Part shown: positions 1 to 64,000 of the stretch, one piece after another | How positions within the stretch are numbered: position 1 is the first letter of the stretch | How the letters are laid out: each line of letters begins with the position of its first letter | From: Vicinamibacterales bacterium | Lineage (GTDB): Bacteria > Acidobacteriota > Vicinamibacteria > Vicinamibacterales > CAVVIG01 | NCBI GenBank assembly: GCA_965197865.1 | Contig: CBDANZ010000005.1 | Location: 247,793-311,792, forward strand | Direction: 5' to 3' | DNA length: 64,000 nt | Position numbers and translations under genes: made by a program | Notes under the pieces: generated by a model | Databases searched by the model: none | What the model saw: only the letters and a program-made list of their open reading frames with translations | Told to the model about the DNA's origin: nothing

Positions 1-6
1 ATTCTG

Positions 7-126
7 TTATTCAACCAATTTTCTGGCGTGCTCGAGAGTCTTATACACCTCATTGGTTGTCATTCCACGCCTGCGGGCGATGAGGCCAACGGCTCGGCGA
101 CGGCCCGAAGCCGCACGTTTTGTCAT
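7..126 (-). CDS. hypothetical small basic protein (39 aa)
   Basis: ATG 124-126 overlaps the rsmI stop (ATGA). Reads MTKRAASGRRRAVGLIARRRGMTTNEVYKTLEHARKLVE, stop TAA 7-9. No family recognised. Confidence 0.25.
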   Translation of the reverse strand: MTKRAASGRRRAVGLIARRRGMTTNEVYKTLEHARKLVE

Positions 127-858
127 TTCACCAAATTCGGCCAGGATCTCAGGCGCTCGGGCGGGTGCGCCGGGATATTGTTTGGCACGCGATCTATTTC
201 TACCACTACCGTGAGCTCTCCTCGTGGGAGGGCAGAAAGAAGCTCGAGGACGGCTGTAATTGGTCCTCTGATCAATTCTTCGTGGGCCTTTGTCAACTCA
301 CGCCCGACGCAAACGTTGCAATCACCAACGACATGGCGCAGGTGCCGAAGAGTCGCGCGGATCCGATGAGGCGCCTCGAACAAGACGACAGTCCGACCGG
401 CGGGTCTGATGTGCTGAAACCACCTCGTGCGGTCTTTTGACCGAACAGGTGGGAACCCGAGATAATGTGAACGTGTCGGTCGGCAGGCCGGAGACAGCCA
501 GGGCGGCGAGCACGGCACTTGGTCCGGGAACAGGCTCCAGGCGAATGTCGCTCTGGATGGCGGCGCGGATGAGCCGCCCGCCGGGATCGGAGAGCGTCAG
601 CGTGCCGGCGTCTGACACGAGCGCGATATCTTGACCCTGGCGCAGGCTGCCTATCAGTTGTGGTGACTTATGGGCTTCGTTGTGCTCGCGAAGGCTTGTG
701 GTGGGCGTCGGAATCGCGTGGCGGGCCAGCTGATGGGCCGTGCGACGAGTATCCTCGGCTGCGATGAGCGCAACGTCACGCAAGACGCGCAGCGCCCGGG
801 CGGTGACGTCTTCGAGGTTCCCGATCGGCGTGGCGACCACGAACAGCGTGCCCGGCAT
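123..858 (-). pseudogene. rsmI: 16S rRNA 2'-O-methyltransferase RsmI, frameshifted
   Basis: From ATG 858: MPGTLFVVATPIGNLEDVTARALRVLRDVALIAAEDTR (tetrapyrrole-methylase fold) in ORF 322-1188. The C-terminal half LGFPPVRSKDR..VLFEAPHRI..GRELTKAHEE lies in ORF 123-518. Frames differ by 1 nt, switching near 470-480 (..PTDTF / HYLGFPP..). Confidence 0.8.
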
Positions 859-942
859 GGAACGGCAGAGTTTATTGTACCATTGAGAGTATCGTGTCGC
901 CTGGGCATGGTACCGTCCAGCACTCTCATGACTGTGTGAGCC

Positions 943-2601
943 ATGCGTCTTTTCGAGCCTCTGCCGCATTTTGTCGACGACCTTCTCGGGTACCTCCACG
1001 AGACGCACGCCACGTATGCAACGCTCGACGGCGTTCATACGTATGACGACCTGATCGAGGATCTCAGCCGATCGGCCATCGAGGGCCAGGCGCATGCGCT
1101 CGCCGGCTACCTGCGACGGCTCAACGAAATCCCTGCAGAGAGGCTGACCGAGGTCGAAGGGCTCGAGCACCGCATGCTCGCCAGCCACGTCCGCGCCAGG
1201 ATGTTTGAGCTCGAAGAGGTCCGCACGTGGGAGAAGAGCCCGCAGTACTACGCCGACATCATCGCGTCGAGCGTTGCCGGGCAGACGCTCTTCACGTATG
1301 CGCCGGCCCCCGAGCGCGCGCGCCGCGTGCTGTCCAAGCTACGGCAGACGTCGAGGCTTATTCAGGCGGCGCGCGATAATGTCAGGGATCCGCCAGGCAT
1401 CTTCGTCAAGGTCGGCATCGAGACGTTTCGCGGCACGCTGAAGTTCATCGAGCAGGATCTGCCGCGCGCGTTCTCCAGGCTCGACGATCAGCACCTGCTC
1501 GGCGATCTGGCGGACGCGCAGGCGGAAGCGTCACAGGCCATTGGCGCTTACCTCGAGCACCTCGAGAACGAGGTCGCGCCACGGGCCCGTGCGTCGTTCC
1601 GCATCGGACGGGAGAAGTTCGAGCAGAAAGTGAAGCTCGATGAAGGGCTCTCGCTGCCGATGGATCGGCTCCTCGCCATCGCTACGCGCGAGCTGAAGAC
1701 GACGCAGGAGGCCTTTAGGAGCGCCGCCGGGCGCATGAACGGCGGCGACCCGCTCGAGACGTGGGCGCGGACCAAGGCCGAGCATCCGGCGCCGGGTGAG
1801 CTGGTGGCGGTCGGACGGCAGCAGCTCGACGAGCTGCGGACGTACCTGGAGCGTCAGTCGATCGTCACTCTGCCGGCAGGCGAACCGATTACGGTAGCGC
1901 CGACGCCCGATTTCTACCGCTGGTCGTTTGCGAGCATGTGGACGCCGGGCCCCCTCGAGAGCAAGCCGACCGGCGCGTACTACTATCTAACCGATGTCGA
2001 TCCAAGGTGGCCGGCCGAGCGCCAGCAGGAACACCTGCGCGATTACAACTACCCGACGCTGTGGTCGATCTCCATCCACGAGGTGTATCCCGGTCACTTT
2101 CTCCACTATCAGCACCTCCGGCGGGTAGAGTCGAAGGTGCGGAGGTCGATCATGTTCGCGCCTTCGTCGTTTGTCGAAGGCTGGGCGCACTACTGCGAGC
2201 AGATGATGATCGAAGCGGGCTTCGGCAGGGAAGATCACGCCGTCAAGCTCGGTCAGCTCGCGGAGTCGCTCACCCGGTTGATGCGGGTTATCGTCGGCAT
2301 CAGGCTCCACACCGAGGATCTCTCGGTCGAGCAGGGCGTGCGCCTTTTCCGCGACGAGGCCTACATGGAGGAAGCGAGCGCGCGCCGCGAGGCCGAGCGA
2401 GGCACCTTCGATCCGACCTACCTCGTGTACACCGTCGGGAAGCTGATGCTGCTCAAGCTGCGGCAGGACTGCAAGCAGCGGCAGGGGAGATCGTTCTCGC
2501 TCAGGACGTTCCACGATACGCTACTCGCCCAGGGGACCGCCCCGCTCTGGCTGCACCGGCACCTGATGCTTGGCGCCGGCAGCGGGGACGTGTTGGAATA
2601 G
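943..2601 (+). CDS. DUF885 family protein
   Basis: 552-aa ORF with the DUF885-type HExxPGH signature (SISIHEVYPGHFLHYQH). Length typical of the family. Confidence 0.85.
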   Translation: MRLFEPLPHFVDDLLGYLHETHATYATLDGVHTYDDLIEDLSRSAIEGQAHALAGYLRRLNEIPAERLTEVEGLEHRMLASHVRARMFELEEVRTWEKSPQYYADIIASSVAGQTLFTYAPAPERARRVLSKLRQTSRLIQAARDNVRDPPGIFVKVGIETFRGTLKFIEQDLPRAFSRLDDQHLLGDLADAQAEASQAIGAYLEHLENEVAPRARASFRIGREKFEQKVKLDEGLSLPMDRLLAIATRELKTTQEAFRSAAGRMNGGDPLETWARTKAEHPAPGELVAVGRQQLDELRTYLERQSIVTLPAGEPITVAPTPDFYRWSFASMWTPGPLESKPTGAYYYLTDVDPRWPAERQQEHLRDYNYPTLWSISIHEVYPGHFLHYQHLRRVESKVRRSIMFAPSSFVEGWAHYCEQMMIEAGFGREDHAVKLGQLAESLTRLMRVIVGIRLHTEDLSVEQGVRLFRDEAYMEEASARREAERGTFDPTYLVYTVGKLMLLKLRQDCKQRQGRSFSLRTFHDTLLAQGTAPLWLHRHLMLGAGSGDVLE

Positions 2602-2616
2602 CTGAGAGTTGGAGAG

Positions 2617-2961
2617 ATGCCTCTTTACGAGTACGAGTGCGACGTCTGCGGAGATCGCTTCGAGACGATCCAGAAATTTTCCGACCGATCGCCCCAGAGC
2701 TGCCCGAAATGCGGAGGCGTCGTGCACAAGCTTCAGTCCGCGCCGGCGATTCAGTTCAAGGGCAGCGGGTGGTACGTCACCGATTACGCGAAGAAAGATC
2801 GGGGCTCGTCGGAGAAGACCGGCGAGGGCACCAAAGACACGGCGGCGGGCGGGACCGAGACGACCGGAAAGGCCGACAAGACGGACAAGACGGACAAGAC
2901 CGACAAGACCGACAAGAGCCCCACTGCGGACGCTAAAGGGTCAACAAAGTCGGACGTCTAG
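2617..2961 (+). CDS. FmdB-family zinc-ribbon protein with low-complexity tail
   Basis: MPLYEYECDVCGDRFE..CPKCGG (CxxC..CxxC), GSGWY motif, C-terminal DKT repeats. Confidence 0.85.
   Translation: MPLYEYECDVCGDRFETIQKFSDRSPQSCPKCGGVVHKLQSAPAIQFKGSGWYVTDYAKKDRGSSEKTGEGTKDTAAGGTETTGKADKTDKTDKTDKTDKSPTADAKGSTKSDV
2875..2916 (+). repeat. 9-bp coding tandem repeat GACAAGACS x ~4.7 (DKTDKTDKTDKTDK)
   Basis: Read directly: gacaag acg gacaag acg gacaag acc gacaag acc gacaag, inside the FmdB-like CDS. Confidence 0.9.
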
Positions 2962-2969
2962 AGTTACCC

Positions 2970-3920
2970 CTATCTCTTCCCGGCGGGAACCTGTAGCTCC
3001 AGGGATGAGAGGTAGGCGGAGAACGGTTCCGCGAGGTCGGGCCGCCGCAGCGCGAAGTACACCACCGCTCTGAGGAAGCCGAGCTTGTTGCCGGTGTCGT
3101 GACGGACGCCTTTGATCTCGCACGCAAAGATCGGTCGCTTTCTTAGCAGCTCGCGCAGCCCGTTGGTGAGCTCAATTTCGCCGGTCGGGTCGCTCTTCGT
3201 TGACGCGAGCGCCGGAAAGATGTCGGGTGTAAGAATGTAGCGACCGATGATGGCGAGATCCGACGGCGCTTCATGCTTCGGCGGCTTCTCCACCAGATCG
3301 CGCACCTGATAGATGCCGTCGCCGAGGCTCGCCGAGCCGTCGGGCGCAATGACGCCGTAGCTCGAGATGTCGTCGCGCGGCACACGTTCAACCGCCAGGA
3401 CAGGGCCGCCCACGCGCTCGAAGACGTCGATCATCTGCTTGAGCGCCGGCGGATCGGCGTCGATCACGTCGTCTGCCAGGATGACGGCAAACGGCTCGGG
3501 CCCGACCAGCTCTCGCGCGACGAGCACGGCGTGGCCGAGGCCAAGCGGCTTGCCCTGCCGCACGTAGCCGAAATTGATCAGGTTCGAGATCTTCCGCACC
3601 TCATCGAGCTGCTCGCGCTTGCCTCTCGCTTCGAGAAAGGTCTCGAGCTCGACGAAGACGTCGAAGTGATCTTCGATGGCGTACTTTCCGCGACCGGTCA
3701 CGAGAATGATGTTGTCCACGCCGGAGGCGACCGCTTCCTCGACGCCGTACTGAATAATCGGCTTGTCGACGAGCGGCAACATCTCCTTGGGCTGGGCCTT
3801 GGTGGCCGGAAGGAATCGCGTGCCGAGACCTGCGGCTGGGAAAACGGCCTTGCGGACGAGGGATCTCACCTCGGAATCGTAGCAGAGGGTGGGGGCCGTC
3901 GGCGAATATACAATGCTCAT
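2970..3920 (-). CDS. galU: UTP--glucose-1-phosphate uridylyltransferase
   Basis: [40 protein letters not shown], ..LVEKPP.. motifs. 316 aa. Confidence 0.9.
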
Positions 3921-3925
3921 CTGCC

Positions 3926-5221
3926 ATGATCGATCCCATCGTCGTTCGCGACCATATCGAGGACGTGCGGACCGGCCTGCGTAACCGGGGGCTCCATCTC
4001 GACAAGACGCTCGAGGACATTGCGACGCTTGAAACCGCCCGCCGTCGGCTCATCCCGGAGCTCGAAGGTCTTAGGCGGCTGCAGAACACATCGGGCGACG
4101 AGATTGCTCGCGCGAAGCGGCAGGGGCGCGACACGACTCCCGTGCAGGAAGCCAACCGGCTGCGTGCGCAGCAGATTAAGCAGCTCAACATTCAGCTCGA
4201 TTCGATCGAGCACCAGCGGACCGAGGTGTTGCTGACGGTCCCCAACCTCCCGCACTCGAGCGCGCCGGTTGGGAGCAGCCCGGCCGACAACGTAGAAGTC
4301 GGCCGCCACGGCAAGCCCCGAGCCTTTGATTTCGAGCCCAAGCCGCATTGGGATCTCGGGCCCGAGCTCGGCATCCTCGACTTCGAGCGCGCCACGCGCA
4401 TCGCTGGGGCGCGATTTTCCGTGCTCTCTGGCGCCGGCGCGCGATTGTCGCGGGCGCTCATCAACTTCATGCTCGATCTCCACACGCGTGAGCACGGCTA
4501 CCGCGAAGTGGAGCCGCCGTTTCTGGTGAACAGCGCCTCGCTCGTCGGCACGGGCAACCTGCCAAAGTTCGAGGCGGATCTGTTCAAGATTGCCGGCGAC
4601 TGGGATCTCTATCTCGTGCCGACGGCCGAAGTCCCGCTGACAAATCTTCATCGCGGGGAGATTCTCGAGGGCCGTCAGCTACCGCTGCGCTACACGGCGT
4701 ACACGCCCTGTTTCCGGAGCGAGGCCGGCTCCTACGGCCAGGACGTGCGCGGGTTGATCCGCCAGCATCAGTTCGACAAGGTGGAGCTGATGAAGTTCAC
4801 GACGCCGAAGGGTTCCTATGAGGAGCTCGACTTGCTGACCGCCGACGCCGAGCAGGTGTTGAAGCGCCTCGAGCTGCCGTATCGCACGGTGCTGCTGTGC
4901 ACGGGTGACCTGGGGTTTGCGTCAGCGAAGACTTACGACATCGAGGTCTGGCTGCCGAGCCAGAAGACGTACCGCGAGATCTCCTCCTGCAGCAACACGG
5001 AAGCGTTTCAGGCGCGGCGCGGGAACATCAAGTTCCGCGCCGGCGGCACCGGCAAAGCGGAGTTCGTCCACACGCTCAACGGATCGGGCCTCGCGGTCGG
5101 CCGGACGCTCGTCGCGATTCTCGAAAACTGCCAGCAGAAGGACGGGTCTGTCGTGATTCCGACCGCGCTCAGGCCCTACATGGACGGGAAGGAAACTATC
5201 GAACCGAGTCGATCGTCTTGA
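3926..5221 (+). CDS. serS: serine--tRNA ligase
   Basis: 431 aa. N-terminal coiled-coil arm, class II motifs [25 protein letters not shown] and [16 protein letters not shown]. Confidence 0.95.
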
Positions 5222-5711
5222 GGTGAATCTGGGGGCTGACGAGCATCGCTCGCTGAAGATCCGGCAGTGAAGCTTCCCCCTGGTTCTCGATGCCGACCAG
5301 GATCTTGCCGTCCGTCACCTCGGGATCGTACAGCGCCGGCCGCCGGCGCAGAAGGCCGCCCGTGAAGAGCAGTGTGACCACGGTCGCCACAATCGCACCG
5401 AGCATTGTCAGCTCGAACATCACGATCAAGGTCGGCCACCAGCTCATAAGGGGCATGTTGCCGGTCTGCAGCGGCCACGCGGTCTGGGTCTTCCACGACA
5501 GCCATGTGCCGAAGCTCATGCCCAGGAGTCCACCCCCGCTGGCGATGTACCACAGCCAGGTCGCCTGGTTCATCTCGCTGAACCGATAGCCTTCCATCGG
5601 TTCGCCGGTGACGACGGTGATGTCGCGATCGGGGAAGCCGGCCGCCTGCAGGGCGTTGACGGCCCGCTGCGCCGAATCGCCGTCCGGATAGAGGGCGTAA
5701 ACAGCTCTCAC
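5196..5711 (-). CDS. DUF3341 / ActD-like membrane subunit of quinol oxidoreductase complex
   Basis: GTG 5709-5711 overlaps the nrfD-like stop (GTGA). [26 protein letters not shown].. followed by two TM helices. Upstream part of ORF 5196-5978 overlaps nrfD and is not credible. Confidence 0.75.
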
Positions 5712-7063
5712 GCGTGCATCTCTCCCAGTGGATGCTCCGCCGTCGCTGCTGGATAGAGCGCGGGCGAGGGATGTTGTCCGGCCTTCAGCTCCCAGATCGA
5801 AATGATCGGCACAAACTTCGTAAACAGCACGTACAACAACGCCATGGCGGCGAACGTCGAGCAGGTGATGAGAATTTCCACCGGCTGCGGGCGATAGACG
5901 CCCCACGCGTACGGAAGGTACTTGTGCCCCAGCGACGGCACAATGATCAGGAATCGCTCCAGCCACATCCCGATGCACACGGCGAAGGACGCGACCACCG
6001 TGCCCCGGATGGTGCGGAGCTTTCTGATGGACAGAATCGTGAACGGCACGACGAAATTACAGGCGATCATCGTCCAGTAAAGAGGCGCGAACGAACCATG
6101 CTGGGTGGCGTAGAAGACCGCCATCTCTGACGGTTCGTTGCCGTACCACACGGTGATGCGCTCGGCGAACAGGAAGTAGCTCCAGAGCAGGCTCATCATC
6201 AGGAGCAGCTTGCCAAGATTGTCGAAGTGCACGGCGTGCAGGTACGCTTCGAGATGGAGGAATTTCCTGAGCGCTGCCATCGCGATGATGAGGGCGGCAA
6301 TGCCGCTGAAGATTGCGCCCGCCACGAAGTAGGGACCCAAGATCGTCGAATGCCACATGGGCACGATCGCCATCGAGAAGTCAAACGAGACGATCGTGTG
6401 GACTGACACCGCCACTGGAATGATGGCGATCGTCATGATGCGCATCGCCGATTCAAGGCGATTCCACTGCTTCGCGGTACCACGCCAGCCGAGCGCCAGC
6501 ACGCCGTAGACCCGGTGCCGCATCCCGGTGGATCGATCGCGCACCAACGCGAAATCCGGGATCATGGGGAGAAAGAGGAACAATAGGCTGCCGGTCAAAT
6601 AGGTCATGATCGCGAAGAAGTCCCAGAGGAGGGGGGAACGGAAGTTCGGCCAGAGCATCCGCCCGTTGGGGAGCGGCATGAGCCAGAAGAACAGCCACGG
6701 CCGGCCGAGATGAATGATGGGAAAGAGTGCCCCAATCATGAGGGCGAAGACCGTGATCACCTCGGCGCACCGGGTGACCGGCTGGCGCCAGCCGGCGTCG
6801 ACCAGCCGCAAGATCGCGGAGATCAACGTGCCGGCGTGGCTGATCCCGATCCAGAACACGAAGTTCGTGATATAGAAAGCCCAGTAGATCGGCGACGCCA
6901 TTCCGGTGAGTCCGAAGCCGTGATACACCTGAGCCGCCCATGCCATGAGGCCCACCAGGACAACGCCGCCGAGGCAGGCCACCAACAGGTAAAAACGCCA
7001 AGACGTGCGCAGCAGCGGGCCGAGGAGATCGTCGGCGATCTGACGATCCGTGAAACCGCTCAC
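5708..7063 (-). CDS. NrfD/PsrC-type polytopic quinone-interacting membrane subunit
   Basis: 451 aa, multi-TM. Sits directly after the 4Fe-4S subunit with a 4-nt overlap. Confidence 0.85.
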   Translation of the reverse strand: MSGFTDRQIADDLLGPLLRTSWRFYLLVACLGGVVLVGLMAWAAQVYHGFGLTGMASPIYWAFYITNFVFWIGISHAGTLISAILRLVDAGWRQPVTRCAEVITVFALMIGALFPIIHLGRPWLFFWLMPLPNGRMLWPNFRSPLLWDFFAIMTYLTGSLLFLFLPMIPDFALVRDRSTGMRHRVYGVLALGWRGTAKQWNRLESAMRIMTIAIIPVAVSVHTIVSFDFSMAIVPMWHSTILGPYFVAGAIFSGIAALIIAMAALRKFLHLEAYLHAVHFDNLGKLLLMMSLLWSYFLFAERITVWYGNEPSEMAVFYATQHGSFAPLYWTMIACNFVVPFTILSIRKLRTIRGTVVASFAVCIGMWLERFLIIVPSLGHKYLPYAWGVYRPQPVEILITCSTFAAMALLYVLFTKFVPIISIWELKAGQHPSPALYPAATAEHPLGEMHA

Positions 7064-7752
7064 ACTTGCACCTGCCGCTGAAGGTAGGTGACCTTCGGTT
7101 GTGTGCCCAGCTCTTCGAGAAGCTTGCTCCCTCGAGACGAACGCGCCAGCTGCGAGACTTCACTCTCTGGATCGTTAAGATCGCCGAAGACAATGGCTTT
7201 AGTCGGGCAGGCCTGCGCGCACGCCGTCGTAAATTCGCCGTCCTTGAGCTCGCGATCTTCAGCCTTGGCCTGGATCTTCGCCCCGCTGATTCGCTGCACA
7301 CAGAACGTACATTTCTCAACGACGCCGACTGGCCGAATCGAGACGTCGGGGTTCAGTTGCAAATGAAGCGGCTTGTCCCACGTCGGGTTGAAGAAGTTGA
7401 AGAGCCGCACGCTGTACGGGCACGCATTAGCGCAGTAGCGCGTGCCGATGCAGCGGTTGTAAACTTGCGCGTTCAGGCCTTCAGCGGTGTGATGGCTGGC
7501 GAAGGTCGGACACACCGGCTCGCACGGCGCGGCATCGCACTGCTGACACAGCACCGGCCGGAACTTCAGGCGGGCATCCGGAAACTCGCCCTCCCAGTAG
7601 CGTTCGACCCTGATCCAATGCATGGCGCGGCCGCGCGCGGCCTGGGCATCGCCGACGGTCGGGATATTGTTTTCCGCATGACAGGCCGTCACGCACGCTG
7701 CGCAGCCGGTGCAGCGGTCCAGATCGACCGCCATTCCCCAACGATAGGCCAT
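7060..7752 (-). CDS. 4Fe-4S ferredoxin-type electron-transfer subunit (PsrB/ActB2-like)
   Basis: MAVDLDRCTGCAACVTACHAENN, CQQCDAAPCEPVCP, CIGTRYCANACP, CTFC..CAQACP cysteine clusters. Confidence 0.9.
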   Translation of the reverse strand: MAYRWGMAVDLDRCTGCAACVTACHAENNIPTVGDAQAARGRAMHWIRVERYWEGEFPDARLKFRPVLCQQCDAAPCEPVCPTFASHHTAEGLNAQVYNRCIGTRYCANACPYSVRLFNFFNPTWDKPLHLQLNPDVSIRPVGVVEKCTFCVQRISGAKIQAKAEDRELKDGEFTTACAQACPTKAIVFGDLNDPESEVSQLARSSRGSKLLEELGTQPKVTYLQRQVQV

Positions 7753-7887
7753 CGTGTGATCTCCCGCGACTGACGACTAGTCGCGCGTTTGACGCTTCGA
7801 TACATCGTTTCGAGCCATTCTCGAGCCTGGCGAGCCAAGCTTGTGTACCGCGGATTCGTACCCACGAGACTAGTTTCACTACTTTCA

Positions 7888-10176
7888 CTACCGAGGCTCA
7901 CCGTTGTACGGATGCTCCCGCGTCTCCCCCGCGAACATGATGAGACGGTCATCCGGATCGCTGACCCGCGTGATGCGCACGCGTGTAGCCGCCCAGGCTA
8001 GCGCACCCGTTTCGGCTTCGGCGAGCGGCGCGACTATGCCGATCGGATTCGCGCCCCGGCCGCTCGCGTACCTTGTGAACGTCTGGTGCCCCTGCCCGAC
8101 CGGCATGGCGACCATGTCGGGCGCCAGGCCGGGCGAGAGAATCGCCGCCGCCTGCACCGCGCCATGACCCGACGCGATCTCCACTACGTCGCGCTCGCGA
8201 ATTCCCAGACGCTCGGCAGTGGCCGGATTGATCTCGACCCAGCTGCTCCACATCGCCGACACGAGCGGATCGGGCAGTTCCTGCAGCCAGGGTAGATGTG
8301 CCAGCGACCCGTCCAGGAATGCGTTCGACGCGTACGGCAGGAAATGAAACGGATACTGCTGCCCTTCGCCGTCGAACTGCGGTTCGGCGAAGGCAAACGT
8401 GCGGGCCGACGCCTTCTCCCCGGTCGATGAAGCTGTTCCAATGCCCTCTGGCAGCTCGCCCCACCAACCGCCCCGTTTTCGTGCGGCCGCCCACGGATCA
8501 CCGCCCGCTTCTTCCGGCGGCAGGGACGCGAACGCCGCGTTCAGCATGTCCTCGAAGGTCGGCCACGGAAGCTCGAGCGGACGACCCAGACGCCGCGCGA
8601 TTTCGAGGAGAACGTCGGGTATGGCGCGCGTCTGGTGAAGCGGGAGCATGGCCGGAGGCGCGACACTCGCCACTGCGATGGTAGCGCCCGACTCGGGCAC
8701 CCGGTCGATCCATGATTCGAGGAACGAATGGTCGGGCAGAATCAGATCGGCCAGAACGCTGGTCTCGTCCAGAAAGCTTCCGAAGCTGGCGATGAACGGA
8801 ACCTTCTCAACTGCCTCGCGCACCCTCCAGGCTGGCGGCGTTGCAAAGACCGGATTCGCGTCATCGATCAGCAGCACCTGGACCGACGAAGGACCGGTCG
8901 CCAGAATGATCGAGGCCAGCTCGGCAATCGAATGCGGCTGGGGAGCGGCCGTTCGCGCCTGCTGACTGCCGCCCGTCGCCTGCAGACTGAGCTGCGGCGT
9001 GAAGAAGACGCCTCCCGGCTCTCCGACACCGCCGACGAGCGCGTTGAGCGCGTTGACGGCAAGGGCGCTGAACAGGCCGTTGGTGTGCGCAAGCGGAGGC
9101 CCGCCGATGATGGCGACAGCGGGACCAAACTCGGCGAACTCGCGCGCGAGCCGCTCGACTCGGCTAGCTGCGACACCCGTCAGCTTCTCGACACGATCGG
9201 GCGCGTAGTTGGTGAGACCGGCCGACCATCCCTCGATGAGCGCGCCGGCGCGAGAGGCGGCGGCGCCCCTGTCCGCTGGCCGCAGCCTGTCCCTGATAAT
9301 GACGTGAGCGAGCCCGAGAGCCAGCACGCCTTCGGTACCCGGACGGACCGGCACCCAGTGGTCGGCGTTCGCGCCCGTTTGCGTCATTCGCGCTTCGACC
9401 TGTACGAGCGCCCCGCGCACGCCCGGCCGGCCCTGCCGCATCCGGCCGTAGGCGGCGCTCTGCGCCACCGGGGAATTCCACGTGCCAAGAAAATCGGCGC
9501 CGAAACTGATCACGTACCGCGCGTTCGCGAGATCGAAAGTCGGCAACTGTGCGCGTCCGAAGCTCAGGTCGTTGGCGCGGCGCAGGACCTCCTCGTCGAA
9601 GAGCTCAAAGGCGACCGGGCCAGGGGCGCCGAACCGCGCAAGAAACTGCTCGACCAGCGCGCGCCGCTGGCCGGTGACCGGCCGCATCACGAGGGCCAAC
9701 GCTTGCTGATCGCCTGCCGTTTCGAGCCCGTCGAGATGCGACAGGAGTTCTGTGAGGGCCTCTTCCCAGCTCACTTCCTCGAAACGGCCGTTGCCACGCG
9801 AGCCGGATCGCTTCAACGGATGTCGGATGCGGTCTGGATGATAGGTAACCTGAATGCCCGCCTGGCCGCGCGCGCACAGTCCGCCCTGGCTGATCGGATG
9901 CGTGAGGCTTCCTTCGAGCTTCTTGGCCACGCCCATTCGAACCAGCCCGGGCTGTCCGTTGCGGACCACCTCGGCGTCCGCCTCCATGACGCGTACGCTC
10001 AAGCCGCACCCGCTGCGGCAAAGTGGGCAGACGCTTGGCTTCCACTGTGCAACACCCGGCACCAGCTCCTCTTCAGGGATGAAGCGAATCAGCTGATGTT
10101 CGAGGGTGTCACAGCTCGCCGCCGAGGCTCCTGCGCCTGCAATCGCGGTGAGCTTGATGAAGGAGCGGCGGTCCAT
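7888..10176 (-). CDS. TAT-exported molybdopterin oxidoreductase catalytic subunit (PsrA/ActB1-like)
   Basis: MDRRSFIKLTAIAGAGASAASC twin-arginine signal. N-terminal CPLCRSGCG..C FS0-type cluster motif. 762 aa. Confidence 0.9.
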   Translation of the reverse strand: MDRRSFIKLTAIAGAGASAASCDTLEHQLIRFIPEEELVPGVAQWKPSVCPLCRSGCGLSVRVMEADAEVVRNGQPGLVRMGVAKKLEGSLTHPISQGGLCARGQAGIQVTYHPDRIRHPLKRSGSRGNGRFEEVSWEEALTELLSHLDGLETAGDQQALALVMRPVTGQRRALVEQFLARFGAPGPVAFELFDEEVLRRANDLSFGRAQLPTFDLANARYVISFGADFLGTWNSPVAQSAAYGRMRQGRPGVRGALVQVEARMTQTGANADHWVPVRPGTEGVLALGLAHVIIRDRLRPADRGAAASRAGALIEGWSAGLTNYAPDRVEKLTGVAASRVERLAREFAEFGPAVAIIGGPPLAHTNGLFSALAVNALNALVGGVGEPGGVFFTPQLSLQATGGSQQARTAAPQPHSIAELASIILATGPSSVQVLLIDDANPVFATPPAWRVREAVEKVPFIASFGSFLDETSVLADLILPDHSFLESWIDRVPESGATIAVASVAPPAMLPLHQTRAIPDVLLEIARRLGRPLELPWPTFEDMLNAAFASLPPEEAGGDPWAAARKRGGWWGELPEGIGTASSTGEKASARTFAFAEPQFDGEGQQYPFHFLPYASNAFLDGSLAHLPWLQELPDPLVSAMWSSWVEINPATAERLGIRERDVVEIASGHGAVQAAAILSPGLAPDMVAMPVGQGHQTFTRYASGRGANPIGIVAPLAEAETGALAWAATRVRITRVSDPDDRLIMFAGETREHPYNGEPR

Positions 10177-10189
10177 CAGACACGCATTC

Positions 10190-10525
10190 TCAGAAATGAC
10201 ACGTAATGCATCCGTTCGGCGGAGCTATTTCCATGATGACAGTTCACGCAGAATCCGATGTCCACGCTCGGTAGTCCAGCGATCGGCCCTTGGCGGCGCT
10301 CTCGTGGCAGTACTCAGTGCAGCCGAGCTTGTTCTCGACATGCACCTGATGAGAAAACTCGGTGGGCCGCTCGGGCCGCGGCTTCACCCAGAAGAAATCG
10401 TTGATGGCCTCACGCAGGGAGCTGTTGGCCGGCGTGAAGACCGATGACCGCCGATCCAGCGATGAACAGCCGTCGAGGGCGCTCGACAAAGGCCCCTGCT
10501 GGAGCAAGCGGCAGGTGCGGCGCAT
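10190..10525 (-). pseudogene. small multihaem cytochrome c (ActA/c7-like), disrupted
   Basis: ATG 10525 with GGAG upstream. FSHQVHVENKLGCTEYCH (CXXCH 10304-10321) and CITCHF-stop (10196-10210) share one frame but are separated by TGA 10244-10246. A third CXXCH (CVNCHH, 10233-10250) lies across that stop in another frame. Ends 13 nt before the molybdopterin gene. Confidence 0.6.
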
Positions 10526-10777
10526 CTTCCCTTGGTCTCCTTTCACCAACGAGCTGGATTCTAGCGTAACAAAGATGGAGCCAGCAACCCGCCGAGCCGA
10601 GTCGCGGGACGTTGCGGAGGGACGGCCGAGAGTCGAGGCGCGTCTCGGACGGGGCTGCGACGGCGGGAGTCGGGGAGCGTGGTGCCTCCCCTGCGGCGGA
10701 GACGTCCCACATGTAAGAACAATTCTGGCGCGGTGCGCTTCAGATGTGTCAGTATGCAACCGAGGCGAGGGACGATC

Positions 10778-10987
10778 ATGAGCTTCTGCGAGCATTGTGA
10801 AGGTCAGCGATTTGATCGGGCGCAAGTCCTCCGAGTCCTACGGACTACGCGAAAAAACGTACGGAAGCAAAACCAGGCGTCTCGTGCCGATGAAGTGTTA
10901 GGTGCGGCCATCAAGGCTGTGCGTGCCTTGGAAATTCCCCACCTCGAACACCTGGACGAACTGTTCGACGAACAGATCGTTCACTGA
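10778..10987 (+). CDS. hypothetical protein (69 aa)
   Basis: ATG 10778 preceded by GAGGCGAGGG. MSFCEHCEGQRFDRAQVLRVL... No family recognised. Confidence 0.3.
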   Translation: MSFCEHCEGQRFDRAQVLRVLRTTRKNVRKQNQASRADEVLGAAIKAVRALEIPHLEHLDELFDEQIVH

Positions 10988-11406
10988 CGATGTTGTTCTG
11001 GCGATGGACACGACGAGGGAGTTCTTTCCCTGTCGGTCTCGACTCTCCCTTGGAGGACAGCCCCGTCGGCCATGGCGAAACGATACGCGAAGACGTCACC
11101 TTCCACAAATCCCGTCGCTCGGAGGTCGAGCTTTTCCCTTGCCGTGACGTTTCCGAGCACGGTGCCGTCAATCGTGATCGTTCTTGCGACGAGGTCGGCT
11201 TTGATCGTCGCGTCAGCCCCGATGGTCAAACCGTGGTCGCCGACCTCGATCGTTCCCTCGAGCTTACCGTCGATGGTGAGATCGCCGGAACAGACAACGT
11301 CACCTCTCACGAAAACAGACTTGCCAATGCACGCCGCTAGACGCCGCTCATCAAGCGCTGGCTTCACCTGTGCTTGTGTCCTCTCCCGCTCGGAGCCATT
11401 CAACAT
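10981..11406 (-). CDS. bactofilin (polymer-forming cytoskeletal protein)
   Basis: Beta-helical repeat GDVVCSGDLTIDGKLEGTIEVGDHGLTIGADATIKADLVARTITIDGTVLGNVTAREKLDL. ATG 11406 has a GGAGAG SD. The ORF is open up to 11490. Confidence 0.85.
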   Translation of the reverse strand: MLNGSERERTQAQVKPALDERRLAACIGKSVFVRGDVVCSGDLTIDGKLEGTIEVGDHGLTIGADATIKADLVARTITIDGTVLGNVTAREKLDLRATGFVEGDVFAYRFAMADGAVLQGRVETDRERTPSSCPSPEQHRQ

Positions 11407-11648
11407 CTTGCTCTCCGCTTGTACAGCAACCTGGGATGATATCCGCACAATTAGCCGTCGCCCAATCGCCTCCAACGTCCCAGGCTTCATTCTCGCTGGC
11501 GACGCGTCTTCAGTTCGTGGCGCCGCGGGCTTCCACCGCAGAGCGGTCGCGCGCTCCGACGCGCGGAGATTCGTAGATACTTAACGATATCAAGATGTCG
11601 ATTTACCTGGCGTGGTTAAGTGCCTCCGTGCGGCCGCAGTGTTGAGAT

Positions 11649-11730
11649 GGCACTGTTAAGTTGCTGGCAAACACCCCAAAACATGCACGCACTATGTTGC
11701 GCTCCTAGGTGGACCTGACAGCAATCCCTT
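11649..11730. repeat. 82-bp dispersed repeat, copy A
   Basis: GGCACTGTTAAGTTGCTGGCAAACACCCCAAA..CACTATGTTGCGCTCCTAGGTGGACCTGACAGCAATCCCTT. About 88% identical to 27186-27266. Confidence 0.85.
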
Positions 11731-11934
11731 GGGCGTCAGTGGAGCGATTTTTCGTCAACTTGACGATACCGCGGTAGGTGATTGCAGCTGGATTTGACGC
11801 GACTTGATCGCGCGGTCGGAAATAGTACTAATACGCGACGGCTCTTTTTCGTGGGCCGCACGGTGAGCGACCGGTCACAGCGCGTTGAGGCGCTGGGGGG
11901 GTGTCGCGCTCCACAGGGTAAGGACTAGTTAACG

Positions 11935-14265
11935 ATGATCACCCTTCGAAGGATCTTTGGCGATGGCGCATGGGTACTGACGATGCTGCTCGTTGCCTGC
12001 GTGTCGACGAGCGGCGCGGACCAGGGCACGGGGACCATCCGCGGCACGATCACGGACGAAAGCGGCGGCGTGCTACCGGGGGTCACCGTGACTGCGACCA
12101 ACACCGATAGTGGGGCCGCGCGAACGACCGTCAGCGACGGGCAGGGGCGCTACACGGTTACGAACCTGCCGGTCGCGAGCTACGAAGTGCGGGGTGTGCT
12201 GCCTGGGTTCAGCAGCGATGCGGCCACCGTGACCATCGCCGCGGGCGGGTCGGTGACGCTGGACATGTCGTTGACCGTAGCCCCGCTCACGGAGACCGTC
12301 ACCGTGACGCGCATCGACCAAGACCTTTCGGCGGTGCCGAGCGCCGTTGCCGTGGTGCAGCGTGACAAGATCGAATATGCGCAGCGCAAGTCGTCGCTCG
12401 ATGAGGCGTTGCGCGGTATTCCAGGTGTGTTCGTCCAGAACCGCCGGAACTATGGCCTTTCGGGGGGCATCGGTCTCAGCATCCGGGCGCCGCAGCCTCG
12501 GTTCGGTCTGCGCGGCGTGGCGATCATCCAGGACGGCATCCCGATCACGACGGCTGACGGCACGACCGAGCCGGGCAGCGTCGACCTCGGGTCGGTCGGC
12601 CGGATCGACGTGATCCGCGGCCCGAGCTCGGTGCTCTACGGCAACTCGGCCGGCGGCGTGATCAACCTGACGACAACGTTCGACACGACCCGGCCGCTGA
12701 CGTTCCGGCCTGACATCCAGTTTGGCAGCGACGGGTACAATCGGCAGCAGCTGCGAGTGGACGGCGGCAATACCAGCACCCAATTCATGGCGAGTGTCAG
12801 CCGGTTCGAGACCGACGGATTCCGCGAGAACAGCGCTGCGACGATCACCCAGGCGAACGTCGTGGTGCGTCGCGAGGTGTCGCCCAGCACGGAAATCCGC
12901 GGCGTGTTCAACCTGTATGACGCGCCGTTTTCCGAGAGCCCCAGCTTCCTCAACGAGGCAAACGCCCGGAACAACCCGCGCCTGGCCCGAGGCGTCGCGC
13001 TGGCTCGACACTGGGGCGAGGGCACCGGGCAGGGGCAGGGCGGTCTGACCGTTGAGCATCGTTTCGGCGGTGCGCAGGTGTTCCGGGTCACTGGCTGGGG
13101 GATGTGGCGCAACTTGGACGCGACAGGCGCGTTCCAGAACATCGAGCTGGGCCGGACCGGATTCGGATTCCGGTCAGAATACTTTGGGGGGACGCAGGCC
13201 GGGTCGGTGGGCGTGAAGTGGGCGGCCGGACTCGACGTTTCGTCCCAGAACGACGACCGGCAGGAGTTCGGCCAGGTGCCGCCGACTGTTGCCGGCGGAG
13301 ATTCGACCAACGGTGCGCTGCGGGTCGACCAGACCGAGGACGTGCGCTCGGCCGGGCCGTTCGCACAGGTCAGCATCGCGCCGCACGACCGTGTGCAGGT
13401 CACCGCCGGCGTTCGGTGGGACTACTACGGCTTCAGCGCCGGCGACCGGAAGCTCGACGATGGCGACCAGTCCGGCGCCCGAACGATGGATGCGGTCAGC
13501 CCCGCGGTTGGGGTGACGATCGCCGCTGCGCCCGGTGTGAACATCTTCGGTAGCTTCGCGACTGCGTACGAAACCCCGACCACCGTGGAGCTGTCGAATA
13601 CCCCGACCGGCGAGGGCGGGTTCAATCAGGAGCTGGATCCTGAGGAGCTGCGCAGCTTCGAGGTCGGTGTGCGTGGGCTGATCGAGCCGGCACGGCTCCG
13701 GTACGAGGCGGCGGTCTACGCCTCCACCGTGGACAACGCGCTCGTCACTTTCCAGAACGCTCTCTCGCAGGACTTCTTCCGCAATGCCGGCAAATCGTCG
13801 CGCGACGGCGTCGAGCTGTTGCTCGAGTGGGAGCCCAACGCCAGCTTCAACACCCGGTTCGCCTACACGTATCAGGACTTCGTGTTCGAGGAATTCACCA
13901 CCGGCTCGTCCGACTTCTCGGGAAAACTCGAGCCGGGCGCGCCCCCGCACCGGGTGTTCGTCGGGTTCAACCACACCGCGCAGTTCGGCCTGCGGTCGGG
14001 CGCGACCGTCCGGTGGGTCGACGACTACACGCTCGACAACGCGAACACGGTCTTCAACTGGGCCTACACGGTGGTCGATCTCCGTTTCGGGTTCGACGCC
14101 AAATGGGGTGATGTGGATGTGCGTCCGTTCGCCGGGATCGACAACCTGTTCGCCGAGCGCTACAACTCGTCAGCCATCACCAACGCATTCGGCGGGCGCT
14201 ACTACGAGCCGTCGCCGGGCCGGGAGGTCTACGTCGGTCTGACGATCGGTGCCGGTATCCGGTGA
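11935..14265 (+). CDS. TonB-dependent receptor with N-terminal carboxypeptidase-regulatory-like domain
   Basis: Signal peptide, GTIRGTITDESGGVLPGVTVTATN..YEVRGVLPGF, plug (RGPSSVLYGNSAGGVINL), C-terminal barrel ending ..VYVGLTIGAGIR. Confidence 0.9.
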   Translation: MITLRRIFGDGAWVLTMLLVACVSTSGADQGTGTIRGTITDESGGVLPGVTVTATNTDSGAARTTVSDGQGRYTVTNLPVASYEVRGVLPGFSSDAATVTIAAGGSVTLDMSLTVAPLTETVTVTRIDQDLSAVPSAVAVVQRDKIEYAQRKSSLDEALRGIPGVFVQNRRNYGLSGGIGLSIRAPQPRFGLRGVAIIQDGIPITTADGTTEPGSVDLGSVGRIDVIRGPSSVLYGNSAGGVINLTTTFDTTRPLTFRPDIQFGSDGYNRQQLRVDGGNTSTQFMASVSRFETDGFRENSAATITQANVVVRREVSPSTEIRGVFNLYDAPFSESPSFLNEANARNNPRLARGVALARHWGEGTGQGQGGLTVEHRFGGAQVFRVTGWGMWRNLDATGAFQNIELGRTGFGFRSEYFGGTQAGSVGVKWAAGLDVSSQNDDRQEFGQVPPTVAGGDSTNGALRVDQTEDVRSAGPFAQVSIAPHDRVQVTAGVRWDYYGFSAGDRKLDDGDQSGARTMDAVSPAVGVTIAAAPGVNIFGSFATAYETPTTVELSNTPTGEGGFNQELDPEELRSFEVGVRGLIEPARLRYEAAVYASTVDNALVTFQNALSQDFFRNAGKSSRDGVELLLEWEPNASFNTRFAYTYQDFVFEEFTTGSSDFSGKLEPGAPPHRVFVGFNHTAQFGLRSGATVRWVDDYTLDNANTVFNWAYTVVDLRFGFDAKWGDVDVRPFAGIDNLFAERYNSSAITNAFGGRYYEPSPGREVYVGLTIGAGIR

Positions 14266-14376
14266 GTCGGGTTCGCCACATCAGCGGCTCGGCGGGCTCC
14301 TCGATGACCGTTCACTTTATGACAGGGGCCATCTCACCCTTGGCGGTGAACAAGGCTCAAGACTGAGACTCCCTCG

Positions 14377-14900
14377 CTACCTCTTGGCCGGACCGTCGGC
14401 CGGATTCACATAGTTGTCACCCGAGCGAACGCAGGCTGTGGGAGACGATCCAGGCAGTGTCGAGAGAGATGACTGGACGCTGCGCGCTTGTGTTGAGGTT
14501 CTGGAGCGCCGTGAGCCTGGCTGAGCGGACCACGAGTACTGGTGCCTTGCACCTGGCCCACTCTGACGACGATGGTCTGAGTCCAGGTCGGTCGAGATAC
14601 TTCCAGGCCAAGACCACGAGTGTCCCGTGGGAACACCACGACGGGGTAATTGGATTTCGTAGTCGGCGTACAGCGTCGTTCCATCGTCTGTGACCCGTGT
14701 TCGAGGGAGGCTCACCGTTCCTTGCACGATCGCACCGGTTGTATCGAGTAGTGCCTCGAGCGAAGACGCCCTGGGAGAGTCAGTGCCCGAGACGCCTTCA
14801 CGGGGGGGGTCTGGGCTCCGGCGCTCTCAGGCAGAAAGGCGGCGAGCACCGCAAGCATCAGGACAGCTACAACAAGCGTGTGGCTTCGACCCTTGGGCAT
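14377..14900 (-). pseudogene. secreted hypothetical protein, multiply frameshifted
   Basis: Signal peptide MPKGRSHTLVVAVLMLAVLAAFLPESAGAQ (ORF 14712-14900). Plausible continuation is scattered over three frames (..GTVSLPRTRVTDDGTTLYADYEIQ / YPVVVFPRDTRGLGLEV / KAPVLVVRSARLTALQNLN..). Confidence 0.35.
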
Positions 14901-15234
14901 CAGCGCCTCCAGGCTTCCGTGAAGCGTCCCGCTGCAGTCGGCGTACCGAGTCCAGGGCGGCGCTGGCGGGGAGTCGCGGACGTGGAGATCCGATCCAGCT
15001 AACAGGCGCGAAGGGAGGATTCTGTAGCTGCAAGTTCAGATCTGTCGCGGGCAACCCAGCGCGGCCGCTAGGCTCCGGCGCCGTGCAGCATCGGTTGTCG
15101 GTTCCCCACGCGGATGCTGGCGATTCAGTGGGCGGAACTAGAGCAGAGTACCCGGGGTTGGTTTGAGCAGGTCTGGAGAGTCCGAAGGCTGCTACCGAAG
15201 TTGGCGCCCTCCGGCTATTGCTGGATAATTCGAC

Positions 15235-15588
15235 ATGGTCGCTCGAATGTCCTGGCTATGGCGGGCCGGACTCCTTCGGACGTTGCTCTGGCGGCTGCGG
15301 CTGGCGATCCGGCTGATCCGGGAGCCTCGCGTGCCACTCCTGACGAAAGCCCTGCCGTTGCTGATGGTGTTCTATCTCATCTTACCCCTCGATCTTGTCC
15401 CCGACGTCCTCCTTCTGCTTGGACAGATCGATGACCTGGTCATCACCTGGGTCGGGCTCGAAATCTTCCTCAGATTATGCCCGGAGGCGGCCATCGCGTT
15501 TCACGGTGCAGCGATCACGGGATGCCGACCGTACGCGCCGATGTCTCGGACCGATGACGTCATCGATGCGGAGTGGCGACGCGAGTAG
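15235..15588 (+). CDS. DUF1232 (YkvA-like) membrane protein
   Basis: LILPLDLVPDVLLLLGQIDDLVI motif. 117 aa. Confidence 0.75.
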   Translation: MVARMSWLWRAGLLRTLLWRLRLAIRLIREPRVPLLTKALPLLMVFYLILPLDLVPDVLLLLGQIDDLVITWVGLEIFLRLCPEAAIAFHGAAITGCRPYAPMSRTDDVIDAEWRRE

Positions 15589-15783
15589 AGAACCCTCGAA
15601 AGAATGAAATCCGAGTGAAGGGACCTCGTTCCTAAAGCAGGTGACACAACGAGTTTGGCTTATTGAACTAGGCAAGCGAATCACGGTGTACGCGAACTGT
15701 CATCGCGTGTTGTCACGACCCAGTGGACAGTTGTACAACGGCTTCATGAAGAGCATTTCGAACTCGCTTACTTGCGGACTGTC

Positions 15784-15960
15784 TCACTGAATCGCTCCTA
15801 GCTGCTGCAGGACGGCCTCAATTGGCGGCCTGTCCAGTGCGCCTTCCCCCACGTACCGCCAGCGGACCATCCCTTCACGGTCGATCACGAACAGCGACGG
15901 CCGCGCGATGCCTTCTTGCGGATGCAACACGCCGTAATCCCGGATGTGTCGGGGTTGCTC
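15784..15960 (-). pseudogene. peroxiredoxin (AhpC/TSA-Bcp-like) C-terminal fragment
   Basis: Minus-strand translation IRDYGVLHPQEGIARPSLFVIDREGMVRWRYVGEGALDRPPIEAVLQQLGAIQ-stop (TGA 15784-15786). The N-terminal two thirds are absent. Confidence 0.55.
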
Positions 15961-18395
15961 TCGACTTGGCCGCCGGCTCCCTGCCGATTCACGCCGAGGC
16001 TCCGGCCGCGCGAATCAGCGGGACGGTTGTCGACCCGGTCGGTCATGTCCTGCCCGGCGTCAGCGTCGCACTTGAGGCGGTGGAAGATGGACCTCCTCTG
16101 ATCGGCGCACCAGCCACCCGCGTCATGGTCTCGACGGTGACCAGCGAGAGGAGACAGCTTGTGTTCGAGACGGTGTCCGCGGGCACCTACGTGATCACGG
16201 CGGAGCTGCCCGGGTACGCGCGAGGCGTGCATCCGCCCGTGCGCGTAATCGACGGTCGGTCCGTTGACGTACGGTTGCGACTTGCCTTGGCCTCGCTTTC
16301 CGAGGTGGTCACCGTCGTCGCCTCGACCGGTTCCGGCGAACCAATCGAGGAAGATGCTATTCGGGCCGACTTCCTTCGGGTCTTTCAGCTGCCAGCCGAT
16401 CGGTTCCAGGAAGCCCTGCCGCTCCTGCCCGGCGTGATCCGCGATCCCAGCGGGCGCCTGAGTTTCAAGGGCACGCGCCCGAGCCAGAGCACGCTGCTCG
16501 TTAACGGAACGAATGCCATTGACCCCGTGACCGGACAGTTTGCCGTCGAGCTTCCGCTCAGCGTCATCGACACCGTCGAGGTTCATGCCATTCCGTACTC
16601 GGCGGAATTCGGCCGCGTCTCAGGTGCAGTCGCGAATATCCGGACGCGCGCCGGCGATGACCATTGGGACCTTGATGTTGGCAGCCTAATCCCGACCCTT
16701 CGCTTTCGAGACGGCACACTGATGGGGATTAGCACGGCCACCCCACGCGTCAAGGTGAGCGGGCCACTGCAGCGCGGCCACGCGTGGTTTTCTCAGGCAT
16801 TCTCCTACCGCTTCGCGCGGGCCCAGGTGAAAGAAGAGATCGCCGGCGACGACGAGGAGATCGTCGAGGGGTTCGAGAATTCCACTCAGGTGGACGTTCA
16901 ATTCAGCGACCGCCACTCGATGACCGGCTCGCCATCAGTCTTTCCCTCAGATGTCGACAACCTGGGAATCGACTCGCTCCACCCGGCGTTCGCCACGCCT
17001 GACCTGGAAAGCGACGGGTGGTACGTGGCCATCGCCGACGAATTGGCGACGGGTCCCAACACGCTGTGGCAGACCCGGTTCGCGCTGCGAGGGTTCGATG
17101 TGGCGGTTCGGCCGAAGGGTACGGGACCTTCGCGGCTGACCCCGGACGGACTGCGCGACAACTACTTCAATGAGATCGATCGGCAGAGCCGCCAAGTGGA
17201 ACTGAGCACGGCTCGCCTTCAGAGTTGGCGGCCGGGAACGCAGGAGCATCTTGTCAAAGTCGGCGCCCAGTTGCTGGCGACATCGCTTGACGGCATCGAC
17301 CGCAGCAGCCCCATCGAAATGCGTGGCGACCGATGGTCGGCTCCTCAGGCAGATCACCTTTCGTGGGCGCGGCGAGTTGGAGGCCTCGGATGTCGTCGCC
17401 TCGGGGTGCGTGCAGGACCACTGGCGAGTCAGCCCCGCCTCGCCCTGGATCTCGGTCTTCGGTACGACAACGACGCCATGCTCCGAGAGGGTAATCTGTC
17501 GCCGTGGACGGCGTTCTCGCTCACGCTCGACGAAGGTGGAAGGACAATCATAAAGGGCGGGTGGGGACTCTTCTTCGACCAGGTCTTCCTCCAAGTCGAC
17601 GCCTTCGACCGGTTTCAACGGCGCGTTGAACAGGAGTTCGACGGGACTGCCGACCGATGGGCCCCGGCCGTTGTCTTTGAGAACCGCGTGGACCCAGAAG
17701 GCCTGGAAGAGCCGACGAGCCACGTCTGGAACCTCGAGTTCGATCATCTTAGTGAGTCGCTGCTGTTCCGCGTGAACTATCGGGAGAACCGTGCGGGCGA
17801 TCGTTTGGTCATCGACCGGGTGACTGATGACGACGGGTCGGCGCTGGTGCTCTCGTCGACCGGCAGGCTGACCGGACGAGAGTTCGACGCGACGGTCCGG
17901 TGGACACTCGCGACCGGCGGGGATCTGTACGCTTCCTATTCGAAAATCCTCATCACGGGCGACATCAATGACTTCGGTCTGATCTATGACAATCTGCGAG
18001 ATCCTCTCGTGCTGGCGAATGAGACCGCGTTTCAGCCGTTTGAAGCGGCCAACCGAATGCTCGTGTGGGGTGTCGTCACTCTCCCCAAGGGGTTCACGGT
18101 AACCCCTGGCATCGAATGGCGAAGCGGTTTTCCGTACACCGTGTTCGCCGAAGACCACACCGTTATTGGTGAGCGGAACCGGGCACAGTTCCCGCGATTC
18201 TTCTCGGCCGATGTGGCAGTGACAAAGTAAGTGCCAGTGTTCGGCAGGCGGGTGGATCTCGGCATCCAGGCCTACAATCTGACCAGCTACGCGAACCCAC
18301 GCGATGTGGTTTCCAACCTGGCAAGCCCCAGCTTCGGCGCGTTCCGAAATAGTGTCGGGACCACCATTGCACTGAAACTTGGCCTGCGTCTGTAA
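15945..18395 (+). pseudogene. TonB-dependent receptor, 5'-truncated, internal frame excursion and premature TAA
   Basis: Only the tail of a signal peptide remains (..LAAGSLPIHAEAP), then ARISGTVVDPVGHVLPGVSV, plug and barrel. Between ~17325 and ~17440 the receptor-like sequence (DGRLLRQITFRGRGELEASDVVASGCVQDHWRVSP) is in another frame. In-frame TAA 18228-18230 is followed in frame by the canonical barrel end VDLGIQAYNLTS..ALKLGLRL-stop at 18395. Confidence 0.75.
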
Positions 18396-18495
18396 CATCC
18401 CGGCACCGTCGAACGGATCAGGCGCACCGCTCATGTAACGAACGTCCGGCGAACAGGACCTCTCCTGTCACCCGACCGCGTTACGATCGGACGCT

Positions 18496-18665
18496 GTGAG
18501 CGACGATGAGCCGTTCTACTCGCCGAACGCCAAGCCGCCGACGCGAGTGCCGCGACCGGGCGAGCCGCTCTGGTCCCTCCGCAAGGACGGTGTGTGACCT
18601 GGGAAGCCGAGTTGCGCTATCACGGCGAGTTCGGTGTCGAAGGTCAGATTCTCCGCCATAGTTAA
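18496..18665 (+). pseudogene. conserved-hypothetical fragment, frameshifted and truncated
   Basis: GTG 18496 ..RPGEPLWSLRKDGV-TGA(18595), continues in another frame as WEAELRYHGEFGVEGQILRH-stop. Ends where the AT-rich segment begins. Confidence 0.35.
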
Positions 18666-18804
18666 GTGATTCTCAGTAAGCAACTTAATCATTCAAGCTA
18701 ATCAGGCGTTCCAAGATTCGGCCTGGTAGAGCCTTCAGAATCGTTCTCGGCGGTGACAGACGGAAGCATTCACCCTCCAAAGGGCGTTTATGGCCGGGAG
18801 AGAC

Positions 18805-18834
18805 TTGACTTTCTAGCTTCGCATAATTTATATT
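18805..18834 (+). promoter_or_regulatory. candidate sigma70-type promoter of the copper island
   Basis: TTGACT (18805-18810) - 18 nt - TATATT (18829-18834), inside a locally very AT-rich stretch (18650-18873) upstream of ATG 18874. Confidence 0.25.
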
Positions 18835-18873
18835 TTGTGTTATCAAGATTATTATTATTAATCATCGAATGCG

Positions 18874-19935
18874 ATGACAACAGGGTGGTCGAGACGATCG
18901 TGGCTGCAGCGGGTGGGGCTGAGCTCTCTCGCGAGTGGCGCAGTGTTCCTGCGTGGTCGGGGCGCCGCTGGCCAGGGGGGGGCGCACTCGCGGCAGATGA
19001 TGGCTCATACCGGGGACGCCATGGGCCTGGTTGGGCGCGTGTCGACCGAAACCTTCAACCCAACGAGGTTTCTACGGACCTGGAACTTTTCTGACTTACC
19101 GTCCGCCGAGCGGTCGAAATTCTACCGCGAGACACCCAGACCGGACGGTTCGCGGCTGCGCGAATACGACTTCTTTGCCGTCGACCGTGAGATTGAAATT
19201 GCGCCTGGGGTCTTTTTTCAGGCGTGGACATATAACGGGCAAGTTCCTGGGCCGACGATTCGGGCCACCGAAGGCGACCGTGTCCGGGTGAACTTCGTCA
19301 ACCAAGGATCTCATCCTCACACGATTCACTTTCACGGCTGGCACGCGCCGGAGATGGATGGCTCGCGCCCCGAGCATCAGGTGCTTCCCGGCGCGCGCTT
19401 CGTGTATGAGTTCGATGCCGAGCCGTTCGGCATCCACCTGTATCACTGCCACGCTGTGCCGTTGAAGCGCCACATTCACAAAGGTCTCTATGGAGTCTTC
19501 ATCGTGGATCGGCGGGAGAGCACCGAGAGTGAGGTGCGACCACCCGTCGACGAGTTGGTCATGGTGATGAACTCGTTTGACACCAATTTCGACGCCGAGA
19601 ACGAAGTGTACGCCGTCAACACCGTGGCCAACTTTTATATGCAGGAGCCAGTCCGCGTGACCGTTGGCCAACTCGTTCGAGTGTTCTTGGTCAACCTCAC
19701 GGAGTTCGACCCGTTGAACAGTTTTCATCTGCACGGCATGTTTTTCGACGTCTATCGGACTGGCACCCGCCTGACCACGAGCGAAACGACTGACACGATC
19801 ATGTTGTGCCAGGGAGAGCGTGCCACACTCGAGACCACGTTCCGATATCCAGGCGAGTATATGTTCCACGCTCACCAGACCGAGTTTGCCGAGTTGGGTT
19901 GGATGGGCTTGTTCAGGGCGGAGGCGGAGTCGTGA
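18874..19935 (+). CDS. TAT-exported two-domain multicopper oxidase / NirK-like cupredoxin protein
   Basis: MTTGWSRRSWLQRVG.. TAT signal. Copper ligand motifs HTIHFHGWH, HLYHCHAVPLKRHIHKGLYG, FHLHG, YMFHAHQ. 353 aa fits two cupredoxin domains. Confidence 0.8.
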   Translation: MTTGWSRRSWLQRVGLSSLASGAVFLRGRGAAGQGGAHSRQMMAHTGDAMGLVGRVSTETFNPTRFLRTWNFSDLPSAERSKFYRETPRPDGSRLREYDFFAVDREIEIAPGVFFQAWTYNGQVPGPTIRATEGDRVRVNFVNQGSHPHTIHFHGWHAPEMDGSRPEHQVLPGARFVYEFDAEPFGIHLYHCHAVPLKRHIHKGLYGVFIVDRRESTESEVRPPVDELVMVMNSFDTNFDAENEVYAVNTVANFYMQEPVRVTVGQLVRVFLVNLTEFDPLNSFHLHGMFFDVYRTGTRLTTSETTDTIMLCQGERATLETTFRYPGEYMFHAHQTEFAELGWMGLFRAEAES

Positions 19936-21155
19936 CACCTGACGTTGCCGAGGGCCTCACGGCCGGCCGGCCGGCCGTGGGAGGACGCTGGCTCATGGCG
20001 CTTCCGCCCTTCGTTTTGCTCGCCGGTTTACTCGGCCTGGTGGTGTGGTCCGGGCCAGCGGATGCCGTGCGCGGCGAGGGCTTTCCGCCCGTCGAACAGC
20101 TCACCTTCCAGAGGGTGAAGCTAGGTCCCGACGGCATCAGTGCCACTGTCCTGAACGATGGACCCGACCCGGTCACGATCGCGCAGGTCCAGGTGGACGA
20201 GGCGTACTGGTCGTTTGCGGCAAGTTCCGGAACGGTCCTGAACCATCTGGGTCAGACGACGCTCACGATCCCCTACCCATGGGTGCAGGGCGAGGCGCAC
20301 ATCGTACGGATCGTGACGTCATCAGGGGTCACCTTCGATCATGAGGTGGCGGTTGCGGTTGAGACGCCGAGGCCGGATCTGCGCTCCTTTCTCGTATTTA
20401 CGGTCATCGGCATCTACGTGGGCGTGATCCCTGTGGCGATCGGGCTGCTCTGGTTTCCACTGGTCTCGCGGCTTGGTCGGACCGGTCTGGATTTCTTGTT
20501 GGCGCTGACCATCGGGCTGCTGCTATTCCTGCTGGCCGAGACCGGTCGTGAAGGGCTCGAGGCAGCGTCCGTCCTACCGGAGTCGTTTCAAGGCGTTGAG
20601 CTGTTCGTGTTCGGCGCGCTGGGCGCGTTTCTCGGGCTCGAAGCGCTCGGCGGGTGGCTCCGCAGCAGGCCCCGGGAGGCGAGCGAGACCGGCGGCGGGA
20701 CCGGGTGGGTACTGGCGTTGCTGGTGGCCATCGGGATTGGACTCCATAATTTCGGGGAAGGACTGGCCATCGGCGCGGCGTTTGCGCTGGGTGAGGCGGC
20801 CCTTGGCACGGTGCTCATCATCGGCTTCACGCTTCACAATACGACCGAGGGTCTAGCGATCGTCGCGCCGCTTGCGAGAGAGCGTGTAAGCCTCACCGAC
20901 CTCGTCCGGCTCGGCGCGATTGGTGGGGTACCGACCATCGGAGGGGCATGGCTCGGCGGGTTCGTCTACTCCCCGTTTTGGTTGGTCTTGTTCCTCGCGA
21001 TTGGCGCGGGCGCGATTGCGCAGGTGGTCATGCAGCTTGTCCGGCAGATGGCCGCCAGCCAGCGGCTCACGCGCTACCTGGCGACGACCCCCGTAATGGT
21101 AGGACTGTTCGCCGGGTTCGCCATCATGTACTTCACTGGGATGTTCGTGGGATAA
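19932..21155 (+). CDS. ZIP-family metal permease with ~130-aa N-terminal extracytoplasmic domain
   Basis: GTG 19932 overlaps the oxidase stop (GTGA); alternative ATG at 19995. TM anchor, beta-rich domain (VEQLTFQRVKLGPDGISATVLNDGPDPVTIAQVQVDEAYW), then ZIP motifs GLHNFGEGLAIG and HNTTEGLAI. Confidence 0.8.
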   Translation: MTPDVAEGLTAGRPAVGGRWLMALPPFVLLAGLLGLVVWSGPADAVRGEGFPPVEQLTFQRVKLGPDGISATVLNDGPDPVTIAQVQVDEAYWSFAASSGTVLNHLGQTTLTIPYPWVQGEAHIVRIVTSSGVTFDHEVAVAVETPRPDLRSFLVFTVIGIYVGVIPVAIGLLWFPLVSRLGRTGLDFLLALTIGLLLFLLAETGREGLEAASVLPESFQGVELFVFGALGAFLGLEALGGWLRSRPREASETGGGTGWVLALLVAIGIGLHNFGEGLAIGAAFALGEAALGTVLIIGFTLHNTTEGLAIVAPLARERVSLTDLVRLGAIGGVPTIGGAWLGGFVYSPFWLVLFLAIGAGAIAQVVMQLVRQMAASQRLTRYLATTPVMVGLFAGFAIMYFTGMFVG

Positions 21156-21157
21156 GC

Positions 21158-21682
21158 ATGCGATCGGAACTCCGTTCGAAACGTCAGCGTGCAGACTGGC
21201 CAGTTCTTGCTCGCTTGCTGAGTCCTCGTGGCCGAGTTGCGGCCGTCGCGGTGCCGGCCTTGCTCATCTTGAACCTGACCGCCCTGGTGGCGCCAGGGGC
21301 GACTCCGCGTCCCGCGCTGCGCGAGATCGAGCTGCTCGCCCGCGACATGACGTTTTATCTGGCGGGCGACACACAAGCCGGACCGAACCCCACCCTATGG
21401 CTGAAGGCGGGTGAGGAGGTTCGGATCGTGTTACGCAACCAGGATCCGGGCATCACGCACAACTTTGCGGTCACGGCCTGGAACGTGTCGATGAAAGCAT
21501 TCCAGGGCGAGGGCGCTCCTCGATCGGTGTTGGTCCGTGCGCCACAGCGTCCAGGGCGCTTCGAGTACGTCTGCACGCCGCACTCGGCGATGATGGCGGG
21601 CGTGATCGAGGTCGTTGCCAGCGTCGCCAGCAACGAGGTGAAGTCCGCCGCCGCCCTCCCGATTTCCAATCTGCCGTGGTGA
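21158..21682 (+). CDS. membrane-anchored cupredoxin (plastocyanin/azurin-like)
   Basis: ATG 21158, 2 nt after the ZIP stop. TM anchor. Type-1 copper ligands ..GITHNFAV.. and ..YVCTPHSAMMAG.. Confidence 0.75.
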   Translation: MRSELRSKRQRADWPVLARLLSPRGRVAAVAVPALLILNLTALVAPGATPRPALREIELLARDMTFYLAGDTQAGPNPTLWLKAGEEVRIVLRNQDPGITHNFAVTAWNVSMKAFQGEGAPRSVLVRAPQRPGRFEYVCTPHSAMMAGVIEVVASVASNEVKSAAALPISNLPW

Positions 21683-21991
21683 GCGTCTGAGCGGCAATCC
21701 GTAGCCGCAGGTGTTGCTCCGCTTGGGGAGGCCGCGGTGTGCGCTTATTGGGTGAATCGTCGGCGCGCCTGTCGCGGGGAACCATCTCGACGCGGACAGT
21801 CTGATAAGTGACGCGATCGCGTCAGCCAGCCGATAGCACCTCATAGGACCCCCGATGAGTCTGACCGAGTTTCACGGCTCCTGGTTGGCCAGTGGACCGA
21901 CGTCGCGGGCCAGATCTGACTTCGGGCTCGTGAACCAGAGGGTCAGGCCTGACCCAGCCGAAAGGCACTCTACCCATTCTTGCGGCGCATC

Positions 21992-22578
21992 CTAGACTGT
22001 GTGAAGGCCACCGACCGCTCCGGCCTGAGCCGTGAAGGATGAAGCGTTCACATAGGCACCGAACTGCGTCGCGTTCGCGACCGCCACCGGAACACCAACC
22101 TGCGGCAGCACGTTCTTACTCAGGAACTGGATCAGGTCGGTGAATTCGTTGTGGAAATAGGACACGCGCACGCGTGATCGGCCGCGCCAGAATCCCTGCT
22201 CTGAAACAGGCTCGGCGCCTTGATCCCTTTCCCGGCATTGCCGACGTCCTCCTGCAGCGGCTCGATGTGCAGAACCACCCACAGAACCGGTGCGCCGGCG
22301 AAGGTTGGATCGGTGCGGCGCACCTCGAATCCTGGAGCGGTTACCTCGATCTGGTACCGGCCCTCCGCGAGCGACTCAAATGCAAGTTCGCCCTGCACAT
22401 TTGGAGACGTTTCACCTGCCTGCTCACCGTCGTGAAGCAGCATGACGTTCACACCCGGCGCAACACGACCCTGCGCGTCAACAACCGTGCCGCGAACCGA
22501 ACCGTTCTGAGCTGACGCGGCGGCCGGGTTGAGCAATAGCGCACTGATCGCGAAACCGCGCGCCACAACAGACCGCAA
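21992..22578 (-). pseudogene. TonB-dependent receptor remnant with large internal deletion
   Basis: N-terminal signal plus CarboxypepD_reg domain (AQNGSVRGTVVDAQGRVAPGVNVMLL..YQIEVTAPGFEV) joins directly, in another frame (~22190-22230), to the last ~60 aa of a barrel (RVRVSYFHNEFTDLIQF..). Plug and most of the barrel are missing. Confidence 0.65.
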
Positions 22579-22596
22579 CAGATCACGGTCAGCCCC

Positions 22597-22920
22597 ATGC
22601 CCGCCAACCCGTTCGTTCACGACATCATCGTCGTCGACGGCGAGCACTATCACTTTCTCGAAGTCGACTGGCTCGATGACGAACCGATACGGCTCGGCGG
22701 CACACCGATGCCACGTGGGCCGCGCGGCCCCATCGTCGATGCGGCACTCGCCGCGCCACACGTGCAGGGCTTGCGCACGTGGATGCGACTGCCGAGCTAC
22801 CACGTGAGCGAGACGCCTCGCGGGTACCGCGTCACCATCAAGGACGGGCTCAATACAACGGGCATCGGTCATGCCGTCGTTGATCTCGATCGGGCGCTGC
22901 GCCCTCAGCCGGTCAATTGA
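22597..22920 (+). pseudogene. C-terminal fragment of YdjM/DUF457-like metal-dependent hydrolase
   Basis: ..AALAAPHVQGLRTWMRLPSYHVSETPRGYRVTIKDGL.. resembles the C-terminal extension of that family. No membrane N-terminal part is present. Confidence 0.3.
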
Positions 22921-23294
22921 CCAACCCGCAGTGCGGCCGCTTTGAACAAGCCTATTTCTGTCGACTGGTCTGGTTGCCGATCACGATGGTCAAGATGGGA
23001 TGGCAACGAGCGCCCCCACGACTATGAGAGGACCGGCAAGGGCCAGAAGCAGCAGAAGCGTACGCATCGGGCTACGGCCGCCGTCTCATTTCACGCAGGG
23101 TGAGTTCGCACGCACCGGATGCTCGGTAGGGCCTCAGAATCTACGTGTCACCGGCAGCGCGCACATTGAAAGTAGCGATGGTCGAGCACCCACGCAACCA
23201 CAAAGAGGTGGACCCTATCGGCTGGACAGCTGATCGACATCGTTAAGTGGAATCTTCTGCGTCACATTCCCGTCAAGATGAGAGGGGGCAGAAG

Positions 23295-23585
23295 ATGACG
23301 AAGAGGAAACGACGAAATCATTCACCAGTGTTTAAAGCCAAGGTCGCGTTGGCCGCACTACGAGGAGAGCGTACCTTGGCCGATCTCGCCGAGCAGTTCG
23401 AGGTGCACCCGAATCAGATCCAGGACTGGAAGAAGAAGCTGGTGGCGGATGCCGAGCATGTGTTCGGCGCCGGTGCGGTCGAGGCTGAGCATTCCGCGCA
23501 GGAGACCCGGCAGCTCCACGCCAAGATCGGTCAGCTGGCGATGGAAAAGGATTTTTTATCCAAAGCGCTCGGTCGAGACCGGTGA
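23295..23585 (+). CDS. IS3-family transposase OrfA (HTH)
   Basis: [52 protein letters not shown] 23295 preceded by GAGGGGG. T6 run (ATTTTTTA, 23551-23558) as candidate -1 slippery site. Confidence 0.85.
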
Positions 23586-24427
23586 GCGAGCGCCGAGCGA
23601 TGATTCAAGCGGCCCACCCGTTGACCGTCACCCGACGCTGCGAGCTGCTCGATGTGGCGCGGTCGACGGTGTATTACCACCCCACCGGGATCCCATCAGA
23701 GGATCTGGCCCTGATGTGCCTCCTGGACGAGATCCACTTAGAGCGTCCGTTCTACGGCAGTCGCCGCCTTCGAGACGAGCTTGAGACCCAGGGGCACCCG
23801 GTGAATCGCAAGCGGGTCCAGCACCTGATGCGCCAGAGGGGCCTGAGCGCCCTGTATCCGAAGCCGCGCACGAGCCAGCCCGGGGCCGGACACGCGGTGT
23901 ATCCGTACCTGCTGAAGGGCCTGTCCATCGAGCGGCCGAATCAAGTGTGGGCGAGCGATATCTGCTACATCCCAATGGCGCAGGGGTTCATGTATCTGGT
24001 GGCCATCCTGGATTGGTACTCGCGCCGGGTCCTGGCCTGGCGTGTGTCAAACATCTTCGACAGCGACTTCTGTGTTGAGGCCCTCGAGGACGCGCTCACC
24101 CACTACGGACCGCCGGCGATCTTCAATACGGACCAAGGCGCTCAGTTCACGTCCCAGGCGTTTACGACGGTGCTCAAAGCCCATGCGGTGGCCATTAGCA
24201 TGGACGGCAAGGGACGCTGGGTCGACAACGTGTTCGTCGAGCGTCTCTGGCGCAGCGTCAAATACGAGGACGTGTATCTCCATGCATACGAGACCCCCGC
24301 CTCGCTCCGGGCAGGGCTGACCTGCTACTTTCAGTTCTACAACGGGCGACGACGTCATAGTGCACTTGGTCGGCGGACGCCGGATGTGGTGTACTTCGAC
24401 GCAACCAGCTTCGACACAGCGGCCTGA
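23582..24427 (+). CDS. IS3-family transposase OrfB (DDE integrase core)
   Basis: -1 frame relative to orfA and open from 23552. [39 protein letters not shown] motifs. Confidence 0.9.
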
Positions 24428-24588
24428 AACACGATGGAGATTTCACTTAAGCCGCTGTCCAGGTTTCGGGGTCCACTTCTCAATGCAGTAGGTGTATATG
24501 CGGTGATGAGCCGGGCCAGCCCACGAACTTAAGCGAGGCGGCGAGAGGCTAGAATGGGAAAGAGCCCGGTTTTCTAGGAGGTTCGCCG

Positions 24589-25278
24589 ATGATATTCGAC
24601 CCCACGTACTTTCTCTTCGTCCTCCCCGGGCTGGCCCTTTCCATCTGGGCCAGCGCCCGCGTGAAAAGCGCCTTCAACAAGTATTCTAGAGTGCGTTCCA
24701 TACGCGGGTTCACTGGCGCGGAGGCCGCCCAAGAACTGCTGCGTGGCGCGGGCATCGCTGATGTGCGCATCGTCCGATCCCACGGCGTGCTGTCGGATCA
24801 CTACAACCCGATTACCAAGACCCTGGCGCTGTCGGAGCCGGTCTACAACTCTGACTCCATTGCGGCTCTGGGGGTAGCCACCCACGAAGCCGGGCACGCC
24901 ATTCAGCACGCACGGAATTACGCCCCCCTTTGGGTGCGTTCGGCGCTTGTCCCTACGGCCAATATCGGCTCCAACATCGGCTACTTCGTGATGCTGATTG
25001 GCCTGTTCGTGGCTTCGACCAACATGGTCCTGCTCGGCGCGGTCTTGTTCTCGGCGGTGCTGCTCTTCCAGATCGTCACACTCCCCGTCGAATTCAACGC
25101 CTCTAACCGCGCCAAGGCGCTCATCGTGGAGCGTGGTATCGTCACCATCCAGGAGCGCACGGGCGTTGACAAGGTTCTGAACGCGGCGGCGCTGACCTAC
25201 GTGGCCGCGGCCGTCAGCACACTGCTGACCCTGCTGTACTTCCTCTGGCGCGCTGGGCTGATCGGCGGGCGCCGCTGA
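24589..25278 (+). CDS. YugP-like putative neutral zinc metallopeptidase
   Basis: MIFDPTYFLFVLPGLALSIWA..SDHYNP..LGVATHEAGHAIQH (HExxH), C-terminal TM helices. Confidence 0.85.
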   Translation: MIFDPTYFLFVLPGLALSIWASARVKSAFNKYSRVRSIRGFTGAEAAQELLRGAGIADVRIVRSHGVLSDHYNPITKTLALSEPVYNSDSIAALGVATHEAGHAIQHARNYAPLWVRSALVPTANIGSNIGYFVMLIGLFVASTNMVLLGAVLFSAVLLFQIVTLPVEFNASNRAKALIVERGIVTIQERTGVDKVLNAAALTYVAAAVSTLLTLLYFLWRAGLIGGRR

Positions 25279-25484
25279 TGCGCCGCCTCCTGACGATGGA
25301 CTTGCCAGCTTGAGCATCAGTGATTCGTTCAGCCTTGTTTGTGGTTTCGAGCACTCACCCGTGTCAGGTCCTGCAACGTTGAGCGCGTGGCGCTGATCAT
25401 GGCCGTGGCGAAGGCGTTCTCAAGGTCGGAGCATGGGCTTTGGCCAAAATTGATCCTGAGTACCGGTCAGCTAGAGGAAACCAC

Positions 25485-25682
25485 GTGTCCACGCTCGCGA
25501 CCACCACGCCGCCGCCCGAGACATCAGCGGCCCAGCACGTTCTTCAACAGTCCACGGGATACATCATCGCCGCCGCCCTGCAGGTCGAGGTCAAGCTCAA
25601 CATTCCCGATCGGCTCGCAGCCGCTCCGTCAGCGTCTGCGGACATGGCCACCGCCGTCGGAGTGAAAGAAAAAGCGCTGTAA
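25485..25682 (+). pseudogene. O-methyltransferase N-terminal (dimerisation-domain) fragment
   Basis: ..HVLQQSTGYIIAAALQVEVKLNIPDRLAAAPSASADMATAVGV.. matches the dimerisation domain pattern. The SAM-binding domain is absent. Confidence 0.4.
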
Positions 25683-25699
25683 TCGGGTTCTGCTGGCGC

Positions 25700-25885
25700 T
25701 GGCCATCCGGCTGCGCGACATCGTGCCGCAAGTGCGTTCGCCATCTCCAACACCGTCAAATCAGCAATATGGGAAGTGATATTTCCTCTCCTGACAAGGA
25801 AGCGCACTCGCCGCGAGTGTTCCCCTTGGATGTACCTGTGTTGCAGCGCGCATGTATCAAAGAAGCTGGCAGGCATCTGCGCCAC
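25700..25885 (-). pseudogene. PIN-domain (VapC-like) toxin N-terminal fragment
   Basis: MAQMPASFFDTCALQHRYIQGEHSRRVRFLV..HIADLTVLEMANALAARCR. Only about 60 aa of a ~130-aa domain remain. Converges on the methyltransferase fragment. Confidence 0.45.
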
Positions 25886-25924
25886 CGATCAACGGTGCTT
25901 CGGTCGCCTCTTCAGGACCTTATT

Positions 25925-26130
25925 GGCGCGAGCAGCCTTCTTCGAGGTTCGGCGCAGTCGACACTTGACCGCCGACCGACGGCTGGAATTTGAATTCGAA
26001 TTCGTCGAGGGTTTTCGGATACCCGGCGCCCCAAGGATCAGCACGTTTTCAACCGACACGAGAAACTGTCCGGTGGCCAGCTCGCCCACCTGCGGCTGAT
26101 CTCGGGATTGGGCTGGAAGAACGTGCGACG
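25925..26130 (-). mobile_element. IS21-family IstB helper ATPase remnants (two scrambled pieces)
   Basis: Minus strand: FFQPNPEISRR / QVGELATGQFLVSVENVLILGAPG, immediately followed by PKTLDEFEFKFQPSVGGQV. The order is permuted relative to IstB (KTLxEFDFxFQP..ELAxxxF..NVxxxGPPGxGK). The Walker A lysine and the rest of the protein are missing. Confidence 0.4.
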
Positions 26131-26224
26131 AGGGAATCTGGCCGCGCGGAGAGTGTATGGGTGTATAAAGGTCCTGTTCCGAGCGGCCAACATGGAAATC
26201 TCGACTTGCTAGGGGAATCTACTC

Positions 26225-27139
26225 ATGTTCAAGGAACTGCAGAGCGCCCGCTTGGCGAACTATCTGACGGTGGTTTTATTGGCGTCAGGTGTTGGGTGCG
26301 GTCCATCCGAATCGCCGCCTCCAAGCGAATCGCGTCAAACCGACGTGACTGCTGTGCTGCGCGATGCACTCTTGTTCCACGCGGGCTTCGACGACGGCTG
26401 GGACGCCGGTTTTGCGAAGGGTGACAGGGGGCTGTACACCGCACCGTCCTACAGCGAACAGGAGAAAGCCACGCCCGGCATCGGTAATCCTGACGTCGAG
26501 ATCGCTGACGACGTCGGGCGCTTTCAGCACGCTCTGAAATTCAGCAAGAAGAATGAGCACGCCATCTTCTACCGAGCCGAGGATAACGTGGCCTACTCGG
26601 AGTCCGGCTGGAACGGCACGATCTCGTTCTGGCTCAGCCTCGATCCCGTCCAGGATCTCGAGCCGGGCTTCACTGACCCGATCCAGGTGACCGACGCGAG
26701 GGCCACCGACGCCTGTATCTGGGTGGATTTCACCCGGGAAGACCCGCGGGAGTTCCGGCTCGGTGTTTTTGGAGACTTGGACGTGTGGAATCCGGAGAAT
26801 CTCCCCTCGAGTGAGAATGCAGACTTTGAGAACCATTTGGTGATCGTCAATGAACCGCCTTTCGCGCGCGGAACATGGACCCAGGTCGTCATTACCCATG
26901 AGGGCCTCGGCAGCGCCCAGGGTGGGACCGCTAGGCTGTACCTGGACAGCGAACTACAGGGAACGGTCACCGGGATTGCCGAACCGTTTACGTGGGATAT
27001 GCCCGGGGCGGCGATCCGGCTCGGCCTCAATTACGTCGGGCTCTTCGATGAGCTTGCCATCTTCGACCGTCCCTTGACGGAGGACGAGATCCAGGCATTG
27101 TACGGATTGGAGAGGGGCGTCATCGACCTGCATCCTTGA
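26225..27139 (+). CDS. lipoprotein with LamG/concanavalin-A-like lectin domain
   Basis: Lipobox LLASGVGC. C-terminal LamG_3-type ending ..YVGLFDELAIFDRPLTEDEIQALYG.. Confidence 0.7.
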   Translation: MFKELQSARLANYLTVVLLASGVGCGPSESPPPSESRQTDVTAVLRDALLFHAGFDDGWDAGFAKGDRGLYTAPSYSEQEKATPGIGNPDVEIADDVGRFQHALKFSKKNEHAIFYRAEDNVAYSESGWNGTISFWLSLDPVQDLEPGFTDPIQVTDARATDACIWVDFTREDPREFRLGVFGDLDVWNPENLPSSENADFENHLVIVNEPPFARGTWTQVVITHEGLGSAQGGTARLYLDSELQGTVTGIAEPFTWDMPGAAIRLGLNYVGLFDELAIFDRPLTEDEIQALYGLERGVIDLHP

Positions 27140-27185
27140 CGACGACGGGCCGTACGAGCGCCGCTTGTGGACTACACACGTGAGG

Positions 27186-27266
27186 GGCACTGTCAAGTTG
27201 CTGGCAAACACCCCAAATTTGCAGACACTATGTTGCGCTTCCAGGTGGACCTGATGGCGATCCCTT
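27186..27266. repeat. 82-bp dispersed repeat, copy B
   Basis: GGCACTGTCAAGTTGCTGGCAAACACCCCAAA..CACTATGTTGCGCTTCCAGGTGGACCTGATGGCGATCCCTT. Abuts the GroEL fragment. Confidence 0.85.
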
Positions 27267-27269
27267 TCC

Positions 27270-27431
27270 GCGAAGGGCGAATACGTGGATCTCGTGAAAG
27301 CGGGCATCATCGATCCGACCAAAGTCCAGCGCCTCGCGCTCGAGAACGCCATGTCGGTCGCGAGCGTCCTGCTGCTGACTGAGGCTACGATGACGGAGGT
27401 TGCGCGTCAGTGCAGGATTGGCCGAACCTGA
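27270..27431 (+). pseudogene. GroEL (Cpn60) C-terminal fragment
   Basis: [44 protein letters not shown]. About 45 aa of the equatorial-domain end, no upstream GroEL sequence, non-native tail. Confidence 0.6.
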
Positions 27432-27488
27432 AAACAGGATCACGGCTCACTCCTATGCGTCCGGTCCGTAAACAACGCACTCACGCCC

Positions 27489-27794
27489 TCAGCCCTTGAT
27501 GCAAATGAGCGGCTCCAGTCGAGCAACCTTCCTGGACAGACCGGCCCGATCCGCGGCATCGACCACTTCGGCAACGTCCTTGTAAGCCCCGGGAGCTTTC
27601 TCGGCCACGCCTCTCGACGAGGGGCTCCGGACGATCACGCCACGGCTCGCCAGCTCGTCGATCACTTGGCGGCCTCGGTAGTGGCGCAGGGCCTGGTGAC
27701 GACTCATGGCCCGCCCGGCACCATGGCAGGACAGACTGAACGACCGCTGCATGTTGTCGTTCGTTCCCACCAGCACATAGGACGCCGTCCCCAT
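27489..27794 (-). pseudogene. RNA ligase RtcB C-terminal fragment (~100 of ~480 aa)
   Basis: MGTASYVLVG..SCHGAGRAMSR..GVIVRSPSSRGVAEKAPGAYKDVAEVVDAADRAGLSRKVARLEPLICIKG-stop. Confidence 0.7.
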
Positions 27795-27803
27795 GGTGCC
27801 GCG

Positions 27804-28232
27804 CTGCGCTGGAGCTTCCTGGAGGATGAGCGCGAGGCCTGTGTGGTGGTATCGGGACGCATGGAGCTCATGTACGTCAACACCGCGGCCCGCAGTCTGG
27901 TTCCCTGGGCATGGTTTGGCAAGCGGTGTTTCGAGGTGTTGCCGGTCGTGGAGGAGATGTGCACGTTTTATTGCCCGAAGATACAGGCCGTCAATGAGGC
28001 GACCGAGGTCGTCTACTGCGAGGAATCTGTCCGCTCAGGAGACAGGGACTGTGTCGTGTTCGGCGTCGGGCTCATCCCGCTCGGACTGGGAGCCGATGAC
28101 CGAGCCCGAGCCGTGTTTCTTCTGCGCAGCAAGACAGCGTGTCGTGACGAGCGCGAGTTCCAGGCGCACCTCCTCAAGGACGCCGAACGGGTGCGGCAGC
28201 GCATCTTCGCTTCGACGGCTGGCGTGCCGTGA
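27804..28232 (+). pseudogene. PAS-like sensor-domain fragment without start codon
   Basis: ..FLEDEREACVVVSGRMELMYVNTAARSLV..GKRCFEVLPVVEEMCTFYCP.. (PAS with Cys pair). The ORF runs out of the RtcB fragment on the opposite strand. Confidence 0.3.
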
Positions 28233-28292
28233 TCACGACCCTCCGATCGCCAACCGGGTTGCGCGAGCGTTTGGTCGGCGGGCTGGACTGTG

Positions 28293-28427
28293 CTAGACAC
28301 TCGCGCCGAACTCGGTCCACGGTCGTTCAGTAGCGGACGCGTCGAGTGCGCGTACGTCCATGCGGCTCTCGGACAACGTGCCCGTCTTGTCAGTTGCAAT
28401 GACCGTAACCGAGCCCTTCGCTGCTAT
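28293..28427 (-). pseudogene. P-type ATPase fragment around the phosphorylation site
   Basis: IAAKGSVTVIATDKTGTLSESRMDV (DKTGT motif), bounded by stops. About 45 aa only. Confidence 0.45.
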
Positions 28428-28757
28428 CTATCTGGGCACCACCTCCTCCGGAATCAATTCGTCCGGAACGCCTTCGACGGCATTCATGATGCCAGCAATG
28501 AAGCTAACCTCGCGAGGTGCAGGAAGATCTGTGTGGTCCGCAACCTGCTGATAGCGCTCGCGAATCATGGCGATGACCTGACTAGGCAGAACTCATCTCA
28601 CGATAGCCTATCGGAGCACGTCCGTCACCTTGACTCAGAGGCGCCTTTACAGACGCCCAGCCGTCCAGCCGCATTGATCGCCTCCCTCAAATCATCGGAT
28701 CTGCGTGTTGCGCTACCTCCCCGGAGCGTCTGGGGCTAGCAGTCGCCTGTACGGCTC

Positions 28758-28955
28758 TTATTCAGCCATTCTGCAAAGCGCGACTTCCGGCTTCGGATCA
28801 GAAGTCCACGACCCGGCCCAGTAGTTTCTTGCGGCAGACTGTACGTCGTCAGACCAAAGTGGACCGTTGGCCGTCGTTTCTTTACCCCGATCAGCGATGC
28901 TTTCCACGAAGTGATTCAGACGCTGACGAATACCGCGCACGACACTCGGCGGCAA
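28758..28955 (-). CDS. hypothetical protein / possible gene fragment
   Basis: ORF ..LPPSVVRGIRQRLNHFVESIADRGKETTANGPLWSDDVQSAARNYW... No family recognised. Confidence 0.2.
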   Translation of the reverse strand: MPPSVVRGIRQRLNHFVESIADRGKETTANGPLWSDDVQSAARNYWAGSWTSDPKPEVALCRMAE

Positions 28956-29145
28956 ATGGGACGCATGGGTGCAAGGGTAGGAGTAGCTACGCTTGATCCG
29001 GCTCGTGCGTCAGCGGCTCGCAGGTGAGGAGCTCCTGAAGGAGATCAGGTGGCTTCTGCTGTCTCACCATCGCCTCGGTCTCCGCTGATGCACGCGGGTT
29101 CGCCGATCACACCTCCGCTTTCCTGCGAAACACGTCTAGTAGTCG

Positions 29146-32100
29146 TCAGGCGACGGCTGGCCTGCCGAACTTCAGATACAACGTCGGCACCACAACCATG
29201 TTGAGCAAGGTCGACGAAGTGAGACCGCAGAGAATCACGATGGCCATCGGCGTCTCAATTTCGCTGCCCGCCTGCCCGCCGCTGAGGGCCAGGGGAATCA
29301 GCGCGAGTGCCGAGGAAGTTGCCGTCATCAGGATCGGGATGAACCGCTCACGTGCGCCCCGCTCGACAGCCTCACGAAAATCGGTCACCCCCTCCTCGTC
29401 AGTCAGATGATGAATATGCGAGACGAGCATGATGCCGTTGCGCGTGGCGATGCCAAACAACGTGAGGAAGCCGATCATCGACGCCACGCTCAGGATTCCC
29501 CCGCCCACGAACACGCCCACCACCCCGCCGATGAGGGCCAGTGGCAAGTTGAGCATGATGAGTATGGCATCTTGGGGACGCCCGAAGGCGAGCACGAGCA
29601 GCATGAACAGGCCGGCGATCACGACCACGCCCAGCACCAGCAGCCGTTGTGAGGCGCTCTGCTCGCTCTCAAATTGCCCTCCGTATTCGACGCGGTACCC
29701 TGGCGGCATTGGCACCTCTTGTGCGACGGCCGCACGCATGTCGTTGACGACGCTGCCGAGAGCGCGGCCGGCCACGTTGGCCGAGATGACGATCCGCCGC
29801 TGCACATTCTCGCGCTGCACCATGTTCGGCCCCGTTTCCCGGCGCACGTCGGCCAGCAGGCGGATTGGCACCGACGTGCCATGGGGTGTATCGATCGGCA
29901 GATTCGCAAGACGATCGAAGTCGGTCTGGACACTCGGATGGAACTTCACGACCAGATCGAACGCCGTCGCCCGGTCGAAAATTCGGCCCACCCGTGTGCC
30001 CGCAAAGCTCGTTTCGACGGCCGCAGCCACATCGTCGGCCTGAAGACCATAGCGGGCGATGGCCGGCCGGTTGAGGACAAACCGCACGAACGGCACGTCC
30101 ATCTGCTGCTCCAGCGATACGTCGACGGCCCCGGGAATGCCAGTCATCACCTCTCGAACGCGCTCACCCAGACGCCGCAGCGTGGGAAGATCGTCGCCGA
30201 AGATCTTCACCGCGATGTTGGCACGCGTCCCCGACAGCATATGGTCGATCCGGTGCGAGATCGGCTGACCGATCGTCACGTTGGTGCCTGGCAGCGATGA
30301 AAACTCCTGCCGGAGCGTCGTGAGCAACTCGGCCCGCGACCGTCCAGTGTGGCGCAACCGCACGTCGATCTCAGCCGCCTCAACGCCCTGGACGTGCTCG
30401 TCGTACTCTGCCCGACCGGTGCGACGCGCCGTGGCCACGACTTCTGGCTGCGCCATGAGAATGTGCTCGATGCGGCGCCCGATCTCGTCGGACTTCTGAA
30501 GCGACGTCCCTGGTAGGGTATTCGCCTGGATGGTCAACGACCCTTCATTGAACTCGGGCAAGAAGGCCGTGCCCGTCCGTGCCACCGCCACAATGGCCAC
30601 CACGAGCAGCGCCAACGACGTCACCGTGACGAGCCTGGGGCGATCGAGGGCGTGCGGCAGCAGCTTGGCGAACCCTGCCTTGAGGGTGCGCCCAAGCCAC
30701 CCCTCGTGTCCCCTCAGAATCGACCGCGCACCGGGCAGGAAGGCGTAGCAGAGTGCCGGCGTCACGATCATCGCTACCACGAGCGACGTCAGCAGCGCGA
30801 CGATATAGGCCGACGCGAGCGGCGCCAGTAAGCGGCCCTCGACGCCCGATAGCCCGTAGATGGGCAGGAACACGAGGACGATGATGATCGTGGCGAATAC
30901 GATCGAGGTGCGGATTTCGAGCGTCGCATCACGGACGATCACCGCGGTCGATTGCTGCTCGGCGGGCGCTCTTGCCGCATTCTCCCGCAGTCGTCGGACC
31001 ACGTTCTCTACGTCGACGATCGCATCGTCGACCAGGGCGCCGATGGCAATGGCCATCCCTCCAAGCGTCATCGTGTTGATCGTCGCGTCGAACCCGCGCA
31101 ACACGAGCACGGCGGTGGCCAGAGACAGCGGCATCGCGGCCAGCGTGATGGCGGCCGCCCGCAGGTTGGCCAGAAAGATCACGACGATCACGACCACCAG
31201 AAGGCCTCCATCGCGAAGCGCGTCGACGACGTTCTCGACGGCGACTTCGATGAAATCGGCCTGGCTGAAGATCCGGCGATCGATCTTCATGCCACGAGGC
31301 AGCTCCTGCTGCAAGGCGTCCAGTTCCCGATCGAGTCGCGCCGTCAATTCGACCGTGTTGGTGTCCGGCTGCTTCTGCACACCCACGATCACGGCTGGCG
31401 TACCGTTGCGCGATCCCTCGCCTCGCTTGAGAGCGGCGCCTTCCCGCACGTCGGCTACGTCGCGAATTAGGACGGGCCGGTCACCGCGAAGGGCGACGAT
31501 GCTGCCGCCGATTTCTTCCGGCGTACGAACGCGTCCGATCGTTTGCAGCACGTACTCCTGGGGTCCCTCCCGGTAGATCCCGGCCGACGTATTCTGGCTG
31601 GCACCGCCGACGGCATCGAGGAGCTGGGTGATGGAGATCTGGTTGGCGCGAAGCCGATCGGGGTGTGCAATGACCTGGAACTGCCGCTTGTCACCCCCGA
31701 TGGGCGTCACCTGCGACACACCGGTCACGGCCAGGAGCCGCCGCCGCACGACGGTATCGGCGACGGTCCGCAGGGTCAGCGCGTCGTCCTGCTCCGACGT
31801 GATCGCGAAGAACAGGATTTCGCCCATGATCGACGAAATGGGCGCCAGGATGGGACGCTCCACTTGAGGCGGCAGGCTTCCAGCGACGAGGGTCAGCTTC
31901 TCGGCGACGATCTGTCGCGCGCGGAAGATGTCGGTGCCCCAGTCGAATTCCACCCAAACGACGGCGATGCCGACGGCCGTGGCCGACCGCACCCGCCGGA
32001 CGTCCGATGCCCCGTTGAGCGCGGCCTCGATGGGAAACGTCACGAGCGTTTCCATCTCCTCGGGCGCCATCCCGCGGCCTTCTGTCAGGATGGTGACCGT

Positions 32101-32235
32101 CGGTGCCGTGAGGTCGGGGAATACGTCCACCGGCATGCGGCGCGCGGTCCACAGCCCGGCTCCGGCCAGCAGGACCGCCAGCGAGAGGACCATCCAGTGA
32201 TGATCAATTGACCATTGGATCAGTCGTTTCATCAT
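29146..32235 (-). CDS. CusA/CzcA-family heavy-metal efflux RND permease
   Basis: 1029 aa, 12-TM RND architecture. TM4 motif AIGALVDDAIVDVEN is of the CusA-like AIGxxVDxxIVxxEN type. Confidence 0.95.
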   Translation of the reverse strand: MMKRLIQWSIDHHWMVLSLAVLLAGAGLWTARRMPVDVFPDLTAPTVTILTEGRGMAPEEMETLVTFPIEAALNGASDVRRVRSATAVGIAVVWVEFDWGTDIFRARQIVAEKLTLVAGSLPPQVERPILAPISSIMGEILFFAITSEQDDALTLRTVADTVVRRRLLAVTGVSQVTPIGGDKRQFQVIAHPDRLRANQISITQLLDAVGGASQNTSAGIYREGPQEYVLQTIGRVRTPEEIGGSIVALRGDRPVLIRDVADVREGAALKRGEGSRNGTPAVIVGVQKQPDTNTVELTARLDRELDALQQELPRGMKIDRRIFSQADFIEVAVENVVDALRDGGLLVVVIVVIFLANLRAAAITLAAMPLSLATAVLVLRGFDATINTMTLGGMAIAIGALVDDAIVDVENVVRRLRENAARAPAEQQSTAVIVRDATLEIRTSIVFATIIIVLVFLPIYGLSGVEGRLLAPLASAYIVALLTSLVVAMIVTPALCYAFLPGARSILRGHEGWLGRTLKAGFAKLLPHALDRPRLVTVTSLALLVVAIVAVARTGTAFLPEFNEGSLTIQANTLPGTSLQKSDEIGRRIEHILMAQPEVVATARRTGRAEYDEHVQGVEAAEIDVRLRHTGRSRAELLTTLRQEFSSLPGTNVTIGQPISHRIDHMLSGTRANIAVKIFGDDLPTLRRLGERVREVMTGIPGAVDVSLEQQMDVPFVRFVLNRPAIARYGLQADDVAAAVETSFAGTRVGRIFDRATAFDLVVKFHPSVQTDFDRLANLPIDTPHGTSVPIRLLADVRRETGPNMVQRENVQRRIVISANVAGRALGSVVNDMRAAVAQEVPMPPGYRVEYGGQFESEQSASQRLLVLGVVVIAGLFMLLVLAFGRPQDAILIMLNLPLALIGGVVGVFVGGGILSVASMIGFLTLFGIATRNGIMLVSHIHHLTDEEGVTDFREAVERGARERFIPILMTATSSALALIPLALSGGQAGSEIETPMAIVILCGLTSSTLLNMVVVPTLYLKFGRPAVA

Positions 32236-32247
32236 TTTCAGTGTTCC

Positions 32248-33804
32248 TTAGTGGACGTGGCCTTCAGCGGGCAGCCCCATGGCGGCCGACGCCAGCTGTA
32301 CTTCGTACGCGCCGCGCGTGACGACGCGCTCGCCCAGGGCGACGCCGCTCCTCACGCCGACGAGGTCGGCATCGCGGGCTGCGATCTCGATGACCCGCCG
32401 CGCGAAACTCTCCCCGCCGACTTGCACGAAGACGTACGGTCGCCCCGCTTCCGTCAGCACTGCCGCGGCGGGCACCGCTGGCAGTCGCGTTCGATCGCGC
32501 GTATACAGCACGGCGGTGGCAACCTGCCCGACCAGCAGCTGTTCGCCCGGATTGTCGATTTCCATTTGAAGGGCCAGGGCTCGCGTGGCCGCGTCGATGA
32601 CGCCCGAGTCGTGTACGTGCTCAGGTTCCAGCATCAACGGGTCGGGAAGGCCCGGAATCTCCAGCACCACGGTGTTGACCTGGCGGGCGACTGGTACATC
32701 GGCCACCGGCACCTGCACCTCCAGCTTTACGCGATCCGTTCGGACGATCCGGAACAGTGGCGCGCCTTCGTCATAGGACGCCCCGAGCGTGACCGTGACT
32801 TCGGCCAGCCGCCCGGCAATCGGGGCTCGCAGCGCGAACGCATTGCCGGCGGCGGCTCCGCCGCCCAAGCGCAGCGTTTCGTCCCGCTGCGCCAGCCGGG
32901 CTCGCGCGGCTTCTAGGCGAGCTTCGGCGATCTGCATCGCCCGCCGAGCGTCCTCGACGCGACGAGCGGGCACGGCCCGCTCATCGAGCAGCCGTTCGGC
33001 ACGGGCCAGCTCGACGCGCGCCGCGTCGAGCGCCGCCTGCGCCTCGGCGTCCTCGGCCGCCAGCGTCGCGCGGTCGGTACCTGCGGCGAGGCGCGGCTCC
33101 AGCCGTGCGAGGACTTGTCCCGCGCGAACCCTGTCCCCAATCGAGAGCAGGACGTCCGCCGCGAGGCGCCCGGCGGCCGGGACGGCCACGATCGCCTCGC
33201 CTCCTGGCAGCGGGTGCACCGTCGCCGGCACGCGAATAGAGGTCCGCACTTCTGCCTCCTGAACCAGCGCAGTCGCGAACTCGCTGGTCCACTGCGATTC
33301 CTTCAGGTACGTAATCGCCGCCGAATCCTCCGCCGGGTGGTGCTCGGCATCTATCAGGGCCGTCGCTTCCTGGGGAAACACCATGACAGCGCCCAGGTCG
33401 TGCCGATCCGACAGATCCGGTCCCTCGAGAAGCAACGCCCACCGATACCGTCCTGCCACCGGAGGGACATCCTCCACCCGGAACACGCCGGGTCGCGAGG
33501 GTTCGGGTGCGGCAAGCACGTGCGACGGGCCGCCAACGTCCGGCACGAACTCAATCGTGGCCTGACCCGACGTGACCGCCTGGAAGTCGGCCAGTCGCGT
33601 GAGGTGGATGGCGAATAGCGCCGTCTGTCCCGCGACGAGCGGCGGGTATTCCATGAACAGCTCCGTCCGGTCCGTCCAATGGGTCACGTCCAGCGTGGGC
33701 AGCTCGTCCTCGGCGCCCTGGCCCGGACCGGCTGCTTGCGTGCAGCCGGTGAGCGCCAGTACCGCGAGGGCCCCGGCGCCAATCCATCGATATGTGACTC
33801 TCAT
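32248..33804 (-). CDS. efflux RND periplasmic adaptor (CusB/CzcB-like) with extended N-terminal domain
   Basis: Lipoprotein-type signal (LALTGCTQ), coiled-coil hairpin (LAAEDAEAQAALDAARVELARAERLL..), barrel-sandwich motifs. ATGA overlap with the upstream gene. Confidence 0.9.
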   Translation of the reverse strand: MRVTYRWIGAGALAVLALTGCTQAAGPGQGAEDELPTLDVTHWTDRTELFMEYPPLVAGQTALFAIHLTRLADFQAVTSGQATIEFVPDVGGPSHVLAAPEPSRPGVFRVEDVPPVAGRYRWALLLEGPDLSDRHDLGAVMVFPQEATALIDAEHHPAEDSAAITYLKESQWTSEFATALVQEAEVRTSIRVPATVHPLPGGEAIVAVPAAGRLAADVLLSIGDRVRAGQVLARLEPRLAAGTDRATLAAEDAEAQAALDAARVELARAERLLDERAVPARRVEDARRAMQIAEARLEAARARLAQRDETLRLGGGAAAGNAFALRAPIAGRLAEVTVTLGASYDEGAPLFRIVRTDRVKLEVQVPVADVPVARQVNTVVLEIPGLPDPLMLEPEHVHDSGVIDAATRALALQMEIDNPGEQLLVGQVATAVLYTRDRTRLPAVPAAAVLTEAGRPYVFVQVGGESFARRVIEIAARDADLVGVRSGVALGERVVTRGAYEVQLASAAMGLPAEGHVH

Positions 33805-35027
33805 AGCGTGGCCTCCCAGCCTGTAGCGAATGCCAGCTCGATCTCGGCCTGGCGCACCGCCAGCTCGAGCGCCGTCTGACGCACGCGGGCGGACGCCCCG
33901 ATGCGGTAGGCATCCAACAACTCCAAGATGCCGCGCTCGCCGGCGTCGTAGCTGACCCGGGCGATCCGCTCGATTTGTGCCGCGCTGCCGACGGCCTCGG
34001 CACGGTAGCGCACCGCCACCGCGCGCCGCTGGATCACGACCTCGCGCAGGGCCGCCGCCAGGCCCCGCAGGACCGCGCGAAACGAGGCCGCGCGTGCCTC
34101 CGCCTGTGCGGTGCGCGCCGCCGCGAGCGTCCGCTCAGGCCGTGCGCGGTCGAAGAGCGGAAGCGTCGCGTACATCGCAATCACGCTGCCGAGATCGCCG
34201 CCCAGCGCTGTCGACGACTTGGTACCGACCACAATCTCGGGCTCGGGGATGAGACGCCGCTCAGCCGCAGTCGCGGCGAACGCCGCCGCGTCCACCTCGT
34301 GCCGAAAGGCGACGAGATCGCCGCGGGCCGTTTCCGCGATCTCGAGCAACACCTCCAGCGGCGGCACGGCCGCTCGCAGCGGCGACCCGCCGACCGCCAC
34401 AAGGCGCGTCGGGTCGGACACGTCGTCGAAAAAGCCGGCGAGGATCGCCTGAGCGCGGGCGCGTTCGGTCGAGGCCAGCACCAGGTCGGTCTCCGCGTCG
34501 AGCACCTCACGCTCCGCGCGGAGCCGATCGAACCCGGCCACATCCCCTGCGGTCTCTCGTCGTGCGAGCACGTCGGCCACCTCGCGAAGGCGGTCGCGGG
34601 CCGCACCCAGGTCGCGCTCGCGCGCCTGCTCGGCGATCAGCTCCGCGAACGCGAGGCGCAGGTCGGCGCGGAGACGGCGCACGGCGTCGTCCGCGCGGCT
34701 CGAGGTGGCCGACACCAGCGCCGACGCGGCCTGCTCCTCGTACCGCCGGCGACCGGTAATGGAGAGCGGCTGCGCCAGCTTCGTGAGGTACTCGGTCGTC
34801 CCGGCCACCGATTCCCGATCGACGGTCAGCCGAGGGTTTGGCCAGCGACCCGCCATCAGCACATCGACCTGAGCCACCTCGATGCCGGCGCGAATCGCCC
34901 GTACGCGAGGACCGTTGGTCGACAGTCGCGCGAGGGCCTCGGACTCGGTCAATATCAACGATTGAGCGCCGACGCTGGACGGGGCGAGGACGCCCACCAG
35001 CGCGGCGCAGAGCACGACTCTGTGCAT
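33801..35027 (-). CDS. TolC-family outer-membrane efflux protein (CusC/CzcC-like)
   Basis: From ATG 35027: MHRVVLCAALVGVLAPSSVGAQS signal, tandem OEP repeats. Confidence 0.9.
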   Translation of the reverse strand: MHRVVLCAALVGVLAPSSVGAQSLILTESEALARLSTNGPRVRAIRAGIEVAQVDVLMAGRWPNPRLTVDRESVAGTTEYLTKLAQPLSITGRRRYEEQAASALVSATSSRADDAVRRLRADLRLAFAELIAEQARERDLGAARDRLREVADVLARRETAGDVAGFDRLRAEREVLDAETDLVLASTERARAQAILAGFFDDVSDPTRLVAVGGSPLRAAVPPLEVLLEIAETARGDLVAFRHEVDAAAFAATAAERRLIPEPEIVVGTKSSTALGGDLGSVIAMYATLPLFDRARPERTLAAARTAQAEARAASFRAVLRGLAAALREVVIQRRAVAVRYRAEAVGSAAQIERIARVSYDAGERGILELLDAYRIGASARVRQTALELAVRQAEIELAFATGWEATL

Positions 35028-35077
35028 AACACCTCGAATGAAAAAAGAGACGTCGAGACAGACGACGGGCGAGCCCG

Positions 35078-35521
35078 TCAGATCAGACGGGGACCGTGGG
35101 GAGGACCGCGGAGACCGGGCGACGTGCGCCACGGCGGATCGTGAACGGACAGATGAATGAAGAAGGGGGTCCAGCTGGTGGTCTGCAGAGTCAGCTCGAC
35201 CGGCAGACCTTCAAGCCGGGCATCATGCCCTGGCGAGCCCTGCCACACCTTCGTCGGGCCGGTGAAGGGCGAGTCGAGCCACTGGACCAGCTCGTGCTCG
35301 TCGTGGTTAACAGCCGTCTCGTCGACCGGATGGTGCGCCTCGTAGTGCCGATGGATCACCTCGGAATGACGTCCATCGTCGGCGTGGGTCACGTGGACGT
35401 GCTCTGGCGGCAACCACGCCAGGGCCAGCATGGCCATCACCGCGAGGCCGATCACGGACGTTCGTACGGGGCCGTCTGCTGCCACGTTGGCATTATCGAC
35501 GCCATAGAGGTCTTCCGTCAA
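35078..35521 (-). CDS. His-rich membrane-anchored small protein (putative metal-binding accessory)
   Basis: One TM (VIGLAVMAMLALAWL), then PPEHVHVTHADDGRHSEVIHRHYEAHHPVDETAVNHDEHE. First gene of the efflux operon. Confidence 0.55.
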   Translation of the reverse strand: MTEDLYGVDNANVAADGPVRTSVIGLAVMAMLALAWLPPEHVHVTHADDGRHSEVIHRHYEAHHPVDETAVNHDEHELVQWLDSPFTGPTKVWQGSPGHDARLEGLPVELTLQTTSWTPFFIHLSVHDPPWRTSPGLRGPPHGPRLI

Positions 35522-35556
35522 ACAAACCCCGCCCGTGATTCTGACTGATGCGTCAG

Positions 35557-35572
35557 GAAACCTTCAGGTTTC
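35557..35572. promoter_or_regulatory. 16-bp palindrome GAAACCT-TC-AGGTTTC, candidate operator of the efflux operon
   Basis: Perfect 7-bp arms, 36-51 nt upstream of start codon 35521 on the minus strand. Confidence 0.3.
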
Positions 35573-35729
35573 GATCGCGCCATGCGGACCGGCCGGCACT
35601 TCACAGTTCCCTTACCCTGTCGCCCGGGGTGTCCCGTGGTTTGTGCGGCCTTCCATCAAGAGGGACTTGAATTCAAGAATACTGAAGGGTCTAAAAAGAA
35701 ATAGGAGGGACTTCAATAAGGCCTTTCGA

Positions 35730-36053
35730 ATGTCAGCTAATCACTATGGCGAAATGATGCTGCGCCGGAGGATTGCTGCCCGGTGGGAGCGCTTCTTCGC
35801 GGACAGTGATTTCTTGATTCGACCGGTCGCATTTGGCCCGGCCGATGCGAGAACCAAAGTCGGAAGCAGGCTCAGCTACGACGGGACGAAAATGATCTAC
35901 GGCGACTACGTGTGGCCCTTTGCGGCCTGTTTCAACACTTCAGGGCATCCGGCCCTGCAGGTCCCACTGGGGCTTAGCAAGGAAGGCCTTCCCTTGGGGG
36001 TCCAGATCGTTGGTCCTTACTGGAGCGAACCCGAAATCCCGAGTTACGTGTAG
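35730..36053 (+). pseudogene. amidase-signature enzyme C-terminal fragment
   Basis: ..WERFFADSDFLIRPV..FNTSGHPALQVPLGLSKEGLPLGVQIVGPYWSE. The N-terminal ~350 aa, including the catalytic Ser-Ser-Lys region, are absent. Confidence 0.55.
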
Positions 36054-36064
36054 CCACCGTCCGT

Positions 36065-37240
36065 TTGGGGGAAATCATGCCCAACACGATTCGTGGCGTG
36101 ACGGGACTTGCGATCGGAGCGGCCCTCATCTTGCTCAACCCGGCCACCGTGGTGACTCAGGATCACCCGGGGCTCGTCACAATTTCGGCTGTATCCACGC
36201 TCACTACCACCTCTGAACTGCGCCAGTGGGATGGTCTGGTCGACCGGATGATCCGAGACAGAGAACTCGTACTCTATGCTGCCTATGATGACAGACTGCT
36301 GCCGAATCGACGGCACGAGCGGCTCAGTCAGTACTACAGAGGCGTGCCGGTGCATGGAGGGGACATCTTCCGGCAGACGGCTGGGGGCGTGACCGTCTCT
36401 GTCTTCGGCATGATCTACAGGCGGATCGATGTTGATCTCACACCAGGTGTCTCCGCGGACGAGGCGGCAGCGATACTGCAGAACGTGTCCGGCGCGACGC
36501 TTGTGCAGAATCGCGTTCCTAGACTGACTATTCTGCCGACGCTTGACGGAGGCTACGCCTTGACGTACCGGGCGACGCTGAGTAACGCCACGACATGATC
36601 TTGTCGACGCGCATGGTAGCCGAGTCTTGGTGAAGATCGACAAGGTTCTCACCCAGATCGAAGCGGGCAAGGGTAGCGGCGTCCTGGGTGACACAAGAAA
36701 TGTGAGCGCGACACGGGTTACTGGAATGTTTCGGGCACAGGATGAGCTGCGTCCAGGGGAGGTTCTCACGCTCGAGGCACGAGGTGACGAACGGATTCTG
36801 GAACGCCTGGAAGGTGGCGTGTCATTTGACAGCGACATTGCCAGTGACTCGGACAATACGTGGACCGATGCTGGAGTCGTAGACGCCCACGTCCACACAG
36901 GATGGACCCACGACTATTTCTCTAAGCGCCAGAACTGGACGGGTGTCGACGGCGAGGCTGGCCGCATTGCCCTGACCGATTTGAGTTTCAGGGCGACACA
37001 TTTTTTCGCGAGACGTCAGGGGCCAGTTTGGAAGATAGTAGTTTCTTCCCCTTCTTGTGCACCGATGACGGTCGATTCGCGCTCGCTTCGAACCACGGGG
37101 GCGCGATCCATGAAGCGTTCTCTGACAGCTTCGGAACCAGCGCGGAGTTCTTCTTCGGGAGGCTGGCACCGGTCCGCTCAAGGCCGATTACCTGCTCGGG
37201 GAAGACGTCTCTGGCTTCGGCCCCGTTCGCTCGATGGAGT
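36065..37240 (+). pseudogene. thermolysin-like (M4) metalloprotease, several frameshifts, HExxH region deleted, 3'-truncated
   Basis: Signal plus FTP/PepSY propeptide (36065-36598). ..VDAHGSRVL..GKGSGVLGDTRNV..DSDNTWTDAGVVDAHVHTGWTHDYF (second frame). GGAIHEAFSDSFGTSAEFFF (third frame) and GPLKADYLLGEDVSGFGPVRSM (again shifted). No HExxH between them. Confidence 0.7.
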
Positions 37241-38577
37241 CCCGCTGCTCTTGTGACATCTGCAGATGCCCCTGGATATCCACATTCGCGCGCGCCGCGT
37301 CCGAGTAGACGAGCTGCGACACGTCGACCGAGCCGAGATAGAGCCGTTGAGGCTGACTGCCGAGCCCGGCCTCGGCACGATCCTTGTCGATGACCTGCGT
37401 GAGACTTGATATGGAGAGTTGGGGGTACAGCGCGGACCTTGCCGCCCGCACGACGTGCGCGCCGGCGGCGACGAACCGGTCGGTCGCGAGGACGTCGAGG
37501 TTCGCGGCGATCGCCTCGCGGGCGGCGGTTGGGAGATCCAGCTCCCGCTGGATCCGCAGGCGCTCATCATGAAGGAGCTCCGCCTCCGTGATGATGCTCC
37601 AGCTTGGATAAGCCCCTATGGCTCTCGCGGTGGCCATATTGAGCGTCAATCATTGACGGCGCCCGAAGTCGACCGGAATTGCTTCCGGATCGTCCCCACT
37701 AAGAATGCGTTGCAGGTTGAGGGCGATCCGGCGACCCAGCCGCTGAAAGTCGGCGTCCAGATAGGTGCTCGTCAGCAGACCGCGGTCGACCTCCGCTCGG
37801 CCCCAATAGGAAAACGTGGGCAGCCTCCGTGCGATAAGCTCTGCCACCAACCGATCGAGATCCCCGGGCGGCAATTGAATCAGGGGTACGACGTAGACCG
37901 CCTCCGTGGTCGGGGGGATCGCCGCCAGCGCCGCATTCACCGACGTACCCACGCGGACGAGGGTCAGCTCCACGTCGAGTCCCGAGACCTCACGGCGGAT
38001 GTTGTCAGCTAGTTCCGCGCCGGCGGCCAGGATGCCCTGATTGGCGAGCATGGTCACGCGCCTGAACGGCACGACCTCTCGGAACCGCCTTAGGTTGTCG
38101 GCAAGGGCACCGGGGAACGTGATGTAGCTCAGGTTGGCCACGCCACTCACGCGCTCGCCCTGGCGGTTGCCCTCGAACGGCACACCCTGCACCTCCGGGT
38201 TGAGCACGAACGCGGCGATGACAGGTTTCGGGAGGCTGACGCGCCGTCCGGCATAGGTTGACGACACGGGACCTGAGGTCAGCAGGATGTCGACGTCGGG
38301 ATCCGCGAGCAAACGTTCGACAGCCTCGCGTGCGCCGTCGAGGGTTCAGTCAGCGAGCAACCGCTTCTCGGCCGGGAACACGATCTCGACGTTTGGGCCA
38401 ATCAGATCGAGGATCTCTCGTTCGAAGATCACTCGCACTTCGTCGTTTCGCTCCCACGGCCCGTCGAGGACGAGACCAAGCATGCAGGGGGTTACACACC
38501 ATCTGGGCAACGCTGGGCTGTGCAAGCATGGAGGCTACGAAGAACGTCTTGGCGACACGCGCAAACCGGACACTCAT
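37188..38577 (-). pseudogene. fusion of ABC-type substrate-binding (COG2984-like) domain with TolC-like N-terminal repeat; frameshift, two in-frame TGA, 3'-truncated
   Basis: Signal MSVRFARVAKTFFVASMLAQPSVAQ (38577), frameshift ~38470. ..RLLAD-TGA(38346-38348)-TLDGAREAVERLLADPDVDILLTSG..DFGRRQ-TGA(37650-37652)-LTLNMATARAIG.., then LDLPTAAREAIAANLDVLAT..ARSALYPQLSISS.. (OEP repeat). Collides with the M4 fragment near 37240. Confidence 0.6.
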
Positions 38578-38792
38578 GGTGCTTCCTCCACAGAACGTTA
38601 GGTTTTGGCCCGCTCAACACATTGACCGTGGCCTTCGGCGAGACTCCAGCTTCGGCGTGGGTCCTGATGCGCTTTCGAACGGGATCCCTTTCGCGCCGGT
38701 TCATTGTCCCGCTGACCCGCGCGTCCGTTCCAACCTCTCAGTTGGGCGCGCTCTACTCTACGCTCTGGTCGAGCTAGTTGCCAAACGCGAGA

Positions 38793-47969: not shown

Positions 47970-48668
47970 ATGAACGAAGCGCCGACGGCCAAGACCATTG
48001 CGACGCAGACGCACGGGCGGTACCTCGTTCATGCGCCGCCCCAAGAGGGCGCAGCGCCGGTGTTGGTCGGCTTTCACGGCTATATGGAGCACGCCGAGAA
48101 ACACCTTGCGGCGCTCCGCCGCATCGCGGGAGCTGACCACTGGCTGATTGTAGCGGTGCAGGGCTTGCATCGCTTCTACGACCCGAAACACGAGAGCGTG
48201 GTCGCGAGCTGGATGACGTCACAGGACCGCGAGCTGGCGATCGCCGACAACCTCGCCTATGTCGGGGCGGTCGTCGATCGGGTGACGCGCGACTACGACA
48301 CAGCTAGGCCCTTCGTCTACGCCGGGTTCTCGCAGGGGGTCGCGATGGCCTATCGCGCGGCGACACAGGGTCGCGGACAGGGGATCATCGCGCTTGCTGG
48401 GGACGTCCCACCGGATCTTAGGGAGGACCAGTCGGTCGCGTGGCCGCCCGTCCTCGTCGGGCGAGGCACGAGCGACACGTGGTACACGCAAGCCAAGATG
48501 GACAGAGATCTTGCGTTTCTTCGCACGACGGGCGCACGCGTCGACTCAATTGTGTTTGACGGCGCGCACGAGTGGACTGCCCCATTCACTGCTGCGGCCG
48601 GGCAATTCCTCGCGTCGGTGCGTCGAGTGCCGCTGTCGGTTCACGGTCCCCGACGAGAACGGGTGTGA
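47970..48668 (+). CDS. alpha/beta hydrolase (phospholipase/carboxylesterase-type)
   Basis: VLVGFHGY.., nucleophile elbow GFSQG, C-terminal ..FDGAHEW.. His. Confidence 0.75.
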   Translation: MNEAPTAKTIATQTHGRYLVHAPPQEGAAPVLVGFHGYMEHAEKHLAALRRIAGADHWLIVAVQGLHRFYDPKHESVVASWMTSQDRELAIADNLAYVGAVVDRVTRDYDTARPFVYAGFSQGVAMAYRAATQGRGQGIIALAGDVPPDLREDQSVAWPPVLVGRGTSDTWYTQAKMDRDLAFLRTTGARVDSIVFDGAHEWTAPFTAAAGQFLASVRRVPLSVHGPRRERV

Positions 48669-48838
48669 TATCCGATCCTGCCCGGTGGGCAGATGACGAC
48701 CTCTGCTCGCATCCCTCCCTTCGCGCTGAGGCATTTCCAGCTTTCCACACAGACTCCCGCCCGCTTGTGGCCCCCATCAGACGCGCCAAGGAACCCTGCA
48801 CAGGGAACCTTCCGTGTCTATAATCAGCGCCACCACCC

Positions 48839-50488
48839 GTGGTCCCCTGGCACGCCATTGACTCCGCGTCCACGACTCGCCGCGTGGTTCTGCTTTTCGC
48901 GGTCATCGGCCTCGGTTTCGGGGCGCGGGCGGCGACTTACAAGAGCCCCCTGCTCGATTACCATGCCTGGCGCCAGGCGGACACCGCAGCGATCGCCAGA
49001 AACTTCTACCGGGAACGTTTCAACCCGCTCTATCCTCAGATCGACCATAGCAGTCCGTGGTGAAAGTCCGTCTGCATTCGACGAGCGATGCATCCTCGTG
49101 GCCTGCGTTGCTCCTCCATCAAATACAGGCGGTATTCTCGGTCGTCGCGCCTTGCCCGCGAGGCGCCTCGCTCGTCTCGGTGCAGCGCCCGACTTTCACC
49201 ACGGACTGATAGGGGGGCGCTCGACGAGGGCTTCGTGGAAACGGGTTTCGAGCTGTTTGCCTTCTCCGTGGCCGCCATCTCTAGGCTCACCGGCGCCTTC
49301 CGTGTCGAATCGGGCCGGTTACTGAACTCGCTGCTCTTTATCGGATCATCGCTTCTGCTCTTCCGGTTCAGTCGTACACGGTACGGACCCTCGGTCGGCA
49401 TGGTCGCCCTTGCAGCGTATGCACTTGGGTTTCCGCTCTCCCTGTACATCGAGCGGAGCTTCGTGAACGAAGCCTCGTTGATCTTGATCACGTTTGTAGC
49501 GCTGCGCTCGGCCCAGTGTTACTTGGCGGATCACAGGGGCGGGCATTTGGCGGTCCTCGTCGTGTCGACGACTCTGATCGGGCTCATCAAGCTTCCCTGG
49601 CTCATCGTGTGGGCACCACTCTTCGGACTGCTTCTCGAAAGGGACGGCGCGCGCGCGTTGAGGCGGTGGGAGCCGTATGCGCTAGCCGCCGTTAACCTGG
49701 TCGGCGCCTGGTTCTGGTACTCCCACGCGCGTGAGCTCGGTCTGGCCACCGGTCTCAGCTTCGGCATGACTGACAAGCTGTTCGATGCCCAGCTCGTCGG
49801 GTCCCTGATGTTCCCGTTCCGCATCGCGGAACGGTTGACGAAAGACATCCTTGGCCCGGTCGGCATCCTGGCCGTCTGTGTGGGCCTTGTTGTGGCGTGG
49901 CGCTGCCGCGGCTGGTGCGAGGTGCTGGGGATGTGCGGGTTTGGCGCCTACCTAGTCATCGTCGCGAAGGGGAACGACGTACACGATTACTATCAGCTCC
50001 CCATCGTGCCCGTTGCCGCCGTCCTCGTCGGTTTGGGCGTAGTCAGTGCAATTCAGTGGCTCGGGGCGCGAAAGTACGTCGTCACCGACGATGGCCGACT
50101 GTGTGCCTACGCCGTCGTGATAGGCGTAATGCTCTTCAGCACGTGGCTCTGAGGAGTGAGCGCCCATTCGTGGTACGAGTACGACTGGCAGAAGCTCCAC
50201 TTGTGCGCGGCGGCCGAACGAGTGCTGAAAGACGACGACCGTGTGCTGTTCCTCGGTTACAACAACCCGGAGTTGCTGTTCTGCATGGACCGGCGGGGTT
50301 GGCTCTACGACGAGTCTCCTTCCAACGATAAGCAGCTGACAGAAGCCTGGAGAGTAGGGGCCGACGTGGCGGCGCTTCCCGCATCCTACACATTCGCGGA
50401 GGTTGCGAGGCGGATTCGTGAGAACGGGGAGGTCCTCGTTGCCAACGATGCCTTCAGCCTCTATCGGCTTCAACCGTTTCCAGAATAA
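48839..50488 (+). pseudogene. ArnT/PMT-like (GT39/GT83-type) membrane glycosyltransferase, split by MITE and carrying an in-frame TGA
   Basis: GTG 48839 ..LLDYHAWRQADTAAIARNFYRERFNPLYPQIDH | MITE | RGALDEGFVETGFELFAFSV.., multi-TM body. TGA 50150-50152 is followed in the same frame by 110 codons (..SAHSWYEYDW..MDRRGWLYDE..). Confidence 0.65.
49051..49208. mobile_element. 158-bp MITE (copy 2), ATAG target duplication
   Basis: Perfect 18-bp terminal inverted repeat CAGTCCGTGGTGAAAGTC / GACTTTCACCACGGACTG. ATAG at 49047-49050 and 49209-49212. Internal GC-rich stems (GACGAGCGA..TCGCTCGTC; GCGCCT..AGGCGC). Confidence 0.85.
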
Positions 50489-50543
50489 TCCTTCGTGGCT
50501 AGTCCAACGCCCTTGGTCAGCGGAGGGCCTTCCGTGCTCATGA

Positions 50544-50711
50544 TCAGCGCCACCACTCATGGGCATGTACGTGAATCTGCCGTGCAGCCGCGCTTCTCCG
50601 GTGGTCGCATCGTGCCGGCTTTCGATAGAAGAACGTAATAAGCTGTATCGCAAGGCCCGCGGCCACCAGCCATGCAGCTTTCTTGATTCTCTCCTCGAAA
50701 CTCTTGCCCAC
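50544..50711 (-). CDS. hypothetical single-TM small protein (55 aa)
   Basis: GTG 50709-50711 shares one base with the cytochrome TAG stop. VGKSFEERIKKAAWLVAAGLAIQLITFFYRK.. with a His-containing tail. Confidence 0.25.
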   Translation of the reverse strand: MGKSFEERIKKAAWLVAAGLAIQLITFFYRKPARCDHRRSAAARQIHVHAHEWWR

Positions 50712-51301
50712 TACTCGGCGCTCCCACTGACCCACATCTCGAGCCCGTCCAACTCGGTGACGTCGAGGGTCAGATCGTGGCACTCGAGGCAGGAGATCTC
50801 GTTGCTGGCGAGCTCGGCGCGCACGTCAAGGTGAATGTCGCTCTCGTCGAATATCTGGCCTCGCCGTGGCAGGATAGGCATTCTCGGTTCTGGTAGGGCT
50901 GGTAGAGCGAGAGCTCCTCCGGGATGGTGCCCAAAATAGTTGACATAGAGGTGCTTCCCGCCCGTGAGCTTGGCCTGGAGATCACCGAACATCGTGTAGG
51001 TCGTGTGACAGATCAAGCAAGCCGATTCCCGCGGCACCCGCTTGTCCTGAAAGTGATTGGCCGGCACGTGATCCGGGCTATCGATGAAGAGGCTCCGGCC
51101 ATAAGGCTCCATCACATGGCACGACAGGCAGAACCCCGTGGTCTTGGACTGCTCCATGTGCTCGGCCATCCCGAGAGAGAAGGCAGCCGTAGGCAGAACC
51201 AGGACGGCGAGGAAAGCGAGCACTCTGCCGCCTGTAATGGAGATGAGTGACGGACGGCGCACCAGTACACGGTCAGCCGATGAGCGTGAGGGTCGGTCCA
51301 T
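50711..51301 (-). CDS. NapC/NirT-family membrane-anchored multihaem cytochrome c (ORF open, but internal frame excursion suspected)
   Basis: TM anchor, CLSCH, CLICH and CLECH in frame. The expected additional motif (YQNRECLSCHG, 50863-50885) is in another frame between ~50850 and ~50935. Confidence 0.7.
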   Translation of the reverse strand: MDRPSRSSADRVLVRRPSLISITGGRVLAFLAVLVLPTAAFSLGMAEHMEQSKTTGFCLSCHVMEPYGRSLFIDSPDHVPANHFQDKRVPRESACLICHTTYTMFGDLQAKLTGGKHLYVNYFGHHPGGALALPALPEPRMPILPRRGQIFDESDIHLDVRAELASNEISCLECHDLTLDVTELDGLEMWVSGSAE

Positions 51302-51752
51302 TAATCGCACCTTACGCGCATGAGTGGTCGTCGTATTGATTTGCACCTTACGCCAACGGTCAGCAGTCGGGCTGGGCGCACAGAGAGATCATCGTTTCAT
51401 AGTTATCTGCAATCAGCCGGGCATCTGCCCTGTCGAATTTGGCAAGACTGCACTGGGGAAATGGAGAGGGCTCAGTGATGATGGACAAGACAGGAATCAG
51501 CGCCGAAGCACGCTTACGAACATCAAGAACGGTGTCCTCGCTCGCCGAAACCGCGTCAGAACGGGCGGTATTATTACAAGGGCCAAGAGGGGAAGCACTG
51601 CTATCATCCACGGTTGCTCGGCATCGTTCGTCAGCGGAAAGACATCACTCCAGCTCGTCGATGTGGCTGATGTTGGGGGTGATTCAGCGAGGCGAGGACT
51701 TTGACCTATAACTCCAGTCGAGCCGATGATTTTGTAACTGCAATCAGCGCAC

Positions 51753-53843
51753 TTACGGTCCGGATGAGCGTTTGCCAATCAGGTTTCGCTCGGCCCCCTC
51801 GACGATCCGCTTCACGTCCTCCTCGAGTAGCAGCCGATCCTCTAACAAACGACTCGCCGCCTCCTTCACCTTTTCCACGTAAGCTTCCTGGTTCCGATAG
51901 CGCTCTTCGATGGACAGGCGAGGATCTCCCGAAGCCTCGCGTTCGGCTCGAGTCTCCGCAAAGGGGATATAGGATCCGGTATTCGAGCAGAGCTCCCCCT
52001 CCGCGGATCCCTCCCGACGGTGATTCCAGCCCAGGTACGTCGCTCGCGGCACCTCCACGGCCGGCATCCGGATGCCGGCCACGTCGTTTCCATCCGCATC
52101 GACCTTTGGAACGAAGACTCGGTACTCCTTTCCTTCCTTGGGAGGCTGTACGCTGTAGTCCGTCACCCGCAGCCGGTTTACGCGTCCGTTGTAAGTGAGT
52201 TTCGGAATCGAAGGAAAGTTCCTACTCCCTGGTTCGGGCGTGACAAGCGTGCCCTCGGCGCGCGATGGAAAGCGGCTGTCGGCAGGCTCAACACCTGCAC
52301 TCACCCAGCGGTCCAACGCATGGAGCAGCGCCCGCATCGGCGCTCCCGCATGCAGTGGGTTGCTTAGCTGCTGACAGTTGCGAGTCGGTCGTGGAACCGC
52401 GTCAATCAAGTTCCCGTGGGGTGCGCTTGCGATGAGGTAGGCGCGCACATTCGCAGGAAGCTCGATGTCGGCGCCGGTAGTGTCAGTGACCACCAGCGAC
52501 GAACGCGCCTGCCAGAACTCGGTGCCCGTATCGGTGTGCAAGACCTTCGGGCAGTTGTCTGCTTCCAGACATCGAGCCAGGATCCCGTCTCGTTTTCCCG
52601 TGAGAGGGTCGGTCAACACGCCGTAGGTAAAGGGGAACTGATCGCCGGGCGTTAGGTGCGTCTGGTGCTGTCCGGAATAGCGGCCTGGCTGGGCCCAACG
52701 GTAGTTCGTAAACATCTTCCGTGAGCCGGCCACGTGAGGGATGATTCCCTCAAAGACCATCCGCTCTTGTTCGTCTTCGTTGAATCCCTGATAGAGAAAG
52801 TCTCGAAGAAAGCGTCCACTCTGGGACCTCCCGAAGGCATACGCGTACCGGATGGCCGGACTGCCATTTAGTGCAAGCGGATTGGGATTCCCCAGCGGGT
52901 CGGATTTTTCCCGCCGCAGGAAGGAGACCACGTCCCGGGTCGAGGCAAAGGCGAGGCCCATCACGACCGGATCGCGGGCGGGATAAGTGAACTCATAGAT
53001 GGCACCGCTGTCGAAACCGACCGGACGGTGAATCACGATCTGGTTCGGACTGGTCGCCGTCACTCCGGCTCGGGCGACGACGAAATACTCGAAGGACAGA
53101 TCGGAGGGAGTCACCCGCGGATCGCGTTCGTTCTGCCGTACGGTGAGGGTCGCCTTCGTGGGGTCGAGGTCCGCGGCCGGATAGCTCAAGTTGGCGACGA
53201 AGGGATTGTAGTCGTGCTCGAAGATGAACTCGTCCCGGTTCGTTCCGGTAACACCTCTCAGAATGGGCACCTCGAGCGTCATCCGCTCTTGGCTGGGCGG
53301 AACGTCCCCCTGCCAGCCCGACCAGACTACCGTGTACCCTTCGCGCATCAGATACCCGTTTCCAGCGTCGGCCGCGGCGGTGAGATCATTACCTCGTGGC
53401 GCGTCGTTGAAGAACCCCAAGCTGAGTTTTCTCCCCCGGTTGACGACCTCATAGAAGATCCGGCCGTTACCCTGTGCTAGATGGACGGGCTTCAAGATCA
53501 CGACGTCGGTCACGAACTCGACCCGTTCCGCGGCATTCCGTGGCACCAGCTGCAGATCGACAACACCGGCATTATGCTGGTCAGTGGGATCGACCTCGAG
53601 GAAAGCCCGAGCCACGACCTTTTCGTATCGGCCGACGCTGCCGAACTCTCTTCCCTCGAAGGTCGGTGACTCGACCTCGAGGACCTCGAAACGGACGACC
53701 TCGGCCTCGGCGTAGACCGAGAATAGGAAAAAGAGGACCACGATGAGGGTCGCGCGCAGGAAGCGCAAGCGACCCGGTCTAACGTGCCATTGGTTCGTCA
53801 CTGCTCTTCTCCTCCGCGAGGGGTCTAAATTATCTACCTTCAC
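51753..53843 (-). CDS. secreted/anchored hypothetical protein (696 aa), alpha/beta-hydrolase-domain-like
   Basis: N-terminal anchor LRATLIVVLFFLFSVYAEA. Long uninterrupted ORF with coding-like composition. Resemblance to the 'alpha/beta hydrolase domain' family is from memory only. Confidence 0.6.
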   Translation of the reverse strand: MKVDNLDPSRRRRAVTNQWHVRPGRLRFLRATLIVVLFFLFSVYAEAEVVRFEVLEVESPTFEGREFGSVGRYEKVVARAFLEVDPTDQHNAGVVDLQLVPRNAAERVEFVTDVVILKPVHLAQGNGRIFYEVVNRGRKLSLGFFNDAPRGNDLTAAADAGNGYLMREGYTVVWSGWQGDVPPSQERMTLEVPILRGVTGTNRDEFIFEHDYNPFVANLSYPAADLDPTKATLTVRQNERDPRVTPSDLSFEYFVVARAGVTATSPNQIVIHRPVGFDSGAIYEFTYPARDPVVMGLAFASTRDVVSFLRREKSDPLGNPNPLALNGSPAIRYAYAFGRSQSGRFLRDFLYQGFNEDEQERMVFEGIIPHVAGSRKMFTNYRWAQPGRYSGQHQTHLTPGDQFPFTYGVLTDPLTGKRDGILARCLEADNCPKVLHTDTGTEFWQARSSLVVTDTTGADIELPANVRAYLIASAPHGNLIDAVPRPTRNCQQLSNPLHAGAPMRALLHALDRWVSAGVEPADSRFPSRAEGTLVTPEPGSRNFPSIPKLTYNGRVNRLRVTDYSVQPPKEGKEYRVFVPKVDADGNDVAGIRMPAVEVPRATYLGWNHRREGSAEGELCSNTGSYIPFAETRAEREASGDPRLSIEERYRNQEAYVEKVKEAASRLLEDRLLLEEDVKRIVEGAERNLIGKRSSGP

Positions 53844-54365
53844 TGCTACATGCGCGGGCGGGACATTGCGGCGCTCAGCTTGACCACCCCGCCTTGGGTC
53901 TGGCGAAGTAATGCCTCACCGTGCTGACAAGTTCCTCGGACACTGGCGACCTCCCCCTGACGACTGGGAAGCGTCACGCGACACGTGAGTCCACGCTGCC
54001 TATGCATAGGGCCGAGGCGAGTGCCGGGGGAAAGGGCCATGGGTCGTGAATGCCCGGATTATACGGCTGGGTGCCGAGAAAAGGCGGCTTCGAAGGCAGG
54101 GGTTCTTAGGGGTGCTGGAAATTCGCCTTGGGCCCGATCTGTTGGGGGAAGCCTTGCATGCGCCGCCTCCCGAATCGCTCGTGTCGCTTTGCTGGTCGCC
54201 CCACGGCGTAGCCTCAGGGTTCCCCTTGACGAATTGCCCCTTGGCGTTCTTGGCACATTTGGCCATATGCGCCGCAAAACCTCCGTCAATTACGGGATGC
54301 CCTCTAGGCAGGTTAGGGCGGCAGGAGCTACCGATTCAAAAAAGGCAGCCGGTCCCGACCGCAGT

Positions 54366-55176
54366 CTACGTCTCGTTCTCCCCGAGCTTGGTCCGGGCGT
54401 CGTTCAGCATCGCGACGAGGGCGGCCCGGGCCTCCTCCGGGGTGCGGACCGGTGCAGGAAACGCCAGACGGACGGGTCGCGGTCCTTCGGCGGTCACGGC
54501 CGACACCTCGAAGCCGTAGCGGTCGACACTCGTCATGCTGGCGGCGTTGATGTCGGTTGCCTTCGAGAACGCCTTGCAGTAGAGCGCCATCGCGTCGGTG
54601 TGGTCGTCGTTCATGTGCGCGATGACACCGCCGGCAGCCGTGGCCAGCGGGTCCGGCTCGGCGGCGTGCCAGTCCGCCGCGTCGACCCAGGACATCCGCC
54701 CGTAGCCCCCGATGTAGCGGATCGATTCCACCTTCAGCTTCCAGAACGCGAAGTCGCCGAAGTCCAGGTAATACCCGGCGTTCGGGTGCGTGGCGAGAAA
54801 CGCGGCGCGCGCGCTGCCGCCGTCGCCCTTGACCTGCGCGCAGGGACCAAGCAACGTCACGCGCCCGTTCGCAAGTGGGTCCTCGGAGCCGCCCTCGGCT
54901 ACCAGAAGCGACGCTCGTGGGTCCCGCTGCAGGTTCCCTGGTGTGCTCGGCCATCGTGCTCACTAGAAACACCGGGTTGCCGTCGTCGAAGGCGACGGTC
55001 ACGAACGAGCCGTAGGGGTAGCCCTTCGGCTCGGCCGCCAGCGTGCAGAGGGTGCCGGTCTTGATCTGTGCTACCAGGGTCCGAGCCCGTTCGGCATGGC
55101 TCGGTGTCGGGATATTGACGTCATACAGCGGTCTTGGCGCGTCACCTGACGGCCGGGCGTGGGCATCGTTGGTCAT
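54366..55176 (-). pseudogene. HugZ-like pyridoxamine-5'-phosphate-oxidase-fold / DUF2470 protein, frameshifted
   Basis: ATG 55176 ..PSHAERARTLVAQIKTGTLCTLAAEPKGYPYGSFV..STMAEHTR, one extra base in a GGG/CCC run (54936-54938), then NLQRDPRASLLVAEGGSEDPLANGRVTLLGPCAQV..DFAFWKLKVESIRYIGGYGRMSWV..IAHMNDDH.. Confidence 0.75.
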
Positions 55177-55596
55177 CGGCAGCCTTGAGTGTTGTCGTAG
55201 CGGCAGAGAGTGATGAAGCGGCTGGTCGTCGTCACATGGTAGTGTCCACTCCACATTATTCATCAAACGCGCTTAAGGCGCACAGTGGCTACGCCTGCGA
55301 TTCATACAGAGTCGTACTGATTCAGTTGGGGCCGGTGTTATCGGCCTGTGTAAGGAGTCGTTCTCTTACCACTTCACGTTCGAGACTAATTCTGCCTGCG
55401 GACGTGAATGAACTTGCCTCTCTGACCGTACCAACGGCTGATGGCATAGCGACCGTCTGAACGCGGGTGACGACAGTTGTGTCGTATGTTGTCTTTGTCA
55501 GGTCAAGCGCTACGTAGCGAACATATCGGCGCGGCACGCGGCTCACTTGGCCCGTTAGCCGGACTGAAGTGTCTCGAAGAGTGAGGAAGGGTTCGA

Positions 55597-56250
55597 ATGT
55601 CTCTTCTGAAATCTTCCAGCGTGACGATCCTGTTCTCCATCGTACTTGCGTTCGGCGCATGGCAGGCAGCCTGGGCACAGACGACGGAAGAACGTTGGCG
55701 GGCCTACTTGGCGCGACAAACGGCCTTGCATTGGAGGTCCCCATGGTTGATGTCCATACCAGGCTTGTCGGTAATCGCGACGCCATCGTCGATCTCGTCG
55801 CCGCCGCGGAAAAGTTGGGAGGGGTATGGACAGTAACCCCGAGCGCCAGGAAAATGGTCGCCAAGTCAACTCGTAGAGCATGTCGCGCGTTCTCTTGACG
55901 AATCGGCGAACCTCGTGTCTGGTGCGCCGTCGAAACTTCCAAGCTTGCCGTTTTTTCTGCGACCTGTGGCGAGAGGCCTTTTCTTTAATCGAGTCCTGAG
56001 AAAAAGCGCCTTTCCGAAGACGAGAGCCAACAAAGCGATGGATCCTGCCAGCGGACCGGCCACGCCGGCCGAGGGCCGCCTCCGTCTCGAGGGTGCGCTC
56101 GCAAGGTTCGATCGCGAATGCCGCGCTTGCGTGGACACGGGCGGAGCCGTGGCAAGCGCGGGGTTCGGCACGGTGTCGGTTGGAGACTACGCGCGATTCG
56201 TCGAGCTACACACACGCCATCATTGCAAACAAATACTGGGAACAACGTAA
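55597..56250 (+). pseudogene. DinB-superfamily protein with signal peptide, at least two frameshifts
   Basis: MSLLKSSSVTILFSIVLAFGAWQAAWAQ / ..AIVDLVAAAEKLGGVWTVTPSA / KWSPSQLVEHVARSLDESANLV.. / ..VGDYARFVELHTRHHCKQILG, spread over three frames. One shift lies in an A-run near 55850. Confidence 0.55.
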
Positions 56251-56489
56251 TACCCGGTGGCGAGCCAGCGAACAACCGAATGAGGGTTCGTCGTGACCAA
56301 TTCGATACACCTGTGAGGCATTGTCAAGTTGACGAGAAGAGGGCATGCTGATCCACTTTCTCCGCCAGTTCATTCTGCCTTTCCTCTAAGGTATTGCCGA
56401 CCAACAGCTTCTCGTCCTCGCCCTTCTGTTGATCGTCCGAGTGACACGTTTGAGTGACGCATCGGCCCTGGCGTTTGGGATCAGGCTCG

Positions 56490-57497
56490 TTAACTTGCGA
56501 ACAACCGCGAGGAGGTGCTCGGGAACGCCGTCACGGTGATGACGATTTTTCCTCGAGCGTACCCCTCTTCCAGATAGCGGATCGCCTCGGGGACCTTGCT
56601 CAGCGGGTAGGTCATGTCGATGACCGGTGTGACCTTCCCGGATTCAATGAGCTTCTTCAAGAACCGCAGATCCTCCCTGCTCCGTTCCATCGAGAACAGC
56701 GAGCGGAGCTTCTGGCGCACGAACGGCGACAACATGAGTGCCAGGAGTTGGCGACCCACTCCGAACCACCGTCCGCCCCCTTCTCCTCCGATGATCACGA
56801 GAGTCCCCTGGGGGCTGAGGGCGCGTCTGAGGTGTGACAACGAACGATTGCCCGCCGCGTCGAGGATGACGTCGTAGTGCTGTCGACCATTGGCGAAGTC
56901 CTCCCGGGTGTAATCAATGGCATGGTCAGCGCCGATCGATCGAACCAGGTCCGTCTTCGTTGTGCTGCAGACGCCGGTGACTTCTGCTCCGAACGCCTTG
57001 GCGATCTGCACCGCGAACGTCCCCACGCCTCCTGCCGCACCGATGATCAACACTTTCTGCCCTGACTTCACCTTTCCCGCGTCGCGAAGACCCTCGAGGG
57101 CGGTGACAGCGGAGTCAGGGACGGCCGCCGCCTGCTCGAAGGTGAGGTCTGCCGGCTTCCCCACGAACTTGTCCTCTCGAGCACACGCGTACTCGGCGAA
57201 GGAGCCGTTGCAGGTACCGAATACCTCATCGCCCGGCTGAAATTGGGTCACATTCTTCCCGACCGCCTCGACGCGTCCTGCGACGTCCTCTCCAGCAACC
57301 CTGTTCTTAGGCTTGCGGAGCCCAGAGCCCAGGCGTATCAGGTACGGTAGGTCCGTCATGAGATGCCGCGCCCCAGGACTGACGCCAGCCGCGTGAACAC
57401 GTACCAACACGTCGTGATCCCCGACCCCCGGCTTGTCGATGTCCCTGAGTTTCAGGACGTCTGGTGAGCCGTACGTGTCGTGGACGATTGCTTTCAC
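56490..57497 (-). CDS. NAD(P)-dependent medium-chain dehydrogenase/reductase (quinone oxidoreductase-like)
   Basis: MKAIVHDTYGSPDVLKLRDIDKP..VLVRVHAAGV.., Rossmann GAAGGVGTFAVQIAK. 335 aa. Confidence 0.9.
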   Translation of the reverse strand: MKAIVHDTYGSPDVLKLRDIDKPGVGDHDVLVRVHAAGVSPGARHLMTDLPYLIRLGSGLRKPKNRVAGEDVAGRVEAVGKNVTQFQPGDEVFGTCNGSFAEYACAREDKFVGKPADLTFEQAAAVPDSAVTALEGLRDAGKVKSGQKVLIIGAAGGVGTFAVQIAKAFGAEVTGVCSTTKTDLVRSIGADHAIDYTREDFANGRQHYDVILDAAGNRSLSHLRRALSPQGTLVIIGGEGGGRWFGVGRQLLALMLSPFVRQKLRSLFSMERSREDLRFLKKLIESGKVTPVIDMTYPLSKVPEAIRYLEEGYARGKIVITVTAFPSTSSRLFAS

Positions 57498-57564
57498 GGG
57501 GTTCTCCTGATCTGTCGCGGGGGTGGATATGGTATGCCTTTCGGTGTGTATGTGGAAGCAACCC

Positions 57565-57578
57565 CCAATCTAGATTGG
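57565..57578. promoter_or_regulatory. 14-bp perfect palindrome CCAATCTAGATTGG in divergent intergenic region
   Basis: Read directly. Lies between the divergently oriented reductase (57497) and methyltransferase (57659) genes. Confidence 0.25.
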
Positions 57579-57658
57579 TCGCGATGAGCGCCGTGCTGAT
57601 TGGCGATTCCCCGCGTAAGAGGAAGCTGATGGCATTGTAAAGCGACGCGCCCGGTCTG

Positions 57659-58096
57659 GTGGTTCCTCCCCCGGTCATCTATCTTCCGGCGGTCGTGCTG
57701 GGCTTCCTGACGGACCGGCTCTGGTCCGTCGCGTTCCTCCCGGATGTGCTGCAGTATGTGTTGGGAGGGGCGCTCATCGCGATGAGCCTCGCGATCATGC
57801 CATGGGTCTTGCGCGAGTTCGCCAAAGCGGGGACACACTTCGACGCCCGCAAACTCGTCGTGGCGCTCATCACGGGTGGTCCGTTCCGATTCTCGCGCAA
57901 TCCGTCATACGTCGCGATGACTCTGCTCTGTATGGGTGTCGCGGTCGTCACCGATACGCTGTGGATTCTCTTGTGGCTGGTGCCGGCGGTGCTGATACTT
58001 GATGTTGCCGTCATCCGGCGTGAGGAGCGATTCTTGGACCAGAAATTCGGCGAGGTCTATCGTGACTGCACGCATCGGGTCCGACGATGGCTGTGA
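57659..58096 (+). CDS. isoprenylcysteine carboxyl / phospholipid methyltransferase-family membrane protein
   Basis: ..ITGGPFRFSRNPSYVAMTLLCMG..VIRREERFLDQKFGEVY.. typical ICMT/PEMT core. 145 aa. Confidence 0.75.
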   Translation: MVPPPVIYLPAVVLGFLTDRLWSVAFLPDVLQYVLGGALIAMSLAIMPWVLREFAKAGTHFDARKLVVALITGGPFRFSRNPSYVAMTLLCMGVAVVTDTLWILLWLVPAVLILDVAVIRREERFLDQKFGEVYRDCTHRVRRWL

Positions 58097-58361
58097 AGGG
58101 CCATCCAGCCAGGATGGTCCCGGTCTCTTCCGGCCTAAGGAATTGCGCGTCGACGCAACTTCAACTAAATGCAACGGCGTCAGAAGTAATCTGTCCGACG
58201 ATATCATAGAGACGGCTAGAAGGCCGAGGCGTAGCTCACGATCATCGGCTGACCGTGTACTCCAGAAGAACGATCCCGGACTTCGGGTACACGCGTTCCT
58301 TGCGCAATGCTAGCTTGGTCGGCGAGACTGGCGAGGGAAGCATCTTAACGAGGAGGTTCGG

Positions 58362-64000: not shown

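Follow-up and report, generated by a model that had tools for sequence, protein, structure and literature searches.

The glycosyltransferase gene at positions 48839-50488 of the window, by which we mean the whole stretch of 64,000 nucleotides analyzed here, cannot be read as a single open reading frame. A 158-bp unit with inverted ends lies near its beginning, and an in-frame TGA codon occurs further downstream. The question raised by this locus is what the short unit is, how it arrived at this site, and what its arrival did to the gene. The answer that we favor, to which we assign a probability of about 0.93, is that a short non-autonomous element was moved by the transposase of an IS1182/IS5-like insertion sequence (IS) into a glycosyltransferase gene that had already been damaged by a point mutation.

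The 158-bp element, its second copy and its family

Copy 1 of the element occupies positions 49051-49208 of the forward strand. The first 18 nucleotides (49051-49068, CAGTCCGTGGTGAAAGTC) return as their exact reverse complement at 49191-49208, so that the element has perfect 18-bp terminal inverted repeats, and it is flanked on both sides by ATAG (left copy at 49047-49050, right copy at 49209-49212). These features are all located where the first-pass annotation had placed them. The open reading frames that cross the 158 bp or start within them either run through a hairpin, discussed below, or take up the glycosyltransferase frame again, and there is no transposase gene among them; a scan of the interior for promoters and terminators found neither. 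The unit is a non-autonomous transposable element (MITE) with no gene of its own. It is short and lacks a transposase gene, its 18-bp inverted ends are conserved in all 34 aligned copies, and copies are dispersed, with two in the window and about 44 strong covariance-model matches elsewhere. In addition, its target sites are duplicated (ATAG and CTAG) and are found empty in a relative, and its ends match those of an autonomous element.

Allowing up to three mismatches, the 18-mer occurs four times in the window against an expectation of 0.07; besides the tips of copy 1, it is present at 47032-47049 and, with one mismatch, at 61408-61425. The first of these additional sites belongs to a second copy of the element (45525-47049), located 2 kb upstream of copy 1 in the same orientation. 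The first eight nucleotides of copy 2 (CAGTCCGT, 45525-45532) are preceded by CTAG (45521-45524), and the remainder (46900-47049) is followed by CTAG (47050-47053). Once the intervening 1,367 bp are removed, 157 of its 158 positions are identical to those of copy 1. The covariance model of the family (R1), run over the 64-kb window, detected copies 1 and 2 and no others. The earlier description of the element as "solo" must hence be abandoned in view of this second copy with its own CTAG duplication, the related IS at 59945-61425 and the dozens of copies in other genomes.

The DNA that separates the two parts of copy 2 is an IS110-family element of about 1,367 bp (45533-46899, reverse strand), which is nested in the left inverted end of the MITE. 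Inverted repeats occupy subterminal positions in it (45533-45549 and 46877-46893), and its transposase gene is split by a frameshift. Both PF01548 (DEDD_Tnp_IS110) and PF02371 (Transposase_20) score above the Pfam cut-offs, and the NCBIfam IS110 model NF033542 gives 145.2 bits on one of the two halves created by the frameshift and 139.8 bits on the other, with a cut-off of 140. As regards a possible bridge (guide) RNA that would pair with the target, the strings GTCCGTGG (45613-45620) and CGTGGTG (45671-45677) equal the target across the IS110 insertion point, the chance expectation for the 8-mer being estimated at about 0.4. A search of the IS110 region against Rfam returned only matches at chance level. 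We also looked for the IS110 end in the other loci that hold the 18-mer and found none; insertion of the IS110-family element into a MITE end, which it has targeted here, was seen in this one instance.

The element belongs to a widespread family. Scanning one genome per species for CAGYCCGTGGTGAAAGTC identified at least 116 loci. Those listed, among which the genome of the window itself does not figure, are mostly from Acidobacteriota, chiefly Vicinamibacterales, and the others are from metagenome-assembled genomes labelled delta proteobacterium, Aminicenantes, Planctomycetota, Methylomirabilia, Gemmatimonadales and Polyangia. When the unit was compared by BLASTN with the 116 listed loci and the window, at least 37 full-length copies of 157-161 bp with identities of 68-90% were found. 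Among the 37 copies listed, 22 are flanked by perfect 4-bp duplications (CTAG in 11, CTAA in three, ATAG, TTAC and TCAA in two each, and CTGA and TTAA in one each), and most of those lacking a perfect duplication differ at one base. Further copies, with 88-94% identity and mostly located at CTAG, are present on JGI metagenome contigs. Among the covariance-model matches listed from other genomes and metagenomes, about 44 reach at least 120 bits; the weaker ones correspond to elements with the ends of the family but a different interior or length. Three viral contigs contain the 18-mer and none contains a family copy according to the covariance model, so these contigs give no sign of carriage by phages. 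Long open reading frames extend over the repaired junction in roughly a third of the copies, which are possibly located inside genes, although spurious long frames at 63-70% G+C make this test uninformative. In a large census of prokaryotic MITEs about 90% were reported as intergenic, and gene inactivation is among their known effects (PMC11602168). Our literature search found no paper containing the end sequence, and the family is apparently undescribed.

Partner insertion sequence and empty sites

The imperfect occurrence of the 18-mer at 61408-61425 is the end of a 1,481-bp IS on the reverse strand (59945-61425), which encodes an intact DDE transposase of 474 aa and is flanked by a TTAG duplication (59941-59944 and 61426-61429). 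This end, CAGCCCGTGGTGAAAGTC, is located upstream of the transposase gene and matches the ends of the MITE at 17 of 18 positions. Both Pfam DUF772 and DDE_Tnp_1 pass their cut-offs on the transposase. Its best NCBIfam match is the IS1182 model NF033551, yet the score of 165.6 bits is below the curated cut-off of 270, and the IS5_4 model scores 82.1 against a cut-off of 140. Because the scores are under the curated cut-offs of both the IS1182 and the IS5 models, we refer to this element as "IS1182/IS5-like", which is an approximate placement.

The lineage to which this IS belongs is not restricted to the window. At least 24 other loci have the 18-mer immediately upstream of the gene for a transposase 55-77% identical to that of the window, and at least 12 further distinct full-length ISs of 1,442-1,535 bp were found, one of which (at locus L046) is present in two copies. 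In these ISs the second end is similar (CAGCCCGTGGyrGAAGT...), and the 4-bp duplications are mostly CTAG. The MITE carries the transposase-proximal end of this lineage at both of its tips and has the same target preference as the IS. Beyond the terminal 18 bp, no similarity was found between the interior of the MITE and the IS at 59945-61425, and the MITE is therefore not a simple internal deletion of this IS.

The IS at 59945-61425 is the presumed source of the transposase. With tips that correspond to one 18-bp end of an IS from its own genome, the MITE would be recognized by a DDE transposase made in trans, which most likely binds both tips and would insert the element into tetranucleotides of the NTAG/YTAR type, with duplication of these 4 bp. 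That the transposase encoded at 59945-61425 itself moves the element is what we infer from the ends that they share.

An alternative is that the MITE was moved by a different enzyme, either that of another IS in the genome or the IS110-family recombinase encoded within copy 2, and one might invoke for this the unrelated interior of the MITE and the one position out of 18 at which the ends differ. We consider this improbable, however, since the 18-mer is the conserved transposase-proximal end of the IS lineage at the other loci mentioned above, and the IS and the MITE have the same CTAG-type duplication of 4 bp. Moreover, the IS110-family element sits inside a MITE end instead of flanking the MITE and, to our knowledge, elements of this family neither use inverted ends nor make 4-bp duplications.

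Two related assemblies inform on the history of these insertions. The first, L117, is a 1.5-Mb ENA contig from another assembly that encodes the neighboring 232-aa protein residue for residue and is 99.5% identical to positions 36447-58833 of the window. The alignment falls into three blocks, and where these meet they overlap by precisely the tetranucleotides that are duplicated. Where the window has ATAG, copy 1 and ATAG again, L117 reads ...GACC ATAG GGGGGC..., with a single ATAG at 11078-11081; the site of copy 2 reads ...CCACG CTAG GCATGCC..., with a single CTAG at 9081-9084, and the IS110-family element is absent as well. The comparison of filled and empty sites therefore demonstrates insertion with duplication of a 4-bp target, and the view that copy 1 is a MITE flanked by a true target-site duplication of ATAG, already put forward on the basis of the window sequence, is borne out by it. 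Given that the sites are empty at 99.5% identity, both MITE insertions and the insertion of the IS110-family element took place within about 0.5% divergence. The element was thus recently inserted. The event is an ordinary transposon insertion, of a kind that is well documented.

The second relative, L128, is from a third assembly and is 99.8-99.98% identical to positions 53284-64000 of the window. It has the same IS1182/IS5-like IS 7 bp further along, at TTAA and in the opposite orientation, as well as an additional copy of the IS at another TTAA, which is unoccupied in the window (55273-55276). The three strains, with identities of at least 99.5%, are polymorphic for insertions at five sites within 20 kb. 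As judged from these sites, the IS1182/IS5-like IS is active in this population. Together with the difference of only one nucleotide between the two MITE copies, the IS sites of L128 support current mobilization of the MITE in trans, in which case the MITE and its partner IS would be moving now in a natural population.

It is very unlikely that the insertion, the TGA codon or both are artefacts of assembly or sequencing. The related public assemblies are low-coverage long-read contigs (their names end in 7x and 3x), and the glycosyltransferase gene of L117 probably contains a 1-nt indel, which may raise such a concern. Against it, the window contains two insertions with exact 4-bp duplications that differ from each other by one nucleotide, the family has duplications in many independent genomes, and the TGA codon is present in two independent assemblies.

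The disrupted glycosyltransferase gene

The interrupted gene starts with GTG, and its 5' part (48839-49050, forward strand) extends from codon 1 to the second base of codon 71. A promoter-like site, TGCACA-16-TATAAT (48797-48824, forward strand), ends 15 nt upstream of the GTG; no other such site emerged from the scan, and this one is a match to the consensus only. The 3' part (49213-50488, forward strand) resumes in frame, first completing the invariant Arg71 and continuing with Gly72. Deletion of positions 49051-49212, that is, of the element and one copy of ATAG, results in a 1,488-nt frame reading ...YPQIDHRGALDEGFVETGFELF..., the uninterrupted ArnT/PMT-like N-terminus that had been predicted. 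The repaired product of 495 aa has 179 homologues, nearly all of about 470-500 aa, which are covered for 96-98%, the best being 67% identical. When aligned with homologues of about 480 aa, it is colinear across both lesions. In an alignment of 14 sequences the junction restores the invariant D69, R71 and G72 of the motif YPQ[IV]DxRG.

Although the element and its duplication together add 162 bp, a multiple of three that keeps the frame, the gene is not simply extended: a TGA inside the left inverted end (49061-49063) stops the frame, and the upstream fragment ends after 74 codons. In this lineage, the element landed on the ATAG within ...GAC CAT AGG..., in the region coding for the first loop of the GT-C glycosyltransferase, and in doing so brought a TGA into frame that cuts the product after 74 codons. 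By then the gene had already acquired a nonsense mutation from Arg to TGA and was probably impaired.

This second lesion is the in-frame TGA at 50150-50152 (forward strand), which is followed by an open reading frame of 110 codons (50156-50488). It replaces a conserved Arg codon, being one step away from CGA or AGA, and in the 14-sequence alignment its column is a near-invariant Arg. Downstream of it the invariant residues S387, W391, E393, C402, R414, P423, C428, G433 and W434 are retained. Because L117, which lacks the MITE, has the same TGA, this codon cannot be put down to sequencing and arose before the MITE was inserted. The in-frame TGA with 110 homologous-looking codons behind it had been reported in the first-pass annotation together with the statement that the gene was hit at least twice; both hold, and the two lesions are independent. 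TGA terminates seven of the 19 neighboring genes and is therefore an ordinary stop codon here. The nonsense codon comes shortly after the last of the predicted transmembrane helices. What the earlier truncation took away was the C-terminal soluble domain only; insertion of the MITE subsequently cost the product all that lies beyond the first helix and loop. A protein ending at codon 385 keeps all transmembrane helices and may have had some activity before the MITE was inserted, whereas the product that is truncated by the MITE is presumably non-functional.

It could be argued that the gene tolerates both the TGA codons and the 162 bp inserted in frame, by read-through, by recoding or by translation of an intein- or RPE-like insert, and that it is functional. 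The preserved frame, the invariant residues kept in the 110 codons after the TGA and the pattern of substitutions between the window and L117 in this gene (five synonymous and three non-synonymous) would fit with this. We regard it as highly improbable, though, because TGA is an ordinary stop in this neighborhood, the insert is located between invariant residues of the catalytic first loop, and an insert at the same position occurs in none of 13 aligned homologues.

As regards the identity of the product, the window protein scores 19.8 bits with Pfam PMT_2 (PF13231), below the gathering score of 26.1, while PMT_2 matches 29 of 36 homologues (E <= 1e-3). Comparison of the family profile with PDB sequences recovered no solved structure, only spurious matches to designed proteins. 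For the 67%-identical orthologue (P0001), AlphaFold gave a model with a pLDDT of 92.8, and the top Foldseek matches of this model, with E-values from 1e-10 to 5e-9, are STT3 (E 1e-10), ArnT (5ezm, TM-score 0.70), PglB and ALG12. On the strength of this model, the disrupted gene encodes a membrane glycosyltransferase with a predicted GT-C fold that is ArnT/PMT/STT3-like, and the original label "ArnT/PMT-like membrane glycosyltransferase" was right at the level of the fold. Like the GT-C enzymes ArnT (GT83), PMT (GT39) and STT3/PglB (GT66), which use lipid-linked sugars, it has a multi-helix membrane core, an acidic conserved first loop and a C-terminal soluble domain. Unlike these named enzymes, the window protein is under the PMT_2 cut-off and has no solved structure by sequence profile. 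As for its CAZy family, GT39 and GT83 are both candidates. In practical terms, split "hypothetical" open reading frames in genomes of Vicinamibacterales and other Acidobacteriota can be flagged as a single glycosyltransferase pseudogene.

The hairpin, and comparison with known elements

The 158 nt of the element can fold into a single long hairpin with a free energy of -86.3 kcal/mol (z = -8.8 with respect to dinucleotide shuffles), and the opposite strand behaves similarly. An alignment of 34 copies, with a mean column identity of 82%, yields a consensus structure that consists of one long interrupted hairpin of 44 pairs; compensatory double changes are seen in 19 of them. The paired positions account for 95.0% of the cells, compared with 83.5% in shuffled alignments and 34-45% when the partners are slid by 1-3 columns; the corresponding covariation scores are 0.293, 0.105 and 0.04-0.07. 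None of 500 shuffles reaches the observed value for either measure. It should be noted that the structure was derived from the same sequences on which it was tested, and that copies within subfamilies are not independent. The covarying pairs are located 20-80 nt from the tips, which is beyond the reach of what a terminal transposase-binding site would explain.

Several unpaired motifs are also kept in the family, namely GCGTTGCTCC, TCAAATA, GGTATTCTC and GCGCCTTG, and because of them the element is asymmetric; the covariance model R1 gives 166.8 bits for the forward strand of copy 1 against 49.4 for the reverse strand. On the forward strand there are 50 cells of the G-U type versus 18 of the A-C type, and the single column pair 24/141 contributes 28 of the 50. 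A search of the element and its surroundings against Rfam produced matches at chance level only.

The compensatory changes by which the long hairpin is kept indicate that it is under structural constraint, as far as can be judged from aligned copies. One could imagine that such a structure is a resident, non-mobile element of the locus (a REP-like repeat, a regulatory RNA or a terminator), for which the very stable fold and its conservation across the family by compensatory changes might be cited, but this is scarcely credible and indeed refuted by the empty site, since the 99.5%-identical L117 has a clean single ATAG instead. In addition, the unit breaks up conserved coding DNA within a motif that is invariant, its inverted ends equal the end of an IS and recur with duplications of 4 bp at dozens of unrelated sites, and no Rfam family matches.

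For the mobile element that we propose, a long hairpin is in keeping with a known kind, because long-hairpin MITEs are known. Its conservation by compensatory changes is the only mildly unusual point of the case. That the family carries a selected structured RNA or single-stranded-DNA module, beyond being a passive substrate of the transposase, is a speculative possibility to which we give rather low odds. If it were true, such a module might act as a cofactor for the transposition of the element itself or have a function for the host at the transcript level, and the family would represent a mobile structured RNA absent from Rfam. The structural constraint on the hairpin is the only point that could lead somewhere new. 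Apart from this, a case in which filled sites, their empty counterparts, the partner IS and nested insertions are all documented can be used for annotating a repeat that is widespread in Vicinamibacterales and other Acidobacteriota.

With respect to known systems, three comparisons are relevant. IS4321 and IS5075, which belong to the IS110/IS1111 family, target the inverted ends of Tn21-family transposons. The IS110-family element in copy 2 resembles them in that it occupies a specific position within a terminal inverted repeat that belongs to a different mobile element; it differs in that the target is the end of a MITE and not that of a Tn3-family transposon, and in that it is a single instance. 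The Correia elements of Neisseria, ERIC and RUP are known families of long-hairpin repeats or MITEs. The element described here is like them in its size class (about 100-160 bp), its inverted ends, the formation of one long stem-loop when transcribed and the use of short TA-containing targets, but it has no sequence relationship with them and its host phylum is Acidobacteriota. The third comparison is with the bacterial MITEs that derive from IS5/IS1182-type DDE ISs or are mobilized by them, with which it shares a small, non-coding constitution, many copies, gene disruption upon insertion, perfect inverted repeats that match an IS of the same genome, and a 4-bp duplication of the CTAG/YTAR type. 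Unlike in these MITEs, both of its tips resemble one IS end only, the transposase-proximal one, its interior is unrelated to the IS, and its length stays constant at 157-161 bp in several phyla.

Insertion sites of the autonomous IS and elements sharing its ends

The insertion of the autonomous IS, the IS1182/IS5-like element of which one end matches the MITE ends, is polymorphic among near-identical strains (window 59941-61436 versus 8120-9620 and 1965-3500 of L128, an assembly closely related to this part of the window). In the window the IS is inserted at TTAG (59941-59944), whereas in L128 it lies 7 bp to the right of the window site, at TTAA and in reversed orientation. A second copy in L128 is also inserted at a TTAA, and the same TTAA is unoccupied in the window (55273-55276).

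The inverted ends of the MITE are also found in other genomes on elements of other lengths, namely minimal hairpins of ~54-83 bp and forms of 200-340 bp (L051 3325-3407, L038 6552-6754, L001 111-394, L097 6497-6560, L056 1582-1645 and L075 4633-4686). In addition, units of ~158 bp with differing interiors are present in Planctomycetota and Polyangia MAGs (L063, L073, L094, L101 and L106). Because the same ends occur with other lengths and interiors, the autonomous IS lineage appears to have given rise to several families of MITEs.

The MITE hairpin and the element nested in copy 2

In the family alignment behind the consensus hairpin, column 24 (window 49073) pairs with column 141 (window 49185) as U-G in 18 copies and as G-U in 10, which on the opposite strand would read as an A-C mismatch. 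This pair gives a weak hint that the + strand may be the structurally relevant one.

An IS110-family element (45533-46899, minus strand) interrupts MITE copy 2 within its left inverted end, after CAGTCCGT; this element is absent from L117, the near-identical strain with empty MITE sites. The element has subterminal inverted repeats (45533-45549 and 46877-46893), and a frameshift divides its transposase into two ORFs (46023-46871 and 45785-46414). Two stretches in its 3' non-coding part, GTCCGTGG (45613-45620) and CGTGGTG (45671-45677), equal the target across the insertion point; they are possible bridge-RNA guides, with ~0.4 8-mer matches expected by chance alone.

The glycosyltransferase gene and neighboring sequences

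In L117, which lacks the MITE, the glycosyltransferase gene carries a 1-nt deletion (CTCTCCC to CTC-CCC) at ~11308, corresponding to window 49439, which is either a third independent lesion of this gene or an error of the 7x long-read assembly.

A 35-nt motif (CCTTCCGTG..AT.ATCAGCGCCACCAC...TGG) is present twice in the window: one copy (48808-48842), at the 5' end of the glycosyltransferase gene, overlaps both the gene's GTG start and the promoter-like TATAAT, and the other (50524-50560) lies a short way 3' of the gene's stop codon. The 14-nt core, ATCAGCGCCACCAC, has exact matches in the window only at these two sites.

Near the autonomous IS, a short ORF (59818-59925, plus strand) ends abruptly ~20 nt before the element and may be a leftover of another disrupted gene. 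It begins with MRVFVIGLGSMGKRRVRNL, a Rossmann-type N-terminus resembling that of the Gfo/Idh/MocA oxidoreductases.
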